A stretch of 64,000 bases of DNA, taken from NCBI GenBank assembly GCA_020720815.1, contig DYNY01000004.1, positions 1,783 through 65,782 of the forward strand, read 5' to 3'. Of this stretch, positions 1-64,000 are shown one piece after another. Under the pieces are notes generated by a model. It saw only the letters and a list, made by a program, of their open reading frames with translations. It made no database searches and was not told the origin of the DNA. The translations under genes and the position numbers were made by a program. Position 1 is the first letter of the stretch, and each line of letters starts with the position of its first letter. Source of the DNA: Candidatus Elulimicrobium sp. Its GTDB lineage: Bacteria; Patescibacteriota; Minisyncoccia; Phycocordibacterales; UBA918.

Positions 1-37
1 TATTGTGTTGCGTAACAATAGTGTTGTATATTACAAT

Positions 38-160
38 AATAGCGGCGAAGCAAACCAAAAAATCCTTTCCTTCATTTCTTTCGCCTTGCGGCGGGGGGGT
101 CTGGGGGGAGCCGCAAAAAATGATAAGGATTTTTTGGGTTTGCTTCGCCGTTTCAGTCTC
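38..160. repeat. Structured ~120-nt repeat, copy 1. A long imperfect hairpin (about 44-149) has a 24-bp outer stem, an inner 7-bp stem and a G-rich apical loop (ggcgggggggtctggggggag).
   Basis: 5' arm ggcgaagcaaaccaaaaaatcctt pairs with 3' arm aaggattttttgggtttgcttcgcc. About 80% identical to a second copy at 2622-2742. Confidence 0.6.
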
Positions 161-494
161 CGAAAAGAGCAATCTTATTTTAACATTTTTGTTTGCTCTT
201 TTCTCCACCCTCACGGCGACCGAGGCGCTCTCGTATCCGCACTTAGTGGTAACGCTAACGTCCGCGAACCACACACAATCGCCTCCGCATAGCCCGCTCG
301 CATTCGCTCGCGCTGGCTGCTTCAGCGTTCTGTGTGTTCACTCGGTAACTTCGAGAGAGTGTGATGGTGACTCAAAGAATAATGGATTGTGCTAAAGCAC
401 AAACAAATCTGTATGTGCTTGACCCGCCCTCCCGTTCGCGCACAACAATCCCCATCGTTTTTAGAAGATATTATAAAAGGATGGGGATTGCTCC

Positions 495-1535
495 CTATTT
501 CTTTAGGGTCATCTCCATCTCTCTGAACCAAAACAAAATTTCTTCTTTTTTCAAAATTATGCCAATTGCAAGTGTCAGTCTTTTCTGCAAAAACCTATGT
601 AATGCTTTAGGAAATTTTTGTTTTTTTAGTTCGGCATTTTTGTAAAGAAGAAATAAGAAAAGATCGATATAGTATATTGGCAACAACTTTTCTGCCTCTC
701 GTCTTAACTTGACAGTACTAGCAGTTTTACCAAAGTAAGTCTTCAAAATTAAAACCTTCTCGTCTTCTGTTAGTTTTCTTCCCAAAGTAAACTGATAGAT
801 AAAATCCATTAGTAAGTAGGCAACATCATGCATTGGGTTTCCTATTACTGATGTTTGCCAATCTACCAAATACCAGTGGTTTTTATGCAAAAAATTCTCT
901 GGAAATGGATCGTGATGAATAACCGATTTCCCAGACAGTAAATCTGTAACTGTTGCCAAGTATTTTCTGTATATGTCTTTTTTTTCAAAAAATATTTTTT
1001 CTATATCACCACCTTTGTTTGACGAAATACTTTTTAGTCGCTGATTATAAAGTTTTGACTTCCTACTCTCATCTGCATCAATGCTAAAAATTTTTTGGGC
1101 ATCTTTTGTTACTTTGACCTTGTGTAGTTTCTTTACAGTTTCTACAACCCCTGAAAAGTCAGAATCGACCTTTGAGCTATCGTGAGCAATGTATTCCTCA
1201 ATGAGAAACTCAAAAGGAAAAAACTTTTTACTTGTATCAACAAAGTATACTTTTGGGGTTATTTCGTAGCTCTCCAAGAATTTCAGTACTTGGTATTCGT
1301 TCTTTATACTTATTACATTTCCTGTATACCAATCTTTATCTTTCCAAAAATTGAAACGCATTATCAATTTTTGACCATCTTTAAAAGTAAGAAGATAGTT
1401 TGCATTTGCTAGTCCTTTGCCAATTTCTTTTACTACTTTGAGTTTCGGCAACCCTATCAAAAAAGTATTTTTTGGATGGGGTTGTTTGGCAAAGAAATGT
1501 TTTATCTGTTTAATCGGAATCATGTTTGAAATCAC
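495..1535 (-). CDS. Aminoglycoside/choline-kinase-like phosphotransferase (APH fold kinase)
   Basis: 346 aa. Catalytic loop HHDPFPENFL (HxDxxxxN) and metal-binding LVDWQ (DWE-like) motifs typical of the APH/ChoK kinase family. Last gene of a 3-gene minus-strand operon. Confidence 0.55.
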   Translation of the reverse strand: MISNMIPIKQIKHFFAKQPHPKNTFLIGLPKLKVVKEIGKGLANANYLLTFKDGQKLIMRFNFWKDKDWYTGNVISIKNEYQVLKFLESYEITPKVYFVDTSKKFFPFEFLIEEYIAHDSSKVDSDFSGVVETVKKLHKVKVTKDAQKIFSIDADESRKSKLYNQRLKSISSNKGGDIEKIFFEKKDIYRKYLATVTDLLSGKSVIHHDPFPENFLHKNHWYLVDWQTSVIGNPMHDVAYLLMDFIYQFTLGRKLTEDEKVLILKTYFGKTASTVKLRREAEKLLPIYYIDLFLFLLYKNAELKKQKFPKALHRFLQKRLTLAIGIILKKEEILFWFREMEMTLKK

Positions 1536-2337
1536 GCTTTAGGTAATCAAAATGTACTGGTTTTGCTTGAATATCACGATTTAAGGATTTTATATTGATT
1601 TCATCACCAACAACTGGTATCTCAAGCTCAAAAACCTCACCAGTTTTTGGTCCACTTCCTCCTTGAATGCTTGTGACTCCGTCAGTTGCGTGGCTCACAA
1701 CATCGTCGAGTGTTTCCTCGTGTTCAAGCTCGACAACCACAATATGTTTGTCTACTTTTGGTTGAATTGTGTGAGCGACACGCATGAGAAATGCTAGCTG
1801 ATCTTTTGACCGTTTGTCAACACTTTCGGGTGTTTCTAAAACATCAACACCACCCTGCTTCCAATGCTGAGTAGCTGTGCTTCCATGCGGAACTGATTGT
1901 TTTAGACTTGATAGTAATTCCCTAAAAGCCGGTGCGTAAGCGGGCTCATTGTGGGAGATTGGTTGAGATTCTGAATTGAGTATATCCGTACTCCTAACTC
2001 GATACTGATCCTCTCGTTCTTTTGGGTCGTCCCAAACAGTAAATCCGCGGTCTATTAAATAATTTTTGACGATTTGCGCAGAGTCTCGTGTACGTTTTCT
2101 TGGGCTGTAAACGACACAAACAACGTCCTCATCTTTGTTGAGTCTTTGAGAAATATTTTCAGCCGATGCCTCAATCTCCTTGATACCTTGTTCAGTTAGA
2201 TCAATGGTGTCATCATCAGGTATGCCTTTTAATTGTTCATTATACGGAGTGTGCCCATGACGAACACGAAATACTTTTATATTTTGCCAAGACGGCTTTT
2301 CGTTTGATTCTATCCTGCTATTGGGAAGTTGTTCCAT
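1510..2337 (-). CDS. Histidine phosphatase superfamily protein (phosphoglycerate-mutase-like N-terminal domain plus an uncharacterised C-terminal domain)
   Basis: 275 aa. RHG motif (VFRVRHGHTPYN) near the N-terminus and an SPRKRTRDSAQ segment typical of the PGAM family. Overlaps the downstream kinase gene by 26 nt. Confidence 0.55.
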   Translation of the reverse strand: MEQLPNSRIESNEKPSWQNIKVFRVRHGHTPYNEQLKGIPDDDTIDLTEQGIKEIEASAENISQRLNKDEDVVCVVYSPRKRTRDSAQIVKNYLIDRGFTVWDDPKEREDQYRVRSTDILNSESQPISHNEPAYAPAFRELLSSLKQSVPHGSTATQHWKQGGVDVLETPESVDKRSKDQLAFLMRVAHTIQPKVDKHIVVVELEHEETLDDVVSHATDGVTSIQGGSGPKTGEVFELEIPVVGDEINIKSLNRDIQAKPVHFDYLKRDFKHDSD

Positions 2338-2338
2338 A

Positions 2339-2536
2339 TTATTTTAATAATTCCTCCATTGGAACGCCTAACGATTTTGCGATTTTTTGAATTGTCTGAA
2401 CGCTTGGTTTTGTAACTACACCACCCTCAATTTTTGTAAGGGTAGAGTATTTGATATTGGCTTTTTTCGCCAAGTCGTCTTGCGTTAAACCCTGTTTTGT
2501 TCGCACTCGTTTTATGTTCTGTGATATAGTTGCCAT
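2339..2536 (-). CDS. XRE-family helix-turn-helix transcriptional regulator
   Basis: 65 aa. The segment QGLTQDDLAKKANIKYSTLTKIEGG is a classic Cro/C1 HTH. The stop lies 1 nt from the phosphatase start. Confidence 0.75.
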   Translation of the reverse strand: MATISQNIKRVRTKQGLTQDDLAKKANIKYSTLTKIEGGVVTKPSVQTIQKIAKSLGVPMEELLK

Positions 2537-2621
2537 AGTATGCTACTTTTGATAGTATAGAAATATGAGTCATCACTTTCTTTGCTCACAAAACAAGCAT
2601 AGCAAAAATAGTGATATTTTT

Positions 2622-2742
2622 CAAATAACGGCGAAGCAAGACCAAAAATTTCCTTTCCATTTCTTTTTCCGCTTCGCGGTGGAGGGGTGGGGGGAGGAGA
2701 CGCGAGAAAAATGCAAGGAAATTTTTTGGTTTTTGCACACGC
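2622..2742. repeat. Structured ~120-nt repeat, copy 2. It is degenerate: the outer stem is eroded while the inner stem and G-rich loop are retained.
   Basis: Aligns with copy 1 (ggcgaagcaa.accaaaaa..cctttcc...catttcttt..cgc.t.gcgg..ggggt.ggggggag). The inner stem carries compensatory substitutions relative to copy 1. Confidence 0.6.
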
Positions 2743-2867
2743 GAGTCCGCGAGCGTGTCCGAGGCGCATTGGTTCGCATCACCACGCAATCGGAGCGTAC
2801 GAGGCAGTTTCAAGCCACCACGCGCTCCGCGCGTGCGAAGTGGGTTCGAGCAAAGGTTAATACATCA

Positions 2868-2983
2868 CCGCAGAAAGAAACTTCCGAATCCGAAAGGTGG
2901 GAAGAAGCCCGCGCCGAAGGCGCGGGAGTGGGCAAAAGAGCCCGTCGCTTCGCGACGAATTGGGACGGGACGGGTGTGGCGAA
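2868..2983. repeat. 116-bp inverted repeat, left copy (IR-L), GC-rich
   Basis: Exact reverse complement of 4430-4545. Imperfect similarity continues for about 16 more bp (2984-3000 vs 4413-4429). Confidence 0.9.
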
Positions 2984-3022
2984 ATGCGCGAATTTGTCTC
3001 TTGTTTCGTATCTAAAAGCAAT

Positions 3023-4675
3023 ATGAATATCAAACCAAAATATTTTCTATACGCGCGAAAATCGTCGGAAGATGACGACCGACAAGTGATGTCTATTGAG
3101 GCACAGCTTTTTGAACTGCGAGAATTGGCGCGTAAAGAAAGTCTTGAAATTCTTGAGGAATTTCAAGAGTCGAAAAGCGCAAAGACACCGGGGCGCGAGG
3201 TGTTCGGTGAAATGTTCGCGAAAATTGAGAAGTTAGATGGTGTTGGCATATTGGCGTGGCATCCCGACCGCCTCGCACGTAACAGTATTGACGGTGGACG
3301 AGTAATTTACGCCGTAGACACTCGCAAGGTTGTGTCTTTGCGCTTTCCGACATTTTGGTTTGAACCAACCCCGCAAGGGCTCTTTATGTTGCAAGTGGCG
3401 TTCGGGCAATCTAAATATTACTCGGATAATCTATCTGACAATATCAAGCGCGGCATCCGCCAAAAATTGCGACGAGGCGAATGGTTGAATTTAGCTCCCT
3501 TTGGCTACACCAATAATCCGAAGGTGAGAAATATTGAGCCTCATCCGACAAATGCTCGCGTGGTGAAGTTAGCTTTTCAAGAATACGCCAAAGGGTCGTA
3601 TACTTTTGTTTCGCTCGCGCAATTTTTAGCGGACTTGGGCGTGGTGACTCGCAACAAAACGCCACTTGCCAAAGTTTCCATCAAACGGCTTTTGACACAT
3701 CGGGCGTATCTTGGTTTCGTCAAACATGGTGACGAATGGTTTGATGGAAACTTTGAGCCAATTATTTCTCCGCAATTGTTTGAAGCCGTGCAGAAAGTAT
3801 TGCAAACGAAAGACAGGCCGCGCAAAAGGAAAATCAAGCATGATTTTCCTTTCACTGGACTTTTTCGATGTGGCGAGTGTGGCAGTATGATTTCCGCGCA
3901 GTGGGCGACTGGAAAATCTGGTGGTCGCTATCGGTATTATCGGTGCTCGAAAAAGCGCGGCCACTGTTCGCAAGCGTATGTGCAGGAAAGTGAACTTACG
4001 CGGCAAATCTGTGCACGGCTTCAAACAATCTCGCTTTGCGATCGCTATACCGACTGGATGTTGGACAAAGTGAAAATGTGGGAGCGCGAGGAAATTGGAG
4101 CGTCGCAAAGCGAGGTTCAAAATCTTTCTGATGGAATCAAAGCGAACGAGGAGCGCATGGAAAAACTGCTCTCGGCGTATCTTGATGGCGATGTACCGAA
4201 AGAGGTTTATCTCAAACGAAAAGATGTTCTCATGCGCTCTCTCGCCGCTTTGAAGGAAAAAATGAAAGATTTTGAACGCGGAAGAAATAATTGGGTCGAA
4301 CCCTTGCGGAAATGGATTTTAGATACGAAACAAGCCAATTTTTTGTCCTCCTCCTCTGATTTGTACCAAATCAAGTCGTTCGTCCAAAAAATCGGAACGA
4401 ACCCTCTGGTTCGTGACAAATCCGCCCAGTTCGCCACACCCGTCCCGTCCCAATTCGTCGCGAAGCGACGGGCTCTTTTGCCCACTCCCGCGCCTTCGGC
4501 GCGGGCTTCTTCCCACCTTTCGGATTCGGAAGTTTCTTTCTGCGGAGAGAGGGGGATTCGAACCCCCGATTGGGTTTCCCCAATACTACCTTTCCAAGGT
4601 AGCGCGTTCAACCACTCTGCCATCTCTCCATTATTATTTTACTTCAATAAATGTTACTTTAAATTAAATATTTAA
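3023..4675 (+). CDS. Large serine recombinase (resolvase/invertase catalytic domain, recombinase domain, zinc ribbon, coiled coil)
   Basis: N-terminal YARKSSEDDDRQVMSIEAQ serine-recombinase catalytic motif; zinc ribbon CGECG...CSKKRGHC; recombinase domain. Start chosen at ATG 3023 (MNIKPKYF). There is no stop until 4675, so the reading frame runs through IR-R and tRNA-Ser. The C-terminal ~80 aa are probably not biologically meaningful. Confidence 0.8.
   Translation: MNIKPKYFLYARKSSEDDDRQVMSIEAQLFELRELARKESLEILEEFQESKSAKTPGREVFGEMFAKIEKLDGVGILAWHPDRLARNSIDGGRVIYAVDTRKVVSLRFPTFWFEPTPQGLFMLQVAFGQSKYYSDNLSDNIKRGIRQKLRRGEWLNLAPFGYTNNPKVRNIEPHPTNARVVKLAFQEYAKGSYTFVSLAQFLADLGVVTRNKTPLAKVSIKRLLTHRAYLGFVKHGDEWFDGNFEPIISPQLFEAVQKVLQTKDRPRKRKIKHDFPFTGLFRCGECGSMISAQWATGKSGGRYRYYRCSKKRGHCSQAYVQESELTRQICARLQTISLCDRYTDWMLDKVKMWEREEIGASQSEVQNLSDGIKANEERMEKLLSAYLDGDVPKEVYLKRKDVLMRSLAALKEKMKDFERGRNNWVEPLRKWILDTKQANFLSSSSDLYQIKSFVQKIGTNPLVRDKSAQFATPVPSQFVAKRRALLPTPAPSARASSHLSDSEVSFCGERGIRTPDWVSPILPFQGSAFNHSAISPLLFYFNKCYFKLNI
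4430..4545. repeat. 116-bp inverted repeat, right copy (IR-R)
   Basis: Exact reverse complement of 2868-2983. Its right end overlaps the 3' end of tRNA-Ser by 3 nt. Confidence 0.9.
4543..4629 (-). tRNA. tRNA-Ser (anticodon GGA), type II with a long variable arm
   Basis: Reverse complement reads GGAGAGA..CTACCTTGGAAAGGTAG..GGGGGTTCGAATCCCCC..TCTCTCC-G. Acceptor 7 bp, anticodon loop TTGGAAA, T-arm GGGGG/CCCCC, discriminator G. CCA is not encoded. Confidence 0.85.
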
Positions 4676-4715
4676 GAGGCAACACCGATATTTATACCAT
4701 AGACCCAGAAAACAT

Positions 4716-5780
4716 CTATAATCGGACATCGTCTATCAATTTAATAATATTTTGTAGAGGCCAAGCAATAGAAAACATGTAGTCTGAAATATTTTCATCA
4801 CTTATATGTTCAATTGTCTGATTCATTTTTATATTGTCATCAGGATAAAGAATATATAAGCGATTTTTTATGAATGACAAGCGAATATTAGTATTCTTTC
4901 CTTTCCACCACTCATACAGATCTCGCATAAAATCTGGAGTCAAAATATAGCGTGTTTCCAACTCATTATCGGTAGTTACATGCAATAGATTTTCAAAATC
5001 ATTCCACTCCAGCACAGTTTCTCTAACCTCTGATTTTTCTTTATTATTAAAAAGTCCTATATCTATATCCATATTTTTCTTCTTTTCAGTCGTAATAAAA
5101 GTTTTGCTATGTAAATCATTCTTTAAATCAAAAATAACAAAATAACCATGAAATATATTATTTGTTTGCAGATTCTTTCCATTACCAGTCACATGTTTCG
5201 TATAAAGCTCGACTATTTTGATAAAAGAATTGTTGTAGTTAATTTTAAGGACATTATCTACCTGATTAGTGTTATGTGGTTCTCTAATTAATTCTGAACT
5301 TTCAAGATCTGCCAAAGCCGAAACAAGCTCTGGGGTTTCGTTTATTTTCGCATACAAGAAAAGCTCTTGCCAGACTGTTAATTCTTTATTGCTAGATTGT
5401 ACCTCTTCTTTTACTACACTACCATTTAACGTAAGGAGTGCTAGTACGCGTTTAAAAATAATTTCATTTACTCCTGCATTATACTGCCTTATTATTTTTA
5501 GTTTTCCAGAAAAATATCTAAAGCCAAACTTCAATCCAAAGAAAAATAACCCGGCCCAAATAATTACTAAAACTGTATTTTCGTTGATAACAACCAGTAG
5601 ATAGGACGACATGAAAGACAGCACTAACAATAATATGCCCTGTTTCTGCTCATTCCTTGCTCGCAAATATTCCGTCTCTAATTCCCCGATTGCCGATCTA
5701 ATTTCAGCCATAATTCTAGCCGAATCATTTGAAATTTTTTCTTTTAGTCCTATTGACTCGCTTATTTCACTTGTTTTCAT
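4716..5780 (-). CDS. Hypothetical membrane protein (two N-proximal TM helices followed by a soluble domain)
   Basis: 354 aa ORF with a hydrophobic stretch LLLVLSFMSSYLLVVINENTVLVIIWAGLFFFGL. Sits next to the lemA/htpX cluster. Confidence 0.4.
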   Translation of the reverse strand: MKTSEISESIGLKEKISNDSARIMAEIRSAIGELETEYLRARNEQKQGILLLVLSFMSSYLLVVINENTVLVIIWAGLFFFGLKFGFRYFSGKLKIIRQYNAGVNEIIFKRVLALLTLNGSVVKEEVQSSNKELTVWQELFLYAKINETPELVSALADLESSELIREPHNTNQVDNVLKINYNNSFIKIVELYTKHVTGNGKNLQTNNIFHGYFVIFDLKNDLHSKTFITTEKKKNMDIDIGLFNNKEKSEVRETVLEWNDFENLLHVTTDNELETRYILTPDFMRDLYEWWKGKNTNIRLSFIKNRLYILYPDDNIKMNQTIEHISDENISDYMFSIAWPLQNIIKLIDDVRL

Positions 5781-5783
5781 ATC

Positions 5784-6683
5784 TTATCGCCCCATCTCCC
5801 GTAAAATACGGATTCTGTCTTCGGCTGGTGGGTGAGTAGCAAAAAGTCCATTGATTTTTTGTCCAATTGATCTCTTTCCGCCTACACTATATGGGTCAGC
5901 AATAAACAAGTGGGCGGTAGCGTGTGAGACACGGCGTAGAGGTTGATGATTTTGGGAAATTTTTTCTAACGCTGAAGCTAGACCTTCTGGGTAGCGAGTT
6001 AAAAGAGCAGCTGAGGCATCAGCTAAGTATTCGCGCTTACGTGAAATAGCGAGTTGAATCATCTGAGCAGCAATCGGAGCGAGAATAATTCCAGCGATAC
6101 CAAGAATGAGAAATAAAGGATTGCGCTCTCTATCACTATCACCACCAAACATCAAGGCGCGAGAAAGAAAGTCTGCCAAAATAGCTACAAAACCAGCCAG
6201 CACCACTGCCACAGTCATAACCAACATGTCGCGATTACCAATATGTGACAGTTCATGAGCCATCACACCTTCCAGTTCATTTTTATTAAGCAAGGCCACT
6301 AAGCCGGTGGTGGCTGCTACTACCGCATGCTCAGGATCCCTGCCAGTCGCAAAAGCATTTGGTGATGGGTCATTTACTAGATAAATCTTCGGCGTTGGTA
6401 AGCCAGCGGTAATCGAAAGATTTTCAACAATATTATAGAGCTCTGGCGCCTCTTGTCTTTCTACCGGCTTAGCACCAGTCATACTAAGTACTAATTTATC
6501 AGAAAACCAATAGCTACCAATATTCGTCATTATAGCGAAAATCACCGCTAGATAAAGAATACTTGAGTCATTTAAATACCAACTAACCACATAACCAATA
6601 GCTATCACGGCTATCAAAAAAGAACCCATCAGGAACCAAGTCTTCCTGATATTACTATCTTGTTGTGTGTAAAGTGTGGCCAT
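5784..6683 (-). CDS. htpX: Zinc metalloprotease HtpX (peptidase M48B)
   Basis: HELSHIGNRD HExxH motif, N-terminal TM helices, 299 aa. Confidence 0.85.
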   Translation of the reverse strand: MATLYTQQDSNIRKTWFLMGSFLIAVIAIGYVVSWYLNDSSILYLAVIFAIMTNIGSYWFSDKLVLSMTGAKPVERQEAPELYNIVENLSITAGLPTPKIYLVNDPSPNAFATGRDPEHAVVAATTGLVALLNKNELEGVMAHELSHIGNRDMLVMTVAVVLAGFVAILADFLSRALMFGGDSDRERNPLFLILGIAGIILAPIAAQMIQLAISRKREYLADASAALLTRYPEGLASALEKISQNHQPLRRVSHATAHLFIADPYSVGGKRSIGQKINGLFATHPPAEDRIRILREMGR

Positions 6684-6696
6684 GATTTACCTAACT

Positions 6697-7080
6697 CTAT
6701 AGTGGAATACCTTGTGGTGTCTCATTAGATTTGTAGCCAATATCTTCCGACCAAAGTAAAAAATTCTGATACTTATAACGACCTTTACGCAGTAAGTTCT
6801 CTGACCGTACAGCCATTACTTCTTCATGGGTAATATCAAGTTGTTGAATTATTGTTTCAAGCACGACCATTAAATCAGAATATTCTTCAAGAAAATCTTC
6901 TTTGGTACCCGTCATTGATAGTGACGTAGCCTCTTCTTTAATCTTTTTGAAAAGCTCCTGCTGAAACTCTTGCATGTCAGTAATGCGACGTACCTCACAC
7001 TTTTCATGTTTAGCATGGATAATATCTGGGACATTATCGCGAATCAGCTTGTTGTAATACACTCTGGTGGTAACAGACAT
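6697..7080 (-). CDS. MazG-like nucleotide pyrophosphohydrolase family protein
   Basis: YNKLIRDNVPDII N-terminus and EE-rich helices typical of the small MazG-like NTP-PPase family. Confidence 0.55.
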   Translation of the reverse strand: MSVTTRVYYNKLIRDNVPDIIHAKHEKCEVRRITDMQEFQQELFKKIKEEATSLSMTGTKEDFLEEYSDLMVVLETIIQQLDITHEEVMAVRSENLLRKGRYKYQNFLLWSEDIGYKSNETPQGIPL

Positions 7081-7088
7081 AGTTAAAA

Positions 7089-7670
7089 TTAAAAACTTAC
7101 CTTAACTGGCTGTCGAGCTACTTCCTCTCCTTCTCCTAATTCAAAGAAAGCCTCTTCCTTGAAGTTAAAGATATTACCGACTATGTTAGACGGAAAAGAT
7201 TGAAGTGCAATCTTAAGATCACGAACATTGCTATTGTAAAAACGACGAGCCGCTTGGATTTTATTTTCAGTATCAGTTAGTTCCAACTGCAAACTTGAGA
7301 AATTCTGATTGGCCTTTAAATCTGGATAAGCTTCCGCTACAGCCAAAAGTTTTCCTAGTGAGGCACCGAGTACTGACTCGGCCCCGGCCATAGCAGTAAT
7401 CTGCTCTGGTGTGACATTGGTCGGGTCAACGTGAACCTGAGTTGCTTTAGCTCTAGCATTAGTAACTTCTTCAAAAACTCCACGTTCATGGGCTGCATAG
7501 CCTTTAACAGTTTCGATTAAATTTGGAATAAGATTATAACGACGCTTTAGCTGAACATCAATGTCAGCCCAGGCTTCTTTAGTTCGTTGGACCAGCTTAA
7601 CAAAAGTGTTGTACGCACCAATACCATAGACTGCAACCAGTGCCAAAATAGCGATAATAACCCAAGTCAT
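7089..7670 (-). CDS. lemA: LemA family protein
   Basis: N-terminal TM segment, then AWADIDVQLKRRYNLIPNLIETVKGYAAHE, a typical LemA core. Confidence 0.8.
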   Translation of the reverse strand: MTWVIIAILALVAVYGIGAYNTFVKLVQRTKEAWADIDVQLKRRYNLIPNLIETVKGYAAHERGVFEEVTNARAKATQVHVDPTNVTPEQITAMAGAESVLGASLGKLLAVAEAYPDLKANQNFSSLQLELTDTENKIQAARRFYNSNVRDLKIALQSFPSNIVGNIFNFKEEAFFELGEGEEVARQPVKVSF

Positions 7671-7758
7671 AAAATGAAATTAATTTAAAATTTTAACAAA
7701 CCTACATTCATTCACCCTTTAATATAACATGATTAGTTCCGAATGTTTATATATTTAA

Positions 7759-7790
7759 CCACAAAATCGCACTTTCGCGCGATTTTGTGG
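7759..7790 (-). terminator. Hairpin (12-bp stem ccacaaaatcgc/gcgattttgtgg) downstream of groEL
   Basis: Perfect stem directly after the groEL stop, followed by an A/T-rich tract. Confidence 0.45.
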
Positions 7791-7813
7791 TTGCTAAAAC
7801 TAACGATTTTGGA

Positions 7814-9475
7814 CTAGTACATTCCACCACCCATTCCACCCATACCACCCATTCCGGCCATGTCAGACACTGCTTTTTCACGCTCTGGTTCATCAGCTAC
7901 CGCACATTCAGTGGTCAGTAGGATGCCCGCGGCTGAAACAGCATGTTGTACACAAGCTCTTTCAACTTTTACAGGATCAATAATTCCCGCCTTAATCATA
8001 TCATCCACCATTATTCCTTTAGATGCATCAAAGCCAGCATTGCCACCAGCTTCTTTTACTTTTTGTACAATCACTGCCCCATCAATCTTGCCAGTATTAT
8101 CAGCGATCTGACGTAGTGGCATTTCAAGTGCTTTAAGCACAATACTATAGCCAACCAATTCCTCCTTATCCATTTGCTTCTTAGAGAGGATGTCCTTTTC
8201 AACAATCGCAGCAGCCCGAGTCAATGAAGTACCACCCCCTGGCACGATTCCCTCTTCAATCGCGGCCTTAGTGGCATTGACCGCATCTTCAATCTTAAGT
8301 TTAAGATATTTCATCTCGGCCTCAGTCGCGGCTCCGACTCGGATAACCGCCACCCCGCCAGACAACTTAGCAATTCTTTCTTCAATTTTTTCCTTATCGA
8401 ATTTAGAGGTAGTTGCCTCTAGCTGAGCTTTTAGTGACTTTACACGATTTGTAATAACTGATTTATCACCACCGCCACCAACAATTACCGTATTGTCTTT
8501 GGTAGCAATTACTCGATCGGCTTTACCGAGTTGAGCAATTTCTGTCGTCTCAAGTTTTAAACCAACTTCTTCCGAAATAACTTGACCACCAGTAGTAGCG
8601 GCCAAATCGGCCAAGAGTTCTTTTTTACGATCACCATAACCAGGCGCTTTTACCGCCAAAACTGAAAAGCCACCCTTAATGCGGTTTACCACAAAAGTAG
8701 CTAAGGCTTCTCCCTCAACATCATCAGCAATAATCACCAATTCTTTCTTGCCGGTCTGTGCTATTTTTTCTAGTAGTGGCAAAATTTCTTGTACTGAGGC
8801 AATTTTTTTATCAGTAATCAAAATTATGGCACTTTTTTGTTCGGCCTCCATTCGCTCTGGATTTGTCACCATATATGGTGAGACATAGCCTTTATCAAAT
8901 TGCATACCTTCAGTCAATTCAGTCTCGATACCAAAAGACTGTGATTCTTCAACTGTAACTACTCCATCTTTTCCTACCTTGTCAATAGTTTCAGCAATTT
9001 TTTCTCCTAGCTCAGCACTTTCAGCTGAAATCGTCGCGACTTGCTTTATTTCATCAAGCGAGGTAATTGGTGTAGCCATCTTGCGTAAAGCCTCTACCAC
9101 ATCCGCCGACGCATGCTCCATCCCATTTCGTACCGCCATGGCATTAAGTCCCATAGTGGTTTGCCTAAGACCTTCAGTAAATAGAGCCTGAGTTAAAACA
9201 GTTGCCGTAGTGGTTCCATCGCCAGCTAGTTCATTAGTTTTATTGGCCACTTCCTTAATAATTTCAGCACCCATGTTCTCAAACTTATCCTTAAGAGTTA
9301 TTTCACGCGCAATTGAAACACCATCATTGGTGATGGTTGGTCCACCATAGCCTTTATCTAAAATGACATTTCTCCCGCGCGGTCCAAGCGTTACCTTAAC
9401 AGCGTTGGCAACAGTATCGACTCCTTTCTGTAATTTCTTCTTAACTTCTTCGCCGTACATTACTTGTTTAGCCAT
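7814..9475 (-). CDS. groL: Chaperonin GroEL (60 kDa)
   Basis: [10 protein letters not shown] start, [10 protein letters not shown] segment, C-terminal GGM repeats. 553 aa. Confidence 0.97.
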
Positions 9476-9488
9476 AATTTATCAGTTT

Positions 9489-9821
9489 TTAACTTGTAAA
9501 GACTCCTAAAATACTATTCTCTGGCACGATAAAATACTCCATGTTATCTAATTTCACTTCATCATAGCCATATTTAGAAAATATAACTCTGTCTCCGACT
9601 TTTACTTCCATAGGAATTCTTTTTTCACCGTCTTCATCCCATTTACCTAATCCAACAGCGATTACTATTCCTTGCTCTGGTTTTTCTTTCTTAGCAGTAT
9701 CAGGAATAATAATGCCTGACAGTGAAACTGCACCATTCTCAATATCAGTTAATGGTCGCACGATTACTCTATCGCCTAGTGGTTTAATTGGACTTACGCC
9801 CGTGATTGAATGTTCTGACAT
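9489..9821 (-). CDS. groS: Co-chaperonin GroES
   Basis: [12 protein letters not shown] motif. The true start may be internal to the listed ORF (possibly a non-ATG start near [12 protein letters not shown]). Confidence 0.85.
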
Positions 9822-9909
9822 AATTATTTACGTGTATTAGTTAAACAATATTTGAACCTAATAACTCATACATACCACGCATAAAATACGCTCCACAACC
9901 CGCGTGGTC

Positions 9910-9940
9910 TTAGCATTATACGGCACAAAAAAATGCTGTC
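9910..9940. promoter_or_regulatory. Degenerate CIRCE-like inverted repeat (TTAGCATT-N15-AATGCTGT) upstream of groES
   Basis: Partial match to the HrcA operator TTAGCACTC-N9-GAGTGCTAA. The spacer is longer and the arms are imperfect. Confidence 0.25.
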
Positions 9941-10099
9941 AAAAAATGTTAACTTAGAAACAAATATTTAGTATGGACTAAATATTGATCACTTTTTCTA
10001 AGAGAGATAATATCTCCTCCCCTATTAACACATTATTAAATTTTATGACCAATCACATATCTTGCCACCGTGCTCTATTTCTGATATTATCTCGCTTAC

Positions 10100-10339
10100 A
10101 TGGAATTCATACACACAGTGCTACCAGCACTGCCTTACGTCCAAATCGTCCTCTCCATTCTGCTAATAACGGCTATTTTGCTGCAACAGCGGGGTTCGAG
10201 TCTCGGCGGTGCGTTTGGTGGTGACAATTTCAGCTCAGCCTTTCACAAACGCCGTGGAGCAGAATTATTTCTATTCCAATTCTCAATCGGTACTTCTATC
10301 TTGTTTGTATTGGCGACTTTCTTGAATATTCTGGTCTAA
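10100..10339 (+). CDS. secG: Preprotein translocase subunit SecG
   Basis: LLQQRGSSLGGAFGG signature and two TM helices. Confidence 0.8.
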   Translation: MEFIHTVLPALPYVQIVLSILLITAILLQQRGSSLGGAFGGDNFSSAFHKRRGAELFLFQFSIGTSILFVLATFLNILV

Positions 10340-10448
10340 ATTAATATTTCCACGTAATTTACTAGTGCTAGCTCAAAACGTTTACTAATTTGCTTCAGAA
10401 TACCGAGCCTTAAATAACGCAGCTAAAACTGCTACTACTTCTTTCTCT

Positions 10449-12173
10449 ATGCCGAATAAACTATCCATTACGGATCATCTCCTAGGAATTATAGAAAACA
10501 AAAAGCCCAGTGATCGCTTTATTTTGCGTGGACTATTAATTTTTACTATTGCGACTTTTATTTACTTTACCCTATCAGTTAATAATAGCTTCCTAATAAA
10601 CACACCGGCTCGTGGTGGCGTTTTAATCGAAGGAATTGTTGGTATACCAAGATTCGTAAATCCAGCCCTAGCTATCACCCGAGCTGATCAAGATACTGTA
10701 GCGCTTATATATAGTGGACTCATGAAAATAGACGAAAAAGGTACCCTAATTCCTGATCTGGCTGAAAATATAAGTGTTAGCGAAGACGGTCTAATTTATA
10801 CTATAATTCTTAAAAAGAATCGCTTTTTCCATGACGACACTTCGATTACCGCAAAAGATGTCATCTTTACCATCAATTTAATGCGTGACCCGGATCTAAA
10901 AAGTCCTTTACGAGGTAATTGGAATGACATCACTATAACTGAAGTAGGTAAATACGAATTGACCGTTACCTTAGCTGAGGCCTACTCTCCGTTTATTGAA
11001 AACTTTATTTTCGGTGTAATGCCAGAACATATTTGGAATAATTTACCGATTGAGCAATTACCCTTTAGTCAATACAATACTGAACCAATCGGTTCTGGAC
11101 CCTTCATGATTGCTAAAGTAAATCGAGATAGTTCCGGTTTAATTAGCGGTTATATTTTACGACCAGCCCCAAAAAATGAGATCCAACCAAATTTAGACTC
11201 TCTTGAGCTCAAATTTTTCCAAAACGAAACACTTTTAGCTACCGCTTTAGAAAAAGGTGAAATCACTAGTACGATTTTCTTACCCGCTGAGACTATTAGT
11301 CAACTAAACCAAGATAAGGTTGAAATTATCACTCATCCTTTACCCCGTATTTTTGGTATATTTTTTAATCAAAATCGGTCTGTTGTACTAAGAGATAAAG
11401 CAGCGCGAGAAGCTCTCAATGTTGCCATTGACAGAGAACTACTTGTCAAAGAAGTTCTAAGTGGTTTTGGTGTCCCCACCACAAAACCTATCGTTACCGA
11501 GCATCGTGCGTTACTATTGGGGGACACAGTTGAAGAAGACAATTCTACGAGTACATTTCGATCCCCAGAAGAAATTTTACAAACCGGAGGATGGAAAAAG
11601 AACGAAGCCGGTTTCTGGGAAAAAAAGCTTGATGATTCAATCCAGATTTTGTCTGTCACCATTAGGACAGGAAATTCACCTTTGTTCCAAAAAACAGCTG
11701 ACGGAGTAGCTCTGAGTTGGCGCAAAATTGGTATCGATGTTCATATCGAACAATACGAGCAGACCGGTCTGGTACAGTCAGTTATACGCTCTCGTGATTT
11801 TGAAGCTTTACTGTTTGGTCTTGATATGAACAGACTACAAGACCTGTATCCATTTTGGCATTCATCACAGAAAGATGATCCTGGACTAAATATTGCCCAG
11901 TATACCAATGTGCATGTAGATCGTTTACTGGAAGAAGCCCGCACCACCCAAGATAATGACGAACAATTAAGATTACTAGAAGAGACAAGTCAAATTATCG
12001 CTAGCGAAATACCAGCCATCTTCCTCTTTGCGCCAAGCATTAGTTACGTGGTAAATAAAAATATAAATGCAAGCGAGATGAATATGCTTGGAAGACCAGC
12101 CGACAGATTTATGAATATTAGCAATTGGCACGCCAGAACAACCGTAGTGTGGCCGATCTTTGAACAGAATTAA
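10449..12173 (+). CDS. Family-5 solute-binding protein (peptide/nickel ABC-transporter-like), membrane-anchored
   Basis: 574 aa with an N-terminal TM anchor. Overall similarity to the SBP_bac_5 architecture, judged by eye. Confidence 0.5.
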   Translation: MPNKLSITDHLLGIIENKKPSDRFILRGLLIFTIATFIYFTLSVNNSFLINTPARGGVLIEGIVGIPRFVNPALAITRADQDTVALIYSGLMKIDEKGTLIPDLAENISVSEDGLIYTIILKKNRFFHDDTSITAKDVIFTINLMRDPDLKSPLRGNWNDITITEVGKYELTVTLAEAYSPFIENFIFGVMPEHIWNNLPIEQLPFSQYNTEPIGSGPFMIAKVNRDSSGLISGYILRPAPKNEIQPNLDSLELKFFQNETLLATALEKGEITSTIFLPAETISQLNQDKVEIITHPLPRIFGIFFNQNRSVVLRDKAAREALNVAIDRELLVKEVLSGFGVPTTKPIVTEHRALLLGDTVEEDNSTSTFRSPEEILQTGGWKKNEAGFWEKKLDDSIQILSVTIRTGNSPLFQKTADGVALSWRKIGIDVHIEQYEQTGLVQSVIRSRDFEALLFGLDMNRLQDLYPFWHSSQKDDPGLNIAQYTNVHVDRLLEEARTTQDNDEQLRLLEETSQIIASEIPAIFLFAPSISYVVNKNINASEMNMLGRPADRFMNISNWHARTTVVWPIFEQN

Positions 12174-12191
12174 TAACTACTGAAAAATACT

Positions 12192-14126
12192 ATGAACTCT
12201 AACCCAATAAACAACAACCGATCACAGAGTGACCGACTAAACCAGAGGCCACCACATGGGCGCACCAACTACGTTCCCGGCAACAGACCAGTCGGGGCTA
12301 CTTCATCACCTAATAGAAAAACTTCAGCTGGCAGTAATGGACGAAGCAGACGTAACCACCCACAAAAAAGACGTAGTACCACTGCCCCGGCTTTGACCCA
12401 CCGCATGACTACTACTAATGAAAAAAATCCTGTTATTCCTGAAGTTATGGATGATGATACCGTACGTGTAATTCCAGTTTCGGGAGTAGAAGAAATTGGC
12501 CGCAATATGATTATTGTTGAAACCAAAGATGATATTGTTGTAATTGATGCTGGTTTTCAATTCGTTACTGAAGAAAGTAATGCTCCGGGAATAAACTATA
12601 TTCTACCAAACACCCAGTATCTAGAAGAACGAAAACATAAAATTCGTGCTCTCATTGTCACCCACGGCCACCTAGACCACATTGGTGGTATTCCTTTCAT
12701 TATTGAACGTATTGGTAATCCAGCGATTTATACCCAATATCTAACCTCTTTAATGATTCTCAAAAGACAAGAGGAATTTCCTCACATTGAACCAGTGAAC
12801 ATGAACGTTATAAAAGAGGGAGAAAGTTTTACGGTTGGAAAAATGCGTATTAAAACCTTCCCTGTCACTCACTCTATTCCTGATGCTATGGGTGTTTGCG
12901 TAGAAACAAAACATGGCGATGTTGTCATCACTGGTGATATTAAACTGGTTCACGAAGATGGGAAGGTAGTGGTAGAGGAAAGAGCTTCTTGGGAAAAAGT
13001 TGGTCTTAACAAAAACCTGGTCTTACTATGTGATTCAACTAACGCTGACCGGGAAGGTTTTTCTGCTTCTGAGGAACGCGTGTATGAGACTCTAGACAAT
13101 ATTATTGCCTCTGCCACCGGACGTCTGATTATAGGTACTTTTGCCTCTCAATTTGATCGACTCATCAATATTATTAAAACCTGTGAAAAACTGGGTAAGA
13201 AAGTAGTGCTTGAGGGTCGTAGTATTAAAACCAATATTGACATTGCCATTCAAGCAAAATTAATTGAAGTACAACCACATACTTTCATTTCCCCAAGTGA
13301 TATCGGGGATTACCCAAGCGACAAAATTGTTATCTTATCGACCGGTGCTCAAGGAGAGGAGTTTGCTGCTCTAATGCGAATGGCAACCGATAAGCACAAG
13401 TTCGTCACCTTAAACGAACGAGACACAGTGGTTCTATCGTCTTCCATCATTCCAGGTAACGAAATCGCTGTACAAAAGCTGAAAGATAATATTTATCGTA
13501 AGAACGTCCGCGTAGTAAATTACAAAGGCTCACACGTCCACTCCTCTGGACACGGTAACGCCGGCGAACTGGTTTGGATACACCAAGCGGTTAAGCCTAG
13601 GTTTTTAATTCCTGTGCATGGACATCACTACCATCTCAAGAGCCATATGTACGCCGCTATTGAAAATGGTTTTCCTAAAGAAAACATAGTGGTGCCAGAC
13701 AACGGAACTATCATCGATATAAAAAATGGTACTGAGATGATTCGTCATTCCATAAAGATCCCAACCGAGATGGTTTTGGTTGACGGCTTTACTGTCGGAA
13801 CTCGACAAGAAGTTGTCTTGCGCGACCGTCTCAGTCTTGCCCAAGATGGTATGTTTGTAATTATTGCCACTGTCAATAATAAGACCGGCAAGCTACGCAA
13901 ATCACCAGACATTATCTCACGTGGGTTTGTTTATCTAAGAGAAAATCAGCAACTACTATCTGAAGCCCGAGTACTGATTAAGAGAACTGTAGAAAAACAT
14001 ACCGAAAAAATGAATCCGCTTGATCTTGATTACGTAAAAGATCAACTATCTGATGTAGTCAGTGGCTTCTTGATGCAGAAGACACAAAAGACACCTATGG
14101 TTATCCCAGTCTTAATTGGTATATAA
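12192..14126 (+). CDS. rnj: Ribonuclease J (metallo-beta-lactamase / beta-CASP) with a basic N-terminal extension of about 90 aa
   Basis: ALIVTHGHLDHIGG HxHxDH motif and beta-CASP and C-terminal domains. The N-terminus is R/N/P-rich. Alternative starts exist at 12408 and 12447. Confidence 0.85.
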   Translation: MNSNPINNNRSQSDRLNQRPPHGRTNYVPGNRPVGATSSPNRKTSAGSNGRSRRNHPQKRRSTTAPALTHRMTTTNEKNPVIPEVMDDDTVRVIPVSGVEEIGRNMIIVETKDDIVVIDAGFQFVTEESNAPGINYILPNTQYLEERKHKIRALIVTHGHLDHIGGIPFIIERIGNPAIYTQYLTSLMILKRQEEFPHIEPVNMNVIKEGESFTVGKMRIKTFPVTHSIPDAMGVCVETKHGDVVITGDIKLVHEDGKVVVEERASWEKVGLNKNLVLLCDSTNADREGFSASEERVYETLDNIIASATGRLIIGTFASQFDRLINIIKTCEKLGKKVVLEGRSIKTNIDIAIQAKLIEVQPHTFISPSDIGDYPSDKIVILSTGAQGEEFAALMRMATDKHKFVTLNERDTVVLSSSIIPGNEIAVQKLKDNIYRKNVRVVNYKGSHVHSSGHGNAGELVWIHQAVKPRFLIPVHGHHYHLKSHMYAAIENGFPKENIVVPDNGTIIDIKNGTEMIRHSIKIPTEMVLVDGFTVGTRQEVVLRDRLSLAQDGMFVIIATVNNKTGKLRKSPDIISRGFVYLRENQQLLSEARVLIKRTVEKHTEKMNPLDLDYVKDQLSDVVSGFLMQKTQKTPMVIPVLIGI

Positions 14127-14152
14127 ATAGTTACCCACGTTAAATAAAAATT

Positions 14153-15400
14153 TTGTTAAAAATCCATAGTACACTTAAGTGTACTATGGATTTTTATCGT
14201 CACCTTTTTACCCGTTCACCTGAAGGCTCACCAGTAACCTTCACGCTAATTTATTTAGTATCGATTATCTTCACCTTCCAAACTCTACTTACAGCTTACA
14301 GTAGCTCTACTTACCTAGAACAATTCATCGCTCCTAAGTTGATTGGTTTATTATTTGCCGGCGGTGCAACAGGAGCAATGGTCTTATCTTTACTACTACC
14401 AAGAATATTAAAGTCTTTAGGTAATTTTAAAACCATTATCCTCTTAGTTTTAATGATAAATTTGTCTCTAATTTTTGTTGGTACAGCGGTTACACCCTCC
14501 ATTACCATTGTTGCTTTCGTTTTTTACCTCATCATAAATCCGCAAGTCTATCTTAATATAGATATTTTCTTAGAAACACTAATCGGTGAAAATGAGGGTG
14601 ATACCGGTACTAAGCGTGGTCTTATTCTCTCTATTACAAGTGTTGCCGCCTTCTTTTCTCCACTAGTGATGGGACTAATTATCGGAGATAATAATAATTT
14701 TGCTAATATCTATTATGTCGGAGCTTCTGTTGGACTACTACTAATTGGCATTTTAATTAATCACTTCCGACATTTTTATGATCCTATTTATCGCACCATA
14801 AAAATCAAAGATATGATCCGTGATTCGGCTAGTAACATTAATCTCCGAACCGTCATGTCAACCCAATTTCTCTTACAGTTCTTTTATGCTTGGGCTGTAA
14901 TTTATTTTCCTTTATTTTTGGCGACTGAAGTAGGACTGGATTGGACATACATTAGCTATATAATTGCCTCTGGGTTGTCTGCTTTTGTCATCTTTGAATA
15001 TCCAATTGGAGTCATGGCCGACCGTCACTGGGGTGAAAAAGAAATGATGGCTATTGGCTTTGTTATCCTGGCTATCGCCTCAGCTAGTATCACTTACATG
15101 TCTGCTGTCGGTTTAGTCGGCTGGATGCTTCTCATGTTCTTTAGTCGTATTGGCGCCAGCTTGGTTGAAGTAACTACTGAGAGTTATTTCTTTAAACAAG
15201 TCAAAGGCGACCAACCAAACGTCATCAGCCTATTTCGCCTCATGCGACCATTAGCCAACCTCGCCGGGGCACTTGTCGGTAGTGTCACGCTTTATTACCT
15301 AGACAAACACGGTGCGCCATTTAGCTTTATGTTTTTCGTCCTTGCCCTCGTCATGGCCTCCGGCGTTTTCATCACCTCATTTTTGACTGATACTAAATAA
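14153..15400 (+). CDS. MFS-type membrane transporter
   Basis: 415 aa with about 12 predicted TM helices. Confidence 0.5.
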   Translation: MLKIHSTLKCTMDFYRHLFTRSPEGSPVTFTLIYLVSIIFTFQTLLTAYSSSTYLEQFIAPKLIGLLFAGGATGAMVLSLLLPRILKSLGNFKTIILLVLMINLSLIFVGTAVTPSITIVAFVFYLIINPQVYLNIDIFLETLIGENEGDTGTKRGLILSITSVAAFFSPLVMGLIIGDNNNFANIYYVGASVGLLLIGILINHFRHFYDPIYRTIKIKDMIRDSASNINLRTVMSTQFLLQFFYAWAVIYFPLFLATEVGLDWTYISYIIASGLSAFVIFEYPIGVMADRHWGEKEMMAIGFVILAIASASITYMSAVGLVGWMLLMFFSRIGASLVEVTTESYFFKQVKGDQPNVISLFRLMRPLANLAGALVGSVTLYYLDKHGAPFSFMFFVLALVMASGVFITSFLTDTK

Positions 15401-15413
15401 ATACCAACCTGAC

Positions 15414-16100
15414 CTACAAATAATAAATAACGTCTTTGCGTTCTACTACCACTTCCCACTTCATGCGCTTGGCGTGATTCTGTAACTTTTGGTTGGGGTT
15501 AAAGCAAATTGGATGTTCAACCGATTCTAGTAGCGATATATCACTCTCCGTATCTCCGACAGCAATTGAATCTTTACTAGTTAAGATTGGGTTATTTTCA
15601 AATACACGCTTTACAATATTGGCTTTGTTATTTATTAGATGTTCGTCGACTATCACCCCGGTAAATCTATCTTGAGGACCAAGCTCATATATGCGACCAT
15701 ACACCTTATCGAAACCGTACTGCAAACAGAAATCATCTAAAAGTGTTTTGGGTGACTGTGAGATAGCTACTATATAGTAATCTTCACTCTTTAGTTTCTT
15801 AATCAGGTCTCTAGTATAGCGATAAACACGTCGACGCTGTACCGCTACCACCCGACGACCAATGTCGGCCAAGTCACCATAATAGACACCCTTAATATAT
15901 TTTAAATAAACCACAATGACTGCTACGATATAGTCTTCATAAGCACCCTCGCGATTTTGCCAAGCTTCATAAACTTCACGAATTTCCTCTTTAGCTTCCG
16001 CCGGAAAAACACTTTGCGTAATTAACGCATCTACAATTTCTACTAAAAGGCTTGAGCGAAAAACAGTGCCATCAATATCAAAAAAGGCGACTCTTTGCAT
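15414..16100 (-). CDS. HAD-superfamily hydrolase
   Basis: N-terminal FFDIDGTV (DxDGT) motif. 228 aa. Confidence 0.65.
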   Translation of the reverse strand: MQRVAFFDIDGTVFRSSLLVEIVDALITQSVFPAEAKEEIREVYEAWQNREGAYEDYIVAVIVVYLKYIKGVYYGDLADIGRRVVAVQRRRVYRYTRDLIKKLKSEDYYIVAISQSPKTLLDDFCLQYGFDKVYGRIYELGPQDRFTGVIVDEHLINNKANIVKRVFENNPILTSKDSIAVGDTESDISLLESVEHPICFNPNQKLQNHAKRMKWEVVVERKDVIYYL

Positions 16101-16117
16101 ATCTAGCTAGTGTAACA

Positions 16118-16162
16118 AATAATCTGGCCGTCTGCCTTATGGCAGACGGCCAGATTATTTCG
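16118..16162 (-). terminator. Strong hairpin (19-bp perfect stem aataatctggccgtctgcc / ggcagacggccagattatt)
   Basis: Lies between the convergent ends of the 16205..17074 gene and the HAD gene. The U-tract is weak. Confidence 0.45.
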
Positions 16163-16204
16163 TGCCAAACAACGTAAAAGTGTGCCTTTCGCGTAGGTCC
16201 TTAA

Positions 16205-17074
16205 TTAGGAAACCTGGATAAAAACAGCTTGCAGAGCCTGCCACTCTTCCTTACTCAGTTTTTCCTCTAAGTATTTACCTTCTACTTCCTTACCAATTGA
16301 TTGTAAGCTAATACCCTCATCCGGGTAAACGGCAATTACATACCCCACAAACCCTATCCCATCTACAAGCTTACCTTCTAAGACTGAGCCGGTCTTTGGG
16401 AAAACACCAATCTTAACCCCTAAATGACCCTTAAGTAGTTCATGCCATTGTCCCGGAAGGCGTGGGCGTTCTTTACCCCAAGGAATATTAATATTCTGTT
16501 CCTTGAGCTTATAGGCCACAAATTCAACTGACTGGAGAGGTAGATATAACTCTGTTGTAAAAAATTCATCACTAATTGCTTGACGTAACTTTCTTGTCTC
16601 ACCATCAGAAGCCAAATAGACGTTATCGGGAGTAAAAGTTGGAAAAACATCAGCTCGATTTGTAGTTAGGGCATCTTTTAAAACCCAAGCTGATTCAGTC
16701 AAATACAGAATACGTACAAACCTTCCTTCATAGCCCAGTATACTAACCTTTTCACCATAACCATACTCATTAAGCTTAGTGTCAAAGGCCCATAGTGACT
16801 GGGTCATTATACCGGTTTTTGCTACAACAATATAACCAACCGGCAAAGCCGATATCATGCTGGGAGAAATAGATTCGGCTGATTTTACGTAACTTTTCTG
16901 AGTAGGAGTTTTTAATTCCTCATTCTCTAATGCTAATTGTTCATGGTGCGGAATCAATAATAGCGGAGCTACAAAAGATTGCGGTGATAGTTTCTTATTA
17001 GATACTATAAGTTCCATAATAAACTCCCACAAATCAATTAAGACGGCCAGAAATACCTTCATACACTTTACCAA
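16205..17074 (-). CDS. Hypothetical protein
   Basis: 289 aa ORF with no recognisable catalytic motif. The start may be at the internal Met (MELIVS..). Confidence 0.35.
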   Translation of the reverse strand: MVKCMKVFLAVLIDLWEFIMELIVSNKKLSPQSFVAPLLLIPHHEQLALENEELKTPTQKSYVKSAESISPSMISALPVGYIVVAKTGIMTQSLWAFDTKLNEYGYGEKVSILGYEGRFVRILYLTESAWVLKDALTTNRADVFPTFTPDNVYLASDGETRKLRQAISDEFFTTELYLPLQSVEFVAYKLKEQNINIPWGKERPRLPGQWHELLKGHLGVKIGVFPKTGSVLEGKLVDGIGFVGYVIAVYPDEGISLQSIGKEVEGKYLEEKLSKEEWQALQAVFIQVS

Positions 17075-17123
17075 GAATTAAGACTTACTATCTACCCTGA
17101 GTGCGCGCTTATAAACAAACCTC

Positions 17124-18236
17124 TTAAAATGAGCGAAGCGATAAATAGCAACGCTCAGCTACTGAACCAAAGGTTGCAAGAAATAGGGTCATTAGAATAA
17201 CTAGCCCAATAATTGGAATATAGATTAATGCATGGATAGCTAACACGCCAAGGACAATCTGTACTACTGACTGCTCACGTGTTTTTGGTAAAAAAGAACC
17301 TAGATATGAGCCAGTTACAATTCCAATTAAACCAATACTTGATAAGATACCAGCAATGTATAGGAACACAATAGTAATACCAAAAATACTACCAAGGGTA
17401 CTGACTATTAAAATAAAGGCGGAGATCGGTATTAAAAAGAATAAACCAAAACCAATAGTTAAACTACGAACAAAATGTAGACGAGCGCCGTCTTTTACCC
17501 TGGCAGTAAAAGGTTTAAATAGTAAGTACCAAACCAAACTAGCAAACATTGTCACCAAAAGCGGAATCAAAAATAATTTGACAGGCTGTGCTACTGGCAA
17601 CATAGCCGAGCTACGAGTAATATCACCACCAATGTCAGTATTTTGTGATCTGATTAACTCAGTATTACTGGTATAAGAAACATTATTTGCTATCTTTGCT
17701 CGCTCACCCAACACCAAGGCCGTAGTGGTTACGTCAACTCCCCCTTTAACTTCAGCATCAATTCTCAATTTACTGCTGTTACCAATTATATTTTTACCAA
17801 TCGTACCGCTTATATCTGCCACACTACCAAAGAAAAGAATATCCCCGCCAATAACTGCTGTAGAGAGAACATTTAACTCACTTGCCACAACCACCAGGTC
17901 GCCAGCAATATCACCATCAATCGTTACTGTACCACCGACAATCCTCACGTCATCTCCTGCTGTGCCATGAAAATTAACAGTACCACCAATCACACCAACA
18001 TCTTTTTTAATTTCCCCGTTTAAAGTCAGAGTACGACCAGCCAACATTAAATCTTCCGAAATTTTACCGGAAATAGCAATCGAATCACCCAAACCATAAA
18101 AATCACCCTCTACTTCTTGATCAGACGCAATGGACACCAAATCACCACTTCGTACTACCGAGGAAGCGTTGGTCACAAACGGCATAACCGTCATAATTAT
18201 AGGCATAGCCAAGGTGAAAATTTTTAGGTAAGACAT
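17124..18236 (-). CDS. Membrane protein with an N-terminal signal, a repetitive beta-helix-like region and a C-terminal multi-TM domain
   Basis: Repeats of the form GDxxIxG (GDLVSIASD, GDSIAISG, GGTVNFHG, GGTVTIDGDIAGD). The C-terminus has 4-5 hydrophobic helices. Confidence 0.4.
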   Translation of the reverse strand: MSYLKIFTLAMPIIMTVMPFVTNASSVVRSGDLVSIASDQEVEGDFYGLGDSIAISGKISEDLMLAGRTLTLNGEIKKDVGVIGGTVNFHGTAGDDVRIVGGTVTIDGDIAGDLVVVASELNVLSTAVIGGDILFFGSVADISGTIGKNIIGNSSKLRIDAEVKGGVDVTTTALVLGERAKIANNVSYTSNTELIRSQNTDIGGDITRSSAMLPVAQPVKLFLIPLLVTMFASLVWYLLFKPFTARVKDGARLHFVRSLTIGFGLFFLIPISAFILIVSTLGSIFGITIVFLYIAGILSSIGLIGIVTGSYLGSFLPKTREQSVVQIVLGVLAIHALIYIPIIGLVILMTLFLATFGSVAERCYLSLRSF

Positions 18237-18469
18237 AAAGACTACAAATTAAATTACAAGAATTATCGCTAAAATATCCTCCACCCTAGACTATTTTAAA
18301 TAGCTAGTAGGTTTTATGCCGTGCATTGTAGCACAGTTTGACCCTACTTCATAACCACTAAACTTGATTAATACTAGAAAATAGTTCTTTGTAAATACCA
18401 ATAAATAGCAATGCTTAATAGTATTGAAATAATTAGAATTAGTGTCGTAGCGTATAAAAAATTTTTCAT

Positions 18470-18639
18470 TTAGACTGGTATTCTATCGGGATTTGCAAGA
18501 AAGCAATCATCATCATAGCGACTGTAATCAAAAACAATAAGGCGCCAAATACCATCAGGCGCGGACGCGATAATTCCATCTGACCAGTGTGCCAGTTACG
18601 GGTATAGAGAAAAGAAAAGACAAAGCGAAAAAAAGACAT
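18470..18639 (-). CDS. Small hypothetical membrane protein (56 aa)
   Basis: ATG..TGA ORF MSFFRFVFSFLYTRNW...LFLITVAMMMIAFLQ in an otherwise empty intergenic region. Below the ORF-track length cutoff. Confidence 0.2.
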
Positions 18640-18722
18640 ATTTTATTTATTAAAGTTTAACATATTTTAATATATTAAAGAACCAAAACCCTACTGGGTT
18701 ATCGATCTTTCATTACTTAATA

Positions 18723-19733
18723 CTATTTATTGTCTTTCAAATATAAAGTTTTACCGAAGTCCCAAAATTCATCATGGCCATTTTTCTTCAACCAATACCA
18801 CCACTCAGCCCCCCATAGATATTGGTTGGCTAAACGAGTATCTTCAGCGTAATTCAGAATTTCTTTAAACTTATCTAAATCCATGCGTGAAAATTGCACT
18901 GACAATGGCACTTTGGTAATCGATTCCACTAGCCATGGTTCGGCTGATAGTTCTATCAAAAAAACCGGACGTCTACCATAAATCAGTGCCATCAAATTTT
19001 CTTTAGCGCGATAAAACCAAGCGGGCAAAAATGTCTTGAACTGACCGAGTTCAGGATTCCAAAAATGGACATACACACTAGTACCAAAAATATCACCCCT
19101 ACTATAAGCACCAGCCCAAGTACCTAAATTGCCACTATCTGTAATCAAAATCGGTTTATTTGGATCTAGAGAGCGAACCAAGGCTATTTCCTTTTCCAAA
19201 AACTCAACATCCAAATCTCCACACCGCTCAAAAGCAAAGGCCTGCAAAAAAGGCTCGTTCTCTACCTGCCAATATTTCACAGCCTGGTTATCTTTATATC
19301 TTTCTATAACCTTAGTCATATACGACAATTGGGCTTCATTACGTTCTACAAGTTCTAGTTTAGTTGCCCATTGTGGGGCATGACATTCTGGCCAACGGGG
19401 TAATCTTCGACCGACTGCCAATATCACTTCAGCTCCCACCGCTTTGGCTTTCTCCAGTTGATAATCAAGCTCACTAAAATTATATTCTCCTTCAGCTGGC
19501 TCAACCATATTCCAATGGGCCGCCAGTCGTAGGCGTCGCACTCCTAAGTCATCTAATATGGCATCATAAGTTTCTTGCCAATCTAACCCGAGTTCACGTG
19601 CATACATAACATTAAACGACATACCGTAGTTAAACTGAGTAGGTTGTTCTTTCTGAGCTAAGAAGAATAACGTAACAAAAGGTAAAACCAAAAATATTAG
19701 AGACACCAAAGCTATAATTTTAAAATAACGCAT
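18723..19733 (-). CDS. Glycoside hydrolase-like protein (clan GH-A TIM-barrel-like), membrane-anchored
   Basis: VENEP catalytic-acid-like motif, N-terminal TM segment. Lies next to a GH1 gene. Confidence 0.4.
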   Translation of the reverse strand: MRYFKIIALVSLIFLVLPFVTLFFLAQKEQPTQFNYGMSFNVMYARELGLDWQETYDAILDDLGVRRLRLAAHWNMVEPAEGEYNFSELDYQLEKAKAVGAEVILAVGRRLPRWPECHAPQWATKLELVERNEAQLSYMTKVIERYKDNQAVKYWQVENEPFLQAFAFERCGDLDVEFLEKEIALVRSLDPNKPILITDSGNLGTWAGAYSRGDIFGTSVYVHFWNPELGQFKTFLPAWFYRAKENLMALIYGRRPVFLIELSAEPWLVESITKVPLSVQFSRMDLDKFKEILNYAEDTRLANQYLWGAEWWYWLKKNGHDEFWDFGKTLYLKDNK

Positions 19734-19735
19734 AT

Positions 19736-20668
19736 TTATAAAAATAAGATAAAGAAGCCGACCACCACCAGAATGACATAAAGTACTTGTTGCATCACTT
19801 CTTTAGGTCTAGTTTCAGTCTTAGCTACATTATCTGGCAGTAAACTGCTAAAGATAACAGTGATAAACAGAATAAAAACAAACTTAAGACCATCGAGCGC
19901 TTGAACGACCGTCACATCTCCTTTGTCAGTCGCCAAGAGAAGCAGAAAGGCAGAAATACCAGCCAGAATTTTGGCAAACAACACCAAAACACCAGTCCTC
20001 TTAGTTGCTTCTTTGGTTCGCTCAGTAATTTTTTTGTAGTAGGTAGGAACCATCAGAAGCGATAGCGCAAACAACACCAAACCAATTCTTGACCAAAAGA
20101 AACCCTCGACGAAACTGGTTTCCATAAATAATCCTTTCATTGTTATGTAGTGAAAACCAAAGAAAAATCCGCTATGCACCACCACCATCATGGTGTATTT
20201 CTCCGGCATAGCTTGTGAGACCAGTAAAGTACCAATAATGAGGATAGCTATACCCCAAATAAAATTAGGCGAAAGAGTTGTCTCAAGAAAGAAGTAGCTC
20301 ATAGCCATAGTCGTCAAGGCTGAGACCGCACCAACTACCGGCATGACATTAACCGCTTCAGCCCGCTTTAAGGCGTCATAAAATGACACAATGGCCATAA
20401 AAAATGTATATCCCGCCAAAAAAGACATACCTAAAACTTGAATTGTAGGTTTTTCTATACCGGCAAAAGTTGGCACCCCGAGACTAGCAAAACCAGGAAT
20501 ATAACCAAATAAATAAATAACTACCCAAAAGCCAGTCAATAAGCAAGAATAAAAAGCATAAACAAAAGGCCTAGGTAATACCTTTCCGTCAGAAACAATA
20601 TATTTATCAAGAAATACTACTACCGCCCCAATAAATTGGCCGATCGTAGCTAAAAAGAGCCAAGACAT
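19736..20668 (-). CDS. Polytopic membrane protein (about 9 TM helices)
   Basis: Hydrophobic throughout. Sits in a cluster with glycosidases. Confidence 0.4.
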   Translation of the reverse strand: MSWLFLATIGQFIGAVVVFLDKYIVSDGKVLPRPFVYAFYSCLLTGFWVVIYLFGYIPGFASLGVPTFAGIEKPTIQVLGMSFLAGYTFFMAIVSFYDALKRAEAVNVMPVVGAVSALTTMAMSYFFLETTLSPNFIWGIAILIIGTLLVSQAMPEKYTMMVVVHSGFFFGFHYITMKGLFMETSFVEGFFWSRIGLVLFALSLLMVPTYYKKITERTKEATKRTGVLVLFAKILAGISAFLLLLATDKGDVTVVQALDGLKFVFILFITVIFSSLLPDNVAKTETRPKEVMQQVLYVILVVVGFFILFL

Positions 20669-20672
20669 GATT

Positions 20673-21920
20673 TTATTCTACTATACCGTTATCCTCACAA
20701 ATTTTTTTATACACGTAAGCTGAAGGACGGATGGTTCTTTCTTGTGTCTCATAATTTACCTCAATCAAACCGAACCTTTTTGCAAAACCAAGCGCCCACT
20801 CATAATTATCCAAAAGCGACCAATACAAGTGCCCACGGACATCTACCCCAGCCTGTATAGCCAGCCACACACCTTCAATCTGCCTAGTAATATATTCGGA
20901 CCGGCCAGTGTCTAAAGTGTCAGCCAAGCCACCTTCAGACACGAAAAGTGGTTTTTTGTAACGAGACAACATCATCAAGGCGTCATAAATATGATCGGGA
21001 GCAAAATTCCAATCCATATCAGTCTTACGCCAGACCCGTCTGTCACCAAACTGAGTATAAAAATAATAATTGAGACCAATCGAATCGCAGTGCTTATAGA
21101 CCCGTCTCATGAATTTATGTGTCCAAAAATAATTAGCCGCCCACGCTTTAATTATATAAAAAGGATTATAAGTCGAAGCGAACACTATGACGTGCTTAAC
21201 CACACTTACTTCAGTTTGTGGTGATATTTTTTTAATGGCTTTATAGGCAGCGTTGTGAGCCCGAGCTAAATTTTTCATTACCCTAAAATAGATAAATACT
21301 GATGATAAATATTTGGTGGCTTTGGCTTCGTATTGTCGACCTGAGTTCGTGATGGAGATCATATCTGTCAGAGCAAATCGCTTAAATGGGGGCCAAGTGC
21401 CACGCAACCAACCATTACTACCAAAAACATTTGGTTCATTCATGGTCGAAAAATGACCACATAAATCTCCCAACTCTTTAACGACATTAGTACAGTAACG
21501 GGCAAATATTTCTGGTGAGTCTGCTCTCTCAAAGCCACCGCTCTGCGAAAACCATAACGGCAAGGTAAAGTGCCAAATAGTCACGAAGGGTTTTAGCTTC
21601 TGCTGGTGAAGAGATTGCAATACTTGGCGATAATGCATAATTGCTTCCTGGTCATATTTACCCTCTTCCGGCTCGATTCGCGCCCACTCAACTGACAGTC
21701 GGTGGGCATTATGTCCTAGTGTTTTGGCAGTAGCAAAATCTTCTTCGTAACGTCGATAATGATCGCACGCGAGGCCACAGACCGGCACCCGACCATCACG
21801 ATACGCCTTAGACCAATCATTATTTTCTATACCACCCTCAACTTGATAAGCAGAGGTACCAGATCCCCAATAAAAGTCTTTGGGGAAAATTTTTGTTTTG
21901 CGGTAATTATTTCCTAACAC
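20673..21920 (-). CDS. Glycoside hydrolase family 1 beta-glucosidase
   Basis: FPKDFYWGSGTSAYQVEGG N-terminal GH1 signature, TMNEPNVF acid/base region, 415 aa. Confidence 0.8.
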   Translation of the reverse strand: MLGNNYRKTKIFPKDFYWGSGTSAYQVEGGIENNDWSKAYRDGRVPVCGLACDHYRRYEEDFATAKTLGHNAHRLSVEWARIEPEEGKYDQEAIMHYRQVLQSLHQQKLKPFVTIWHFTLPLWFSQSGGFERADSPEIFARYCTNVVKELGDLCGHFSTMNEPNVFGSNGWLRGTWPPFKRFALTDMISITNSGRQYEAKATKYLSSVFIYFRVMKNLARAHNAAYKAIKKISPQTEVSVVKHVIVFASTYNPFYIIKAWAANYFWTHKFMRRVYKHCDSIGLNYYFYTQFGDRRVWRKTDMDWNFAPDHIYDALMMLSRYKKPLFVSEGGLADTLDTGRSEYITRQIEGVWLAIQAGVDVRGHLYWSLLDNYEWALGFAKRFGLIEVNYETQERTIRPSAYVYKKICEDNGIVE

Positions 21921-21970
21921 GATATAATTATAGCAAAGAACATAGCCTATGTCAGAAGCAATGATGGTCT

Positions 21971-22741
21971 TTAGTATTCAATTTCTTTATCTAGAACTTG
22001 TTTAGGTGCTAAGTATTCTTGCCATTTTTTGTATAAAAGTGTGGTAGCAGTGACGTCTCTAGCGTTGTAGCTAGCAATGTCGCGGAATTTTTTCTTCTCA
22101 AAAAATTCCGCGACATTATCTCCACCCATCTCGCCCTTCGGACTCTCTATACCATAAGCCCGCGCAAATAAATGTAGACTTGGTCGCTTACTCATTGCCC
22201 CAAAGAAAGTCAATTCGTCCTGCAAGTCGACATGGCGAACAAACTTTTGCTGATACGGATATTTCCCTTCCATTAAGTTCTTAGTCGGCCTTATATTATT
22301 GGCTAACGAGCGATGAATTAAAAACGGTACGTCAAAAGCTCGGCCATTAAAAGTTACGAAAGTATCGTAGTATTTAGCTCCTTCCCAGAATTCCCGCAAC
22401 ATTAAATCTTCACTCTTTTCTCTATAGGTATAATCACCAATTGTTTCTTCTATCTCATTACCATCTCCTTGGTAATACACTACTCCGCGCATTCTTTCTA
22501 AATCATAAACCCCAATCGCTACCACAAAACCAGTCATTGGTGAAAAGCCTAAACTATTCTCAATGTCATTCTGCATAACCTTCCTCTCTTCTTCGCTACG
22601 AGCCGTTTTATCAGCCCAACGCGTTAAAATATGCTGTGTTACTTCATCTAACTCTGACCATTTCTCTCCAACTGTTTCAATATCAAAAATAAGCGTGGCC
22701 ATAGACACTTTTAGATTTCTACCGGTATTCCAGAGTAGCAA
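21971..22741 (-). CDS. RNase H-fold 3'-5' exonuclease-like protein (PolB-exonuclease-like)
   Basis: LIFDIETVG (DxE) exonuclease motif I near the N-terminus and a FNGRAFDVPFL motif. Confidence 0.45.
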   Translation of the reverse strand: MLLWNTGRNLKVSMATLIFDIETVGEKWSELDEVTQHILTRWADKTARSEEERKVMQNDIENSLGFSPMTGFVVAIGVYDLERMRGVVYYQGDGNEIEETIGDYTYREKSEDLMLREFWEGAKYYDTFVTFNGRAFDVPFLIHRSLANNIRPTKNLMEGKYPYQQKFVRHVDLQDELTFFGAMSKRPSLHLFARAYGIESPKGEMGGDNVAEFFEKKKFRDIASYNARDVTATTLLYKKWQEYLAPKQVLDKEIEY

Positions 22742-23583
22742 TACAAAACAGCCTTACGTTTCGAAGAAATATAATAGCTATATTGACCATCTACAAAAAC
22801 TCCACCACATTCATCAGTACCTTCCTCTAATTGGCCATGAATCGGAAAACCATCTAAAGCGTATCCTACTAGAGTTTCCGAGTCAAAAATTGAATACAAA
22901 CTATACTCGTTATTTTTAATGAGTGAACCATCTAGTGCGACGCCTACAACATCATTTGGTATACAACTCTTTTTGGTTGAAGCGTATGTCTGTACTGGTA
23001 ATTGTAACAGAACCTCTTTGGTTAGCTCAACAGATGAAGTCGCACTACTTGATGAAGTGTTAATTTCTACTTCACGATATAGTAAACGTGCCCCTTCAAC
23101 CACGGAAAAATTTAGTCCTTTAGGTGACCAATCCTTATCAAGGTTTTGATAAAGCGGACACTTCAGTTCTGTCAAAAATATATCGGTCGGTTCTATATCA
23201 TTAGTTTCGACCGAAATTTCTTCAACTGGTTCAGGCAAAGTATTCGGGTTTATTACTGATTCCTTAAAATCGGCAATTTTGCTACGCAAAGTAGCTAAAT
23301 TGCCGGACCTATCCATACCTGGCTTTTCTTCGAAAGTGGCCGTGTAAATGACCTCTCCGTAATTTGCATCAGCATTTATAACACTGGCCATATTACTATT
23401 CTCTGTGTATGTATCTCTAACTATAGTTACACAAATAGCGATTACTAAAAAAGCGAAAGAAAGTAAATACAACAAAAAATCTCGAGTGCGAAGTGGCATA
23501 AACTTACCCTCTATCATAACAAACAGAAAACTAATAGCCACCGCTTTAACCCACCGTTTTACTGGATTGTATTTTGATCTCAA
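22711..23583 (-). CDS. Hypothetical secreted or membrane-anchored protein
   Basis: 290 aa with an N-terminal TM segment. Overlaps both neighbouring genes (31 and 38 nt). Confidence 0.35.
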   Translation of the reverse strand: MRSKYNPVKRWVKAVAISFLFVMIEGKFMPLRTRDFLLYLLSFAFLVIAICVTIVRDTYTENSNMASVINADANYGEVIYTATFEEKPGMDRSGNLATLRSKIADFKESVINPNTLPEPVEEISVETNDIEPTDIFLTELKCPLYQNLDKDWSPKGLNFSVVEGARLLYREVEINTSSSSATSSVELTKEVLLQLPVQTYASTKKSCIPNDVVGVALDGSLIKNNEYSLYSIFDSETLVGYALDGFPIHGQLEEGTDECGGVFVDGQYSYYISSKRKAVLYCYSGIPVEI

Positions 23584-24847
23584 CCAATTGCTCTACTCTG
23601 CGAATATCTGCCAGTAGCTTAGACCGGTCAGGGTTATGTAAAAATAAGTTAAATATTGAGCGACCACCATTACGGGCAAAGACAGCTCGATCACCAATCT
23701 TTTTGTTCACATTTATGCGATAAAAAGATTCCAGTTGTTCAATTTTCTTAATCCCTTTCATTTCAAGAATTTTTCCTTCTTTAGTTGCAAACCATTTCAT
23801 AGTACAAGCATAGCTATTACACTTGCGAGGCAAAACTGTCTTTTGCGGTATGCGAATTAATATATCATTTAGACCATGCTCTATACCACAAGTAATTTTA
23901 TGCATAATCTCTCTAAAACCACCCATACGAGCACCTATCTCTATCACTTTCCATTCATCATCAATCTTCATTAATTCGGTATGGGCCATCGTACTACGAA
24001 GACCTAAAGCATGGATGGCTTTTTCCGCTGCTACTTCAGCCTTAGTAATAGTCTCTTTCTTGAAAACTGGTGGTGTTATCTGTAGGTAACCAAAAAAATC
24101 ATCATGTCCGACTTTCTTGCCAGTTACAACTTTTACTAGTGGACAATGTTCCACCTTACCGCGTGCACCAACGTAAGAATCAACTGAATACATATCCCCA
24201 TCCATAAACTCTTCCGCGATCAACTTTGGCTCTTCTAAACGATGGTCCAGATCGTAAGATTTTTTTAATTTACGTAATGTTGTTCGGAGAGTTTTTTCCA
24301 GCTCGGCTTCGTGGTAACAAATTGATACCAACAAACTACCAGATAAGTTAGTTGGCTTAATGATCATCGGGAAGCCAATCTTCTCAGTGATTCTAGCCCT
24401 CTCTTTCTTAGAATTTTCCTTAACTAAAGTAAATCTTGGCGTAATCGAAGGATCATAAAGCTTCATTCTTTTGCGCATCTCGTACTTATCACTAGCCCAC
24501 ATAAGTGATTCAGTAGTAGGTGTCCTTAAATAAGGCACGTGTGGAATAACCGCTGCGAAACGCGACATACTCTGTTCAGACCGACAGGTGATAGCCAATA
24601 GCTCTTCCTGATAGGGTAAAAGGGCAATAGCAATTTTCTCCGGTTTGGAAAAATCGCAGTCTACCACAAAATCAATTCCAGGGTTGTCTTTCTTATTATC
24701 TACGTCTTTTATTTTAGAATCCCACAGCAAAAGTATCCGGTATTTAGCACCGGTAGTTTTTTCATAAGCACGGATACTTTCAACCGTTTCCTGCGGTACA
24801 CTCATCACATAAACCAAGATGTTTGGCTCTTTAGTTTCTTTTACCAT
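23546..24847 (-). CDS. ATP-grasp domain enzyme (carboxylate-amine ligase-like) with an N-terminal accessory domain
   Basis: PMIIKPTNLSGSLLVS, EEFMDGDMYSVDSYV and EIGARMGG motifs typical of the ATP-grasp fold. Confidence 0.55.
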   Translation of the reverse strand: MVKETKEPNILVYVMSVPQETVESIRAYEKTTGAKYRILLLWDSKIKDVDNKKDNPGIDFVVDCDFSKPEKIAIALLPYQEELLAITCRSEQSMSRFAAVIPHVPYLRTPTTESLMWASDKYEMRKRMKLYDPSITPRFTLVKENSKKERARITEKIGFPMIIKPTNLSGSLLVSICYHEAELEKTLRTTLRKLKKSYDLDHRLEEPKLIAEEFMDGDMYSVDSYVGARGKVEHCPLVKVVTGKKVGHDDFFGYLQITPPVFKKETITKAEVAAEKAIHALGLRSTMAHTELMKIDDEWKVIEIGARMGGFREIMHKITCGIEHGLNDILIRIPQKTVLPRKCNSYACTMKWFATKEGKILEMKGIKKIEQLESFYRINVNKKIGDRAVFARNGGRSIFNLFLHNPDRSKLLADIRRVEQLVEIKIQSSKTVG

Positions 24848-25024
24848 TAGTTATAGTTCTATTTTATAAGCAAAACTTCAGCCAAGCGGATATTTATTCC
24901 AAATAAGTCTCTGATGTGTATAAAGCATACTATATAAAGTCTTATTTTTATATTATAGCATAATATACTAAAAAATCAAGTGACAAGCCCTGAATTTTGA
25001 GTTTTAATTAATTTTGCATCGAAC

Positions 25025-25699
25025 TTAAATACCAAATTGTACCGATGAATTTGTTGTAGTTTCTCCTTCAATGGTAAAATCTACTTCTGGATTAACTACA
25101 GTAGCAATTAGATCTTTGAACTCCTCATATGTTTTATAATTCATTCTTTCACCGTTTAAAAAGAAAGTTGGTGTACCTGTAATTCCCATTTCTCGCGCCT
25201 CTCTTCCGCTATCTCTGACTTTATCTCTAATCAAGGAAGAGTTCATTTGACGTTTGAATTTTTCTGTATCTAGACCAAGCTCGGTGGCGTACTGAATAAA
25301 CAAAACGCTTGGATTTTTGCTACGTGACCAGGTATCTTGATTTTCAAACAACTTATCATGGTAAGCAAAGAAGGCATCTTGTTGAGCAGCCGCTTCAGCC
25401 GCTTTGGCAGACGATTCGGCTTGAGGATGAATTGGTAATGGGTAATGTTTATATTCCAAACTTAGAGAATCACCATATTCAGCCATTATTTCTTGCAAAG
25501 CTAATTGGAATGAAGTACAAGCTGGGCATTGGAAATCGCTGTATTCTACTAACTTAACTGCTGCCTCTGAGTTACCCTTTACATGTGAAGAAAAAGTTAT
25601 ATTTTCATTATTTTTAGCACCGACAATACTAGAGTACCAAATCGATCCACCAATTAATACCAGAGCTAAGATTCCTACAACTGTCCATGGATTTTTCAT
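25025..25699 (-). CDS. DsbA-like thioredoxin-fold thiol:disulfide oxidoreductase, membrane-anchored
   Basis: CPAC active site (DFQCPACTSF), N-terminal TM, 224 aa. Confidence 0.75.
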   Translation of the reverse strand: MKNPWTVVGILALVLIGGSIWYSSIVGAKNNENITFSSHVKGNSEAAVKLVEYSDFQCPACTSFQLALQEIMAEYGDSLSLEYKHYPLPIHPQAESSAKAAEAAAQQDAFFAYHDKLFENQDTWSRSKNPSVLFIQYATELGLDTEKFKRQMNSSLIRDKVRDSGREAREMGITGTPTFFLNGERMNYKTYEEFKDLIATVVNPEVDFTIEGETTTNSSVQFGI

Positions 25700-25752
25700 A
25701 TAAGCTATAGTGTAACATAATCACTTTTTATGACCAATTCATCTACTTTATC

Positions 25753-25820
25753 ACTCCGAGAAGATAAAGTCTTTTGCGGAATACAAATATTCGGGCAGTG
25801 AGTGACACAAAAGGCATTAT
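25753..25820. promoter_or_regulatory. 15-bp perfect inverted repeat (actccgagaagataa ... ttatcttctcggagt) in a divergent intergenic region
   Basis: The arms are separated by 38 nt. Located between the dsbA-like gene (minus) and the methyltransferase gene (plus). Confidence 0.35.
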
Positions 25821-25897
25821 CTTCTCGGAGTAACTAGCTACTAAAATTTGTCTTGTTATTTTTTTGCAAATGTGTTCTAATTTGCTAACTTTTCACT

Positions 25898-26635
25898 ATG
25901 ACTTTTAAACCTAATTTTACACGTAAAAAAAAGCGCAAGGCACATGGGGCCACCTTTTGGGATAATGAATACAAAAACCCGGAACACTTAAAGCTTTCAA
26001 CCGAACAAAGTGAGGACTTGGAGAAATTTACTCGTTTTGTTATCCGTCAAAAAAAAGAGTATGCCTTATCACCCGGTGCAGAAGTACTCGACGTTGGTTG
26101 TGGTAACGGTCGTAATCTTGTTTACCTAGCTAATAATTTTGGTGTTTCCGGCACTGGGTATGATATTTCTAAGGCCGCTATCGCTCAAGCAATAGTCGCT
26201 TCAAAGGGTCTCTCCCTTTCCTACTCTGCCCGCAGTATCGCTGGTGCACTAACGATACCAGATAATTCTCAGTTCCTCGTTCTCGATATGATGACTTCAC
26301 ATTTTTTAACCAAAGAGGAACGTTTAGGATTGCGCGAAGAAATCTACCGAACCCTTAAACCTGGCGGATTACTTTTTATGAAGACTTTTCTGAAAGATGA
26401 AGATTTGCACACTAGACGTCTACTTGTCGAATTCCCCGGCAAAGAAGACGGTAGCTATATACACCCGGTCATGGGTGTAGCTGAATATGTCTACAGCGAG
26501 GAAGAACTAATTAATTTTCTAAGTGAGCGTTTTATTATCCACAAAATTTATCGCTCACACAAACACGCCTTTCGTGGCCAAGCTAGAAAACGTCGTACTA
26601 TCACGATTTATGCCGAAAAGGATCCCTATCTGTAG
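25898..26635 (+). CDS. SAM-dependent methyltransferase (class I)
   Basis: VLDVGCGNGRN motif I and LKPGGLLF motif. Confidence 0.7.
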   Translation: MTFKPNFTRKKKRKAHGATFWDNEYKNPEHLKLSTEQSEDLEKFTRFVIRQKKEYALSPGAEVLDVGCGNGRNLVYLANNFGVSGTGYDISKAAIAQAIVASKGLSLSYSARSIAGALTIPDNSQFLVLDMMTSHFLTKEERLGLREEIYRTLKPGGLLFMKTFLKDEDLHTRRLLVEFPGKEDGSYIHPVMGVAEYVYSEEELINFLSERFIIHKIYRSHKHAFRGQARKRRTITIYAEKDPYL

Positions 26636-26640
26636 TTAGT

Positions 26641-27375
26641 CTACGGGCACTTAAAGGTAGCCCTACACTCATCTTGACCAGATCCAGGAGCAACTTTCTC
26701 GCACAATTCACATTGAGACGAAAGTCCAGTTTCTTCATAGGTCGTACCATATTCCATATTTACATTCATAATGTCAGCAACATCCCGAAATAAGATATCA
26801 GTTGGTGGTTCAAAAATACTACCATCAACATTCTCCCACGGGTTACATTCATAAGTTACTGGTTGATCTACCGGCACCGGTCCCTCAGCTTCAGGTGCTT
26901 GGCCGGAAGCTTGGGCGGAGATCATACTAGTCATATCGTACTTCATTCCATACTTCTCTCCTTCAATCACTGACCAGTTGTACATCATATTATCCCGCAG
27001 AATTATAGATGAGACACTACCAGCTCCAGCTTCCGGTAGGATAAAATCACCGCGCATCATACCACCACTGGTAAAATAGGTGCCTATTACCGGTTCTTCT
27101 TCTATTGCAGATTCGTCTTTTTTTATTCCTGTCAATGGTCTATAGCTTATAGAACACTCTAGATCTTCGGCCTTGGCTAATATTTCTTGAAGTGAACCTG
27201 TCCCAGAACTTGGTTCCGCTAAAACTTTTTTGTTTGGTGTTGTTATATCAGAATTAACTTCAAAATTATCAGCTGATGATTTAATAGGGGCTTTGCTGTC
27301 ATTCATAAATAGATATACTAAAGCGATTACTACTACCCCCATTCCTACTAGACTAACTACAACGGTTTTTTTCAT
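26641..27375 (-). CDS. Hypothetical secreted protein with a Cys-rich C-terminus
   Basis: N-terminal TM/signal segment, 244 aa. C-terminal CELCEK...CRATFKCP. Confidence 0.35.
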   Translation of the reverse strand: MKKTVVVSLVGMGVVVIALVYLFMNDSKAPIKSSADNFEVNSDITTPNKKVLAEPSSGTGSLQEILAKAEDLECSISYRPLTGIKKDESAIEEEPVIGTYFTSGGMMRGDFILPEAGAGSVSSIILRDNMMYNWSVIEGEKYGMKYDMTSMISAQASGQAPEAEGPVPVDQPVTYECNPWENVDGSIFEPPTDILFRDVADIMNVNMEYGTTYEETGLSSQCELCEKVAPGSGQDECRATFKCP

Positions 27376-27482
27376 AAAAATTAATAATTAACTTTTATCA
27401 CATATAGCATAATAAATATAACTCAAAATCAAACGATTACTTGTTACTACCACAATTTTTCCATTTTAAACACACAACCTCA

Positions 27483-27905
27483 CTAGAGACAACTCCTACC
27501 TGTCAAAACTTCCATAGCAGTCGGAATTGCCCCGGCTTTTATTTCATCCACTCTAGCCTGGCCAAATTTATCAACAAAACATTTCTCTTGCTCGGGAGTT
27601 AATTTACTTGGTAAAATATTAGGATTAATTCCAACTAGTTCTAAGGCATTCTTTTGCCCTTCAGTTAGACCACCGCCAGCACTGGCGGTAGCCCCAATTC
27701 CTGTATCGGCACTAGTTGCGGTTGAAATTGGTGTTAAGTTAGTATCCCCATTTGCCTCTTTTTTTTCTGTATCACTGCTTGGCGACTGAAAAATAAATGG
27801 CTTAATGTTATACGGGTCAGCTATCCAAAAATAAACTAAGGCTAGAAGTATACAGAAGAAAATAACTCCTAATGAAACAAAAAATATAGTAAAAAAAATT
27901 TTCAT
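27483..27905 (-). CDS. Hypothetical membrane-anchored protein
   Basis: N-terminal TM segment, 140 aa. Confidence 0.3.
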   Translation of the reverse strand: MKIFFTIFFVSLGVIFFCILLALVYFWIADPYNIKPFIFQSPSSDTEKKEANGDTNLTPISTATSADTGIGATASAGGGLTEGQKNALELVGINPNILPSKLTPEQEKCFVDKFGQARVDEIKAGAIPTAMEVLTGRSCL

Positions 27906-27968
27906 GGCCAGTACTAAATTACGGCTATTAATGATGAGTACTTTCTGTCATTTTACCACAGTCCATAC

Positions 27969-29885
27969 TTAACTTTTCTGCCACAACATTCTTAAACCAT
28001 TTGATACCACCAAAAGCGTTCCACCTTCATGCCCAATAACACCTAAAGGTAGCGGCAATTTCCAAAGTATAGTTACCACCACCATCAATGCCAAAATACC
28101 GATAGCAAAAACTAGGTTTTGCTTAATAATACTATTAGCTTGCATTGAGAGCTTGCGGGCTCGTAGTAAAGCTCCTAAATCATCTGAAAGCAGAGCCACG
28201 TCAGCCGCCTCAAGGGCCACGTCACTACCAGCCGTCCCCATTGCCACCCCCACGTGCGAGGTAGCCAAAGCCGCCGCATCATTTACTCCATCACCGACAA
28301 ATGATACCTTGCCTTCACTACGTAGTTTATTAATTATCGTCACCTTATCAGTAGGCATTAGGTCAGCAAAAATATCCCCCGGCGCAATTCCTATTTCTTT
28401 TCCCATCTCCTCAGCTACAGTTTTATGATCACCAGTCAACATAACGATTCTTTTGATACCTCGCTGTCTAAGCTCGGCAATGGTAGCTTTGGCTGAGGCT
28501 CTAACCGTATCGGATATACCAATCACGCCATACACCACCTCACTACCGACCACAATCGCTGTCTTTCCTTCAGCTTCTAAGTCTTGCAAAGCTTGCTCCG
28601 TTTTATCATCTACATGGACACCGGTCTCGTCTAACATTTTACGATTACCAGCAAAATACCGTCGCCCCTCTTGGGTCACGTAAACTCCTTTACCGGGAAC
28701 CGCTTCTGCTCTTTCTACCGTCGCTGGTGATATACCCATCTCAGCGGCATGATTAAGAATACTCTTAGCAAGTGGGTGCTCTGAATTTGCTTCCAGGGTG
28801 GCAGCGACCTGCATCAGCTGGTGCTCACTCATACTGATAGCCACCACCCTACTTACTTTCATTTTACCTTCAGTCAAGGTACCAGTTTTATCAAAGGCCA
28901 CTATATCTATATTGGCAAAGGTTTCGAGCGCTGCCCCACCCTTAAAGAGCATTCCCCGTTTGGCTGAAGCCGCTAAAGCAGAAAGTATCGCCGCGGGCAC
29001 ACTAATCACAATTGCACATGGACTGGCTACCACCAAAAGGGTGGCTGCCTTATAGAAAGCTTCAGCATACGGTAGACCAAGCAGAATAAAACCACCCAAG
29101 ACAATTAAAGTCCCAAGTAAAACTAGAATCGTATATCTCTCACCAAACCAATCACTAAAACTTTCACTCGGAGAACGTTTAGCCTGGGCCTCGGTTACCA
29201 AACGAATCATTTGGGCCAAAGTAGAATGACTGGACGTTTTAGTTACCTCAACCCGAAGGACACCGTGCCCATTTACTGTTCCCGCAAAAACATTATCCCC
29301 CGGATCTTTATCCACCGGCACTGATTCCCCTGTCATGGATGACTGATCCACCGCACTAATACCACTCAAAATAATCCCATCCACAGGTACTTTTTCTCCT
29401 GGTTTTATCACAACAACCTGCCCAATCTGAAGTGACTCGACTGATACGCGCTCGATTCCCCCGGCTCCGTTCTCCAGATTAGCCTCATCTGGTCTAAGCT
29501 TCATCAAGGCTACCACCGCTCGCTTGGTATTACCCATCGCATACTCTTCCAAAGTCCCAGCCAAACTGAAGAGGAAAAGCAGAATCGCTCCATCCCGTGC
29601 TTCTCCCACCCCCGCCGCCGCGAGCGCGGCCAAGACCATTAGTAAGTCTATATCAAGCTTTTTTTGTAATAGATTTCCTAGTGCCCCCTTGGCTGCCGGT
29701 ATTCCCCCGGCCAGATAGGCTATAACAAAGGCCATTGCTATATACAAAGCCGAACCTTGAGTAAACTGAAAATATACTCCGATTAACAACCCAATCAAAG
29801 TGATAGCGGTTAAAATACCATTTATGTGCAAAGATTTTCGCTCCCCTTCAAGTTCCTCCATCAAAACTTCAGCTGGATTTTTCAT
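27969..29885 (-). CDS. Heavy-metal-translocating P1B-type ATPase
   Basis: DKTGTLT phosphorylation motif, SPC motif in a TM helix (VASPCAIVIS), GDGVNDAAAL hinge, 638 aa. No N-terminal metal-binding domain. Confidence 0.85.
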   Translation of the reverse strand: MKNPAEVLMEELEGERKSLHINGILTAITLIGLLIGVYFQFTQGSALYIAMAFVIAYLAGGIPAAKGALGNLLQKKLDIDLLMVLAALAAAGVGEARDGAILLFLFSLAGTLEEYAMGNTKRAVVALMKLRPDEANLENGAGGIERVSVESLQIGQVVVIKPGEKVPVDGIILSGISAVDQSSMTGESVPVDKDPGDNVFAGTVNGHGVLRVEVTKTSSHSTLAQMIRLVTEAQAKRSPSESFSDWFGERYTILVLLGTLIVLGGFILLGLPYAEAFYKAATLLVVASPCAIVISVPAAILSALAASAKRGMLFKGGAALETFANIDIVAFDKTGTLTEGKMKVSRVVAISMSEHQLMQVAATLEANSEHPLAKSILNHAAEMGISPATVERAEAVPGKGVYVTQEGRRYFAGNRKMLDETGVHVDDKTEQALQDLEAEGKTAIVVGSEVVYGVIGISDTVRASAKATIAELRQRGIKRIVMLTGDHKTVAEEMGKEIGIAPGDIFADLMPTDKVTIINKLRSEGKVSFVGDGVNDAAALATSHVGVAMGTAGSDVALEAADVALLSDDLGALLRARKLSMQANSIIKQNLVFAIGILALMVVVTILWKLPLPLGVIGHEGGTLLVVSNGLRMLWQKS

Positions 29886-29975
29886 TTCCTTATAATACCT
29901 CCCAAACGGCTTATTTTCAACGTATTATTACCTGAAATTAACAGACAATTATCTCATTATGCTATAATTTTCTAT

Positions 29976-30257
29976 ATGTCAGCCGAACAAGCAAAATTTT
30001 TCAGTGATAAAGGTGCAATATCGTTTGATGCCTGGTCTTTGGATGAACTTAGAGCTGAAGTAAGGGGTCTTTATAAAGGTTACCCAGACACATCAGTAGC
30101 TACTCGACAAGAATTAATTGAAGTACTAGAAGGAAATAGACATGTATCAGATTTAACGGTGAAAAAAGCAGACGAGACTGTAAAACTAGAATACAAAATT
30201 AAAGAGACCGAAAGACCTACCAAAAAACCCTGGTGGCAAACCGGCCAATATGAATAA
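29976..30257 (+). CDS. Hypothetical protein
   Basis: ORF from the internal ATG (MSAEQAKFF..). The upstream part of the tracked ORF overlaps the ATPase gene. Confidence 0.3.
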   Translation: MSAEQAKFFSDKGAISFDAWSLDELRAEVRGLYKGYPDTSVATRQELIEVLEGNRHVSDLTVKKADETVKLEYKIKETERPTKKPWWQTGQYE

Positions 30258-31263
30258 TTACATGATTAACCCCGAAGCTCCTTCCTCACCTCAAGAAGTA
30301 GGTCTACCAGAAAATATTGAAGCTTCAAACGCTGATGGGTCTTTGACAGAAGAACCAATGCCTGATTATAGAATTGACAAAACGGAACCAATGCCTGTCG
30401 AAACTATTTTTAATCCGGAGAAAGAAAGAATTCCCTCACCTAGGACTGAAGCGGCCAGAGCCTTAACTGCTGTAGTAAATCTATTAGTTAAAGGTCAGTT
30501 TGAAAGTAATTCGATAAATAAACAGTATCACACTGACCACATCGACATTGAGTATATGAAGGCTGTAAAACCACAAGACCAAGTGGAACGTGATTTATTT
30601 TTCGCCTCAATAAACCCAACCTTAGTTAAATTTGAAAAACTTGGCCTGGGTAGTTACCAGAATATTTTGAATGCTGCCAATCCACATGCCTGGAAAACAA
30701 ATGAGGGAGAGACTGAGCCAACATTTACTGCCCTTTTAGTACCTTGGGAATATAGTGCTGGCGAAAATTATAAACCAAGAATAGATATTCGAGCACTAAC
30801 GGAATATGTCGAAAGCATGTCAGAAGATACAGAACCAGCCCAAAACAAGAAAGCGCAAGCAAGATTACAGCTAGATACGCTTAAAGCTTACATGGAAAAT
30901 GAAGTGCTGAATCCTACCCCTAGAGAGAAAAGATTTGAAAAAGTCAGTGAGGAAAATCTAGCAACACTAAAAGAAGATCTGGACTTGATTAGTGAAAATA
31001 TGATTGAGAACATTAGTGCCATAACAACTAAAGACGAGGCAGACGGTGACATGATCCGGCTATTTGTAATTAACACTTCGGCTAGAATCTCAATCTTAAT
31101 TAAATCAATCATTAAAAACACTGACGTAGCAATCGATACAGACAGGACTCTTTATCCAGAATTCTGGGAAATGTGTAAGAAACATGAAAGGATTTACCCA
31201 GCCATAGGAACTTGCAATCGAATTACCGGAATTGTCCGCCATGACATAGAGATGAAATACTAA
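30250..31263 (+). CDS. Hypothetical protein
   Basis: 337 aa ORF with native-like composition, followed by a terminator hairpin. Confidence 0.4.
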   Translation: MNNYMINPEAPSSPQEVGLPENIEASNADGSLTEEPMPDYRIDKTEPMPVETIFNPEKERIPSPRTEAARALTAVVNLLVKGQFESNSINKQYHTDHIDIEYMKAVKPQDQVERDLFFASINPTLVKFEKLGLGSYQNILNAANPHAWKTNEGETEPTFTALLVPWEYSAGENYKPRIDIRALTEYVESMSEDTEPAQNKKAQARLQLDTLKAYMENEVLNPTPREKRFEKVSEENLATLKEDLDLISENMIENISAITTKDEADGDMIRLFVINTSARISILIKSIIKNTDVAIDTDRTLYPEFWEMCKKHERIYPAIGTCNRITGIVRHDIEMKY

Positions 31264-31296
31264 GAAAAACCTGTCTTTAAAAGACAGGTTTTTCTT
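31264..31296 (+). terminator. Rho-independent terminator (aaacctgtctt/aagacaggttt plus a T-run), bidirectional
   Basis: Hairpin followed by tttttctt. Lies between convergent genes. Confidence 0.7.
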
Positions 31297-31311
31297 AGTA
31301 GGACCTATTTT

Positions 31312-32556
31312 CTACCACTCACCGAGTGCGTCATCAATAAGGTCTAGGGCTTCGTCTATTAAATCTTCCGCTTCATTATCATCCCTATCATCAATTGCAT
31401 CCCGTGCATCATCTAATAATCCTTCTGCTTCGTCTAGCATATCTTCCGCATCGCCAACATCATCTCCATCATCAATTGCATTATCGACATCATCCCAAGC
31501 ATCATCTAGGTCATTGAATGCCTGATCCAAGTCGTCCTCAACCCCACTACTACTTGCCCCAATAGCATCCTCGGCTTCGTCTAGTAAGTCTAGGGCTTCA
31601 TTTGCTAAATCCCCAGCTTCACTATAGTCACCATCATCATAAGCTACTTCAACTTCATCTAACAAATCCAGAGCTTCATCTAGCAAATTTTGAGCTTCAT
31701 CTGTTTCCTCACCATCTTCATTTGCTAAATCAATTTCATCTTCTACTTCAGTTACTCTGTCTTCTACCTCATTAAGTGAATCTTTGGCATCGGACTTGGC
31801 CGAATTAACTCCTACTTCATCTAGCGACTTTTCTGTCCATTTATATGAACTACTTAATCGTTTATTAGCCTTATCATAATCCTCATTTAGGTAAGCTCTC
31901 AAACCATCAAACAAATCTTCTTTAGCTGACTCCAAAAGATCCTCCGCATCACTCTTGGCCGTGGCATCTTCAGAATCATCTATAGCACTCTCTATCTCTT
32001 TAAAAGCATCAAGGATATCTGACATCAAATCGCGCATATCAGACGCTTCACTATTACTCTCTACTGTATCATTCACTTCTTCTTCGATATCATCAACGGT
32101 AGTAGGATTATCTTCAGCATTAGCTTTAACTTGCAAAGCTTTCACTTGGGCTAATAACTGATCCACCAAAGCGTCACCATTAGTGGAAGAAACCGGGACA
32201 CTTGTGCCATTAACCAGAGATTGGAAAACTGCTCGTGAACGAGTGCCAAAATACCCCACGGCTGGTGAAATATTATTGGCTTTTTGCCAAGCTATGACCG
32301 CCGCTTCAGTTAATGATTTGTATTCACCAGTCTCTTTACCTGGTGCACCGGCTCCACTTTTTGCAATTACAAAACCGTTACCATTAAGATATTTTTGTAA
32401 GCATAATACGTCCTCACCTGTTACTCCCATCTCTAAATTTCTTGTAATTTCGCAACTGGCCGCCTGTGTACTGCCCGGTATCATTAATGCCAATACCCCA
32501 CAAACTCCCATCACAAGCATGAACGATATGTTATTCTTATTTTTTTCAATTTTCAT
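31312..32556 (-). CDS. Secreted protein with a putative peptidoglycan-binding domain and a long, highly acidic D/E-rich repetitive C-terminal region
   Basis: Signal peptide. LCLQKYLNGNGFV...AAVIAWQKANNI resembles a PG_binding_1 domain. The C-terminal region of about 250 aa is dominated by D/E/L/A repeats (LLDEA.., DDxDD). Confidence 0.5.
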   Translation of the reverse strand: MKIEKNKNNISFMLVMGVCGVLALMIPGSTQAASCEITRNLEMGVTGEDVLCLQKYLNGNGFVIAKSGAGAPGKETGEYKSLTEAAVIAWQKANNISPAVGYFGTRSRAVFQSLVNGTSVPVSSTNGDALVDQLLAQVKALQVKANAEDNPTTVDDIEEEVNDTVESNSEASDMRDLMSDILDAFKEIESAIDDSEDATAKSDAEDLLESAKEDLFDGLRAYLNEDYDKANKRLSSSYKWTEKSLDEVGVNSAKSDAKDSLNEVEDRVTEVEDEIDLANEDGEETDEAQNLLDEALDLLDEVEVAYDDGDYSEAGDLANEALDLLDEAEDAIGASSSGVEDDLDQAFNDLDDAWDDVDNAIDDGDDVGDAEDMLDEAEGLLDDARDAIDDRDDNEAEDLIDEALDLIDDALGEW

Positions 32557-32637
32557 ATGTTATTAGTATACCTTAGTAATAACAGGTTATAGACCTCAAC
32601 CTTTCGAATAGATATTAAATATTTGTTTAATTAAGTC

Positions 32638-33903
32638 TCAAGAAAGATACGGTAAACGCACCCTAAAGCTTGTGCCAATATTTTCTTGTGATGTAACAAC
32701 TATAGTACCGCCCAGTTTCTGAACTGACTGCTTAACGATATATAATCCCAAACCAGTACCAACCGCTTGATGCGAATAAGCATTTCTGGCTCGGAAAAAC
32801 TTGGTAAATAATTTACCAAGTTCATCAGCCGGAATACCTATACCACTGTCGGATACCGTAATAATTATCTCATTATCAATAAGTTCATACTGATATTTGA
32901 TTTTTCCTTCCGGCGGTACATATTTAACAGCGTTAGAAAGTAAGTTACTTATGATTATGTGTAACAGACGGGGATCACTAACAAAATTAAGGTTGGGTGG
33001 ATTTTCGGTACGCTCAAAAAAAATTTTATTCTCAACCAATTTCTGATCATATTCATCTACGATGGCATCTAAAAATACAGTTAGATCTATTACTTCAGCA
33101 GTTGTCGCAAAAGTGCCCATCTCTAGTTTTGAAACATTGAGAAAGTCGTTTATCAGAGCCAGCATACGCATCACGTTTCGGTCAATTTTAGTTAAGTATT
33201 TAGCTTGTGCTTCAGTTTTTGTTGCCTCTAAACTACGCACTAACAATTCTACATTCCAGCGAATAGCTGCTATAGGAGTACGCAACTGATGAGTTGCCAA
33301 AGCCACGAAATCTGTCTTAGCTGCATCAACCGCTTTTTGATGGGTGATATCAATCATTGATACCAATCTTTGTTCTCCTAATTCGTAAACATAGACTGAT
33401 AATAACAGCCAACGTAATGATCCCTTTTCGGTATGAAGCTGTATTTCTTGATCAACAATCGTATGGTCTGAAAAAAGCTTACCTAGGATAATAGATAAGT
33501 CATTCTCGTCTTCTAATGACAAATAATCACTAAAACGCAAACCTAAAATTTTGTCATTAGTAGTTTCAAACAGTCTGACAGCGGCTGGATTGTACATCAC
33601 TACACGACCACCAGCATCCAAAGATATATAAGGTATCGGGCTTCTTTCATACAAAGAAACAAACTGTTCACTGGAGACTAGAGATATTTGGGTCTGCTTA
33701 TTTCTTAATTGTTCATTAGTTTTAGCAAATAATGACTGAATAACAACTACGGCTATGACCTGAAGTAAAAAAGCACCAAACAAAATTGGCGAGACTTGTT
33801 GTGGCGATTCAGTAAAAAACCAAATGAACACCGGAATAACCAAGACCAGAAACGAAAACAAATAAAAAATAAAACGCAACGATGTTCGCACTACTTTAAT
33901 CAT
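32638..33903 (-). CDS. Sensor histidine kinase (TM, PAS-like, HisKA, HATPase_c)
   Basis: H-box ATHQLRTPIAAI, N/G-box region LSNAVKY..SDSGIGI..GTGLGL, two N-terminal TM helices. Confidence 0.85.
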   Translation of the reverse strand: MIKVVRTSLRFIFYLFSFLVLVIPVFIWFFTESPQQVSPILFGAFLLQVIAVVVIQSLFAKTNEQLRNKQTQISLVSSEQFVSLYERSPIPYISLDAGGRVVMYNPAAVRLFETTNDKILGLRFSDYLSLEDENDLSIILGKLFSDHTIVDQEIQLHTEKGSLRWLLLSVYVYELGEQRLVSMIDITHQKAVDAAKTDFVALATHQLRTPIAAIRWNVELLVRSLEATKTEAQAKYLTKIDRNVMRMLALINDFLNVSKLEMGTFATTAEVIDLTVFLDAIVDEYDQKLVENKIFFERTENPPNLNFVSDPRLLHIIISNLLSNAVKYVPPEGKIKYQYELIDNEIIITVSDSGIGIPADELGKLFTKFFRARNAYSHQAVGTGLGLYIVKQSVQKLGGTIVVTSQENIGTSFRVRLPYLS

Positions 33904-33977
33904 ACCATCTGCCAGAACAGAAAATCTAAGATTATTGGGTTTTTTCGAGCTTATCTAGATATGATATTATTTGGTTA

Positions 33978-34349
33978 ATGGAAACAAAAAAAATCTTAAT
34001 TGTGGAAGACGAAACCGATATTCGAGAAGCCATGGCTGAAGCCATTATTGACGCAGGCTTCATTACTTTAACTGCCAAAAATGGTCAAGTTGGTTTACAA
34101 ATTGCACTTAAAGAACGCCCGGACTTAATTTTACTCGATTTAATGATGCCGGTTTTAAATGGACACGAAACACTCAAAAAACTTCGGGAAGATGCCTGGG
34201 GTAAAAACGCAAAAGTAATTGTTCTAACTGCTATGGATGATGTGACTAACATAGCCACTGCCCATCAAAATCCAATCGAGGACTACATAATAAAAGCCCA
34301 CACTAGTCTTGAAGAACTAATTAAAAAAATTCGACTAGCTTTAATTTAA
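33978..34349 (+). CDS. Single-domain response regulator (CheY-like receiver)
   Basis: ILIVEDE..LILLDLMMP (phospho-acceptor Asp) ..KVIVLTA. 123 aa with no output domain. Confidence 0.85.
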   Translation: METKKILIVEDETDIREAMAEAIIDAGFITLTAKNGQVGLQIALKERPDLILLDLMMPVLNGHETLKKLREDAWGKNAKVIVLTAMDDVTNIATAHQNPIEDYIIKAHTSLEELIKKIRLALI

Positions 34350-34392
34350 CAAAACGACCACTTTCATAAATGAAAGTGGTCGTTTTGTTTTA
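34350..34392. terminator. Bidirectional terminator hairpin (aaacgaccactttcat/atgaaagtggtcgttt) flanked by T-runs
   Basis: Perfect 16-bp stem between convergent genes. Confidence 0.75.
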
Positions 34393-34402
34393 ATACTTCA
34401 AA

Positions 34403-35008
34403 TTATTTAACTTTTTTGACAGCCTTCTTAGCTACTTTTTTGACTTTCTCAATTTTTAGCTTTCGCTCTTTTTTAAGCAAAACTTCAGCTTCGACTGTTT
34501 CGGCTTTAGACTCAGCTATTTCTTTAGCCACCTTCGCTATTGGTGGATTCACAAAACCAAGAATCCGGTTTAGTTGCAGTTCAATCTTTGCTAAGTGTTG
34601 CTTAACTACCTCAAGCTCTCGCTCAACATTTACACCTGAAGCAGAAACCTGGTACTGTCGTTCGGGTTTTTGATAAGTCGAAGTATCAGTGCGGTTATTA
34701 TTTCTAAAACCATCATTTCTATTGCCTCCACGTTCCTCTCGGGCATTATCATCGCGACCCTTACCAAAACAGGTTGAACAATAAACTGGCCTTTCACCGT
34801 TTGGTCTAAAAGGTACCTCACAACTATTCCCACAAGTACTACAGACAGCGGAAAAAAGTTCTTGCCCACTTGATCGTCCGCCAAACTTAGGACCCCGATC
34901 AAAACCTACACCGCCATTACCAACCCGTCCCTGACCAAACTTTGGTCTTCCACCAAAATCGTTACTTTTCTTTTTATAATCACTAAACCCGTCTTTGAAG
35001 TTTTTCAT
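34403..35008 (-). CDS. Zinc-ribbon protein with G/R-rich and K-rich low-complexity regions
   Basis: CSTCGNSC..x16..CSTCF (CxxC-CxxC), RGG/GR-rich N-terminal half, C-terminal KKVAKKAVKKVK tail. Confidence 0.4.
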   Translation of the reverse strand: MKNFKDGFSDYKKKSNDFGGRPKFGQGRVGNGGVGFDRGPKFGGRSSGQELFSAVCSTCGNSCEVPFRPNGERPVYCSTCFGKGRDDNAREERGGNRNDGFRNNNRTDTSTYQKPERQYQVSASGVNVERELEVVKQHLAKIELQLNRILGFVNPPIAKVAKEIAESKAETVEAEVLLKKERKLKIEKVKKVAKKAVKKVK

Positions 35009-35067
35009 AATTTAATTATAACACAATTTAATTATTTTGGCAAAACACTACACAAATTTTTCTTTTC

Positions 35068-35583
35068 CTAACCCAACCCTACGTCTAACATCATCATCAC
35101 CACAAAACCCGCTAGCGCCCCCATGGTAGCCAAGTCGGTATGCCCACCCCGCTGAGATTCCGGTATCAACTCCTCAATCACCACAAACATCATCGCTCCC
35201 GCCGCAAAGTTGAGCGCATAAGGTAATACCGGCGCCGCTACCATTATCAAAGCTGCTCCCGCAACCGCTGCAACAGGCTCTACTATGCCGGAAAATTGCC
35301 CATACATAAAACTTTTCATACGACTAAAGCCTTCTCTTCGTAGTGGTACCGCAATAGCTGTCCCTTCCGGAAAATTTTGGATTCCAATACCAATAGCGAG
35401 AGCTATTGCACCAGCTAAAGTAGCATTTTCAAGATTTAAATAAGCCGCGCCAAAAGCCACTCCAATCGCTAAACCTTCTGGAATATTATGTAAAGTAATG
35501 GCAGAAACCAAAAGCACACTGTGAACCGTAATCCGCAGGACTCTGGTGGGTTTCTCAAAAGAGAAAGAGTTCGGCGACGGCAA
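35068..35583 (-). pseudogene. ZIP-family metal transporter, apparently N-terminally truncated (C-terminal ~170 aa only)
   Basis: [11 protein letters not shown] and [14 protein letters not shown] signature motifs are present, but the roughly 80-90 aa holding the first three TM helices are missing. The upstream sequence is a GC-rich foreign fragment. Confidence 0.5.
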
Positions 35584-36053
35584 TCCGTGAACGGCCGTGC
35601 ATGAGCCTAGACTCAGGAGTAAGTATAGTAAAAAGTTGTCTGATTTTCATATAAAAAGAAATCAGGGTTACCCACGCTGTGGATAACCCTGAAATTTTTT
35701 ACCGCGAATTCAATAATCAAAAGAAAGGATTCAAAAGACTCAAGAATTCAAGGCACGAGGATCACTTCTGCGGAACGAAAGCCGAGGCAGACCAGCAGTG
35801 GGCACAGGCATCGTCGACCCAGTAGCCACCGAACCTGACCTGACCGTCGTTGAAGCAGAAGAACGGGGCGAGCGAGAAGACGCCATCAGCGTCCGGAGCA
35901 TATTCGTCGCCAGCGCAGTCGATCCAGAGATCGTCATAGTGCTGGAGCCGTTCCGGATGCGTCAGGAGCATGATCCCGATGGCGAATGCCCCGAGGTCGA
36001 ACTCGTTCCCGGCGATACATGCAAATTACAACAGAAAATATCAGAAAACCCAA

Positions 36054-36095
36054 CTAGGACTTGAACCGACTAAATGGCTTTAAATAAAGATATTT
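36054..36095. repeat. Degenerate third copy of the tRNA-Gln-T-arm-like repeat (ctaggacttgaacc...)
   Basis: About 65% identical to the repeats at 39001-39056 and 43240-43295, in the same orientation. Confidence 0.35.
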
Positions 36096-36142
36096 TATTT
36101 TTGAAAAAAATCACAAAAGTTCATGCCCATGACGGGTCTTAC

Positions 36143-37150
36143 TTAAAATTGAGCAAAGATCCTTTTATTCAAGCCATCAATTCGAACTTTATTGCCATAT
36201 GGCATTGGTATTTGGGGGTCGGTGTGTCCAAAATTCATATTTTGGATCACCGGAATCTCGACATTGTATTGTCGAACTGCTCGAAGTACTGTTTCTTGTT
36301 GTTGTTTTTGATATTCCACTTTCTGCTCTAGCGAATGTGATTTATCAAATTCCCAAGCTTTTGCTCTACCCACTAATACCCCTTGCACTCGTTCTAAAAC
36401 ACCTCGCTCGCCAAGTGAGCGAAAGACTCTAAACACGTAGTCTGCGGATGGTATTTCTTCGGACGTTTCAAGCATAAGTACAATATTCTCAAACTGCTCG
36501 AGTGCTGGAATCTGTACCCCATGCCGAAGCATTTCATCAACTGACTCCACACATCCACCCCAAAGTACTCCCTCAGTATTTTTGTTACCGTCCCAAATAA
36601 ATCCTTCGTTTTGCCAATGCTGTCTTTTGGTCTTTAATAATGGCACATCATCCCAATCAAGACCTTGATCGTTGTATGTATCTGATGCAATTAATTCAAA
36701 CTCCCTTTCTTCGAACAGGGCGTGTTTAATATACCTAACTGTATATTCATCCATCTCCCCTTGCATTGCAAATTGAGTAAACAGTGAACCACTGTAGCAT
36801 GACGGAATGCCGTTCAAGAAAAGAAAGTTACAAAAAATGGGAATTGTCACTATAGCCAAAAAATGGCTTTGGATTATTCACGAAAGGTTCAGATGGAAGA
36901 TTCATTATATACGTCACTTGGTCATCACCACCAATGGTAGCAATCACTGCTTTGATATCTGAATCTTCAAATGCAGCAACGAGATCTGCTGAACGCTCCT
37001 CGGCAGAAGCACCCAGTTTGGATGTAGTAGGATATTCAACTGGCACTAGACCAAAGACTGTTTCGAGCCGTTCAAGTCCAAGTTTGTATACATCGGGGAA
37101 ACGCCCAAAGCAGCAAAACTTGGTGAGAGAACAGTTACCTTATTTCCTTT
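36143..37150 (-). pseudogene. LD-carboxypeptidase (peptidase S66, LdcA/MccF-like) disrupted by two frameshifts
   Basis: Three consecutive reading frames carry MKFSKLVKGNKVTVLSPSFAA, then FPDVYKLGLERLETVFGLVPVEY...GYSDNSHFL (GYSD nucleophile motif), then the C-terminal 238 aa. The shifts fall in homopolymer runs (ttcccc, aaaaaa). Confidence 0.55.
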
Positions 37151-37184
37151 GACTAACTTAGAAAATTTCATATTCATAAAATAT

Positions 37185-37724
37185 TTAATTACTGGACTTC
37201 AAGTACTCCTCCAAAAAACTAATCTCTCTTTTCAAAATAAAATGTCCTTCAAATTTAGCCGGTATATCTGTCTTCATTTTCGCCAACACTTCTGTCGGTG
37301 GGAGCCAGAGAGTTTCATGACCCTCTTCTATTTCACCTTCTTCTAATGCAGGTTCGCCAATTTCACCAACCACTTCTGCTACATAACAATATGAGATATG
37401 AAGTAGCTTGTATTTATTTCGATATTCAATTGTTATACCAATGGGGCGGATGATACTACAACCACAACCAACCTCTTCTTTTACCTCTCGTTTAAGTGCT
37501 TCTTCAATAGATTCACCAACATCAACACCACCACCTGGTAGTTTGTGATATGTATAGGTCTTTAGATACTGGGTAGCCATTTGACCTTGCTGATTAAGCA
37601 ATATCACTCGAGCACTTTTGCGTAACTGATACTCTGATCCAAGAAGTTCAAACTGATCACTGAATCCAAGTGTACCTTCGCTGATTTCGGCAAGTAATTT
37701 CATGACAATCATTATAGCAAACAC
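37185..37724 (-). CDS. NUDIX hydrolase
   Basis: Nudix box GGVDVGESIEEALKREVKEEVG. Confidence 0.8.
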   Translation of the reverse strand: MFAIMIVMKLLAEISEGTLGFSDQFELLGSEYQLRKSARVILLNQQGQMATQYLKTYTYHKLPGGGVDVGESIEEALKREVKEEVGCGCSIIRPIGITIEYRNKYKLLHISYCYVAEVVGEIGEPALEEGEIEEGHETLWLPPTEVLAKMKTDIPAKFEGHFILKREISFLEEYLKSSN

Positions 37725-37889
37725 AATCCTTTAACACACTTGATGGTCTAGAACACGAAACTATTTTATGGCTCAAAATAAAATTATTTGATTTTAAGCA
37801 GATTTAGCAAAAGCTCGAGTCCATGACTCGTTCTGAATAAACGTTGTAAAATATAGCGATTTTAGGAGACACGGTCTATCTTAGATGAC

Positions 37890-37930
37890 TGCTGGCTGTA
37901 TGGAACGATGTTAGAACTTTTTTGGTAGTG
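37890..37930. repeat. Direct repeat (copy a) flanking the NYN pseudogene
   Basis: tgctggctgtatggaacgatgttagaacttttttg matches 38551-38592 at about 90%. Confidence 0.5.
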
Positions 37931-37973
37931 GGCACTTGATTGTTTATTATAACTAAGGTAAATTATATACATT

Positions 37974-38016
37974 ACGACGAAAAGGGGCCCAAACGGTTAA
38001 TTACCTAAGGCCCCCT
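37974..38016 (-). terminator. Hairpin (aaaaggggcc...ggccccctttt) plus a T-run downstream of the NYN gene
   Basis: GC stem with an 18-nt loop. On the minus strand it is followed by tttttcg. Confidence 0.45.
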
Positions 38017-38018
38017 TT

Positions 38019-38522
38019 TCATTTCCCAATTTTCTTTTGTATGTCCACCTTACTCAGATCGTCAAAATACTGCCTCGTAATTTGTTTATACAAAGAAGAA
38101 GCTCGTTTACCGTCCGGAAAAAGAACTTTCCTAAACTTTTGTTCTTCGATTAAAAAATCGACAAGCATTTTGTAGTCACCATCACCAGACACTAAAACAA
38201 TCTGATCGAATTTCTCTTGCTTATAGAGTCGCTTCATGACTGAAAAGATAATATCTGAATCGACATTCCCTTTCTTAGTTCCTAGCATCGCTGAATTATG
38301 TTCACGAAACACTAGAATGAAACCGGATGCTTGTATTTCTTCATATAGCTATTGATAGGTTTCACCATTTTGAACATACCCAAGATAGTAATAAGCTCTG
38401 TCAACTTGATATAAATCACGTAAGTAAATACGAAAACGCGACAAATCAACCTTCCAAGGATTCGCTGATTTTGTAGTACCCATGAACAAATTTTGTCCAT
38501 CAATGTACGCAATATTACTCAT
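38019..38522 (-). pseudogene. NYN/LabA-like domain protein interrupted by an in-frame TAG
   Basis: MSNIAYIDGQNLF...GYVQNGETYQ-TAG-LYEEIQASGFILVF...VSGDGDY. The two ORFs are in the same frame and the conserved NYN motifs run straight across the stop. Confidence 0.55.
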
Positions 38523-38550
38523 TGCGCTATTATAGCAGATAGCATTTTGT

Positions 38551-38592
38551 TGCTGGCTGTCTGGTACGATATTAGAACTTTTTTGACTAATG
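38551..38592. repeat. Direct repeat (copy b) flanking the NYN pseudogene
   Basis: See 37890-37930. Confidence 0.5.
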
Positions 38593-39000
38593 TATAAATT
38601 CATTGTATTGAAACAATGTTTTAGATGTACTAAAACCGTTCCTTCCAATGAAGCGGACGCCATTTCCCAAAAGAGAGTCGTAATGTCGAAAGTAAGAATC
38701 TCTTCCCTTCATGTCGAGCTTTGCATAGTGCTTGGCGATATCATTCGTCAGAAGCTTCGCTACCCTGTTCTAAAAACCGAATGTTGGACCTTTGAGTCAC
38801 ATGAGGTATTACACAAACCAACCGTCTGGTTCAAGTATCCGAATGGCAAAGTGGAAGACCTCCACTTTATTAGAAAACCCGGAGTGAACCAGCTTGAACC
38901 AATGCCCTGTTACAACACTTTGCCTCCGGAGAAAATAAGATTCCGGTGACACTCTCGACCCACCAACACCTTGCTTCGGCAAGGTGTTTGCTTTTTATAT

Positions 39001-39056
39001 CAAGGACTCGAACCAAATTTATGTTGCTAAATATAGCTGAAATTACTTTGCTGACT
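39001..39056. repeat. Direct repeat, left copy: 45-bp identical core plus imperfect flanks. Contains caaggactcgaacc, identical to the T-arm/3' region of tRNA-Gln.
   Basis: Core ggactcgaaccaaatttatgttgctaaatatagctgaaattactt is identical to 43243-43287. Confidence 0.8.
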
Positions 39057-39290
39057 GTCGTGGTCTTAAAACCTACGTGATGAGACACCGTAAGGCTTTC
39101 TTATGACCCCCTCTACTCCTTATGTGAGGCGTCTCGATCTCTAGCATCCTGTGCTTATATCGCTAAACTAGATTTTGTAGTTATAACAGAGGGCAGTATG
39201 TCACTCTAATGTCTTTACTTGGTCGTGAGGAAAAAGACGATTCCAATGCCAACTACTATAGCAACGCGCTAATAATTAACTTCGTACAAG

Positions 39291-40883
39291 CTATTCGGTT
39301 ACAGTGAACTCAAACATCATGCCCGCTTCAAGGTGTTCAGCGATATGACAATGCGCCATCCATTCCCCTGGATTGGTAGTATCAAGGAGAATATCAACGT
39401 ACTGTCCCGCTGGCACCATCACCGTATCTTTCCAAACTAAATTGTCGTTCATCGAGCCGTTTTCATTTACCACAAGGAATCGTTGACCGTGGAAGTGAAT
39501 TGGGTGTTGCATTGGATGGGCAGATTTTTCGTCATTCGTAATACGCACTTTTACTTTATCTCCTGCCTTGAAGTTCCACGCAATATCCGTATTTACTTTT
39601 CCAGTTTCGGTATCAACAATTTTCCACTTCGTCATGTCTTTAGTCGCCATCTGGTTCATCATGGCCATATCAGTGTCTTCCCATTCAATACCGTCAGGAC
39701 TAGGTGACCCCATCATCATACCTCCCATCATTGAACCATCCGGCATCATGTGCCCGCCCATGCCAGAAGACATACTACCCATCATGTCGATAGTGAGTCT
39801 AAGCTCTTTGTCGACTGGCTTATTGAGGTACTCACTATACGAGTCAAAACTTGCCTTCGCTATATCATTCGTCCGAAGTGTGCCGAAGATGTCACCATGA
39901 TATGGGGAAACAATATCGTTTGAGACAACAACGTTACCGAGGGCATAGGTTTTGTCGGGAGTCTTATGTTCGATAGCATATATGCCTTCATCAGCAAAAA
40001 GTACCTCTACCACCACTCGTTCAGATGGACCGAGGATAACCGAATCTTTCCACTCCTCACGTTCAGTTGCTCCAGCATCCCCACCGACTAACTTGAGCTT
40101 CGTACCTTTGATGCCAAAGTTAAACGGTCGCGCATTCGCCGCATTCGTGAGATAGAAACGAATGACTTCGCCCTTGGTGGCGTTGAGCTGGTAGTTTGTC
40201 TCGCCATTGACGAGCATAACGTTACCATAGCGACCCATGAGGGTGTGATCTGCCTCCTCTTTGCTCAAGTTGATCTTTCCATTCTCGATAAGGACATCGT
40301 CGAGAATAAGCGGCACTTCACGATTCACCTCGTTCCAGTATTTTTCGTCAGTAGCAACAACGAGGTAGTTACCGTACATGCCAAGTTCTTGTTGATAGTC
40401 CTCACGAACGTGCGGATGGTACCAATACATACCAGCATCAGGGAATTTCAATTTGTATGAGAATGTCTCTCCTGGCTTCATTTCCTCCTGTGTGGACTGT
40501 GAACCATCAAACTCATTGTCCATACGCACACCATGCGAATGCAGGAGTGTGTTCATATCAGTGCCATTTTTGAAGTTGATGGTCACCTCTGCACCCTGTG
40601 GCACTTTAATTAAAGGTCCCGGTATCGAACCGTTATATGCGAGCATCTTGTACTTCACGCCGTTAATATCTTTTTCAACGTAACTAGCAGTGAGATCGTA
40701 CGAGTCACCGTTTGTAAGGACGATAACTTCAGAAGTTTTTGCTGGTTCAATTTTGGTTGATGCAGTAGTAGTGTCTTGCGCACTTTCATTACGATAAAGC
40801 ACAATCCCAGCAATGACGATGATGATACCGAGTGCAACTGCAAGAGTTGTTTTATTCATAGTGTAATTCAATTTTATCTCCAT
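39291..40883 (-). CDS. Multicopper oxidase (CopA/CueO/laccase-like) with a Met-rich segment
   Basis: HSHGV, WYHPH, HPIHFHGQRF and HCHIAEHLEAGMM copper-ligand motifs. The Met-rich region MMGSMSSGMGGHMMPDGSMMGGMMMG is also present. N-terminal TM/signal. Confidence 0.85.
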   Translation of the reverse strand: MEIKLNYTMNKTTLAVALGIIIVIAGIVLYRNESAQDTTTASTKIEPAKTSEVIVLTNGDSYDLTASYVEKDINGVKYKMLAYNGSIPGPLIKVPQGAEVTINFKNGTDMNTLLHSHGVRMDNEFDGSQSTQEEMKPGETFSYKLKFPDAGMYWYHPHVREDYQQELGMYGNYLVVATDEKYWNEVNREVPLILDDVLIENGKINLSKEEADHTLMGRYGNVMLVNGETNYQLNATKGEVIRFYLTNAANARPFNFGIKGTKLKLVGGDAGATEREEWKDSVILGPSERVVVEVLFADEGIYAIEHKTPDKTYALGNVVVSNDIVSPYHGDIFGTLRTNDIAKASFDSYSEYLNKPVDKELRLTIDMMGSMSSGMGGHMMPDGSMMGGMMMGSPSPDGIEWEDTDMAMMNQMATKDMTKWKIVDTETGKVNTDIAWNFKAGDKVKVRITNDEKSAHPMQHPIHFHGQRFLVVNENGSMNDNLVWKDTVMVPAGQYVDILLDTTNPGEWMAHCHIAEHLEAGMMFEFTVTE

Positions 40884-41292
40884 CTTTCATTTGATAATTC
40901 TCAAGCTCGTTGTTCGGTTCTCCGTTGACCGTCATAGTCACACTCTGTCCGAACTCTCGGAAATCTTTTCCCCACACGGTGAAGAATTTACCAAGACGTG
41001 TGTCATCTTTAGTGACCCTCGCCGGATACTCGAGGTGAACAATCGGTACGTCATCGTGTGTATGCATCGGCTGGTGTACCGCACCTGAGAGGCCGATATT
41101 TTGAGGGATAGTAACTTTTTCACCCTTCACATATATCTCGAGTTGCGGGTGTGTGTGCATACCCTTCAGTGAGAGTACCTCTCCGTCAGCCGATGTGGGG
41201 GATGCTGATTGATTTGCTTTTCCCCACCAGATCATACTGATGGCAAAAACCACTGTCACCGCAATGACGATGGTCATTGTATGCTTTTTCAT
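40852..41292 (-). CDS. Small secreted His-rich protein (putative metal-binding)
   Basis: Signal/TM segment, HTHPQ and HQPMHTHDD motifs. Overlaps the MCO gene by 32 nt. Confidence 0.35.
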   Translation of the reverse strand: MKKHTMTIVIAVTVVFAISMIWWGKANQSASPTSADGEVLSLKGMHTHPQLEIYVKGEKVTIPQNIGLSGAVHQPMHTHDDVPIVHLEYPARVTKDDTRLGKFFTVWGKDFREFGQSVTMTVNGEPNNELENYQMKDGDKIELHYE

Positions 41293-41816
41293 ATATCACA
41301 AGTTATGGGCTGAATAATGCGTCGTAATAGAAAGTATGTTGCGTACAAAAGTGCCAGAACTCCCACAATGCCAAGTTCCTGTCCTTGAAACGGCAATATG
41401 CTCAAGATCCCAATACCACCAACCGTTGATAGAAGTGCGGTAAGTACAAGTGAACCACAGGCGGCACAGCCGACCCCGAACATTCCCAAGAACACGCCAA
41501 TACCGCTTATAGCAATCCCGCCCCCGCTCAACATCGCTTTTTGTCTCCGATAGAGATAAACGATGAGAGCCACATTCACACCAATCAAAAAAGACGTGGC
41601 TGTTGTCGTTATGGCAGAGAGTGCCGTGAAGTTGGTAGTGATTGAGGTAAGGAGAGTTAGTGGCAAAGTAAATTTATCTCCGAGTGAAGCAGTGTCGCTA
41701 AGCCAAACTAATCGGATGAGTGTAAGGTTGGGAAGCAAAACTGCAAACGCGAATATGACAAATACGACGACAAGTGCGAGGAGAATGTATGGGTACTTTT
41801 GTAGAATAACAGACAT
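41289..41816 (-). CDS. Polytopic membrane protein with an intramembrane CxxC (candidate redox partner or metal-handling protein)
   Basis: About 5 TM helices with GVGCAACGS inside a TM helix. Start overlaps the upstream gene by 4 nt. Confidence 0.35.
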   Translation of the reverse strand: MSVILQKYPYILLALVVVFVIFAFAVLLPNLTLIRLVWLSDTASLGDKFTLPLTLLTSITTNFTALSAITTTATSFLIGVNVALIVYLYRRQKAMLSGGGIAISGIGVFLGMFGVGCAACGSLVLTALLSTVGGIGILSILPFQGQELGIVGVLALLYATYFLLRRIIQPITCDI

Positions 41817-41819
41817 GGT

Positions 41820-42584
41820 TTACGAATCTTTTAACGCTGTTTCTATAAGTTGCTTCACTGCTTCATATGGCTGTGCGCCATTTATAGGGAACTTGGTTCC
41901 ATCGGGTGCGACAAAGATACTCCATGGCGTTCCTCGTCCTCCGGTAGCCACTGCGTTAGCGAGATCATCTGCCACATGTTCTGCATACGTACCACTGCTT
42001 AGACATTCGTTGAATGTTTTGACATTGATGCCAACGAATTCGGCAATTTTTGGTAATTCAGCAAGATCAAGTCGGTCATTAGAGGGTGTGATCTCGTAGA
42101 GTCGGTCTGCATATTTCCAAAATGCATCGTTGCCACCTTGTGCACCAGCACACTCAAGCGCTTCTGCTTCTTTCCGAGCTTTAGAATGCAGTTGGTCGAG
42201 TGGAAAGTGGCGGTACACCCATGCAACTTTCCCGGTATCTCCATACTCATCCATTACTTGCTTCATAGTTTCATGGAGACGTTTGCAGAATGGGCATTCG
42301 GTATCAGAGTACTCGACGACCTTTATTGGAGCGTCAGAATTTCCTCGGACATGGTCATCGCCAGACACTACTTTTATATTTGCGAGTGCTTTGTTTGAAT
42401 CTTCAGCAATCTGTGCGGTCGGCACTACTGCAGTTGGTGCACTGGGAATGGTGTTGTTTTTAAGACCAAACAAAACTGCTCCGGCAATAAGTGTTCCAGC
42501 GATGACTATTGCTATAGGTATAGAGAATGCCTGGACGGTCGATTTTTGAACCGATTGAATAGGTTCACTATGTTCTTTATTCAT
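41820..42584 (-). CDS. DsbA-family thioredoxin-fold oxidoreductase, membrane-anchored
   Basis: CPFC active site (DTECPFCKRLHE), N-terminal TM, 254 aa. Confidence 0.75.
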   Translation of the reverse strand: MNKEHSEPIQSVQKSTVQAFSIPIAIVIAGTLIAGAVLFGLKNNTIPSAPTAVVPTAQIAEDSNKALANIKVVSGDDHVRGNSDAPIKVVEYSDTECPFCKRLHETMKQVMDEYGDTGKVAWVYRHFPLDQLHSKARKEAEALECAGAQGGNDAFWKYADRLYEITPSNDRLDLAELPKIAEFVGINVKTFNECLSSGTYAEHVADDLANAVATGGRGTPWSIFVAPDGTKFPINGAQPYEAVKQLIETALKDS

Positions 42585-42656
42585 GTATTTAGAGGGTTAG
42601 ACAAATAACGTCGATACAGCAAAAATTGGTGTTACAACAACACCCTAGTGGCGACG

Positions 42657-43097
42657 TTAGTATGTCTTAGAATGGAGAATGCCTCGAGCGAATGCTAATC
42701 GAAGCGGATTGTATATGCTGACGTTTGGATGTTCTCGTGCATATTGTTTATAGCGGAGTGCAAAAACGTTTAAGTTGAGCTTTGGTATAGCAAAGAAATC
42801 TGAGAAGACAAAAGCCACAGCTACCCCAATAAAGAGAAGTGCGAGAAAGTCTTGGAAGCTTTGTGGAATACCGACGAGCGTACTTTTCCAAAGTTCCATG
42901 TGATCGTTTACTCCAACATCGCAACATGAGTTTAAGATTGCTGAAGAAGCTTTATGGCTCGAATGAGTACCCATATCCGCATGAGCTGGTGTTGCGTGAA
43001 TAAAGCTGATACAAAGGAAACCAACAATAAGCGAAGACAAGATTGTCCCACTCACAATAGTTAGTATCTGAGATGTAAATACTGACAGGAACTTCAT
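42657..43097 (-). CDS. Hypothetical membrane protein
   Basis: 146 aa with 2-3 TM helices and a CC pair (NSCCDVG). Confidence 0.3.
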   Translation of the reverse strand: MKFLSVFTSQILTIVSGTILSSLIVGFLCISFIHATPAHADMGTHSSHKASSAILNSCCDVGVNDHMELWKSTLVGIPQSFQDFLALLFIGVAVAFVFSDFFAIPKLNLNVFALRYKQYAREHPNVSIYNPLRLAFARGILHSKTY

Positions 43098-43159
43098 AGG
43101 TTGATTAATTTTAACAGAAAAAACTCGCAGTGTGTAGTCTCTTCATACAAACAAAAATC

Positions 43160-43190
43160 ACCCTTTCGGGTGATTTTCGTTCTGGATACT
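43160..43190. terminator. Hairpin aaaatcaccc-tttc-gggtgatttt with flanking T-tracts
   Basis: Perfect 10-bp stem with a T-run on both sides. It could terminate in either direction. Confidence 0.5.
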
Positions 43191-43239
43191 GCTCTCAGCA
43201 GGTATGCAATAGCGGAATAGATCCTATGTGATTTTAGAC

Positions 43240-43295
43240 CTAGGACTCGAACCAAATTTATGTTGCTAAATATAGCTGAAATTACTTGGCTGGCC
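43240..43295. repeat. Direct repeat, right copy
   Basis: See 39001-39056. Confidence 0.8.
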
Positions 43296-43385
43296 GACTC
43301 GGGCTAGAACCGCACAATGCCAAACCATGCTTGACGATTTTAGTATATTTTCAAATTCAATTTCGACGCGTCTCGTGCACTAAAA

Positions 43386-43865
43386 TTATGTAATGATTAT
43401 ATGCCCTGGATTATTGGGGTCTACGTCAATATTTATGTCACGATCAAGATTATTTATTTCAATTGTGTGACTAATATTTAAAGTTAAATATCCTTGAAAA
43501 ATGACTCGGTTGGGTATTTGTATATCTATATGAAACTTCCTTGGGTCTCTACTAACTACTGATGTATGGTGACCGACATATCCATCCTTTTTTAACTTAA
43601 ATTCAATAACTGTTTTGTCATCTTCATACATATCTATATCTACGACTTCAGGATTCTGATCCCATCGACAGACAAACTCTAAGTTCTCACTAGGAGAGGT
43701 TAGAGTAAGTACCGGCAGAAGACCATTCGGTTTTCTGTCACTCTCAGGAAAAGCATTAATTTCAAAAAGGTCGTCACGGTACTCCACTTCAAGATTAATA
43801 TCAAAAATCTTATCCGTAAAAATTCTATCTTTTCTGTTATTAAAAGTTAAATACATCATAAACAC
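43386..43865 (-). CDS. Hypothetical protein
   Basis: 159 aa, AT-rich (native-like composition). Confidence 0.35.
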   Translation of the reverse strand: MFMMYLTFNNRKDRIFTDKIFDINLEVEYRDDLFEINAFPESDRKPNGLLPVLTLTSPSENLEFVCRWDQNPEVVDIDMYEDDKTVIEFKLKKDGYVGHHTSVVSRDPRKFHIDIQIPNRVIFQGYLTLNISHTIEINNLDRDINIDVDPNNPGHIIIT

Positions 43866-43882
43866 CTAATGCGAGTAAATTA

Positions 43883-44293
43883 CTATTCTGACTTCTTAAC
43901 AGGGTCAGCACCGTCTCCACCCTTACCGTAGTCCCACAAATAAGTCCCGTCAGGGAGTCGAGTATTTGGAACACCTAAAATTTCAAGAGGACTCCTTCCT
44001 CCCCGTCCTCCTCTATCAGCCTGCCCCGCTTCACCACCTTCTCCTCCCATCGCAAAAGCATTATCACCAACAACCTCAGCACTACCGCCATCTCCTCCTT
44101 TACCTCCAGGACCAGCCCCGCCGCCAATCCCGCCGACAGCAACTGAATTATTACCGTTCACTTTTGCATCACCACCCTTACCTCCATTATGAGTAGGTTT
44201 AATAGTCTTACCTATGCCAAATACATGATAAAGGATTAGACCACCACCTATTGTTATCACTAATCCGAGTAAAATTTCTACTAGATATTCCAT
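43883..44293 (-). CDS. Gly-rich low-complexity membrane-anchored protein
   Basis: N-terminal TM segment, then GGKGGDGG / GGEGGEAG repeats. Confidence 0.35.
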   Translation of the reverse strand: MEYLVEILLGLVITIGGGLILYHVFGIGKTIKPTHNGGKGGDAKVNGNNSVAVGGIGGGAGPGGKGGDGGSAEVVGDNAFAMGGEGGEAGQADRGGRGGRSPLEILGVPNTRLPDGTYLWDYGKGGDGADPVKKSE

Positions 44294-44385
44294 AAGTTTA
44301 TTATATCTCTTTCTGTACTTTTGCTAAGTCTATGCGAAATTAGATAAGCATTACATTAACGCTCTTCGTGCTACGTACGAGTTTG

Positions 44386-44456
44386 CTGGGGTACAAGGAC
44401 TCGAACCTCGATAGGCGGTACCAGAAACCGCAGTCCTACCATTAGACGATACCCCA
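44386..44456 (-). tRNA. tRNA-Gln (anticodon CUG)
   Basis: Reverse complement reads TGGGGTA-TC-GTCT-AATGGTA-GGAC-T-GCGGT-TTCTGGT-ACCGC-CTAT-CGAGG-TTCGAGT-CCTTG-TACCCCA-G. All stems pair. Confidence 0.85.
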
Positions 44457-44562
44457 AATGTTTAAATTGTTCTTTGTTTCTTCTTGCTACAACCTTATGT
44501 AATAAGGCGAAGCGTCCCATATAGTGCCATAGCCACAGAAAGATTCAAGCCAGTGGCTCTAA

Positions 44563-45171
44563 TTAGCGCTCGATAATGCTCCAACCACACTGACTAGTAT
44601 TTATATTTGGTTCATAATGTAGATGGACAATTCCAGTATTACGCAAAGAGAAAATATTAAGAAAACTCTTTACCGCTCCCCAAACACTTAATCTTCCCTT
44701 CACACAAATATGAGCTAAGAAAATGTTTACAAATACAGCGTGAGAAACCACCACCACCCGAGCGTCAGCTGGTAAAGATTCTAAGTGGGCCTGAGCGCCT
44801 TTAATACGCCTTACAAAAGCTTCATATGATTCACCCGAGTCTACTGGCAGACCAAAAAACCAACGTATCACATACCAAGTGGTAGTCAGACCAATGTAGT
44901 GTCGCCCCACCAGCCAAAGTGGTCTATCCAATTCCTCAAAGGCCGGATGAGTATCGGGAATAATGTTACAAACCTGAGCTACTATCCGCGTGGTTTCAAT
45001 CGCCCGCAGATGTGTACTACTAATAAAATGGGTCGGGACCAAAGTGGCAATTTTGGGTGCTACTTCTCTAGCTTGCCTTTCACCCATCTCATTTAGAGGA
45101 GTATTGCTATGTTGATGCCGCCGAGCAATATTGCCATTGGTCTGGCCGTGTCGAAGAAAAAATACCTCCAT
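44563..45171 (-). CDS. Histidine phosphatase family protein (phosphoglycerate-mutase-like)
   Basis: FFLRHGQTNGN RHG motif. 202 aa. Confidence 0.7.
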   Translation of the reverse strand: MEVFFLRHGQTNGNIARRHQHSNTPLNEMGERQAREVAPKIATLVPTHFISSTHLRAIETTRIVAQVCNIIPDTHPAFEELDRPLWLVGRHYIGLTTTWYVIRWFFGLPVDSGESYEAFVRRIKGAQAHLESLPADARVVVVSHAVFVNIFLAHICVKGRLSVWGAVKSFLNIFSLRNTGIVHLHYEPNINTSQCGWSIIER

Positions 45172-45173
45172 AA

Positions 45174-45821
45174 TTATTCAGCAAAATGTGCATGGTCATT
45201 AAAGGTTAAAAGCGACCATACCTTAGTATCTTCTTCGTAGGTCAACACAGTAATGCCCGTGTTGATTGTCTGCATATAGCGTCCAGCATAAAATATTTCC
45301 GACGGAGAACGATTTGGTTCGTGTTGGCTTAAAACCAGCCCGACCAAAGTGCGCATAATAGTACCATGAGTCACTACTAAAATAGTCTCGCCATCTGCTT
45401 CAGTTAATGCTTCTAAAGCCTTCCTGGCACGAGCTATTAATTCAGTAAAAGTTTCTTCATCCTCATAACGAAAATTATCCTTATCGACTGCTGAATCTCT
45501 TTTTTGCATATATTCATATACAGCATTGCCTGGAATTTTTTCTTGTCTAACTCCAACTGTACAAGATGGGTTTTGGACTTCAATAAATAAATCAGATGGT
45601 AAAAAATTTAGCCCTAACCGTTTACTAATTACTTCGGCTGTCTGCTGGGCCCTTGTAAACGAACTGCAAAAAGCTAATCCGAAAGTGTTCTTTTTCAATC
45701 TTTCAGCTAACTTTTCTGCCTGAATGAAGCCTCGAGGAGACAATCCATCTGTTGAATCTTGCCAAATTTTACTTATATTAGCGATAGTTTCTCCATGTCT
45801 AACTAAAAATATTTTTTTCAT
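45174..45821 (-). CDS. Histidine phosphatase family protein (phosphoglycerate-mutase-like)
   Basis: FLVRHGETIAN RHG motif. 215 aa. Sits in tandem with the previous gene. Confidence 0.7.
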   Translation of the reverse strand: MKKIFLVRHGETIANISKIWQDSTDGLSPRGFIQAEKLAERLKKNTFGLAFCSSFTRAQQTAEVISKRLGLNFLPSDLFIEVQNPSCTVGVRQEKIPGNAVYEYMQKRDSAVDKDNFRYEDEETFTELIARARKALEALTEADGETILVVTHGTIMRTLVGLVLSQHEPNRSPSEIFYAGRYMQTINTGITVLTYEEDTKVWSLLTFNDHAHFAE

Positions 45822-46852
45822 ACAGCAGTCAATTCAATCACGGCGATTTCAAGTGGTAATTGCGAGAGTGGTGAGTGATTGACTGCTTCAGTGGCCGAGA
45901 GTAGGCGCAAGAGTAATTGAGAGTTAATCGAAGAAGTCTTTTCTCCAGCGAGTGATTTAATTAAAATTTGCGCTCCTTCACCAAAGGCGGCCAGGATTTC
46001 TTCGGATTGGCTTGGCTGGTGACGAAGTAACATCACCGCTCTAATATGCTCCAGTAGTAGTCTAGCAAAAAGTTTCATTTCGACATGAGCCGAAACAGCC
46101 TCTTTAATAGCTATGAGTCCGGCTTCAGTATTTTTTTCTTGAAGCGCTTTTAATAAGTTGATAATAATTTCACTTTTTGGCGCACCGATAATCTCCGCTA
46201 CTTCGTCTGCTTTGCCAATAATATCTCCTGAAGCCAGCATTACTTTCTGGGTCACTCCCAAGGCATCACGGAAAGATCCATCGGCGGCAATAGCGATTAG
46301 ATCAGCTGCGGCTGGTGAAATTGTAAAACCTTCTTGCTTGGCGATGTCAGTTACTGTTTCTGCCAATACAGCTCGTGATGGACTACGAAAACGGAAAACC
46401 TGGCACCGTGATAAAATAGTATCTAAAAGCTTTTCTTCTTCAGTCGTAGCCAAGATAAATACCACATGAGCTGGTGGCTCCTCCAATGTTTTTAGAAGAG
46501 CGTTAAAGGCTTCTTTAGTAAGCATGTGCACCTCATCAACAATATAAACTTTATATTTTGATTCGTAAGGTACGGTATGGACAGCTTCTTTTAGTTCGCG
46601 AATATCATCAATCCCTCGGTTACTAGCCGCGTCGATTTCATAGAGGTCTACGCTACTAGTACCAATTTCTTTAGCAAAAATACGCGCTAGGGTCGTCTTT
46701 CCTGTACCGCGTGACCCAGAAAAAAGTAGGGCGTGCGGAATCGCACCTTTTTTAATAGCTCCTTTGAGAACTTTAATAATATGTTCCTGGTCTCTCACTT
46801 CCGCAAAAGTTTGCGGTCGATATTTTCGATATAATGCTCCGTGTTCACTCAT
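45818..46852 (-). CDS. dnaX: DNA polymerase III gamma/tau subunit (short form, domains I-III)
   Basis: YRKYRPQTFAEV N-terminus, Walker A GSRGTGKTT, SRC motif (ILSRCQVF). Confidence 0.9.
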   Translation of the reverse strand: MSEHGALYRKYRPQTFAEVRDQEHIIKVLKGAIKKGAIPHALLFSGSRGTGKTTLARIFAKEIGTSSVDLYEIDAASNRGIDDIRELKEAVHTVPYESKYKVYIVDEVHMLTKEAFNALLKTLEEPPAHVVFILATTEEEKLLDTILSRCQVFRFRSPSRAVLAETVTDIAKQEGFTISPAAADLIAIAADGSFRDALGVTQKVMLASGDIIGKADEVAEIIGAPKSEIIINLLKALQEKNTEAGLIAIKEAVSAHVEMKLFARLLLEHIRAVMLLRHQPSQSEEILAAFGEGAQILIKSLAGEKTSSINSQLLLRLLSATEAVNHSPLSQLPLEIAVIELTAV

Positions 46853-46870
46853 AGGCGTTAGTATAGCAAA

Positions 46871-47719
46871 TTATTCTAAGGACACCGATTCTGTTACAAA
46901 AAGACGTAATTTTTCCATATCAGAGCGTAGGTCTTCACTCCCCAAAACCACGTAACCGAGGGTTCTTTTGCCAGCGGGAAAAGTCTCCTCATAGAGCGCC
47001 ACCAAGGTCCGCTTAGCCGCCTCAGTATAGCCGTGCTTGCCGCCGCGGTAATTGGTTTCTAGGACCGGGCTGTTATTTGTCCAGCCGACATAAGGGCCAG
47101 CTCTCTTGCTGAGTTGAGTTATATCAAAAATATGTGGCTCGATCTTGTATAAGTAACTTGAAACAGTAGCTAGGTCGCGCGCGGAAGCGACATTTCTGGC
47201 TGATAGTCCAGAGGTATCATTAAGGACCATGTTTTTGGCGCCCGCCTTCGCGACTAACTCATTCATATCTTCTACCAGCTCTCCCTCCGATAGACGCGCC
47301 AAAGCCGTGGCCGCATCATTGGAAGATTCCAAAAGCAGCGGGAAGAGTAGCTCGTGCGAGGTGTAGTGTTGGCCCACGCTTAGTCGCCCAGACCGTCCAT
47401 CCTCGGCAATGTCTGAATAAATTATAGTTGCCTCTTTATCCTTAGGTAATTTTTCGACAGACGCAACCGCGGTAATAAGTTTTGTCACGGAGGCAATCGG
47501 CAGGACCATCTCGTCGTTATAAGCAGAGATTATCTCTCCGGTCTCAACATCAAAAATGGCGTAAGCGGAAACATTTAGTGACAGTGGCTCGGTCGTAGCC
47601 ACTAATTTGGTCGGCTGGTATGGCACTACTACCAACTTCGGACTAGCGGCGGCTTGGTAGGTAACCGAAACAATCAAAACTGTTAAAGAAAAAACTATGT
47701 AACCAATGGCTCGCTTCAT
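46871..47719 (-). CDS. D-alanyl-D-alanine carboxypeptidase (peptidase S11)
   Basis: SVTKL (SxxK) active-site motif and an N-terminal signal. Confidence 0.75.
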   Translation of the reverse strand: MKRAIGYIVFSLTVLIVSVTYQAAASPKLVVVPYQPTKLVATTEPLSLNVSAYAIFDVETGEIISAYNDEMVLPIASVTKLITAVASVEKLPKDKEATIIYSDIAEDGRSGRLSVGQHYTSHELLFPLLLESSNDAATALARLSEGELVEDMNELVAKAGAKNMVLNDTSGLSARNVASARDLATVSSYLYKIEPHIFDITQLSKRAGPYVGWTNNSPVLETNYRGGKHGYTEAAKRTLVALYEETFPAGKRTLGYVVLGSEDLRSDMEKLRLFVTESVSLE

Positions 47720-47767
47720 ATGGCTATATTTTAGCTTATTTTGGACATGAAATGGTTAGGACGACAC

Positions 47768-47806
47768 AAAAGCCGGGGACAAGCTTTGCTTGTCCCCGGC
47801 TTTTGT
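47768..47806. terminator. Bidirectional Rho-independent terminator (agccggggacaagc/gcttgtccccggct) with T/A runs
   Basis: 14-bp GC-rich stem with a 3-nt loop, flanked by aaa and tttt. Confidence 0.8.
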
Positions 47807-47818
47807 TGTTTAAACAAC

Positions 47819-48241
47819 TTACTTCTTTACTACCTTCTTAGTCACTTTCTTAGCGTCCACTACAGCCTTCTTCACGGGCTTCTTTGGGTTAGCGGTCTTT
47901 AATAGTCCTTGCCAATGCTCTTTCATCTCCTTTTTGAAATCTGAAAGCTCATTCTTTGATGCACTTTTTGCTGTGAGATAAGTCGCTGCTACCGTATTAA
48001 TTAATTGCTCATATTCCTCCTGTGACATATCCTTAGCTTTCTCAATTCCCTCGAGCACTTCAGCCTTAGCCTTTAGTGCCCAGCTCTTTACTGCCTTACG
48101 GTTACTAGCAGCATTCTTGCTACCGTAAAGGAAAAATCCCCCAGCCGCAGCAGCTACAGCGGCAGTAATACCTAGTCCTAGACCAATTGCTTGCTTATTC
48201 GTTATCCCCGCTTTCTTCGTTGCTATCTTCTTTGTTGCCAT
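47819..48241 (-). CDS. YtxH-like small membrane-associated protein
   Basis: Gly/Ala-rich TM helix (GLGLGITAAVAAAAGGFFLYGSK) followed by a charged helical region. Confidence 0.4.
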   Translation of the reverse strand: MATKKIATKKAGITNKQAIGLGLGITAAVAAAAGGFFLYGSKNAASNRKAVKSWALKAKAEVLEGIEKAKDMSQEEYEQLINTVAATYLTAKSASKNELSDFKKEMKEHWQGLLKTANPKKPVKKAVVDAKKVTKKVVKK

Positions 48242-48539
48242 ATGATTTATTATTATTTATAATTCTTCGCTTCCGTTTTGGAGCAGTAGGGCTATTAGCT
48301 CCACCAAAGAACATACCAATGAGACGAGAAACGATACCGCCTTCAACAATTACTGCTCGTATTTGGGCTAAATCCTCTGCCAATATTTCACTTCCCTCTT
48401 CTACTTTCGTCAAAATCGCTCGAATAGACTGCATGATTTTAATCAGTTGGTAGAGCACAAAGCATACCAAAATACAAAAACAAACCGTCGCTAAACTGGC
48501 AATGAAGAAAAATATATTGGCTTGTAAAATCTCGTTCAT
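48195..48539 (-). CDS. DUF948-like small membrane protein
   Basis: N-terminal TM plus coiled coil. Overlaps the downstream YtxH-like gene by 47 nt. Confidence 0.35.
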   Translation of the reverse strand: MNEILQANIFFFIASLATVCFCILVCFVLYQLIKIMQSIRAILTKVEEGSEILAEDLAQIRAVIVEGGIVSRLIGMFFGGANSPTAPKRKRRIINNNKSYGNKEDSNEESGDNE

Positions 48540-48594
48540 CTTATATTAGTTTAACAAGTATTTAAGCGATACCTAAAAACATTGGTGGACAACT

Positions 48595-49665
48595 CTAACT
48601 CGACGACCGATTTAGACCAGCATTTTGTAGTTCAGACAAAAATTCTTGCACCACTTTCTCTACTCCATTTGCTGTTTCCTGATTCATCAGTTTCAACCGT
48701 AACTCATTAGCCCCATGAAAGTCTTTGACGTAAGCTTTGTAATGCTTTTTCATAATGGCAAAGTTTTTAAATGACAGCAATTCTTCAAAAAGTTTAGTAT
48801 GCTCAACCATTACTCGTAGACGCTCTACTAATGGCAAAGTATCAACCGTAAGAGTAGGATGAAAGAGCCAAGGATTACCAAAAATTGCTCGTCCGAGCAT
48901 AACCCCATCAGCCCCAGATTGCTCGCTTTTTAATTTAGCATCACCCAAAGAGAGAGCATCCCCGTTACCAATAATTCTGGTTCGATTTATGTCATTACCT
49001 TGTAGTTCGTTACGAATTAGAACCGCGTGCTTTACTTTCTCCCAATTAGCTGGCACCTTACTCATTTCCTTGCGTGTCCGAGCATGCACAGTGATAGCGG
49101 CTGGATTTGTTGCTAATAATTTCGGTAGCCATTCTTCGAGTTGGTCTCGGTTGTAGCCAATGCGAGTTTTGACCGAGACAGGAATACCACCCTCCTCATC
49201 AGACTTAGCTCCTCTTTTCGCCGCTAAAATAATTTTTTGTGCCAACTCCGGGGTTTTTATCATTGCTGAGCCACAACCCTGTTTTTCTATCGACTTATCT
49301 GGACAACCCATATTTATATCCACTCCATCAAAGCCCATTTCTAAACACAGCTGAGAGGCTCGCTCCATATGATCTTCATTACTAGAAAAAAGTTGCGCCA
49401 CAATCGGTCTTTCCTCCTCTGCATACATCAAGTCGGCCAATAATTTCTTCTTCCCTTCCGGTGTTGCACGGATTAGACCATCGGCCGAAACAAACTCCGT
49501 CCACATCACATCCGGACCGCCGACCGTCTCATCACTTCGTACATGTGAGCTATACTTAGCAATCATCCGCCGAAATGGCGCATCCGTCACATCCGCCATG
49601 GGAGCAAGGACGAAAAAAGGCATTGGTAGTTTTTGCCAAAATGACATAGTTTGAATTTGTATCAC
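48595..49665 (-). CDS. dus: tRNA-dihydrouridine synthase
   Basis: VLAPMADVTDAPFRRM N-terminal signature and an FMN-binding TIM-barrel pattern. Confidence 0.85.
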   Translation of the reverse strand: MIQIQTMSFWQKLPMPFFVLAPMADVTDAPFRRMIAKYSSHVRSDETVGGPDVMWTEFVSADGLIRATPEGKKKLLADLMYAEEERPIVAQLFSSNEDHMERASQLCLEMGFDGVDINMGCPDKSIEKQGCGSAMIKTPELAQKIILAAKRGAKSDEEGGIPVSVKTRIGYNRDQLEEWLPKLLATNPAAITVHARTRKEMSKVPANWEKVKHAVLIRNELQGNDINRTRIIGNGDALSLGDAKLKSEQSGADGVMLGRAIFGNPWLFHPTLTVDTLPLVERLRVMVEHTKLFEELLSFKNFAIMKKHYKAYVKDFHGANELRLKLMNQETANGVEKVVQEFLSELQNAGLNRSSS

Positions 49666-49686
49666 ACTTTTAAGAAAGACTAAAGC

Positions 49687-50583
49687 CTACTCCACAGTGG
49701 TGGTAGAAATAGCTTCAGAAGAAGTCCCTTTAAACGAGGGCTCAATTAGTTCTTCCTCATTTACAAAAACTTTTGTCCCAAAACGCAGATCAATGTATTG
49801 AAAATTTCCCGGTTTAAGATGAGAAAACTCCTTTGACTGCCGGATAGTCTCTAAATACGAAAAGGTTTTGTTAGTGTCCCTTGTCAAAGTAGCTTTAATT
49901 TCACCACCAGAGGCTAAAGTATAAAAAACATCACGTACCGCATCAATCTCAACCTTATCTATATACCACCCCGTTTCGGCTAGTGAATTCAAAAAAAATC
50001 TAGTTGCTTTGTAATCGTCTTCTGTAAATGGTCTAGTTTCCTTTTTTGGATTTAATCCTAAATAGTAGTAACGCACGAAACTCCCTCCCGCCAAATTTGG
50101 TGCCGAGCCAAAGGCATAACCGGTTTCATCTAAAAACAAGCAATCTGCATCCTCATACTCAGCATCACACCAAAGAGCTTCAGGTACGTATTCATCATAG
50201 GCTATCTTAAGAGTCTTATTATCCACCAAGGTAACCGATACATCTTTTATTCTATCAATGTTTTCTAATGCCAGAAGCGCATTTGCCTCTGGATAAGAAT
50301 ACGCAAAACGTCGTGGAATCAAACCAAGATAAGTACCCTCCAAAACTGATTCAATTGTCTTAGTTATAATCGCTGAATCAATCGTCTTTCCACCTGATAC
50401 CTCAACTGTCGCAATCGTAAAAGTATTAAGGCGAGATAAGTACCAAACTGAGGTTAAAACCAAACCAATCACAGTAAACAAAGCTAGACCAAACAAAAAT
50501 TGCTTGACCAATAAAATGGCGGCTGGATTTAGGGGTTTGCGTCGTTTACTGGGACGAGACTTCATGTGCCAGTATGGTAACAC
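49687..50583 (-). CDS. Cell-division protein FtsQ/DivIB-like (TM plus POTRA)
   Basis: Basic N-terminus, single TM, POTRA-like ATVEVSGGKTID...VSVTLVDNKTLKIAYDEYVPEALW. Confidence 0.55.
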   Translation of the reverse strand: MLPYWHMKSRPSKRRKPLNPAAILLVKQFLFGLALFTVIGLVLTSVWYLSRLNTFTIATVEVSGGKTIDSAIITKTIESVLEGTYLGLIPRRFAYSYPEANALLALENIDRIKDVSVTLVDNKTLKIAYDEYVPEALWCDAEYEDADCLFLDETGYAFGSAPNLAGGSFVRYYYLGLNPKKETRPFTEDDYKATRFFLNSLAETGWYIDKVEIDAVRDVFYTLASGGEIKATLTRDTNKTFSYLETIRQSKEFSHLKPGNFQYIDLRFGTKVFVNEEELIEPSFKGTSSEAISTTTVE

Positions 50584-50618
50584 GCACTACTTTAGTACAA
50601 CAACTGACTAAAAGACAA

Positions 50619-51884
50619 TTAGGAAATAACCTCCTTACCCATAAATGGTCGCAGTACTTCCGGAATCACGATTGAACCATCAGCTTGTTGGAAGTTTTCT
50701 AGCAAAGACACCAAAATACGAGGAGTTGGGATGGCCGTACAGTTTAATGAATGGGCGTAACGCATCTTTCCTTCATCATCGCGGTAGCGAATATTGAAGC
50801 GGCGAGTTTGGAAGTCGTGGAAATATGAAGCTGAACTAATCTCACGATAGGTCTTTTCCCCCGGTACCCACAGCTCAATATCATATTTCTTTACTTGACC
50901 CTGACCCAAATCACCACCACAATTTAACACCGTGCGGTATGGGATACCGAGTGATTCGATAAACTCTTCCGTATTACTATTTATCCATTCATGCCAGCGG
51001 ACACTTTCTTCGTGTGAAGCTTCACACAGTAACACTTGCTCTAGCTTGAAAAATTCATGGACTCGAATCAAACCTTTGGTATCCTTACCATGACTACCTG
51101 CTTCCCTTCGATAGCAAGGTGAAAAAGCCAAAAACTTCATCGGTAGCTCTGCTTTATCTATCACCTCATCACTGTATAGTCCCATTATGGAAACTTCACT
51201 GGTACCGATTAGGTAATCCTCATCTTGAGTTTTATAAACATCTTCTGCATCATTTGGCAGGTGGCCAGTACCATATAAATTACTCTTACGAACTATGGCC
51301 GGGACCAAAAGCGGTTCAAAACCCTTAGCTAAGAAAAATTGATTAGCGTAGTTCCAAATCGCCCAAGAGAGGCGGGCACCGTCACCACGCAAATAATAGC
51401 CACGAAAACCATGCACTTTCACTCCACGTTCGAAGTCAGCCATCTTGTGCTTAGTCATAAGGGCGACGTGATCCTGAGACGGAAAAGAGAACTGGGTTTG
51501 TTCACCCCAGAGTTTGACCTCCATGTTATCTGCGTCACTGGTTCCGTCTGGTACCGACATGTCTGGCACGTTAGGGACCTGCAACATCAACTTCTGCCAC
51601 TCTTCCATGATTGTCCGAAGTGCTTCCTCATCTTTTTGTATCTCAACTTTAAGGGCCTGCATTTCAATTATTAACTGCTCGCGCATAGCGCCATCACTAC
51701 CAGCACTGGCAATATTGACCGATACTCGGTTTTGCTCGGCCTTCTTAGTTTCAAGCAAGGTCATGCGTTCTCGCCTCTGGTCGTCAACAACCAGAAGTCT
51801 ATCGATATCGACCAGGATCTTTTTCTTCACGGCCGCCAGCTTCACAATTTCGGCATTTTCTCTAATGAATTTAATATCTAACAT
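50619..51884 (-). CDS. serS: Seryl-tRNA synthetase
   Basis: MLDIKFIRENAEIV start, class II motifs, 421 aa. Confidence 0.92.
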   Translation of the reverse strand: MLDIKFIRENAEIVKLAAVKKKILVDIDRLLVVDDQRRERMTLLETKKAEQNRVSVNIASAGSDGAMREQLIIEMQALKVEIQKDEEALRTIMEEWQKLMLQVPNVPDMSVPDGTSDADNMEVKLWGEQTQFSFPSQDHVALMTKHKMADFERGVKVHGFRGYYLRGDGARLSWAIWNYANQFFLAKGFEPLLVPAIVRKSNLYGTGHLPNDAEDVYKTQDEDYLIGTSEVSIMGLYSDEVIDKAELPMKFLAFSPCYRREAGSHGKDTKGLIRVHEFFKLEQVLLCEASHEESVRWHEWINSNTEEFIESLGIPYRTVLNCGGDLGQGQVKKYDIELWVPGEKTYREISSASYFHDFQTRRFNIRYRDDEGKMRYAHSLNCTAIPTPRILVSLLENFQQADGSIVIPEVLRPFMGKEVIS

Positions 51885-51946
51885 ACAAAAACAATTCCAT
51901 TAATTACGTAAAATTGATTATAGCGTACTTACCCAAAAAAGTAGAC

Positions 51947-51975
51947 ATAAAAAACCCGCCATGGTGGTGGCGGGT
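51947..51975 (-). terminator. Rho-independent terminator for the GNAT gene (cccgcc-accaccat-ggcggg, then TTTTTT on the minus strand)
   Basis: Perfect GC stem plus a 6-nt T-run on the coding strand of the upstream gene. Confidence 0.8.
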
Positions 51976-52035
51976 CTTGGTGGTGGCCATGTTGGCCGAA
52001 AGGATAGCTGACAGCTACCAGCGAATATCGGCTTT

Positions 52036-52614
52036 TCATGCCGCCACCATGTTCTGGTCGGTGTTCTCCAGAAATTCAGCCCTACGGCGCATGATTTCAC
52101 TCGACATCTTATAGTCAAGTACCATGAGAACGGCGGGTGCCTTATCGAGACCTTTCGTTCCTTCAGTCCGAGCCAGTTCAACCGCACCATAACGCCGGTA
52201 CAACCCGACGTGGTTAGGATTGACCATCATCACTGCGACGCTGACGTCGTTGGTGAGCGACCACTCAGTTACCGCGGAGGCCAGCAATTGCTTGCCGACC
52301 AGCTTGCCTTGCAAATTGGGAATGACGGCAAACTTGCCGAAATAACCAATTCGTCCACCATACTTCTCACGAAGGACTCGCATCTCCTTCGGAAATACCA
52401 GATCAGTAGGCAAGGCCTCGTTGTCCCTGGAACACATGAGCGTTCCGGTGGGCACACCGGAACGTGTCACCATAAGTACATCACTTTGAAGTTTCCGCTT
52501 CTCAGCGAAGTAAGCACGGAGTGCGCCTACTATTCCAAGTGGATGATAATACCCCAACTTGGCGTACGCAACGAAAACAATCGTCGCGCAAACTATATGT
52601 TGTAGAACAATCAT
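52036..52614 (-). CDS. GNAT-family N-acyltransferase (acyl-amino-acid-synthase-like), encoded on a high-GC islet
   Basis: The FAVIPNLQGKLVGKQLL acyl-CoA-binding motif-A-like region. About 55% GC against about 38% for the surroundings. Start chosen at ATG 52614, which has a GGAGAG Shine-Dalgarno site. The tracked ORF extends to 52662. Confidence 0.55.
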   Translation of the reverse strand: MIVLQHIVCATIVFVAYAKLGYYHPLGIVGALRAYFAEKRKLQSDVLMVTRSGVPTGTLMCSRDNEALPTDLVFPKEMRVLREKYGGRIGYFGKFAVIPNLQGKLVGKQLLASAVTEWSLTNDVSVAVMMVNPNHVGLYRRYGAVELARTEGTKGLDKAPAVLMVLDYKMSSEIMRRRAEFLENTDQNMVAA

Positions 52615-52746
52615 GGTTCTCTCCAGTGGACCTACTAAATGTGGGGGATAACCTCCCCGCACGGTCCGATAAATGCTTGGAGGTCCCGGAGGAGCAAACT
52701 AGAGGTAGTCTATCATATATTTGACAAAAAGTCAATGTAGTGCCGA

Positions 52747-53634
52747 GTGGTGTATAATAATCTACATATGGACAGCAAATATCCAATCGAATCTATCCCT
52801 CTCTTAGAATTTCCTCCCCTTCTGCACGAAATCCCCGACCCACCAAAAAATCTTTGGTACCAAGGTAATCTTCCCCCGGAAGAATTAAAGTTACTGGCTG
52901 TGGTCGGCTCAAGGAAATACACCAGCTACGCCAAACAAGTAATTGATTATTTATTTACCGGCCTCCGCGGTTACCCAATAGCTATCATTTCGGGTCTGGC
53001 ACTTGGGGTAGATGGTCTTGCTCATGAAGCGGCTATAAAAAATAACTTGTATACCTTGGCTATACCAGGTAGTGGACTAGACCCAAGCGTGCTTTATCCT
53101 AGCTGTCACCGCCAATTAGCCGAAGATATTTTAAAACATGGTGGTGGCTTGTTATCAGAATATTCACCCGAAACCACGGCTGCCCCATGGACCTTTCCAC
53201 AACGCAACCGCATAATGGCCGGACTAACCCACGCCACCTTACTCATTGAAGCCGGGGCAAAATCCGGTACCCTTATCACAGCTCGCCTAGCTGTAGACTA
53301 CAACCGCGAACTTTTGGCTGTCCCAGGCAACATCTTTTCTAGTAATTCATACGGTACACACCAATTCATAAAACTCGGTGCTACCGTAATAACCGAGCCG
53401 GAAGACATAATCATAGCCCTTGGTTTAGAGCCAGAAAGTTCGGCCGTAAAAACTCGCTCCGTACTTTCATTAACTGAAGAAAAGGTTATCAATCTACTCA
53501 ACGAACCAAGAGATAAAGATGACCTTATCCGTGCCCTCTCTCTACCACCCGGAGAAGCAAATATTTTGCTTATGCAGATGGAAATGAAAGGTTATATTGC
53601 TTATAACTCTCCCCTCTATTATAACCTCATATAA
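52747..53634 (+). CDS. dprA: DNA-processing protein DprA (Smf)
   Basis: LLAVVGSRKYTSYAKQV...ISGLALGVDGLAHEAAI Rossmann signature. Confidence 0.88.
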   Translation: MVYNNLHMDSKYPIESIPLLEFPPLLHEIPDPPKNLWYQGNLPPEELKLLAVVGSRKYTSYAKQVIDYLFTGLRGYPIAIISGLALGVDGLAHEAAIKNNLYTLAIPGSGLDPSVLYPSCHRQLAEDILKHGGGLLSEYSPETTAAPWTFPQRNRIMAGLTHATLLIEAGAKSGTLITARLAVDYNRELLAVPGNIFSSNSYGTHQFIKLGATVITEPEDIIIALGLEPESSAVKTRSVLSLTEEKVINLLNEPRDKDDLIRALSLPPGEANILLMQMEMKGYIAYNSPLYYNLI

Positions 53635-53682
53635 TAAGGTTATACTGCAAAACTATTTGACAGATGACCTCAATCCTAGTAT

Positions 53683-56064
53683 TTGTTACAGGACTTCATT
53701 CTTATGAGCGCATACACTTTAGTTATAGTTGAGTCCCCAGCCAAAGCTAAGACCATCGAAAAATACCTCGGTAGTGATTACCGTGTCCTGTCCTCAATTG
53801 GCCACGTCCGTGACTTACCAAAGAGTAATAATGACGCGGTTGATATTGAGGCTGGCTTTGTTCCACGCTATATTATTTCACCCGGGAAAGACAAAGTTAT
53901 TGCTGGACTAAAAAGTGCCGCCAGGAAAGCTAAAGAAGTATTGTTGGCTTCCGACCCCGACCGCGAGGGTGAAGCGATTGCTTGGCATATTGCCGAGCTA
54001 GTAAAAGATGATAACCCCAACCTCAAACGAGTGGCTTTCAATGAAATTACCGAAGCGGCGGTAAAAGACGCCATAGCTCACCCACGTGATCTGGATATTA
54101 ACCTCAAAGAAGCCCAAGAGGCTAGACGCGTGCTTGATCGTTTGGTGGGTTACGACCTATCTGGTTTGATTTGGAAAAAAGTCCGCTACGGTCTTTCGGC
54201 CGGTCGTGTACAATCACCAGCTTTGCGTATCTTGATGGAACGCGAACGCGAAATTCGAGCTTTTATACCGGAAGATTTTTATACACTGACGGCCAACACC
54301 AAGGCTGGCAAAATGCAGATACCATTTATCTGTACCACGGAGCCGACCGAAAAAGCGGAAGCGGAAAGAATTAAGAAAGTTGGGGAAGCTAATGATTGGC
54401 AGATTACTGATCTTAAAGAAAACGAAGCCAAACGTTCACCCCGTCCACCATTCACCACTTCCACTCTCCAGCAAGTAGCCTCAACTAGGCTTGGTTTTTC
54501 TCCTTCTCGCACTATGGGTGCCGCCCAGAAATTATACGAAGCCGGCTTCATCACCTATATGCGTACAGACAGTACGACTATTAGTGCTATAGCACAGAAG
54601 CAAATCATCGCTCTAGTAAATAATGACTTCGGAAAAGATTACGTCGCTCCCCGACAATACAAAACAAAGAGTAAATCCGCTCAGGAAGCGCACGAAGCGA
54701 TTAGACCAACCAACTTTGTCAAGCGTGGTGCCGGTGGTACCGCCGACCAAAAAGCCCTCTATGAACTAATTTGGCGACGAGCAGTAGCTTCGCAAATGGC
54801 TGATGCGGTAATGAAGCGAGCCAAGCTAATTGCTAACATTACTAACTCCAATGAAACTATCCCGGACTTTGCCATTAATGGTTCACGTGTCCTTTTCCCT
54901 GGTTGGCTAGCGGTGGATATCATGGCTCGTGGTGAAGATACTGAAGTACCAAAGTTAGCTATTGGTGACACCCTTGCACTTTCTAGTGTAGATATCGAGG
55001 CTAAACAAACACAACCACCTAATCGATATAGTGAAGCTGGCTTGATTAAAGAACTAGAAAAACGCGGTATCGGCCGACCATCTACTTACGCCTCAATCAT
55101 GAAGACTATTATTGATCGTGGCTACGTGATTAAAGAAGGACGTACGCTTATCCCAACCGATACTGGAGATGTTGTTTCTTCATTTTTAGAACAACATTTT
55201 AATAATTATATTAGTGATACTTTTACCAGTGAAATGGAAGACGAACTGGATGAAATTGCTGACGGTAAAAGGACTTACGTAAAGACTTTGACTGACTTTT
55301 ACTTCCCTTTCCATAAAGCTATCGAGGCCAAAGCTGACATTGAAAAACTAACAAATCTTGGTGCTGGACCAAAACAATTTCCTTGTCCACTATGTCAAGC
55401 CGGAATGATTATTAAGCTTGGGCGGTCTGGTACTTTTCTGTCCTGCGAAAGATTCCCTGATTGTAATGGATCGCGCCTCATAGACGGTAGTGAGCTTAAG
55501 CCTGAAGCCCCACTTGGTCTGCATCCTGATAAAAATGAACCAATTTACTTGCTTAACGGCAAGTTTGGCCCCTACGTGCAACTAGGAGAAACGCCTGAGA
55601 AAAAGAAGGGTAAGAAACAACCTTCACCCAAGCGAGCTGGTCTACCAGCCGGCGTAAAACCAGAAGATGTTACCTTGACTGATGCAATTAAGTATTTAAC
55701 TTTGCCACGTGAACTTGGGCTTCACGAAACTACCAATGAACCAATTATGGCAAATACCGGACAATACGGTCCTTACCTGGCTCACGCTGGTGATTTTCGT
55801 TCACTAAAAGGAAGTGACGACCCATACACTATCACTTACGAAAGAGCCCTTGAAATTTACAAAGAAGCTAAACAAACACGTAAAGGTGAAAAACTTCTAA
55901 AGGAACTCGGGGTAAATCCAACCACCAAAAAACTAATAAATGTTTTTGAATCAAAATCCGGGCGTTATCTCAAAAAAGGCTTCAAACGTATTAGTATTCC
56001 TGATGAAGTTGCGACCCCAGATATCACTCTTGAAGTGGCGATAGAATTACTAAAACGCGGTTAG
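53683..56064 (+). CDS. topA: DNA topoisomerase I
   Basis: LVIVESPAKAKTIEKYLG TOPRIM start, Zn ribbons (CPLCQ..CERFPDC). An alternative start exists at 53704. Confidence 0.95.
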   Translation: MLQDFILMSAYTLVIVESPAKAKTIEKYLGSDYRVLSSIGHVRDLPKSNNDAVDIEAGFVPRYIISPGKDKVIAGLKSAARKAKEVLLASDPDREGEAIAWHIAELVKDDNPNLKRVAFNEITEAAVKDAIAHPRDLDINLKEAQEARRVLDRLVGYDLSGLIWKKVRYGLSAGRVQSPALRILMEREREIRAFIPEDFYTLTANTKAGKMQIPFICTTEPTEKAEAERIKKVGEANDWQITDLKENEAKRSPRPPFTTSTLQQVASTRLGFSPSRTMGAAQKLYEAGFITYMRTDSTTISAIAQKQIIALVNNDFGKDYVAPRQYKTKSKSAQEAHEAIRPTNFVKRGAGGTADQKALYELIWRRAVASQMADAVMKRAKLIANITNSNETIPDFAINGSRVLFPGWLAVDIMARGEDTEVPKLAIGDTLALSSVDIEAKQTQPPNRYSEAGLIKELEKRGIGRPSTYASIMKTIIDRGYVIKEGRTLIPTDTGDVVSSFLEQHFNNYISDTFTSEMEDELDEIADGKRTYVKTLTDFYFPFHKAIEAKADIEKLTNLGAGPKQFPCPLCQAGMIIKLGRSGTFLSCERFPDCNGSRLIDGSELKPEAPLGLHPDKNEPIYLLNGKFGPYVQLGETPEKKKGKKQPSPKRAGLPAGVKPEDVTLTDAIKYLTLPRELGLHETTNEPIMANTGQYGPYLAHAGDFRSLKGSDDPYTITYERALEIYKEAKQTRKGEKLLKELGVNPTTKKLINVFESKSGRYLKKGFKRISIPDEVATPDITLEVAIELLKRG

Positions 56065-56104
56065 TGTACTTGTCTTTAGTCTCGGTTGTGCCTACAATTA
56101 AGAA

Positions 56105-57649
56105 ATGGAAGTAAATGACATAATTGTCCAACTCAACAGTCCAACTGAGACTGACAAAGCGCTTGTTAAAGAGGCCTATGATTTTGCTGCGAAGGCTCAT
56201 GCTAACCACACTCGTTACTCTGGAGAACCCTATCTTAATCACCTAACCGCTGTTGGTAAAAAATTAGCCGAGATGGGTATGGGAGCCCGTACCATCGCAG
56301 CCGGACTACTTCACGATACTATTGAAGACACCGAAGCAACCCCTGAAGATATAAAGGAAAAATTTGGTGAAGAAATTTTGTTTTTAGTTGAGGGTGTAAC
56401 AAAGTTAAGTTCTGTCCGGTATTACGGAAGCGATCGGCATAATGAGAGTTTGCGTAAACTCTTCGTTGCGACTAGCCAAGACATACGAGTCTTAATCATC
56501 AAACTAGCCGATCGTCTACACAACATGCAGACACTACAATTTGTACCCGCCGAAAAACAACTACGCATCGCACGCGAAACTTTAGAAGTATATGTACCAG
56601 TGGCCCACCGCCTGGGGATGGGTAAAATTCGCAAGGAACTGGAAGATCTAGCCTTTCCTTACGTCTACCCCAAAGAATATAATCACGTATTTAAACTACT
56701 ACAAAGTCGGGCCGGTAAATCAAACGAACTATTGGAAAGAGAACGCAAAGTTCTTCAAAAGAGATTAGCTGAAATTGGCCTACTTGACTTTAATACATCT
56801 TACCGAGTCAAAGGATTGTACAGTCTTTACCATAAATTAAAACGCAAGGAATGGGATATAAATGCTGTCTACGACCTCTTGGCGATGCGTGTAATAGTAC
56901 CAACAGTTGAGGACTGTTACCGAGCTCTAGGCATCATCCACAAACTCTGGCGACCTCTGCCTGGTCGAGTAAAAGACTATATTGCCTTCCCAAAACCTAA
57001 TGGCTATCAATCACTCCATACCACCGTCGCCACCCCAAACGGAGTAATTTTAGAGATTCAAATCCGCACCAGAAAAATGCACCATGAATCTGAGTTTGGT
57101 ATTGCTTCCCATATCACTTACAAAGAGCCAATAGTATCCGGTGAAGAAGTTGACAGGCCGTCACGTTTTGCCAGTCTGATACCAGCTTTATTTAAACCAT
57201 TTACTAGGAGAAATAACAGCAGTAATGATTTAAAGAAAGTAACCAAGAGCCCACATCGAGATAAAATACCTCGCTGGATATCACAAATTGCCAATGTACA
57301 TAATGAAGAAAAAACTTCCACGGCAGAATTTGTTGAAGACATGCAGAAAGATTTTTTCAGTAACCGAATCTTTGTTTTTACTCCGGTTGGTGATGTGGTG
57401 GATTTACCGGTTGGTGCCACTCCTATAGATTTTGCCTACGCCATTCATTCTGAAGTTGGCGATCACACTTCTGGTGCAATGGTAAACCGTAAGCTAGTAC
57501 AACTAGACACCGAACTATGTAATGGCGACATCGTAGAAATCGAAACTCGAAAATCTTCTCACCCTACCAAAAAATGGTTACCCATCGCAAAAACATCTCT
57601 CGCTCGTCGGAAAATAAGGTCTTCGGTAGAAAAAGAAACTCACCCTTAG
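56105..57649 (+). CDS. rel: Bifunctional (p)ppGpp synthetase/hydrolase, short Rel/SpoT homolog (HD, synthetase, TGS)
   Basis: HD motif LLHDTIEDT, synthetase-domain motifs (LAMRVIVPT, GYQSLHTTV), TGS (IFVFTPVGDVVDLPVGATPIDFAY). Confidence 0.9.
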   Translation: MEVNDIIVQLNSPTETDKALVKEAYDFAAKAHANHTRYSGEPYLNHLTAVGKKLAEMGMGARTIAAGLLHDTIEDTEATPEDIKEKFGEEILFLVEGVTKLSSVRYYGSDRHNESLRKLFVATSQDIRVLIIKLADRLHNMQTLQFVPAEKQLRIARETLEVYVPVAHRLGMGKIRKELEDLAFPYVYPKEYNHVFKLLQSRAGKSNELLERERKVLQKRLAEIGLLDFNTSYRVKGLYSLYHKLKRKEWDINAVYDLLAMRVIVPTVEDCYRALGIIHKLWRPLPGRVKDYIAFPKPNGYQSLHTTVATPNGVILEIQIRTRKMHHESEFGIASHITYKEPIVSGEEVDRPSRFASLIPALFKPFTRRNNSSNDLKKVTKSPHRDKIPRWISQIANVHNEEKTSTAEFVEDMQKDFFSNRIFVFTPVGDVVDLPVGATPIDFAYAIHSEVGDHTSGAMVNRKLVQLDTELCNGDIVEIETRKSSHPTKKWLPIAKTSLARRKIRSSVEKETHP

Positions 57650-58998
57650 ACAGAAAAGTGTCGGATGGTATAGATGTCACTATCATCTTCATCATTAGTA
57701 GAAGTAGCAGGAGTTGATTGCTCTATTTCTTCTGCAGACTCGATAGCTACTAACTCCGACACTAATTCATTGTTTTCTAAACTACTTCGATCTAATTCTT
57801 CCGGTAGAGTAATTGACTCCCCCACTCCTTCACTTAAAATAGCTGGCTCTACCGCTGAGGCAACTTCCTCACTAATATCCACCACCAGTTGTGGTTCTGT
57901 CACCAAATAATTCGGGTTAATTTCTGACAGGTTCTCTGGTCTAGTTTCTTCAAAATATGGTGAAACTTGATTGACTGTCTCGGGAGCAAGCAAAGCTTCA
58001 TCGGTAGCACTCATGATAGTGTCATATTTCTCTTCCTCGGTGTGACTATCTTCTTCATTTGTAACAACTTCATCAGTTGTGAGTGTTTCATTGGGCAGAG
58101 AACTATATTGTAGTGGGGTATTAGTAACCAAAGCTTCTAGCTGAACATTTTGCTCTATTTTTGATGTAGGTGTCTCAGTTTCCATTCTCAGGAGCATTGA
58201 CTCAAGATCTTCCACGGTGAAATAATCTATAGTAAGCCGACCACCATAATCAGTTTTTTGAATTTGCACTCTGGTTCCAAGTGTCTCCATAAACTTCTTC
58301 TCCATCTCGATTAAATCAGCGCCGATATCATAAGGATTAGTTTTCCTTACTTTTTCGGTAGCAATTTTGCGCACAATTCTCTCCACTTCACGCACCGATA
58401 TTTTCTTTAACAAAATCTCCCGAAAGACCACATCTTGTTCTTCTGGTCTATCATTTAGCATCAAAAGTGTCCTGGCATGCCCTTCGGATATTTCTGCCAG
58501 TCGCAGAGATTTAAGCATATAATCAGGTAGACCTAGTAGACGGATAGAGTTAGAAACATATTCACGACTACGTCCGACTTTTTTAGCGACTTGACTATGG
58601 GATAACCCAAACACATCAGACAACTGTCGAAAGGCTAAGGCTCGATCGACTGAATTTAAATCTTCCCGCTGTAGGTTTTCAATAATCGCCAACTCAAGCT
58701 TCTCTTGTTCGCTGTCTTCACCCTCACGAATGATAACCGGAACCTGACTAAGACCAGCTAGCTTACTGGCTCGCAAGCGTCTTTCACCCGCAATCAACTC
58801 ATACTCAGTATAGAAAGTTCCATCCTCACGCTGTATCTCATTGCGTGTGACAGTAAGTGGTTGCAAGATGCCATACATCCTGACTGAGTCGGCTAGTTCA
58901 CGCAATTTTTGTTCATCAAACTCACGCCGTGGTTGAAACGGATTAGGTACTATTTTTTCTACCTCCACCCAGTAAATTGAATCTCCTTGAAAAGCCAT
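57646..58998 (-). CDS. parB: ParB/Spo0J partition protein with a long acidic C-terminal tail
   Basis: ParB box VPNPFQPRREF and GERRLRA, plus an HTH. Start chosen at ATG 58998 because the tracked ORF N-terminus runs through tRNA-Leu. The C-terminal ~170 aa are D/E/T-rich. Confidence 0.8.
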   Translation of the reverse strand: MAFQGDSIYWVEVEKIVPNPFQPRREFDEQKLRELADSVRMYGILQPLTVTRNEIQREDGTFYTEYELIAGERRLRASKLAGLSQVPVIIREGEDSEQEKLELAIIENLQREDLNSVDRALAFRQLSDVFGLSHSQVAKKVGRSREYVSNSIRLLGLPDYMLKSLRLAEISEGHARTLLMLNDRPEEQDVVFREILLKKISVREVERIVRKIATEKVRKTNPYDIGADLIEMEKKFMETLGTRVQIQKTDYGGRLTIDYFTVEDLESMLLRMETETPTSKIEQNVQLEALVTNTPLQYSSLPNETLTTDEVVTNEEDSHTEEEKYDTIMSATDEALLAPETVNQVSPYFEETRPENLSEINPNYLVTEPQLVVDISEEVASAVEPAILSEGVGESITLPEELDRSSLENNELVSELVAIESAEEIEQSTPATSTNDEDDSDIYTIRHFSV

Positions 58999-59116
58999 AA
59001 AATAAATATGAATTACCCAAAAACAGGTCTTTAACCTGTTCAATCTTAATATTCTAACACAACTCAAAACTTGCCTGTTTATAACTTGGTGGTTTTCTGC
59101 TAGACTGATGCACATT

Positions 59117-59201
59117 GCCTCGGTGGCGGAATTGGTATACGCGCACGACTCAAAATCGTGTATCGCAAGGTGTGAGGGTTCGACCCCCTCCCGAGGCACC
59201 A
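59117..59201 (+). tRNA. tRNA-Leu (anticodon CAA), type II, CCA encoded
   Basis: GCCTCGG..CACGA-CTCAAAA-TCGTG..long variable arm..GAGGG-TTCGACC-CCCTC-CCGAGGC-A-CCA. Confidence 0.85.
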
Positions 59202-59294
59202 TTACATAAGAACTCAGCTTTTAGCTGGGTTTTTGTGTAATGGTCTATGTTATATAAATTTCAGAGTTTTCTCAGCATTTGCTAGAATGGCCAC

Positions 59295-61187
59295 ATGTTT
59301 GTTATTGAGATAATTCCCCTTATCCGCGGGACAAAAATTAATACCCTCTCCTACTACAGCAGTACTGATTATGCGGTAGGCACTTTTCTTGATATCATGA
59401 TACGAAATAAACGCCAAAGAGCTGTCGTGACAGCAACCTTTGCCGTTTCTGAATCAAAAACCGAACTAAAGAACGCTGCCTTTACCTTACAAAAACTTTT
59501 ACCCCAAAGTCAGATTTCATCAGTCCCGGAACATATACACGAGACAGCAAAAAAACTGACCAGGATATACCCTTGCGGTGTGGGTGCTATTCTTTTCCAG
59601 CTACTACCGCCAGAAGTACGCGATGGGCGATACCAGTACCCAAAAATATCGACATTGATTCAAAATGAAGAGTCTATACCTAAAATCTTAACTGCTCCAA
59701 AAAGTGACCGTTTTGTCGTTTACCGTAGTCATATTCGCAGTGTCCTAGCCAGACGTGGTTCAGTAATGTTTATTGCCCCAACCAGCGCTGATGTAGCCAT
59801 GGCAGTCAAACAATTATCCCAAGGGATTGAAGATAGAATTGTTACTTTTTCTCCCAACCAAACACCTAAAGAGAGGATGAGAGCCTTCGTTGCTTTTGAA
59901 GATACTAGTTTGGCTAAAATAATTATCACTACACCTAGTCACGCCTATCTAGATAGAGTAGATCTTCTTTCTGTCATCATAGAAAACGAGGCTAGTGACT
60001 TTTATCGTAGCCGTGTCCGTCCTTATTTAGATCACCGTACCGCTCTAATTATCCATGCCAAAACTACTGGCCGTAGTATTTTACTTGGCGATGTCCTGCC
60101 TAGACCAGAAACGGAACACAAAAGACGAGCCGAGTACTATAGTACCGAAGGCGAGGAAACCAAGCGAATCGCTTTTTCCTCACCACTAACAATTGTCGAA
60201 CAAAAAGATAAACCCACCCCCGAAAATCCTTTCACTTTATTTTCCAAGGAATTGAAACAAAGAATTACGGCTATCTTAAGTAGTCGCGGTAGAGTTTTTC
60301 TCTATGGCGCTAGACGCGGTATTTCTCCAGTAGTAACTTGTATTGATTGTGGACATATTTTTCGTTGCCCAGACTCAGGCACACCTTATTCTTTGATTCG
60401 CACTATAAAGGGCGGTAAAGAGGAGCGGTGGTTTGTTTCTGGTACTTCCGGCAAACGTTTACGGGCCGTTGATACCTGCCCTGATTGTGGTTCCTGGCGA
60501 CTACGTGAACGAGGGATTGGAATTCAATCAGTTTATGATGACTGCCTAAAATGTTTCCCTAAACAAAAAGTCCTACTCTTTGATCATCTTACCGCCAGCA
60601 CTAACAAACGAGCTACGGATATAATTTCTGACTTTTACGCTGACCGTAGCACTATTCTCATTGGCACGGGAATAGCTTTACCCTACCTAGCCCACCAAGG
60701 AGTAGACCTTAGCGCTGTAATATCACTTGATGCTACCAGGGCGAACCCTACCTGGCGAGCCGATGAAAACGTACTCCGACTACTTCTGCAACTGCGAGAA
60801 TTTTCCCACAAAGAAGTGTTAGTCCAAACTAGGACTTCGACCGATAGTCTGCTTGAATGCGCTAGTACTGGCTTGATAGAAAGTTTTTATACGGAAGAAT
60901 TATCACTCCGAGAAACCTTAAAATACCCTCCTTTTGCTACTTTTATTTTACTTAGCTGGCAAGGTGACATTGCCACCGTAGGAAAAATCGAGGTGGAAAT
61001 AAAAAAACGTATCGGTGAGTTTGTTGCTAGTTTCTATAATAATCCCATGTCTAATGACAAAAAAACTCTACGTCATGCCCTATTTAGAATACCCCCCAAA
61101 GACACTACTTACACGACCTTAATAGAAATAATTAGGACTTTCCCGCCGTACATAAAAATAGAAGTCGACCCAAACCGAATTGTATAA
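59295..61187 (+). CDS. priA: Primosomal protein N' (PriA)-like protein with degenerate ATPase motifs
   Basis: N-terminal 3'-DNA-binding-like region, TTPS motif III, Cys4 zinc-binding region (CIDCG..CPDSG..CPDCG..). No GxGKT Walker A was found. DEEH is replaced by ENEA. Confidence 0.7.
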   Translation: MFVIEIIPLIRGTKINTLSYYSSTDYAVGTFLDIMIRNKRQRAVVTATFAVSESKTELKNAAFTLQKLLPQSQISSVPEHIHETAKKLTRIYPCGVGAILFQLLPPEVRDGRYQYPKISTLIQNEESIPKILTAPKSDRFVVYRSHIRSVLARRGSVMFIAPTSADVAMAVKQLSQGIEDRIVTFSPNQTPKERMRAFVAFEDTSLAKIIITTPSHAYLDRVDLLSVIIENEASDFYRSRVRPYLDHRTALIIHAKTTGRSILLGDVLPRPETEHKRRAEYYSTEGEETKRIAFSSPLTIVEQKDKPTPENPFTLFSKELKQRITAILSSRGRVFLYGARRGISPVVTCIDCGHIFRCPDSGTPYSLIRTIKGGKEERWFVSGTSGKRLRAVDTCPDCGSWRLRERGIGIQSVYDDCLKCFPKQKVLLFDHLTASTNKRATDIISDFYADRSTILIGTGIALPYLAHQGVDLSAVISLDATRANPTWRADENVLRLLLQLREFSHKEVLVQTRTSTDSLLECASTGLIESFYTEELSLRETLKYPPFATFILLSWQGDIATVGKIEVEIKKRIGEFVASFYNNPMSNDKKTLRHALFRIPPKDTTYTTLIEIIRTFPPYIKIEVDPNRIV

Positions 61188-61231
61188 TTAGTTCATTTGT
61201 GTTAATTTTCACTTAATAATCAAACCCTCAT

Positions 61232-61765
61232 ATGCCAAAATTAGTACCAGAAAACCACCCCGTCCTACATACCATGGCCGATGAAATTACTTCGGAAGAA
61301 TTAAAGGACGGCACGGCTAAGAAAATTATTAAAGATTTACGCGAGGCGATTAAGACCTACAAAGTCGATGGTTTTACAGCCGTAGCTATTGCCGCTCCAC
61401 AAATTGGTGTCAGTAAGAGAATTTTTATTATTGAAGACCAAAGTAACGATGAAGATAGATTGCCAACTATTATCGCTATCAACCCCCACTTTACCAAAGT
61501 TTCAAAAAAAACCCGAGTAGCCGGTGAAGGTTGTTTGTCTATACCTGACCGCTACGGACTAGTCCGTCGTTCAACTAATGTGACCATAGAAGCCACCGAT
61601 GAAAACGGCAAACATTATACTCGTGGTGCTGGCGGTCTATTGGCTCAAATTATGCAACATGAGCTCGACCACCTTGATGGCATACTGTTTACTGATCGTG
61701 CTGAGAAGATTTGGACCAAAGACGAACTAGCTGAACAAAAAGATAACCACCCTTCACTCGCATGA
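61232..61765 (+). CDS. def: Peptide deformylase
   Basis: GEGCLSIPD and HELDHLDG motifs. Confidence 0.92.
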   Translation: MPKLVPENHPVLHTMADEITSEELKDGTAKKIIKDLREAIKTYKVDGFTAVAIAAPQIGVSKRIFIIEDQSNDEDRLPTIIAINPHFTKVSKKTRVAGEGCLSIPDRYGLVRRSTNVTIEATDENGKHYTRGAGGLLAQIMQHELDHLDGILFTDRAEKIWTKDELAEQKDNHPSLA

Positions 61766-62619
61766 AGTTTGCCTTCTTCGGGACTCCAGACCTAGCTGTT
61801 AATGCGCTGTTGGAATTAGAAACTTTTGGTTTAGTACCGAGCCTAGTAGTCACAACACCCGATGCACCCGTCGGGCGTAAGCAAATCGTCACTACCCCGC
61901 CAACTAAAGTTTGGGCTACGAAGCGAAGCATCCCCGTCTTTCAGCCTAATAGCCTCAAAAATCAAGACGACCTGACTCCACTCACTAATGAGAAATGGGA
62001 TTTTTTTGTAGTGTTTGCCTACGGCAAGATAATGCCGGAGTGGCTTCTAAATATTCCTAAATACGGCACTTTAAATGCTCATCCGTCTCTACTACCCAAG
62101 TTACGTGGTGCCAGTCCAATTCGTAGCACTCTCCTTCACGACTTAACTGCTTGTGGCGTTACGATTATTCAAATGGATTCAGAGATGGATCATGGGGCCA
62201 TCCTCTATCAGCAACCAGTCACCCTAGCTGAACCAATCCCTGGCGAAGAGCTAGATAAGACATTGAGTCTTATCTGTGGTAACCTACTCGCCCACGTCAT
62301 GCAAGAATTACCTAAGGGCAATATAACGGTGGTCCCTCAAGACCATACCCAAGCGACCTACTGTTCCAAAATTACTAAGGAAATGAGCGAACTTAAACTT
62401 GACCCGAAGAATCTCCCGATTGGAATCGAAGCCCGAGAAGCAATGCAAAAAATTATGGCTTTTTCTGGCTGGCCCGAAACATTTTTCATCCACGAAGGTA
62501 AACGCATCAAAATAAAATCCACTCATATTGATAAAGACACAAACCAACTCCATCTAGACCGCATCGTCCCCGAAGGAAAAAACGAAATGGATTTTTCTAC
62601 CTACTTTGGGAAATTATAG
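61762..62619 (+). CDS. fmt: Methionyl-tRNA formyltransferase
   Basis: FFGTPDLAV N-terminus and SLLPKLRGASPI motif. Overlaps def by 4 nt. Confidence 0.9.
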   Translation: MKFAFFGTPDLAVNALLELETFGLVPSLVVTTPDAPVGRKQIVTTPPTKVWATKRSIPVFQPNSLKNQDDLTPLTNEKWDFFVVFAYGKIMPEWLLNIPKYGTLNAHPSLLPKLRGASPIRSTLLHDLTACGVTIIQMDSEMDHGAILYQQPVTLAEPIPGEELDKTLSLICGNLLAHVMQELPKGNITVVPQDHTQATYCSKITKEMSELKLDPKNLPIGIEAREAMQKIMAFSGWPETFFIHEGKRIKIKSTHIDKDTNQLHLDRIVPEGKNEMDFSTYFGKL

Positions 62620-62640
62620 GTCAACAAAAAATAAATTAAT

Positions 62641-62692
62641 CAAACACCGCCATTCTAAGGTGGCGGTGTTTGTGTTATTTTTCTATTACCTA
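62641..62692 (+). terminator. Rho-independent terminator (aaacaccgccat/atggcggtgttt plus a T-run), bidirectional
   Basis: 12-bp stem followed by tgtgttattttt. Confidence 0.8.
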
Positions 62693-62701
62693 CTCTAGTC
62701 C

Positions 62702-63631
62702 CTAGTTAAAGTTTAAATCTACTGTTGGAGCAACAATCGGAGTATAAACTCCTTCCGGAAAACTAATGTTTCCATCCGGTGCTAATAGCAATACGGCCGG
62801 ATCTGCTGGTGGATTAAAGCCAGGTATGGCATTCCAACTAAGATCATACATTCCAGTTGGTAGATTGTTATAGGTTTGAGCGACACCAGAATCACCCAAC
62901 ACAACAGGACCACTAAGTGTCCAAGAAGCGGCTGGATTATTTGAAGTGATGTTAATTGTACCAAAGGTTGGATTTACCCAGGAAATTTCTAGAAAACCTT
63001 CCCCTCCCTCCCCCGGTTCATATGAATATCCTCTTCCGTCATAGTAAACACCTCCTCCACCTCCTCCACCTCCTCCATATGAGCCCATTGTTCCTGCATA
63101 ACAGTCGTACTCATAATATGCATTAGGACCTATACAATAGCCAACATCACCAGGAACTTGTAACCCAGGACTAAACCCTCCGATTCCACCTCCACCAGAA
63201 AAAGTACCCATCGGATCCGGACTACCATTTTCTCCAGCAATTCCAACAGGAATACCCCCTAGACCACCATTTGGAATGGTACCATCTTGTCCAGGCGCTA
63301 ATGATACAAATGTGCCCATTATTGTATTGTTCGCATAACCCCCAATAGTAATTGGAATAACCGAACCAGGAACTACTATAAAAGATTGATTTTTTATAAA
63401 AGCGCCAGAACCACCGCCACCTCCTCCGTTATATTGACCTCCAACATGACCATAACCACCAGGGCCAGATCCAGTAACAAATATTTGTGTCACCCCATAT
63501 GGTACCGTGAAGGAATAACTACCAGATGTAGGAAATTCTTGATAACCAGCTAAAGCAAATGGAGCCAGTACCAATAGCGCTAGAGCCGGGGTAAGATTAA
63601 ATAAAAATTGAGGTAGTTTTTTTTCTTTCAT
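62702..63631 (-). CDS. Secreted Gly-rich low-complexity protein
   Basis: Signal peptide, poly-G stretches (GGGGGGSG, GGGGGGGGVYY), 309 aa. Confidence 0.4.
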   Translation of the reverse strand: MKEKKLPQFLFNLTPALALLVLAPFALAGYQEFPTSGSYSFTVPYGVTQIFVTGSGPGGYGHVGGQYNGGGGGGSGAFIKNQSFIVVPGSVIPITIGGYANNTIMGTFVSLAPGQDGTIPNGGLGGIPVGIAGENGSPDPMGTFSGGGGIGGFSPGLQVPGDVGYCIGPNAYYEYDCYAGTMGSYGGGGGGGGGVYYDGRGYSYEPGEGGEGFLEISWVNPTFGTINITSNNPAASWTLSGPVVLGDSGVAQTYNNLPTGMYDLSWNAIPGFNPPADPAVLLLAPDGNISFPEGVYTPIVAPTVDLNFN

Positions 63632-63639
63632 ATATAAAT

Positions 63640-64000
63640 TTAATTCTTAAGTAGACTAATACTAACTCTAGATGTATCATCAGTTTTTTCAATCACCAAA
63701 TTAATTTCTTCACCCCGTCGCATTGCGTATATTGCACTTAATGATTTAGTTTGATTCTTGTTTAGAATAATCCACAGTTTATCGTTTAGAAATTTTTCAT
63801 ATGTTTCGTAGTTTTCAGTCAATGTCTTAGTGGAATCAAAGCTTGCTGTAAGCTGAGTTAAGTCTCCATAGTTAATACTATACCCATTGGTTATCTTGGC
63901 ATTAGTCTCCAAGAGTAATTCTTCCGGAAAACCCTCTGGCAGAGCTTCACCGGCACTGATTTTTTCTGGGCCAGTCTCAATAACTGAAGTCACTAGCTCT
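63640..64000 (-). CDS. Hypothetical protein, probably 5'-truncated by the window end
   Basis: ORF continues to the edge of the window. Confidence 0.3.
   Translation of the reverse strand, partial: ELVTSVIETGPEKISAGEALPEGFPEELLLETNAKITNGYSINYGDLTQLTASFDSTKTLTENYETYEKFLNDKLWIILNKNQTKSLSAIYAMRRGEEINLVIEKTDDTSRVSISLLKN

What the first reader, a model, noticed from the sequence alone, without database searches (positions are those of the whole stretch)
38..2742. Two copies of a ~120-nt structured element with compensatory base changes and a G-rich apical loop, bracketing a 3-gene cassette
Copy 1 (38-160) folds into one long hairpin. The 24-bp outer stem is ggcgaagcaaaccaaaaaatcctt / aaggattttttgggtttgcttcgcc, the inner stem is cttgcggc / gccgcaa, and the apical loop is gggggggtctggggggag. 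Copy 2 (2622-2742) is about 80% identical. Where it differs in the stem, the changes are compensatory: copy 1 has aatcc / ggatt while copy 2 has tttcc / ggaaa. That covariation argues for selection on the structure (RNA, or DNA cruciform) rather than on the sequence. The G-tracts (GG, GGGGGGG, GGGGGG, GG) could also form a G-quadruplex, which is striking in an AT-rich genome. Each copy is followed by a segment of about 60% GC (161-355 and 2743-2867). The pair flanks the HTH / phosphatase / kinase operon. Candidate interpretations: a MITE-like mobile element, recombination sites used by the neighbouring serine recombinase, or an sRNA or attenuator.
Basis: seen in the sequence. Interest (0 to 1): 0.7.

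Follow-up and report, generated by a model that had tools for sequence, protein, structure and literature searches.

The report
Hairpin module of CPR integrative element
The two hairpins are copies of an almost invariant palindromic module belonging to a very widespread, apparently undescribed family of small gene-carrying mobile elements of Patescibacteria that a large serine recombinase inserts at the 3' ends of tRNA genes; they are not free-standing MITEs or the recombinase's crossover sites.

Summary
The hairpins are real, but they are one module (HP) of a larger unit. Copy 2 (2629-2736) is the canonical form. HP is the 5' end of a ~244-nt unit 'U' (2629-2872) that ends in a tRNA-like ..CACCGCA and runs through a 130-nt 'arm' into a large serine recombinase (LSR) gene. 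An inverted copy of the arm abuts tRNA-Ser.

One genome scan found at least 119 stretches, nearly all in Patescibacteria. Of 94 complete hairpins, 85 are followed by the rest of U. U occurs as outward-facing inverted repeats around a cassette made of an XRE HTH gene, hypervariable cargo and a conserved non-coding 'RE'.

Junction comparisons put the LSR crossover at U's CCA-like 3' end, about 210 nt from the hairpin: attB (tRNA|host) x attP (U|arm). The first 140 nt of U are 96-99% identical between most elements whose LSRs are 37-51% identical.

Both cassette ends carry promoter-like elements facing U. On the HTH side, an in-frame ATG opens a leader ORF that runs through the hairpin to the LSR start.

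Copy 1 (43-150) is a rare solo hairpin joining two cassettes. It is best read as the scar left after an LSR module was lost from a tandem insertion.

The MITE reading is refuted, 'recombinase site' is wrong in position, and 'attenuator or leader' is the best-supported reading. No prior description was found.

The parts
1..42 (+). B-type flank of a further cassette lying left of the window. It is AT-rich and has a promoter-like site at 12-40 facing the hairpin.
   Evidence: Same class as the flanks next to XRE HTH genes in other loci. Promoter-like match GTAACA-17-AATAAT. Only 42 nt are visible, and this stretch is not covered by any independent assembly.
43..150 (.). Hairpin copy 1: a solo HP with both outer stems complete. 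It joins a B flank (left) to an A flank (right, reversed).
   Evidence: It is the only B|HP|A junction among 94 hairpins in genome loci. A second example is L142.
151..206 (-). A flank: a conserved hairpin (stems 162-172 / 193-203) whose loop carries an extended -10 (TGTTAAAAT, 185->177 on the minus strand) pointing towards the hairpin module.
   Evidence: Helix 91% paired, 2 pairs with changes on both sides, 0/500 shuffles reach the covariation score. A -10-like hexamer (TG-extended in most cases, 41 matches) ends 21-31 nt (mostly 23-27) before CGGCG in 45 of 51 distinct A flanks.
151..500 (-). RE: the conserved non-coding 3' end of the cassette, including a terminator-like hairpin at 446-490.
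   Evidence: 40-68 of the fetched loci match 151-260 and 380-500 by BLAST; 260-380 is optional. No Rfam match. Not related to LE.
495..2337 (-). Cargo of this cassette: an APH-family kinase (495-1535) and a histidine-phosphatase-family protein (1510-2337).
   Evidence: Pfam APH 7.5e-16 and His_Phos_1 5e-08. No nucleotide match to this cargo in the other loci. Cargo in other cassettes is diverse.
2339..2536 (-). XRE-family HTH gene, the first gene of the cassette, transcribed away from U.
   Evidence: Pfam HTH_3 5.3e-17. Homologues lie next to the B flank in about 40 loci.
2537..2628 (.). B flank: the divergent control region. It holds the HTH promoter-like site 2624->2596 (minus strand) and the start of the leader ORF.
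   Evidence: In the family, 44 of 67 B flanks carry an ATG in the frame xCG GCG AAG.
2629..2736 (+). Hairpin copy 2: the canonical HP, the 5' module of unit U. Its 3' arm ends at ..GGTTTTTGC.
   Evidence: 97-99% identical to HP in many loci.
2737..2872 (+). LE, the rest of unit U: hairpin LE1 (2737-2758), the invariant CCGAGGCGC (2759-2767), a long GC-rich hairpin, and a tail ending ..GGGTTCGAGCAAAGGTTAATACATCACCGCA.
   Evidence: LE1 helix 94% paired, 3 of 6 pairs changed on both sides, 0/500 shuffles. The two U copies of one element stop being alike at ..CACCGC. The end of U matches the 3' end of the local tRNA.
2565..3026 (+). Leader ORF (153 codons) running through HP, LE and arm. Its stop overlaps the LSR start (ATGA).
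   Evidence: The same arrangement (ATGA overlap, or a stop 13-15 nt before the LSR ATG) occurs in 10 other loci. Gene callers call this ORF in L150 and L151. Caveat: stop codons are depleted in all frames.
2865..3022 (+). Proximal arm: left copy of the inverted repeat around the LSR gene (2865-2998), plus a 23-nt extension (3000-3022).
   Evidence: Repeats I1 (134 nt, 97% complementary) and I4. Equivalent 120-133-nt arms, 90-100% complementary (100% in five of six), occur in six other loci.
3023..4675 (+). Large serine recombinase gene. The conserved core runs to about 4411. The ORF has no stop of its own and reads on through the distal arm and the antisense strand of tRNA-Ser.
   Evidence: Pfam Resolvase, Recombinase and Zn_ribbon_recom. 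Nearest solved structure is SPbeta YokA/SprA, E 1.6e-13. 5471 related protein clusters, 483-693 aa among the 120 best-scoring.
4415..4548 (-). Distal arm: the inverted copy of 2865-2998. Its outer end overlaps the 3' end of tRNA-Ser.
   Evidence: The same arrangement is seen in JGI contig L124.
4542..4629 (-). tRNA-Ser(GGA), the integration target (attL side).
   Evidence: ARAGORN and Rfam. In other loci the distal arm abuts tRNA-Gln, tRNA-Ser or tRNA-Ala in the same way.

Best explanation
Shown. The two hairpins are instances of HP, the roughly 108-nt palindromic 5' module of a ~244-nt unit U (HP + LE). U belongs to a family of small integrative elements of Patescibacteria. The canonical integrated layout is: tRNA | arm - LSR gene - arm' | U (reversed) | B flank - XRE HTH - cargo - RE - A flank | U | host genes. 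U therefore occurs as outward-facing inverted repeats around the cassette, and the LSR gene sits between inverted arms. U ends in the same CC(G/A)C(CA) as the neighbouring tRNA.

Inferred from junctions. The LSR recombines attB (tRNA 3' end | host) with attP (U 3' end | arm). This gives tRNA|arm and U|host. Because U's end mimics a tRNA end, a second element can insert behind a resident one.

Copy 2 in the window is the LSR-proximal U. Copy 1 is a rare solo HP.

Inferred for copy 1. A second element had inserted at the distal U of the first. Its LSR module, which lay between two inverted U copies, was then deleted by recombination or slippage between the two palindromic HPs. One HP with both stems complete was left between two cassettes.

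Most likely role of HP (inferred, not shown). HP is the first structured element of transcripts that start at promoters in the cassette ends and read outward. On the HTH side the transcript probably starts at or just before an AUG 7 nt upstream of HP. A leader ORF then has to be translated through HP, LE and the arm to reach the LSR start codon. HP would act as a roadblock that keeps recombinase synthesis low. On the other side the same unit leads into the host genes that the insertion cut off from the tRNA promoter. At the DNA level the palindrome causes loop inversion, assembly breaks and the deletions that create solo copies.
For: Family and layout. A genome scan with a 19-20-nt arm motif returned at least 119 stretches, nearly all Patescibacteria MAGs of many classes. 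94 complete hairpins were classified: 45 B|HP->LE, 40 A|HP->LE, 1 solo. Module maps are consistent, and cassettes always start with an XRE HTH gene.

Inverted repeats. Paired U copies are 99-99.6% identical over 204-237 nt in most pairs (95% in L150). Arms of 120-134 nt flank the LSR gene and abut tRNA-Gln, tRNA-Ser or tRNA-Ala; they are 100% complementary in five of seven loci (97% in the window, 90% in L072).

Crossover position. U|arm and tRNA|arm become identical from CCGCA / CCGCCA / CCACCA / CAGCCA onward. The distal U diverges from the proximal U right after CC(G/A)C. Distal U is followed by co-oriented housekeeping genes: DnaG, YchF, RecG and an M24 peptidase.

Tandem insertion and the precursor of the scar. 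L150 reads ..cassette2-A|U->|arm..LSR..arm'|<-U|B-cassette1 (as oriented). L043 and L021 are similar. L142 is a second solo HP between two cassettes.

Conservation. The first 140 nt of U are 96-99% identical in 11 of 15 loci (73-93% in the other four), while the LSRs are 37-51% and the HTH proteins 32-37% identical in most of them.

Transcription and translation signals. A -10-like hexamer, TG-extended in most cases (41 matches), ends 21-31 nt (mostly 23-27) upstream of HP in 45 of 51 A flanks. An ATG lies in one specific frame in 44 of 67 B flanks (30 of them at -7), against 2 and 5 of 67 in the other two frames and 3 of 45 in A flanks. That frame stays open to an ATGA overlap, or to 13-15 nt before the LSR ATG, in 11 loci from about five U/arm lineages.

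Structure. LE1 and the A hairpin covary. HP stems covary between window copies 1 and 2 and in the U2/U3 copies of L150 (GC..GC becomes AC..GT).
Against: No expression data exist, so promoters, the transcription start and leader translation are all inferred from sequence.

Stop codons are depleted in every frame and on both strands of U+arm. An open frame arises in 5-45% of dinucleotide-preserving shuffles. The canonical frame is only moderately more open after B-type U than after A-type U (21/41 versus 14/45 with at least 100 codons).

The HP loop occurs in both orientations relative to U (37 G-rich and 38 C-rich distinct sequences). This fits a DNA palindrome better than an RNA with one required sequence.

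Near-invariance of the HP sequence is more than a simple roadblock hairpin would need. All genome loci were fetched with an exact arm motif, so the measured conservation is inflated.

In three copies (L003, L035, L086) HP is partly or wholly deleted, in L086 next to what may be an intact LSR gene (only its first ~125 residues are on the contig).

No empty attB and no excised circle were observed.

Copy 1's left 96 nt rest on a single assembly, at what may be a contig end.

The LSR module is inverted relative to U in 2 of 18 loci (L048, L152). The arms may therefore have a function that the model does not specify.
Confidence: 0.6

Rival explanations
1. HP is itself a site-specific recombination site, an attC-like folded site. 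Cassettes would be inserted, excised or exchanged at it by the LSR or by another enzyme, making the locus a serine-recombinase analogue of an integron array.
For: Sequence conservation switches on exactly at CGGCG on both cassette ends. Two loci carry cassettes in tandem separated by a solo HP (window; L142). The inner part of HP is found inverted. Several copies are truncated at different points inside HP (L016, L022, L026, L032, L042, L098). Cargo is as diverse as in integrons.
Against: The junctions that exchange partners (tRNA, U, arm, host) all map to the CCA-like end of U, not to HP. Solo HPs are very rare: 1 of 94 in the genome loci, plus 1 in the metagenome scan. Cargo variability lies between the HTH gene and RE, not at HP. 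Known LSR sites are 40-50 bp with half-sites abutting a central dinucleotide, not two arms 60 nt apart (established knowledge). L150 shows a precursor from which a solo HP can arise by simple deletion.
Confidence: 0.13
2. HP (with LE1) works on single-stranded DNA. It would be a single-strand origin, priming site or ssDNA promoter that converts or expresses the element after uptake by natural transformation or conjugation. Carrying it in both orientations would ensure that either incoming strand has one active copy.
For: It is the most conserved part of the element, far more so than the proteins, as expected for a site read by conserved host machinery. It folds equally well on both strands as DNA. 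It is always present as an inverted pair. The elements have spread across many Patescibacteria classes. No replication or transfer genes were seen in the cassettes.
Against: There is no direct evidence. No -35/-10 pair lies in the stem, and no similarity to known sso/ssi elements was tested or found. Rfam and the phage and plasmid collections gave nothing. The loop, which matters in known single-strand origins, is inverted in half of the copies.
Confidence: 0.1
3. The two copies are a MITE-like non-autonomous transposon, or an assembly artefact (collapsed or chimeric repeat).
For: Copy 1 alone looks like a 108-nt element with 24-bp terminal inverted repeats. 23 of 131 family hairpins lie on contigs that stop inside the hairpin. 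The Logan contig L001 stops in the loop of copy 1. Copy 1 sits 42 nt from the start of the window.
Against: The family is not dispersed as solo copies. No target-site duplications were seen. Copy 2 and its surroundings are reproduced in independent assemblies and in more than 100 other genomes. Both arms of copy 1 share the lineage-specific AATCC/GGATT variant that copy 2 lacks, which argues against a chimera of copy 2 with another copy. L142 shows the same junction type in a 22-kb contig.
Confidence: 0.05
4. The G-rich loop forms a G-quadruplex that is the functional feature.
For: G runs of 6-7 in the loop. Two-tetrad G4 motifs are present on the G-rich strand.
Against: No four-run G3+ motif occurs in any form. 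The G-rich strand is the sense strand in only half of the copies. Run lengths vary freely, from C5 to C20.
Confidence: 0.03

Closest known systems
Large-serine-recombinase integrative elements (phage-type serine integrases such as SPbeta SprA, A118/LI and phiC31; attP x attB)
   Same: The recombinase has the Resolvase + Recombinase + zinc-ribbon architecture and weak but significant similarity to SPbeta YokA/SprA and A118 integrase. The junction pattern fits a conservative exchange between one element site and one chromosomal site.
   Different: The recombinase gene lies between 120-134-nt, mostly perfect, inverted repeats and is occasionally found inverted. An intact attP-like junction stays inside the integrated element. 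The P-side of the site is a 244-nt, near-invariant structured unit with a 108-nt palindrome. The elements are only 3.5-7 kb and carry no phage genes.
SCCmec and other staphylococcal cassette chromosomes (Ccr recombinases)
   Same: LSR-driven cassettes carry resistance and other accessory genes and insert at the 3' end of one conserved gene. They regenerate a target-like site at their far end, so further cassettes stack in tandem. Recombinase-less cassettes occur in arrays. CcrB, CcrA and CcrC are the best NCBIfam matches, but far below their cut-offs.
   Different: The target is the 3' end of tRNA genes, not rlmH. The elements are ten times smaller. U, HP, RE and the arms have no SCC counterpart.
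Tycheposons of Prochlorococcus (bioRxiv 10.1101/2020.12.28.424599)
   Same: Cargo-carrying elements in streamlined genomes integrate at tRNA genes, stack by repeated integration at the same site and leave degenerate remnants. A minority use a large serine recombinase.
   Different: Tycheposons are flanked by direct partial-tRNA repeats, mostly use tyrosine recombinases and often carry replication genes. The paper describes no hairpin module, no inverted-repeat architecture and no conserved non-coding units.
Integron attC sites and cassette arrays
   Same: Imperfect palindromes of about 60-140 nt lie at cassette boundaries, cargo is hypervariable, and rare tandem cassettes are separated by one palindrome.
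   Different: No IntI tyrosine recombinase and no R/L box consensus. The sequence is nearly invariant, whereas attC conserves structure only. Cassettes carry their own regulator and promoters. The mapped crossover is not in the palindrome.
Leader-ORF or translational-coupling control of transposase and recombinase genes, and flip/flop terminal palindromes (parvovirus ITRs, poxvirus telomeres)
   Same: A structured, translated leader ends in an ATGA overlap with the recombinase start. The inner part of the palindrome exists in two mutually inverted forms.
   Different: Nothing has been shown experimentally. The palindrome is internal to chromosomes, not at a DNA end, and no nicking (HUH) enzyme is present.

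Membership tests
MITE (miniature inverted-repeat transposable element) | Many dispersed solo copies in a genome | tested here: not met
   Two copies in 64 kb, both inside one element. 1 solo copy among 94 hairpins. 1 further solo family member in the metagenome scan.
MITE (miniature inverted-repeat transposable element) | Target-site duplication flanking the terminal inverted repeats | tested here: not met
   Flanks of copy 1 (..aataatag / tttcagtc..) and of the paired U copies show no duplication.
Large serine recombinase att site (attP/attB) | A 40-50-bp site at which flanking DNA is exchanged | tested here: not met
   For HP: the exchange points map to the CC(G/A)C(CA) end of U and of the tRNA, about 210 nt from HP.
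Large serine recombinase att site (attP/attB) | Imperfect dyad symmetry around a central dinucleotide | tested here: inconclusive
   For the U-end|arm junction: the best dyads score 13-17 of 30 positions and their centres differ between lineages.
LSR-mobilised integrative element | Recombinase with Resolvase, Recombinase and zinc-ribbon domains | tested here: met
   Pfam E-values 5e-21, 6e-14 and 4e-11.
LSR-mobilised integrative element | Integrated copy bounded by hybrid sites (attL, attR), with a matching empty site or excised circle | tested here: inconclusive
   Three junction types fit attB x attP, and host genes follow the distal U. No empty site and no circle were retrieved.
Integron attC | R''/L''-L'/R' boxes with GTTRRRY, an adjacent IntI tyrosine recombinase, and promoterless cassettes | tested here: not met
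   No such boxes in the sequence. The neighbouring recombinase is a serine recombinase. Cassettes start with their own HTH gene and promoter region.
Any Rfam RNA family | A covariance-model match at or near the gathering score | tested here: not met
   Only tRNAs reach threshold in the window. Nothing credible matches HP, LE, arm or RE even at E up to 10.
Intrinsic terminator or attenuator hairpin | GC-rich stem, 3-8-nt loop, then a U tract | tested here: not met
   The scan finds terminator-like sites in the arms and RE but none at HP. The HP loop is 18-22 nt and the T runs lie inside the stem. This does not exclude a translational roadblock.
G-quadruplex | Four runs of at least 3 G separated by loops of 1-7 nt | tested here: not met
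   No match in copy 1, copy 2 or either canonical form. Only two-tetrad motifs are present.
Upstream (leader) ORF translationally coupled to the recombinase gene | A conserved in-frame start codon and an open frame that ends at or overlaps the downstream start | tested here: met
   ATG in the canonical frame in 44 of 67 B flanks, against 2 and 5 of 67 in the other frames. ATGA overlap, or a stop 13-15 nt upstream, in 11 loci. Weakened by the general depletion of stop codons.
Upstream (leader) ORF translationally coupled to the recombinase gene | Evidence that the ORF is actually translated | not testable with these tools
   Needs ribosome profiling or reporter fusions.

The most novel reading that the evidence does not exclude
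U with its HP palindrome is a new kind of portable cis-module. It would be a tRNA-3'-end mimic that serves at once as recombinase site, outward-reading leader and homology/boundary element. Together with an invertible LSR module held between a tRNA and this tRNA mimic, it would form a serine-recombinase-based cassette-capture platform that spreads accessory genes (resistance-like and defence genes) across the whole Patescibacteria radiation. HP would be the element that lets redundant recombinase modules be shed, so that multi-cassette arrays build up, or that lets the element establish itself from incoming single-stranded DNA.
Probability: 0.2. Interest if true: 0.9.

Novelty: new variant of a known kind. 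Interest (0 to 1): 0.72.

Why it matters
Patescibacteria have tiny genomes, and few mobile elements have been described for them in the literature I could search. Here, one non-coding motif leads to hundreds of small elements in many classes of the radiation. They carry very different cargo, including Erm-like rRNA methylase, aminoglycoside-kinase-like and rifampicin-phosphotransferase-like genes, a Shedu nuclease and a restriction enzyme.

If the model holds, three things follow:
- It identifies a major route of gene exchange in this radiation.
- It gives a simple sequence tag (HP/U) for finding such elements and their cargo in metagenomes.
- It offers a compact recombinase with natural tRNA-end targets and an unusual architecture: the recombinase gene lies between perfect inverted repeats, and the partner site mimics a tRNA.

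Two observations are open questions in their own right. A 140-nt non-coding module is nearly invariant next to recombinases that are only about 40% identical. The control logic of the leader and hairpin is also unknown. It also explains why assemblies of these genomes break at this repeat.

Tried and rejected
1. Rfam at gathering and at E up to 10: nothing for HP, LE, arm or RE.
2. Phage and plasmid collections, distant BLAST with U: no match. The IMG/VR scan gave only two matches without family context, taken as chance.
3. Idea that RE (151-500 read on the plus strand) is a degenerate reversed U, so that HP would sit at the centre of a large palindrome: no similarity beyond the 9-nt CCGAGGCGC. 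Rejected.
4. Idea that U is a tRNA-like RNA closed by an acceptor-like helix: the 5' GGCG / 3' CGCC pairing exists only in variants ending in CCGCCA and is lost in those ending in CCACCA. Rejected.
5. Idea that the leader ORF encodes a conserved protein: the LE1 variants and the two loop orientations give unrelated peptides, and U lengths differ by non-multiples of 3. Only openness of the frame could be selected.
6. Search for dyad symmetry at the U|arm junction: weak and inconsistent.
7. Idea that the cassette inverts as a switch: the LSR-proximal flank is B-type in all 18 informative loci. Rejected. The LSR module itself, however, is inverted in L048 and L152.
8. Idea of a free 2-micron-like isomerising circle: not testable. 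L151's 399-nt perfect inverted repeat reaches the contig end and may be a fold-back artefact.
9. Metagenome scan for solo hairpins: it mostly returned an unrelated palindromic repeat family that shares only the CGGCGAAGCAA...TTGCTTCGCCG termini.
10. Literature searches on Patescibacteria/CPR with serine recombinase, tRNA, inverted repeat and integrative element: no description of this element found.
11. Covariation in the outer HP stem could not be assessed fairly, because every genome locus was fetched with an exact match to that arm.

Full report
**1. What is in the window**

Copy 1 runs from CGGCG at 43 to CGCCG at 150. It has a 24-bp outer stem with one bulge, the inner stem TTGCGGC/GCCGCAA, and the loop GGGGGGGTCTGGGGGGA. 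It folds much better than dinucleotide-preserving shuffles:
- as RNA, z -6.2 on the plus strand and -6.7 on the minus strand;
- as DNA, z -7.3 and -7.5.

Copy 2 (2629-2736) is 76% identical to copy 1 over the aligned columns. It shows the compensatory AATCC/GGATT to TTTCC/GGAAA change and a covarying inner stem. Its 3' arm, however, stops at ..GGTTTTTGC and lacks TTCGCCG, and its folding advantage is modest (z -2.7 to -4.1).

There are only two copies in the 64-kb window. Between them, on the minus strand, lie an XRE HTH gene, a His_Phos_1 gene and an APH-family kinase gene.

Downstream of copy 2 comes a large serine recombinase (LSR) gene. It is flanked by a 134-nt, 97% complementary inverted repeat, 2865-2998 / 4415-4548, here called the 'arms'. 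The distal arm overlaps the 3' end of tRNA-Ser(GGA).

Independent assemblies reproduce window 97-2744 (Logan contig L001) and the tRNA-Ser/arm/LSR side (Logan L123 and JGI L124). Window 1-96 has no independent support.

**2. The hairpin is one module of a very widespread unit**

Nearly all are Patescibacteria MAGs of many classes: Saccharibacteria, Nomura-, Kaiser-, Yanofsky-, Moran-, Doudna-, Kerfeld-, Levy- and Uhrbacteria among others. One is a complete genome. The same scan of IMG/VR gave only two matches without family context, which I take as chance. The phage and plasmid collections gave nothing.

In the fetched loci the motif continues into a nearly invariant sequence equal to window copy 2. 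It has these parts:
- HP, the hairpin;
- a small hairpin, LE1;
- the invariant CCGAGGCGC;
- a GC-rich stretch, LE.

BLAST of the window against the loci shows two conserved blocks, 26-500 and 2626-2860. The cargo genes between them have no nucleotide match in the other loci.

Of 94 complete hairpins, 85 are followed by LE. Forty-five have an AT-rich 'B' flank next to an XRE HTH gene. Forty have a conserved 'A' flank (..GCTCTTTTCGGAGACTGAAA|CGGCG) that ends a conserved non-coding region, RE, which corresponds to window 151-500 on the minus strand. Seven of the remaining eight also appear to continue into LE (cut by a contig end or slightly variant). The only hairpin with both stems complete and no LE is window copy 1.

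**3. Architecture**

The two HP+LE copies around a cassette face outward. They are 99-99.6% identical over 204-237 nt in most pairs (95% over 244 nt in L150), and the likeness stops at ..CACCGC. I call this ~244-nt unit U (window 2629-2872).

In every locus where both sides of an LSR gene are visible, the order is U -> arm -> LSR -> arm'. The arms are 120-134 nt and 100% complementary in five of seven loci (97% in the window, 90% in L072). In six of the seven, the distal arm abuts the 3' end of a real tRNA gene: Gln, Ser (twice) or Ala (three times); L090 has no detected tRNA.

U|arm and tRNA|arm become identical from the last 4-8 nt of the tRNA onward: CCGCA, CCGCCA, CCACCA or CAGCCA. U therefore ends like the local tRNA. 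The distal U diverges from the proximal U immediately after CC(G/A)C. It is followed by co-oriented housekeeping genes: DnaG, YchF, RecG and an M24 peptidase.

These three junction types are what a conservative exchange would give: attB (tRNA 3' end | host) x attP (U 3' end | arm) -> tRNA|arm + U|host. In L053 the sequences fit a shared CCAC core exactly. This is an inference from junctions. I retrieved neither an empty site nor a circle.

The crossover lies about 210 nt from the hairpin, so HP is not the LSR crossover site.

**4. Tandem insertion and the origin of copy 1**

L150 is a 71.7-kb JGI contig whose LSR is 89% identical to that of the window. Written's orientation (the reverse of the locus coordinates), it reads..cassette2-A|U2->|arm..LSR..arm'|<-U|B-HTH, APH, HisPhos-RE-A|U'->|host. 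One element has inserted at the tRNA-like end of the distal U of another. L043 and L021 show the same kind of junction. L149 shows it with a diverged U.

In this state an LSR module lies between two inverted U copies. HP is a palindrome, so the stems of the two HPs are also direct repeats of each other. A deletion between them removes LE-arm-LSR-arm'-LE' and leaves one HP with both stems complete, between an A flank and a B flank. That is exactly window copy 1. It is also L142, the only family member among the 24 hits of a metagenome scan for solo hairpins.

Both arms of copy 1 share the AATCC/GGATT variant that copy 2 lacks. Copy 1 is therefore not the inverted-repeat partner of copy 2 and is unlikely to be a chimera with it.

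The MITE reading is refuted: solo copies are very rare and no target-site duplications were seen.

**5. Cargo and proteins**

Cassettes are 0.45-4 kb. They always begin with a 65-94-aa XRE HTH gene 28-100 nt from U and end with RE.

Pfam families matched by the 28 cargo proteins tested occur once each. They include an rRNA adenine dimethylase (Erm-like), APH, PPDK_N plus PEP-utilisers (rifampicin-phosphotransferase-like), Shedu SduA, an MvaI/BcnI endonuclease, deaminases, Ham1, methyltransferases, TfoX and DUF305.

The LSR family is very large: 5471 90%-identity clusters with E at most 1e-30. The 120 best are all at least 72% identical, unnamed, and 483-693 aa long. Its closest solved relative is SPbeta YokA/SprA (E 1.6e-13). 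CcrB, XisF and CcrA are the best NCBIfam models, far below their cut-offs.

**6. Conservation pattern**

The first 140 nt of U are 96-99% identical to window copy 2 in 11 of 15 LSR-linked loci (73-93% in L021, L045, L056 and L096). In most of these loci the adjacent LSR is only 37-51% identical and the HTH protein only 32-37%. The closest LSR (84%, L056) sits next to a less similar U (93%).

U is thus either under very strong sequence constraint or is exchanged between elements. There is a caveat: all genome loci were fetched with an exact 19-20-nt match in the left arm, so more diverged versions are under-sampled. Diverged versions do exist:
- The U2/U3 copies of L150 have CGGCGGAAACAAAACCAT.. 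with a compensating GC..GC to AC..GT change at the base of the stem.
- The U* of L149 keeps a GC-rich stem with a C-rich loop and a ..CCGCA end.

**7. RNA or DNA?**

Covariation supports hairpins next to HP:
- LE1: 94% of cells paired, 3 of 6 pairs changed on both sides, 0 of 500 shuffles reach the score.
- A-flank hairpin: 91% paired, 2 pairs changed on both sides, G-U pairs on the U-sense strand.

Against a sequence-specific RNA role for the HP loop, the inner part of HP occurs in both orientations relative to LE: 37 distinct G-rich and 38 distinct C-rich forms. As RNA, the canonical G-rich form folds no better than shuffles (z -0.6), while the C-rich form gives z -2.5. As DNA, both strands fold alike.

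Homopolymer runs in the loop vary from 5 to 20 nt. Of 131 family hairpins, 23 lie on contigs that end inside HP. No four-run G3+ quadruplex motif is present.

**8. Signals that U is transcribed and, on one side, translated**

The loop of the A-flank hairpin carries an extended -10 (TGnTAnAAT). A -10-like hexamer, TG-extended in most cases (41 matches), ends 21-31 nt (mostly 23-27) upstream of CGGCG in 45 of 51 distinct A flanks, although the surrounding loop sequence varies.

B flanks are AT-rich, with -10-like hexamers ending most often 13 or 18 nt upstream. In 44 of 67 distinct B flanks there is an ATG in the frame xCG GCG AAG CAA, and 30 of these are exactly at -7. The other two frames have 2 and 5 of 67, and A flanks have 3 of 45. 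A -10 ending 13 nt before CGGCG would place the transcription start at about the A of that ATG, giving a leaderless message (inference).

That frame stays open through HP, LE and the arm. It ends either in an ATGA overlap with the LSR start (window 2565-3026, L002, L004, L046, L090, L102, L150) or 13-15 nt upstream of it (L015, L045, L053, L071). Gene callers call this ORF in L150 and L151.

Several caveats apply:
- Stop codons are depleted in all frames and on both strands.
- Some open frame appears in 5-45% of dinucleotide shuffles.
- The frame is only moderately more open after B-type U than after A-type U.
- The encoded peptide is not conserved between LE1 variants or loop orientations.

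If anything is selected, it is ribosome passage rather than a protein.

**9. Best mechanistic reading**

HP is the first structured element of outward-reading transcripts. On the HTH side it would act as a roadblock in a translated leader that gates LSR synthesis. On the RE side it would lead a unit that restores transcription into the host genes displaced from the tRNA promoter.

At the DNA level its palindromy produces loop inversion, deletions (solo scars, shedding of LSR modules) and assembly breaks. The steps shown and the steps inferred are separated in the Best explanation section.

Two observations remain unexplained. The first is why the HP sequence is nearly invariant. The second is what the perfect arms do: the LSR module is inverted relative to U in L048 and L152, so that it reads tRNA -> arm -> LSR, against 16 canonical loci.

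**10. Comparison with known systems, and novelty**

The recombinase and the integration logic are those of LSR integrative elements. Stacking of cassettes at a regenerated target resembles SCCmec. The ecology resembles tycheposons.

I could not find the following features described anywhere (Rfam):
- a 244-nt tRNA-end-mimicking unit with a 108-nt palindrome;
- its use as outward-facing inverted repeats;
- the recombinase gene between perfect inverted arms;
- the conserved RE.

I therefore rate this as a new variant of a known kind, with a real chance that the U/HP module is something new in function.

Noticed in passing
window 3023-4675: The LSR ORF has no stop codon of its own. It reads through the distal arm and the antisense strand of tRNA-Ser. 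The 120 best-scoring homologues (all at least 72% identical) range from 483 to 693 aa, so the C-terminal tail depends on what the element is joined to and would differ between integrated, tandem and excised states.
   Followed up: partly
L152 1643-3600; L048 4100-5900: The LSR module between the arms is inverted relative to the canonical order (tRNA -> arm -> LSR -> arm' <- U). In L152 this involves an LSR 96% identical to that of the window. The arms may therefore bound an invertible segment that places the LSR behind either the U leader or the tRNA gene.
   Followed up: partly
window 4312-4414 and 3000-3022: The inverted repeat around the LSR continues for 23 nt (3000-3022 / 4312-4334), but the right side carries an 80-nt insertion (4335-4414) that ends in a terminator-like hairpin (4397-4414, minus strand).
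   Followed up: no
window 2881-2959 and 4454-4532: The arms contain two terminator-like hairpins oriented from the LSR gene outward. At the 3' side they would stop LSR transcripts before they run antisense into the tRNA gene.
   Followed up: no
loci L005-L119 (HP loops): The homopolymer runs in the HP loop vary widely between copies, from C5 to C20 and G4 to G9. About one in six family hairpins sits on a contig that ends inside the loop. This means either hypervariable tracts or sequencing and assembly trouble, and the tracts lie inside the putative leader ORF.
   Followed up: partly
cassettes in L002-L120 (for example L107, L085, L023, L084): Cargo includes an Erm-like rRNA adenine dimethylase, APH-type kinases, a PEP-utilising rifampicin-phosphotransferase-like protein, a Shedu SduA nuclease and an MvaI/BcnI restriction enzyme. 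These are resistance-like and defence genes on small mobile cassettes in Patescibacteria.
   Followed up: partly
L131-L146 and other loci: An unrelated palindromic repeat family in other metagenomes shares only the termini CGGCGAAGCAA...TTGCTTCGCCG. It is typically preceded by GTCATTGCGAGCCG, often on both sides in inverted orientation.
   Followed up: no
L149 1-5517: Next to tRNA-Ser(GCT) there is a chain of three abutting modules, each bounded by its own perfect inverted repeat: 129 nt, 185 nt (a diverged U with a C-rich-loop hairpin) and the LSR arms. The module next to the tRNA has no called gene and may be a decayed LSR.
   Followed up: partly
L003 2167-2260; L035 3507-3650; L086 578-734: Some copies of U have HP and/or LE1 precisely deleted. 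In L003, for example, CGGCGAAGCAAAACCAAAAA is joined directly to GCGCATTGG... In L086 such a copy sits upstream of an LSR gene that may be intact (only its first ~125 residues are on the contig), so HP may not be strictly required.
   Followed up: no
L151 1710-2108 / 3525-3923: A 399-nt perfect inverted repeat around the LSR includes 29 nt of the B flank and reaches the contig end. It is probably a fold-back path of the assembler through the repeat, which is a warning for automated annotation of these loci.
   Followed up: no

Follow-up and report, generated by a model that had tools for sequence, protein, structure and literature searches.

A phosphatase–kinase gene pair in Patescibacteria and its possible role in small-molecule metabolism

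Gene organization of the locus

Three tightly packed genes were found on the minus strand near the beginning of the window (i.e., the whole 64-kb stretch of DNA analyzed here). The first, at positions 2339–2536, encodes a 65-amino-acid protein with an XRE-type helix–turn–helix (HTH) domain (PF01381, HTH_3; E-value = 5e-17). It is followed, after a gap of only 1 nt, by a gene at positions 1510–2337 encoding a histidine phosphatase of 275 amino acids, a divergent branch-1 member with a C-terminal beta extension (PF00300, His_Phos_1; 5e-8), and then by a gene at positions 495–1523 encoding a kinase of 342 amino acids with the APH/choline-kinase fold (PF01636, APH; 7.5e-16). Homologues were found for all three proteins, so these ORFs are genes and not chance occurrences. 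The sequence-only reading of this DNA had described the same three genes between structured repeats, and both their positions and their domain assignments (HTH_3, His_Phos_1, and APH) were upheld by our searches against the Pfam database. It had also placed a 1-nt gap before the phosphatase gene, which is correct, and a 26-nt overlap between the phosphatase and kinase genes, which holds only if translation of the kinase starts from the GTG codon at position 1535, as in the mechanically called ORF (495–1535, minus strand; 346 amino acids). The ATG codon at position 1523 is the start used by gene calls elsewhere and agrees with the N-termini of the homologues; from this codon, the two genes overlap by 14 nt, as they do in the related loci L001 and L017. 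Upstream of the HTH gene, a putative sigma-70-like promoter (2596–2624, minus strand; TTGAAA-17-TATGCT with an upstream TG) was recognized by its match to the consensus only. The surroundings of the three genes in the window are those of an ordinary chromosome rather than a defense island.

Flanking repeats and the neighboring recombinase

The three genes are bracketed by two direct repeats of approximately 130 nt, one downstream of the kinase gene (14–141) and the other upstream of the HTH gene (2604–2733), which share 75% identity over 138 alignment columns (E-value = 1e-13). These correspond to the structured repeats mentioned above: each forms a long imperfect hairpin, and the left copy folds as RNA at −53 to −59 kcal/mol (z-score of approximately −6). 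No further copies were detected elsewhere in the 64-kb window. The repeats contain a C-rich motif that also occurs downstream of several of the kinase genes; in the window it is about as frequent as expected by chance, and it aligns poorly across loci.

The large serine recombinase that had been noticed beside these genes was likewise confirmed. Its gene (3023–4675, plus strand) is divergent from the three genes at a distance of 486 nt and encodes the Resolvase (PF00239; 5e-21), Recombinase (PF07508; 6e-14), and Zn_ribbon_recom (PF13408; 4e-11) domains, with residues 2–423 matching the phrog_95 integrase (1.3e-78); no protein on record matches it exactly. The gene is flanked by an inverted repeat, the 134-nt left arm of which (2865–2998) is 97% complementary to the right arm (4415–4548). 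The right arm overlaps the last 7 nt of a tRNA-Ser (GGA) gene on the minus strand (4542–4629; identified with ARAGORN and scoring 56 bits with the Rfam tRNA model), and the last ~120 codons of the recombinase gene cross a repeat arm and the antisense strand of this tRNA. The tRNA was the only Rfam match in positions 1–6000 (E-value ≤ 1).

Direct repeats bracket the phosphatase and kinase genes in three lineages, represented by the window and the loci L024 and L004. An origin of the L024 repeats as an artefact of a circular contig was rejected, because the flanking sequences are not the same and the second copy stops 21 nt short of the end of the contig, so the repeats are true flanks. We also rejected an integron-type cassette: on inspection by eye, the hairpins in the window lack the RYYYAAC/GTTRRRY ends of attC sites, those at L024 and L004 do not form long hairpins, and the only recombinase beside the three genes is of the serine type, with no IntI tyrosine integrase.

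Conservation and genomic contexts of the gene pair

A phosphatase gene followed by an overlapping or adjacent kinase gene was found in approximately 11 distinct contexts, down to a phosphatase identity of 34%. Wherever the sequence upstream of a kinase homologue could be read, a phosphatase gene directly preceded it; one phosphatase was seen without a kinase, and no kinase was seen without a phosphatase. The HTH gene does not share this distribution. When the ORFs of loci L001–L026 were searched with phmmer, the HTH protein matched only the window itself and an identical contig (L015), and in the related locus L020 (83%/74% identity), the gene upstream of the pair encodes an unrelated 171-amino-acid protein. 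A serine recombinase is located near the pair in only two of the approximately 11 contexts. The expectation that the three genes would travel together, as cargo of a recombinase element, was thus realized for the phosphatase and kinase but failed for the HTH gene and the recombinase. A tripartite module was abandoned because the HTH was confined to the lineage of the window: only the phosphatase–kinase pair forms a conserved unit, and the recombinase is part of the local context and not a conserved partner. The HTH gene is lineage-specific and lies outside the conserved module; in this genome, it was acquired upstream of the pair as a repressor gene that probably controls it.

The pair is rare and patchily distributed, with three loci among 185,579 species representatives. 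Named relatives belong to Patescibacteria (CPR), tiny uncultured bacteria; the named genomes hit were a MAG of Candidatus Yonathbacteria, another assigned to the 'Patescibacteria group', and a third labeled Bdellovibrionales. Matches to the phosphatase at E-values ≤ 1e-30 comprised only 24 clusters (50% identity) among 1.84 billion representatives. A distribution this rare and patchy is more in keeping with an accessory role than with core metabolism. Vertical inheritance was considered for the window and L017, which share genes for SBP_bac_5 and RNase J near the pair, but we place no weight on this, as approximately one such coincidence is estimated to be expected across the loci compared.

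Several contexts of the pair are housekeeping ones, containing gyrA, rpoBC, alaS-secE-nusG, or murA and mreB with glycosyltransferases, and tRNA, HicA, SocA_Panacea, or PemK genes occur near the pair at several loci. In three lineages, the genes for close relatives of the phosphatase lie between murC and murB, where they are accompanied by a different kind of partner, either a PEP-utilizers phosphohistidine domain of 93 amino acids encoded after the phosphatase or an adjoining PEP-synthase-like dikinase. The stand-alone phosphohistidine swivel domains retain the catalytic His, and the alternative partner resembles dikinases of the rifampin-phosphotransferase type. Because the partners are either APH kinases or PEP-utilizers/dikinase proteins, the same phosphatase is served by phosphoryl donors of the ATP or the PEP type. 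Overall, the partners of the long-type phosphatases included the dikinase-type proteins as well as three APH lineages, whose identities to the window kinase are 74%, 29%, and 17%; the kinase, for its part, is paired with two phosphatase types. Between groups A and B, the phosphatases have diverged more (23–29% identity) than the kinases (47–54%).

Features of the kinase and the phosphatase

The kinase scored 59 bits with the Pfam APH model (cut-off, 23.2), and its only other Pfam match was EcKL; no match to Choline_kinase and no HipA domains were detected. In an alignment of 15 sequences, H203, D205, and N210 of the HxDxxxxN loop and D221 of the DWQ motif are invariant, as are R56 and E76, and a second profile search with this alignment recovered the same 15 proteins. 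The AlphaFold model (pLDDT = 84) was most similar among the PDB structures to ethanolamine/choline kinase, 25-OH-steroid kinase, APH(9), APH(2''), and macrolide phosphotransferase (Mph), with a Foldseek probability of 1.0 for the ethanolamine kinase, APH, and Mph structures. At the sequence level, the best PDB match to the kinase family was the choline kinase LicA (PDB 4R77; 4.3e-8). The neighbors of the kinase in both fold and sequence are nearly all small-molecule kinases, and the kinase itself looks like one of these (ethanolamine/choline, aminoglycoside, or macrolide). The exceptions in the fold list were Escherichia coli YihE (rank 32), which we take to be an APH-fold protein kinase although its PDB entry names a hypothetical protein, and Bacillus subtilis YtaA (ranks 38 and 40). 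NahK appeared only at ranks 49–50, and the kinase is not specifically AmgK-like or NahK-like. All scores against the NCBIfam resistance models were far below the cut-offs.

The Pfam match of the phosphatase covers only residues 25–93 (33.3 bits; cut-off, 21.7). Both phosphatase alignments show R26-H27-G28, R80, R82, and H206 without variation; for E205, this holds only among the long-type sequences. On the basis of the retained catalytic residues, both the phosphatase and the kinase look catalytically competent. The AlphaFold model of the phosphatase (pLDDT = 90.6) consists of a histidine-phosphatase core that reaches to around residue 220 and, after it, three beta strands (residues 235–264), so that the extra C-terminal domain proposed from the sequence is present but small. 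Its Foldseek neighbors (TM-scores of 0.45–0.5) were phosphatases of the dPGM, GpgP, and HFP types, that is, metabolite phosphatases and mutases. Among the NCBIfam models, SixA phosphohistidine phosphatase was matched by the window phosphatase (2e-4) and was the best match of the short-type partner phosphatase (3e-11, under the cut-off). No kinase domain was found in the 10 long or atypical phosphatase relatives scanned for a Rosetta-stone fusion.

Possible functions of the pair

With middling confidence, we favor the interpretation that the pair is a small-molecule phosphatase/kinase module rather than a toxin–antitoxin system. Both enzymes would act on one small molecule: the phosphatase would dephosphorylate a phosphorylated metabolite obtained by scavenging, after which the kinase would use ATP to place a new phosphate on the product at whichever position the cell requires. 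What the substrate is and which reaction comes first are both inferred. This scheme would parallel the recycling of MurNAc, in which the HAD phosphatase MupP acts first, followed by the anomeric kinase AmgK, an APH-fold sugar kinase. These two steps run in sequence and so do not constitute a futile cycle. The gene order, with the phosphatase before an APH-fold kinase, is the same, and the murA/mreB and murC–murB contexts echo a link to the cell wall, although they are suggestive only. In contrast to that pathway, the phosphatase of the pair belongs to the histidine phosphatases, the kinase is nearer to the choline/ethanolamine kinases, and no MurU-like nucleotidyltransferase gene was present in the neighborhoods of the relatives that we read. 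Similarly, the resemblance of the kinase to LicA is weak, with no licB, licC, or licD gene adjacent. Alternatively, the two enzymes may together control how much of a single phosphorylated metabolite is present, as in PFK-2/FBPase-2, a fused eukaryotic protein in which a P-loop kinase and a branch-1 histidine phosphatase set the level of one metabolite pair; the enzymes described here differ in being two separate proteins and in the APH fold of the kinase.

Several features count against such a module, namely its rarity, the direct repeats, the tRNA and toxin–antitoxin neighbors, the exchange of partners, and the asymmetry of the orphans. These also fit a toxin–antidote or abortive-infection system, the alternative that survives best, although we regard it as unlikely. 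Here, the kinase would poison the cell by phosphorylating either an essential metabolite, as zeta toxins do, or a protein; the co-translated phosphatase would undo this continuously, following the logic of KKP or DarTG, and the HTH protein would be a lineage-specific autoregulator. The antidote gene would come first and overlap the toxin gene; the absence of kinases without a phosphatase, when one phosphatase without a kinase exists, is as expected of a toxin and its antidote, as are the mixing and matching of partners among APH lineages and phosphatase types and the greater divergence of the phosphatase than of the kinase between groups A and B. The repeats flanking the pair in three lineages, together with the HicA, SocA_Panacea, PemK, tRNA, and serine recombinase genes near several loci, point in the same direction. 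On the other hand, no PADLOC-DB 2.0 family matched the kinase or the phosphatase, and the 65-amino-acid protein was hit only by generic HTH models. Moreover, no relatives of the two enzymes were found in phages, plasmids, or viral contigs (PHROGs, INPHARED, PLSDB, and IMG/VR); the family is restricted to one narrow clade, whereas toxin–antitoxin families are promiscuous; the HTH gene is not conserved; and several of the contexts are housekeeping ones, with a sister subfamily stably located between murC and murB. We know of no toxin in the APH kinase-fold superfamily.

The KKP system of Pf prophages, published in 2024, consists of the kinases PfkA and PfkB and the phosphatase PfpC, and has been shown experimentally to be a toxin–antitoxin and anti-phage system (PMC11341870). 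It provides a precedent for a phosphatase antitoxin and renders the earlier premise of novelty outdated, although its folds are different: in KKP, a PP2C phosphatase (PF13672) is encoded with a pair of Hanks kinases (PF00069) that carry CSD and FHA domains, the molecules phosphorylated are proteins, and more than 90% of its copies are prophage-borne, in Gram-negative bacteria (PMC11341870). The two systems are alike in that a co-encoded phosphatase opposes the kinase and in that the phosphatase gene comes first, but the pair consists of a single APH kinase and a histidine phosphatase, gave no phage or viral-contig matches, and resides in Patescibacteria. No literature on this combination of folds was found. 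In the epsilon/zeta (PezAT) systems, the toxin may be a small-molecule kinase (PMC5923241), and the same logic of a metabolite kinase as toxin would apply to the pair; zeta, however, is a P-loop kinase with a binding antitoxin and not a phosphatase, and no sequence or fold relationship to the pair was found. The likeness to HipBA/HipBST, on which the sequence-only reading had drawn, is limited to the window, where a small XRE HTH gene lies upstream in an operon that contains a kinase. It does not extend to the kinase, which belongs to PF01636 and is not HipA-fold, or to the unconserved HTH; there is no HipS-like protein, and the middle gene encodes an enzyme. The domain calls of that reading were right, the coupling of phosphatase and kinase was confirmed, and some traits of an accessory element are present; its toxin–antitoxin interpretation is weakened but retains partial support. 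The tripartite, defense-related picture and the premise of novelty were not borne out.

An extended form of the toxin–antidote interpretation, which we consider doubtful, is a new modular family in Patescibacteria in which a dedicated phosphatase antidote would be combined, through overlapping or adjacent genes, with interchangeable small-molecule kinases as toxins (at least three APH lineages, and PEP-synthase-type proteins in sister systems) and would move as a short cassette bounded by direct repeats. If true, this family would unite the logic of zeta toxins, in which phosphorylation of a metabolite is the poison, with that of KKP/DarG, in which an enzyme serving as antidote removes the modification, in folds never seen in toxin–antitoxin or defense systems.

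Signaling at the protein level, with the kinase phosphorylating a protein and a SixA- or PGAM5-like phosphatase resetting its phospho-His, Ser, or Thr, seems quite improbable. The SixA matches of both phosphatase types, the stand-alone swivel domains with a retained catalytic His encoded beside the relatives, and the presence of YihE among the kinase folds would agree with this, but every SixA score is far below the family cut-offs, the top neighbors of the kinase are small-molecule kinases, and no conserved candidate protein substrate is encoded nearby. To our knowledge, APH kinases do not use phosphohistidine intermediates, which also counts against signaling. A cassette for modifying antibiotics or other xenobiotics with an APH/Mph-type kinase, in which the phosphatase would be unrelated or auxiliary, is highly improbable: the APH(9), APH(2''), and macrolide phosphotransferase folds, the rifampin-phosphotransferase-like alternative partner, and the cassette-like repeat flanks fit it, but the resistance models all scored far below their cut-offs, there are no plasmid relatives, and a tightly coupled phosphatase would undo the inactivating phosphorylation.

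What began as a guess from one genome has become a defined two-gene family that has been sampled in approximately 11 contexts, shows no variation in its catalytic residues, and is modeled with high confidence. Were the pair a toxin–antidote system, the APH and histidine-phosphatase folds would join the toxin–antitoxin repertoire, and the phosphatase would be a second, independent phosphatase antitoxin. Patescibacteria have a minimal metabolism and rely on scavenged compounds. If the pair is a small-molecule module, as we prefer, it would represent an uncharacterized step of salvage or metabolic control in these bacteria, and the exchange of ATP-type partners (APH) for PEP-type ones (swivel domain) would suggest one shared substrate, possibly related to the cell wall.

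Conservation of the phosphatase–kinase gene pair

ORF and Pfam calls confirmed three minus-strand genes where the sequence-only reading had placed them, encoding an XRE HTH protein of 65 aa (positions 2339–2536; PF01381, 5e-17), a histidine phosphatase of 275 aa (1510–2337; His_Phos_1, 5e-8, residues 25–93 only), and an APH-family kinase (start at 1535 or 1523, end at 495; PF01636, 7.5e-16). The HTH and phosphatase genes are 1 nt apart, as that reading had stated. The 26-nt overlap that it gave for the phosphatase and kinase genes holds if the kinase starts at GTG 1535, but not with ATG 1523, which is favored by the gene calls on identical contigs and by the N-termini of 14 homologues, and which yields a 342-aa kinase and an overlap of 14 nt, as also found at two other loci (L001 and L017).

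Contexts of the homologues came from look-ups of exact proteins and from one scan each of genomes and metagenomes; HMMs built from the phosphatase and kinase families were then run on the ORFs of these contexts. Every kinase homologue with readable upstream sequence had a phosphatase gene directly upstream, overlapping or within 45 nt, which strongly supports the coupling of these two genes. In contrast, the HTH gene was missing among the ORFs of all non-window contexts; at L020, where the phosphatase and kinase are 83% and 74% identical to those of the window, the upstream gene encodes an unrelated 171-aa protein. Because the HTH is not kept with the pair elsewhere, the synteny survey, which the earlier reading had itself named as a refuting test, refutes the proposed tripartite module. 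Within the window genome, repression of the pair's operon by the XRE protein, via a promoter-like site at 2596–2624, is probable. Elsewhere, the pair lies between a HicA-like gene and alaS-secE-nusG (L001–3 and L022), near SocA_Panacea and approximately 7 kb from a serine recombinase (L004), in an rpoBC context (L005), downstream of tRNA-Gly and tRNA-Thr (L013/14), 3′ of gyrA in Candidatus Yonathbacteria (L017), and after murA-mreB, before glycosyltransferases (L018); further contexts are L020/21, L023, L024, and L029.

Predicted activities of the two enzymes

In the phosphatase family alignments, R26-H27-G28, R80/R82, and H206 are invariant, even in the very divergent short-type relatives, and the invariance of E205 is confined to the long type, to which the window protein belongs. 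The AlphaFold model (pLDDT 90.6) shows a histidine-phosphatase core with three C-terminal beta strands, and its Foldseek neighbors are phosphoglycerate mutases, glucosyl-3-phosphoglycerate phosphatase, and a riboflavin-pathway phosphatase, with TM scores of only 0.45–0.5. When 1.84 billion representatives were searched exhaustively with a profile, 664 matched at E ≤ 1e-3 but just 24 did so at E ≤ 1e-30; the family is a small, distinct subfamily. One protein from this search (P0072, 1161 aa), which has no relation to the window, is an unusual fusion of a class I aminoacyl-tRNA synthetase fragment and four His_Phos_1 repeats.

The kinase family retains the HxDxxxxN loop (H203, D205, N210), D221, R56, and E76 without exception in its alignment. 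The closest folds to the kinase model (pLDDT 84) are ethanolamine/choline kinases, a steroid kinase, and aminoglycoside and macrolide phosphotransferases; the best solved sequence relative is the choline kinase LicA (4e-8), and the top NCBIfam models are small-molecule kinases, every score being far under the cut-off. Given the invariant catalytic residues and the fold and sequence affinities, both proteins appear to be active enzymes, the kinase apparently one that acts on small molecules.

Exchange of partners

In a pairwise identity matrix of 11 pairs, the phosphatases and kinases co-diverged overall (Mantel r 0.56, p 2e-4); despite this, exchanges of partners are clear from the sequence identities. 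The group-B kinases (L004, L005, and L013) are 47–54% identical to the window kinase, whereas their short-type phosphatases show only 23–29% identity. At L018, the phosphatase is 45% but the kinase 29% identical to its window counterpart, and at L029, a phosphatase with 35% identity accompanies an APH kinase of another lineage (17%). Phosphatase relatives at 41–47% identity (L008–L011 and L019; e.g., L008 8001–10266, L011 3477–5736, and L019 2407–3942) have no APH partner. They are located between murC and murB, and the next gene encodes a stand-alone PEP-utilizers (phosphohistidine swivel) protein of 93 aa that keeps the phospho-histidine motif; a protein of 143 aa without a match in Pfam or NCBIfam comes after it, and DUF72 sometimes also occurs downstream. 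At L012 (1265–4579), the phosphatase gene lies 3′ of a gene for a 662-aa PEP-synthase-like dikinase lacking the pyruvate-binding domain. The constant theme is that a window-type phosphatase adjoins some phosphoryl-transferring enzyme.

Possible functions of the pair

The best reading, to which we give an even chance, is that the pair is a small-molecule phosphatase/kinase module. It starts from the observed coupling, intact active sites, and small-molecule-kinase affinities; for the substrate and the reaction order, which we infer, the preferred version is sequential, in which the phosphatase would take off one phosphate and the kinase would put on another. In MurNAc recycling, the phosphatase step of MupP likewise precedes the kinase step of AmgK. 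However, the window kinase showed no specific likeness to AmgK or NahK in the fold comparison, and no MurU-like gene is adjacent to the pair. The sequential version would explain how opposing-looking enzymes can be co-expressed without a futile cycle, as well as the gene order, the cell-wall gene contexts, and the swap of ATP-type for PEP-type partners. Alternatively, a small-molecule module could form a level-setting cycle, like PFK-2/FBPase-2.

A toxin–antidote module is unlikely, although several signs of an accessory or mobile nature would also fit it. Direct repeats tightly enclose the pair in three lineages and tRNA genes adjoin it in three; the TA-family genes HicA, SocA_Panacea, and PemK lie no more than two or three genes away from the phosphatase gene at three loci; few loci carry the family (3 among 185,579 species representatives); and, among the loci examined, the phosphatase occurred once without the kinase and the kinase never without the phosphatase. 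On the other hand, no PADLOC model matches either enzyme, and searches of IMG/VR, INPHARED phages, and PLSDB plasmids likewise returned nothing for them. Two of the three named genome records are Patescibacteria, the third being a MAG labeled Bdellovibrionales that is possibly mis-binned, and several contexts are housekeeping operons. The window neighborhood itself is ordinary chromosome (DUF3137, HtpX, LemA, GroEL/ES, a solute-binding protein, RNase J, MFS, HAD, and glycosidases), not a defense island. A modular version, with a small-molecule-kinase toxin and the phosphatase as its antidote, is likewise doubtful. A protein or phospho-histidine signaling pair, to which weak SixA-like scores point, is still less probable, and a xenobiotic kinase cassette is very improbable.

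A kinase-toxin/phosphatase-antitoxin system that also defends against phage, KKP, has already been published (PMC11341870), so the earlier claim of an undescribed combination holds only for these folds. Literature searches for a pairing of APH and histidine phosphatase found nothing. Membership in KKP, HipBA/HipBST, or zeta/epsilon failed on fold, architecture, or HTH conservation. The pair joins two well-known enzyme superfamilies in an uncharacterized, lineage-restricted pairing with an unusual partner-exchange pattern; it merits an experiment, but holds no great surprise and unlocks no long-standing question.

Repeats, recombinase, and neighboring genes

The structured repeats reported around the three genes are indeed present, as direct repeats of approximately 130 nt (14–141 and 2604–2733; 75% identity, E 1e-13), the sole copies in the 64 kb. 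Each forms a long hairpin with imperfect pairing (z about −6 to −8 for the left copy); neither matches Rfam, and an attC identity was rejected because the ends are not attC-like. The pair is similarly enclosed at L024 (1–126 and 1995–2120; 126 nt, 100%), 6 nt 5′ of the start codon and 16 nt 3′ of the stop codon, where a circular-contig artefact was rejected, and at L004 (7100–7140 and 9030–9070; 21 nt perfect plus approximately 42 nt imperfect; chance expectation 0.01). A neighboring 380-aa gene at L004 has its own 148-nt flanking repeats (4292–4439 and 5545–5692). Together, these cases suggest that genes in these genomes are inserted or duplicated as repeat-bounded cassettes. Independent assemblies of the same strain share the window arrangement, with contig breaks at the repeats, and no empty-site variant was seen among them. 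The noncoding stretches adjoining the repeats (150–490 and 2740–2864) appear G+C-rich by eye, against approximately 40% G+C in the rest of the window, and contain no Rfam match or convincing ORF. Both repeats carry a C-rich tract (C4–9 N1–4 C4–9; 93–108 and 2684–2694, minus strand), often followed by a short GC hairpin, and the same tract occurs 3′ of the kinase gene at several other loci (L013 6436–6450, L023 2133–2143, and L029 2347–2356), but its count in the window is at the chance level and its alignment across loci is poor.

A large serine recombinase gene (3023–4675; Resolvase, Recombinase, and Zn-ribbon domains; phrog_95, 1e-78), confirming that part of the earlier reading, diverges from the three genes 486 nt upstream. 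That they are its cargo is not established, because such a recombinase is near the pair in only two contexts. The recombinase gene abuts tRNA-Ser (4542–4629) and is bracketed by a 134-nt inverted repeat (2865–2998 and 4415–4548, 97%; plus 3000–3022 and 4312–4334). The left arm of this repeat sits immediately 5′ of the recombinase gene start, and the right one, inside the 3′ end of the gene, covers the final 7 nt of the tRNA gene, so that the last ~120 codons consist of repeat arm and tRNA antisense. The segment could be invertible with its own recombinase, as with hin, or the scar of an insertion beside a tRNA gene; the same-strain assemblies break within the arms.

Beyond the recombinase, a tight block of minus-strand genes (4716–7670) adjoins groES-groEL and encodes DUF3137, an M48 (HtpX-like) peptidase, a protein of 127 aa without a Pfam match, and LemA. 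In both the window (10449–14126) and L017 (453–4449), genes for a solute-binding protein and RNase J (34% and 49% identity) are found at a distance of a few kilobases from the pair and share the same divergent orientation. This may be a remnant of common regional ancestry or a coincidence, about one of which was estimated over the loci compared.

Follow-up and report, generated by a model that had tools for sequence, protein, structure and literature searches.

An inverted-repeat pair beside tRNA-Ser(GGA) is probably part of an integrated large serine recombinase element from a large Patescibacteria family

Background

Patescibacteria (CPR) are tiny-celled bacteria with genomes of about 1 Mb, in which few mobile elements have been recognised and gene exchange is poorly understood. 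In the DNA analyzed here, a stretch of 64,000 nucleotides from Candidatus Elulimicrobium sp. (the window), a gene for a large serine recombinase (LSR) is bracketed by a long inverted repeat (IR), one arm of which adjoins a tRNA-Ser(GGA) gene. To which kind of structure does this repeat belong? The original prediction, made from the window alone, had offered three answers: an invertible DNA switch, a transposon bounded by inverted repeats and inserted at tRNA 3' ends, and an integration scar. We compared the locus with related loci of Patescibacteria and examined these answers together with further ones.

Results

The inverted repeat and the recombinase gene in the window

The two arms, located at 2865-2998 and 4415-4548, are 134 nt long, 97% complementary and separated by 1416 nt. 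They bracket the recombinase gene as originally described, and their perfect 116-nt part (2868-2983 against 4430-4545) was recovered at the same coordinates. Mismatches between the arms occupy 4 positions in the window and reach 14% at other loci. A second block of 23 nt (3000-3022 against 4312-4334, 91% complementary) indicates that the repeat formerly extended up to the start codon of the recombinase gene. About 80 nt between the two blocks are extra in the right arm and absent from IR-L; one of the terminator-like hairpins sits in this additional DNA (Table 1), and on transcripts begun at the tRNA it is predicted to end read-through. The GC content is 0.61 in the repeat, 0.54 in the adjacent module X, 0.46 in the recombinase gene and 0.41 in the window; the earlier estimate of about 60% for the repeat holds, whereas the 38% given for the genome was slightly low. 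No second copies of the IR or of the outer half of X occur elsewhere within the 64-kb window, and the sequence is therefore not a common dispersed repeat, a case that the original prediction had taken into account. The perfect repeat enters the acceptor stem of tRNA-Ser(GGA) by 2 nt, plus the discriminator. Thus, the repeat does adjoin the tRNA as predicted, but it does not end precisely at the discriminator base, its overlap with the gene being 3-6 nt.

Table 1. Features of the element and of its tRNA target in the window
Feature	Coordinates	Strand	Evidence or comment
Partial diverged copy of the X inner palindromic hairpin module	38..150	.	77% identity to 2624-2735
N module, GC-rich, non-coding, structured, at the far end of the cargo segment	153..496	.	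Conserved
Cargo: APH-type phosphotransferase, 346 aa	495..1535	-	PF01636, E = 7.5e-16
Cargo: histidine-phosphatase-superfamily protein, 275 aa	1510..2337	-	PF00300, E = 5e-8
Small Cro/CI-type HTH protein, 65 aa	2339..2536	-	PF01381, E = 5e-17
Divergent promoter-like sites	2530..2624 (plus 2530-2558; minus 2624-2596)	.	Consensus scan only
X module: inner palindromic hairpin and outer ~35 nt	2627..2867	+	95-97% identical to X of L002, L006, L014
Core/crossover region (TCACCGCA) of the internal attP-like site s2	2865..2872	+	Predicted
IR-L	2868..2998	+	Predicted P'-arm side of internal attP-like site s2; structured 5' leader of the recombinase gene
Large serine recombinase (LSR) ORF	3023..4675	+	PF00239, PF07508, PF13408; no stop before 4675
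Terminator-like hairpin with T-run, just inside IR-R	4397..4414	-	Consensus scan
IR-R	4415..4545	-	Predicted P'-arm side of attL-like junction s3 (tRNA/IR)
Two terminator-like hairpins in IR-R	4454-4472 and 4517-4532	plus	Consensus scan
tRNA-Ser(GGA), integration target	4543..4629 (start 4542/4543)	-	Mature tRNA sequence remains intact

All three domain profiles that had been suggested for the recombinase match the protein. The resolvase domain PF00239 (E = 5e-21) covers residues 8-154 and includes the motif YARKSS at residues 10-15; PF07508 (E = 6e-14) and PF13408 (E = 4e-11) follow C-terminal of the catalytic domain. The protein combines a serine-motif catalytic domain with recombinase and zinc beta-ribbon domains over a length of at least 469 aa and is a member of the LSR group. 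The nearest solved relatives are the SPbeta and A118 integrases (identity of 28% or less), and the homologues number more than 5000 related protein clusters.

The reading frame was confirmed to run without a stop through IR-R and the tRNA gene, as the original prediction had stated. In the AF2 model (pTM 0.33), helices at residues 340-360, 362-387 and 393-418 are followed by a beta hairpin at 461-470, and the pLDDT is below 50 for most of residues 470-550. According to this model, the folded protein would end at about residue 470 (position 4430 or so), the remaining tail being probably disordered. The first part of this tail is coded within IR-R, up to position 4545; the rest, including the stop codon, comes from the tRNA gene read in antisense. 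In the integrated state, the ORF thus spans the attachment site and takes its stop codon from host DNA. The frame through the IR is open in 60 of 61 loci for the recombinase frame, compared with 43 and 34 of 61 for the other two. As a remote possibility, the tail might switch with the state of the DNA, being encoded by X' in a circular or flipped form and by the tRNA antisense strand after integration; if so, it might be a built-in state sensor.

Architecture of the element family

Of 80 related Patescibacteria loci, 65 have the IR pair around the LSR gene, and the arms are again 1416 nt apart. A second repeat pair, X'/X, is present in 25 loci; its copies are mostly 97-100% identical, and the pair abuts IR-L or overlaps it by a few nucleotides. 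Read along the plus strand, a canonical element has the order host flank, core', X', a segment with N, cargo and the HTH gene, X, core, IR, the recombinase segment, IR', core' and the tRNA (minus strand). This order creates three junctions: (i) s1, between X and the host flank, (ii) s2, between X and the IR, and (iii) s3, between the tRNA and the IR. The junctions share only the last few tRNA bases, and in Ser-type relatives CCGC(A) is all that the three have in common. Hybrid junctions with a short shared core are met in relatives such as L002, L006, L016, L019, L039-L041 and L069-L071, and in the tandem arrays of L017 and L013 different modules are joined exactly at the core. Family-wide conservation around the core is limited to about 35 + 15 nt, and within X to its last ~35 nt.

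In every informative locus, IR-L is preceded by X, the HTH gene and cargo, and in none does it abut host DNA. IR-L is therefore internal to the element and not a transposon end. The idea of a transposon bounded by the IR was correct about targeting of tRNA 3' ends but not about IR-L as an element end, and a mere integration scar is not in line with a structure that is conserved and maintained across a large family.

Identities of the X and IR pairs are uncorrelated within loci (100/91% in L071, 92/100% in L077 and 79/74% in L050). An LTR-like origin, with both repeat pairs made in one event, was considered and is weakened by this lack of correlation.

The window observation corresponds to half of the full structure, the X'/X pair and the three-junction logic having been beyond the reach of the original prediction. 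Junctions visible in the window are s2 and s3 only. The core TCACCGCA at s2 is shared by the tRNA end (4541-4548, minus strand TCTCCGCA), and the outer ~35 nt of X form a P-arm-like half-site (..GGGTTCGAGCAAAGGTTAATACATCA) that ends in bases matching the tRNA 3' end. The loci whose X copies are 95-97% identical to that of the window (Table 1) belong to other hosts. At the left end of the window, AT-rich DNA (1-37) precedes a segment that aligns with X in direct orientation (105 of 138 positions identical) and has the same G-rich loop. This segment was rejected as a canonical inverted X' copy, since it is directly oriented and represents only the diverged hairpin module. The outer half of a left X copy and the s1 site are absent from the 64-kb window; the left copy may be truncated or may belong to an array reaching past the window.

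The N module is 83-84% identical to segments of L006 (2800-3169) and L017 (1970-2351). Hairpins are conserved in it, and its indels have lengths not divisible by 3. The phosphotransferase gene has a host-like GC content, and an exact look-up of its protein returned no recorded match. The cargo segment begins with the HTH gene, which is divergent from the recombinase gene; this first position is conserved, as 14 of the 20 loci with a match have a homologue there. One promoter-like site (plus strand) points to X, IR-L and the recombinase gene, the other (minus strand) to the HTH gene.

Across the family, elements are small (about 4-7 kb) and cargo-carrying, and each codes for its own LSR. The cargo includes transporters, an aromatic amino-acid lyase, a cytochrome d1-domain protein, a GTP cyclohydrolase II fusion, restriction-modification and Abi-like genes. 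A scan of one genome per species gave at least 561 confirmed matches. Several copies per genome are frequent, and very similar elements occur across many Patescibacteria classes. No phage or conjugation genes are present in the element, and no candidate for a directionality factor other than the HTH protein was found among its genes. A search for relatives in viral contigs was likewise empty, and a phage or satellite origin is therefore without support.

tRNA genes as integration targets

Targeting of tRNA 3' ends by the element family is strongly supported. The 3' end of a tRNA or tmRNA gene of one of many kinds adjoins the outer IR arm in 62 cases, including the window; in these cases the tRNA or tmRNA is convergent and its 3' end lies 111-122 nt beyond the end of recombinase homology. 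In its final 5-8 nt, X co-varies with the terminal bases of its target: CCGCA for Ser, TCACA for Glu and Pro, GCACA for Arg, Gly and Leu, CCAC for Ala and tmRNA, and GGACA for Lys. In different hosts, elements with IRs 98-100% identical to each other adjoin Ser-GGA, Ser-GCT, Ser-CGA and Arg-ACG tRNAs, which are themselves only about 70-75% alike.

Element-free 36-nt 3' ends of tRNA-Ser(CGA), followed by AT-rich trailers, were found in L085, L088, L089 and L090, all in other host backgrounds. All four contigs sharing the host flank of L082 (L082 included) are occupied. An all-against-all comparison of host flanks returned arrays and one rearranged tRNA-Ser/tRNA-Glu neighbourhood, with no strain-matched empty site among them, and the tRNA 3' end of the window itself gave 0 matches as a query in the metagenome scan.

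Proposed model of integration

We consider it probable that the IR of the window is part of an integrated LSR element of this family, organised as follows. The LSR would recombine an attP-like site of about 55 bp with an attB site formed by the 3' end of the tRNA together with its natural trailer. In the putative attP-like site, the core is joined on one side by the final ~35 nt of X and on the other by ~15 nt from the start of the IR; the crossover would take place inside the final tRNA nucleotides. Under this model, s3 would correspond to attL and s1 to attR, and the three junctions s1, s2 and s3 fit the expected attR/attP/attL pattern. The assignment of half-sites is predicted from conservation and geometry. 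The zinc-ribbon domain is proposed to read the T-loop motif GTTCG, because the distance between this motif and the core is 5-6 bp greater in X than it is in the tRNA. Such a displacement was observed in 33 of 40 loci, and the remaining 7 were provisionally attributed to a second motif match; the published shift of the zinc-ribbon motif between attP and attB is 5 bp (PMC3783163).

Together with s1 and s3, the element would retain a second intact attP region, inverted and placed between its two unique segments; IR-L is a likely part of this retained copy at s2. IR-L/IR-R and X'/X would then be the arms of a duplication of the attP region. As the arms exceed the length of a binding site, they presumably have additional roles, and covarying hairpins, the 5' leader of the recombinase gene, terminators between the gene and the tRNA, and the open-frame protein tail are the candidates. 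Homologous recombination most probably accounts for the likeness of the arms and for occasional segment flips. Two points count against the model: LSR elements described so far are not known to have or to require a second attP in their interior, and two equivalent attP copies would not lead one to expect the strong orientation bias described below.

Orientation of the recombinase segment and alternative explanations

The recombinase segment exists in both orientations beside the same tRNA: between samples, L082 and the loci L084, L086 and L087 share a host flank identical over 1855 nt and a 100% identical recombinase segment that differs in orientation. This observation speaks for a programmed inversion switch, in which the 1.4-kb segment would be flipped at the repeats, either by the recombinase of the element or by a host system. 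A recombinase gene co-directional with and downstream of the tRNA promoter would be ON, a gene facing tRNA read-through would be OFF, and the switch would control excision and integration activity. The minority state is also seen in L092 and L034, L058 has its cargo segment in flipped orientation, 9 of 120 homologue tails show X' after IR', and the promoter-like and terminator-like sites obtained by consensus scan suit orientation-dependent expression. However, the tRNA-side arm is the same in both orientations, and the breakpoint is therefore not at the core shared with the tRNA, which is the sole site in the arms where exchange would follow att logic. The X-side arm of L082 derives from a different element type, which makes this locus a recombinant rather than a simple flip, and the clean minority loci have diverged arms (86-87%), suggesting old, locked events. 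Moreover, about nine in ten loci have one orientation (in the genome set, about 62 loci against 1), and serine integrases are reported to be inactive on att pairings except attP x attB (PMC3783163). The original suggestion of an invertible segment was right in that both orientations exist but does not fit as stated, and the locus does not have the small invertase and short sites of a Hin/Gin-type switch. We regard a programmed switch as unlikely.

A smaller chance is given to a fold-back mechanism, in which a single strand of the integrated element, supplied by natural transformation (uptake by a competent CPR cell) or by replication, folds back so that X' pairs with X and IR' with IR. The ends of the element would meet on the internal copy, trimming and ligation would rebuild an integration-competent circle, and the LSR would then insert this circle at a tRNA end. 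The geometry fits exactly, as each half of the internal copy has its reverse complement in one of the two outer half-copies, and these meet at the core. The high identity of the arms (usually 97-100%), the lack of directionality, conjugation and phage genes and of viral relatives, the spread of very similar elements over many classes and a presumed reliance of Patescibacteria on DNA uptake all count in its favour. If true, it would mean horizontal transfer without excision, directionality factor, phage or conjugation, and both inverted-repeat pairs would be transfer machinery rather than a by-product. However, with identities uncorrelated between the two pairs, independent gene conversion is a better fit than regeneration in one event, flaps would have to be removed precisely, and loci with flipped segments are left without explanation. 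Still less probable is an autonomous insertion sequence made of the IR-bounded recombinase gene alone, with 134-bp terminal inverted repeats and insertion at tRNA 3' ends, X-cargo-X' being a separate element or host DNA. The repeats do bracket the recombinase gene exactly, and the outer end of one arm is the tRNA junction. This explanation is opposed by the conserved X end before every informative IR-L, by the co-conservation of X, the HTH gene and N with the recombinase in unrelated hosts, and by the fact that a conservative serine recombinase acting on two inverted ends inverts the intervening segment and does not excise it. An assembly artefact (a collapsed or misjoined repeat), foreseen in the original prediction, could be suspected from the many related contigs that break at or near the repeats and from the chimeric paths that graph walks through a repeat can yield, L081 being perhaps one of them. 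Against this, the 65 loci with the same structure come from independent assemblies of many studies and assemblers, including the closed chromosomes CP060229.1 and OY970382.1, and the arms differ from each other, which marks them as distinct copies; the chance of an artefact is close to negligible.

Hairpins in the repeat

Structure of the IR was assessed by per-sequence z-scores and by pair counts on hand-defined hairpins. The mean folding z-score is -2.4 (61 loci). The covariation analysis of the hairpins gives 78.6% paired, compared with 27-44% in slid controls, and none of 500 shuffles reaches the observed value. RNAalifold applied to a MAFFT alignment of the 61 IRs returned no consensus structure, because the hairpins shift in register. 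The hairpins show no strand preference (36 G-U against 33 A-C pairs), and RNA and DNA, or the two strands, are therefore not distinguishable as the level at which they act. Rfam 15 contains no family matching the IR, X or N at gathering or permissive thresholds (best other E about 0.35), and the tRNA is the sole feature that reaches threshold.

Discussion

Relation to phage-type integrases and serine-recombinase transposons

The element shares with phage-type large serine integrases (A118/LI, SPbeta SprA, phiC31 and Bxb1) the same set of resolvase, recombinase and zinc-ribbon domains; the structural model has long helices where a coiled coil would be expected. Its hybrid, attL/attR-like junctions around a short core also agree with these systems, as does the position of the motif, which lies farther out in the element site than in the target site. 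In contrast to them, the element (i) targets the extreme 3' ends of many tRNA and tmRNA genes and no single protein-coding gene, (ii) is only 4-7 kb in size and has no phage genes, (iii) retains an intact, inverted attP-like copy flanked by 134- and 245-bp repeats, and (iv) has a recombinase ORF that crosses the attachment site and ends at a host-supplied stop. Serine integrases that target tRNAs are, to our knowledge, rare. With Tn4451/Tn5397-type LSR transposons and IS607 the element has in common a small size and a serine recombinase as the sole mobility enzyme. IS607 uses a small serine recombinase, and we know of no long terminal or internal inverted repeats and no targeting of tRNA ends in either group. 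Our literature searches gave no description of the element, which is apparently an undescribed variant of LSR integrative elements; neither the retained inverted attachment site nor the host-supplied stop codon of the recombinase was found described in the literature.

The family may be a main vehicle of gene flow in a large part of the bacterial tree, with cargo that matters for the minimal cells of Patescibacteria. It also represents an LSR clade with a simple target rule, which combines a few-base match to the end of a tRNA with a T-loop-like motif. For genome engineers, landing sites at universal tRNA genes would be of interest.

Relation to tRNA-associated islands, invertases and the 2-micron plasmid

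The original prediction had rightly seen that the locus is not a classical tRNA-integrating island with direct repeats. In elements of the tycheposon type, the partial tRNA copies are arranged as direct repeats, with the crossover located inside the tRNA. The present element differs from tycheposons in its use of an LSR, in a crossover of a few base pairs at the very end of the tRNA and in its inverted repeats. Tycheposons of Prochlorococcus resemble it in being small and cargo-carrying, in docking at tRNA and tmRNA genes, in forming tandem arrays and in residing in streamlined genomes; they also carry varied metabolic or defence genes, are flanked by partial tRNA copies when integrated, and in 474 of 501 cases have a tRNA-associated tyrosine recombinase (10.1101/2020.12.28.424599).

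Likeness to the Hin/Gin/Cin systems consists in a serine recombinase gene inside an IR-bounded segment that is found in both orientations in nature. The element is unlike these systems in having an LSR, 134-nt arms and breakpoints off the shared core, and its flip leaves coding and promoter fusions unchanged, apart from the DNA on either side of the recombinase gene. Hin, Gin and Cin are small invertases of about 190 aa that act on 26-bp sites with a Fis-bound enhancer.

The excised form predicted by our model would be a circle similar to the yeast 2-micron plasmid (FLP/FRT), with two long inverted repeats and two unique segments, one of them coding for the recombinase. FLP belongs to the tyrosine recombinases, and the plasmid itself is a nuclear episome of a eukaryote. 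Unlike this plasmid, the element is known in integrated form only, and no replication gene is known from it. L081, in which cargo, U, recombinase and U' follow each other with a 100% identical inverted repeat of 399 nt, was considered as a circular form and rejected, because all k-mers of its path also occur in integrated states. The predicted junction of the circle would have the same sequence as s2.

Structure of the element and its predicted attachment sites

The recombinase gene bracketed by inverted repeats constitutes only half of the whole structure. A second inverted pair, X' and X (150-300 nt, mostly 99-100% identical), encloses 1.1-4.1 kb of cargo in the 25 loci with enough upstream DNA, and X abuts the left arm (IR-L) of the repeat around the large serine recombinase (LSR) gene or overlaps it by 3-10 nt. 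The plus-strand order is host flank (H'), core', X', (conserved non-coding N module, cargo, HTH gene), X, core, IR, (recombinase), IR', core', tRNA'. Side-by-side alignment of the X/host-flank (s1), X/IR (s2) and tRNA/IR (s3) junctions revealed that (i) s1 and s3 have in common only the final 4-5 nt of the tRNA, and (ii) s2 is composed of the left half of s1 and the right half of s3. As judged from these sequences, s1, s2 and s3 would correspond to attR, attP and attL, respectively, with an intact attP-like site retained inside the element in inverted orientation.

Variation in the final 5-8 nt of X follows the target tRNA (bases in common at the end: CCGCA for Ser; TCACA for Glu and Pro; GCACA for Arg, Gly and Leu; CCAC for Ala and tmRNA; GGACA for Lys). 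Across 38 loci, X is strongly conserved only over its last ~35 nt, TCGAAATAGGTTCGCGCAAAGGTTAGTATTTC, and the conserved part of the repeat covers ~15 nt, RAnnGAAACTTC; together they form a predicted site of ~55 bp, which matches a serine-integrase attP in size. In 33 of 40 loci, GTTCG in X lies 5-6 nt farther from the core than GTTCGA of the tRNA T-loop, and the remaining seven were provisionally attributed to a second motif match. In attP, the zinc-ribbon motif is located 5 bp farther from the centre than in attB (Rutherford et al., PMC3783163). If the T-loop GTTCGA is read as this motif, a single recombinase clade could use many tRNAs as well as tmRNA.

Modules of different elements meet exactly at the core in the arrays L017, L013, L022, L018 and L074. 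In these tandem arrays, IR' of one element abuts the next X', sometimes of another X type (..ATTCGAACTTTGTCC..), and some units have no recombinase. HTH-bearing cargo units may thus pile up behind one recombinase, a little as in an integron.

The copy in the window

The repeat search of the window yielded inverted arms of 134 nt with 97% complementarity, spaced by 1416 nt, and confirmed the perfect 116-nt repeat of the original prediction. An additional 23-nt inverted block (91%) indicates that the left arm formerly extended up to the recombinase start codon; between its two repeat blocks, the right arm holds ~80 surplus nt. The placement of tRNA-Ser(GGA) means that the perfect repeat takes in the discriminator and the final two acceptor-stem bases. 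The recombinase frame has no stop before its predicted end, and the profile search that had been suggested for its product matched all three domains (see table). Neither the repeat nor the outer half of X recurs elsewhere in the 64-kb window, which argues against a common dispersed sequence, the case that the original prediction had set against itself. GC content is 0.61 in the repeat, 0.54 in X, 0.46 in the recombinase gene, 0.36 in the cargo and 0.41 in the entire window.

Coordinates of the features in the window and in related loci (L handles)
Feature	Locus	Position	Remark
Inverted arms	window	2865-2998 / 4415-4548	
Perfect repeat	window	2868-2983 / 4430-4545	
Leader/3'-coding complementarity (in the window, the 23-nt block)	window	3000-3022 / 4312-4334	
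	L034	4962-4995 / 6295-6328	
LSR ORF	window	3023-4675	Resolvase, Recombinase, Zn_ribbon_recom
tRNA-Ser(GGA)	window	4542/4543-4629	minus strand; ARAGORN and Rfam
Terminator-like hairpin, tRNA direction	window	4414-4397	
Start of X	window	2627	
Left hairpin module	window	38-150	direct orientation
N module	window	153-496	GC-rich, non-coding
	L006	2800-3169	
	L017	1970-2351	
tRNA-Gln(CTG); tRNA-Leu(CAA)	window	44385-44456; 59117-59201	
Arms	L086	3265-3400 / 4816-4951	
Distant LSR	L083	11204-12794	39% aa identity
tRNA-Ser(CGA)/tRNA-Glu(TTC) neighborhoods	L006	6520-7144	
	L008	1802-2567	
	L054	4863-5795	
	L082	66-1728	

The window copy, overall 92-93% identical to loci L002, L006 and L017, is canonical on its right side, from X through the tRNA. 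A canonical X' is not present on its left side, which has only the inner palindromic hairpin module of X (77% identity), preceded by AT-rich DNA resembling the stretch upstream of X. Locus L062 is arranged similarly, with an HTH gene left of the hairpin module. The window copy may be the final unit of an array whose neighbour has lost its recombinase, or it may have been truncated on the left. The 64-kb window contains no second recombinase copy, and no elements lie beside its other two tRNA genes.

Read as its reverse complement, the stretch immediately before the recombinase start codon matches the codons for ..WILDTKQ.. close to the 3' end of this gene. The 5' leader of the recombinase mRNA could thus base-pair with 3' coding sequence of the same transcript. 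The recombinase gene of L034 is devoid of ~28 codons that in the window separate the ..WILDTKQ.. block from the repeat.

Distribution and tRNA targets

The recombinase has more than 5000 relatives with 65-95% identity, and among those that have a source name, nearly all bear the label of Patescibacteria or of a lineage within it. The nearest phage and plasmid integrases are at most 28% identical, and no relatives were found among 2.9 million viral contigs. A scan of one genome per species gave at least 561 confirmed matches; the census covers the 80 loci listed. An inverted pair of 110-152 nt surrounds the recombinase gene in 65 of these, usually with a spacing of 1416 nt and arm identity of 97-100%. 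Decayed pairs are few (L050 at 74%, six more at ~90%), and in the other 15 loci, one arm is mostly cut off where the contig ends.

In 62 cases, including the window, the 3' end of an opposite-strand tRNA or tmRNA lies 111-122 nt beyond the end of recombinase homology, and thus coincides exactly with the outer end of the repeat; most distances fall into two classes, 113 and 122 nt, that differ by 9. Ser tRNAs are targeted most often (27 cases with four anticodons), followed by those for Glu (17), Arg (8), Ala (3) and Leu (2), and by single Gly, Val, Lys, Pro and tmRNA genes. Repeats 98-100% identical to that of the window adjoin Ser-GCT, Ser-CGA and Arg-ACG tRNAs, themselves only ~70-75% identical to the tRNA of the window; thus, the element is much younger than its host contexts. 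Several MAGs and genomes contain two copies at different tRNAs, among them the complete genome CP060229.1 with L039 and L050.

To search for the empty sites at tRNA-Ser envisaged in the original prediction, metagenomes were scanned for the last 36 nt of one tRNA-Ser(CGA) that serves as a target, and eight contigs were returned. Four of these (L085, L088, L089 and L090) suggest that such ends can be unoccupied: the identical tRNA end leads into an AT-rich native trailer, and no element is present. L084, L086 and L087 are occupied and share the host flank of L082. The unoccupied sites belong to other host backgrounds than the occupied ones, and no strain-matched empty site was found by host-flank comparison.

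An identical tRNA-Ser(CGA) 3' end in L083 is occupied, at the equivalent position and in the same orientation, by a distant LSR that has a GC-rich, hairpin-rich spacer of its own; the habit of targeting tRNA ends thus predates the 65-95% identity clade and reaches beyond it. The element also occurs in MAGs whose labels name other phyla (L058, Candidatus Methylomirabilis sp.; L013 and L018, Bdellovibrionales; P0039, Deltaproteobacteria), for which binning contamination is more likely than a true host range. The neighbouring tRNA-Ser(CGA) and tRNA-Glu(TTC) genes vary in relative order and orientation among related hosts, with the element at either tRNA, and a homologue of the L006 flank gene is inverted on the opposite side in L008, which suggests that the chromosome has been inverted locally near tRNAs that carry an element.

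Contents of the long arms

The 61 repeats outfold their dinucleotide shuffles on either strand (mean z-score -2.4; 97% of values below 0). In a MAFFT alignment that took no account of structure, the pairing of two hairpins holds in 78.6% of cells versus 27-44% with slid partners, and double-sided changes number 88 versus 31 in shuffles, the observed value being reached by 0 of 500. G-U and A-C counts in the hairpins are equal (36 versus 33) and favour neither strand. Read in the direction of recombinase transcription, IR-R holds two terminator-like hairpins, and another lies immediately inside the arm in the tRNA direction.

The recombinase frame is open across the entire arm in 60 of 61 loci (the other two frames are open in 43 and 34), and its stop codon is located in the tRNA antisense or farther downstream. 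The last folded element in the AF2 model comprises residues 461-470, and pLDDT is below 50 over most of 470-550; the tail is probably disordered. When X' follows IR', the ORF terminates 14-20 codons on, within the element, and the predicted attachment site would fall inside its 3' end.

Inversion of segments and comparison with known systems

The proposal that the recombinase segment is an invertible switch holds as far as both orientations exist. Identity between L082 and L086 is 100% both in the 1855 nt that cover host flank, tRNA and tRNA-side arm and in the unique recombinase segment, which nevertheless is inverted between them; L084 and L087 share this flank and are oriented like L086. 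A second clean minority-state case is L092 (tRNA, IR, recombinase pointing away from the tRNA, IR', X'), and a third, L034, is the only one among the 80 genome loci listed. The cargo segment is flipped in L058. Among homologue tails of 120 cluster representatives, 54 finish in tRNA antisense (..GIRT..) and nine in X' (..FART..). Tested as a Hin-type switch, the element did not qualify. The tRNA-side arm is the same in both states, so the exchange occurred within the inner repeat rather than at the att core; L082 has an X-side arm of another, L015-like element type (18-20 mismatches) and is therefore a recombinant; and the arms are just 86-87% alike in both clean minority-state loci. Given these three features, we do not read the flips as Hin-like site-specific switching; they are probably occasional homologous recombination between the arms.

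The recombinase belongs to the LSR family, as all three defining domains are present, and the element probably shares the working logic of serine-integrase integrative elements. Its ecological behaviour is like that of tycheposons, which use tyrosine recombinases (10.1101/2020.12.28.424599). The predicted transposon bounded by inverted repeats was not borne out by the tests for transposons with terminal inverted repeats. A fold-back splint, with the ends of a single strand aligned on the internal copy, is an improbable reading; the element may also be read as a 2-micron-like episome. Four features distinguish it from all compared systems: (i) its LSR targets tRNA and tmRNA 3' ends, (ii) an inverted attP-like copy is kept, giving two invertible segments, (iii) the arms would have several simultaneous roles, and (iv) the host supplies the stop codon of the recombinase gene. 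A full-text literature search found no description of such an element.

Hairpin loops within the repeats can be reversed independently. The loop of the left X hairpin module in the window is reversed relative to the expected X', and the L086 arms differ chiefly by an inverted P2 loop (CGAAGG versus CTTCAG), which suggests template switching or cruciform-type events inside the palindromes.

Cargo genes and the N module

The small Cro/CI-type HTH gene is usually next to X and transcribed divergently from the recombinase, and the genes beyond it are highly variable. The window encodes an APH-type kinase and a histidine phosphatase. Relatives carry a GTP cyclohydrolase II-methyltransferase fusion, an aromatic amino-acid lyase, a three-gene ABC transporter, a sodium:solute symporter, a DNA methylase, an AAA_15 (Abi/OLD-like) ATPase, a 2-hydroxyacid dehydrogenase, a cytochrome d1-domain protein, or an EcoRI-like methylase with a GmrSD/HNH protein. 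The conserved N module closes the cargo segment at its distal end; candidate identities are an ncRNA, a terminator block and an origin. Its hairpins are conserved, its indels are not multiples of 3, and its central part is missing in L002 and L026.
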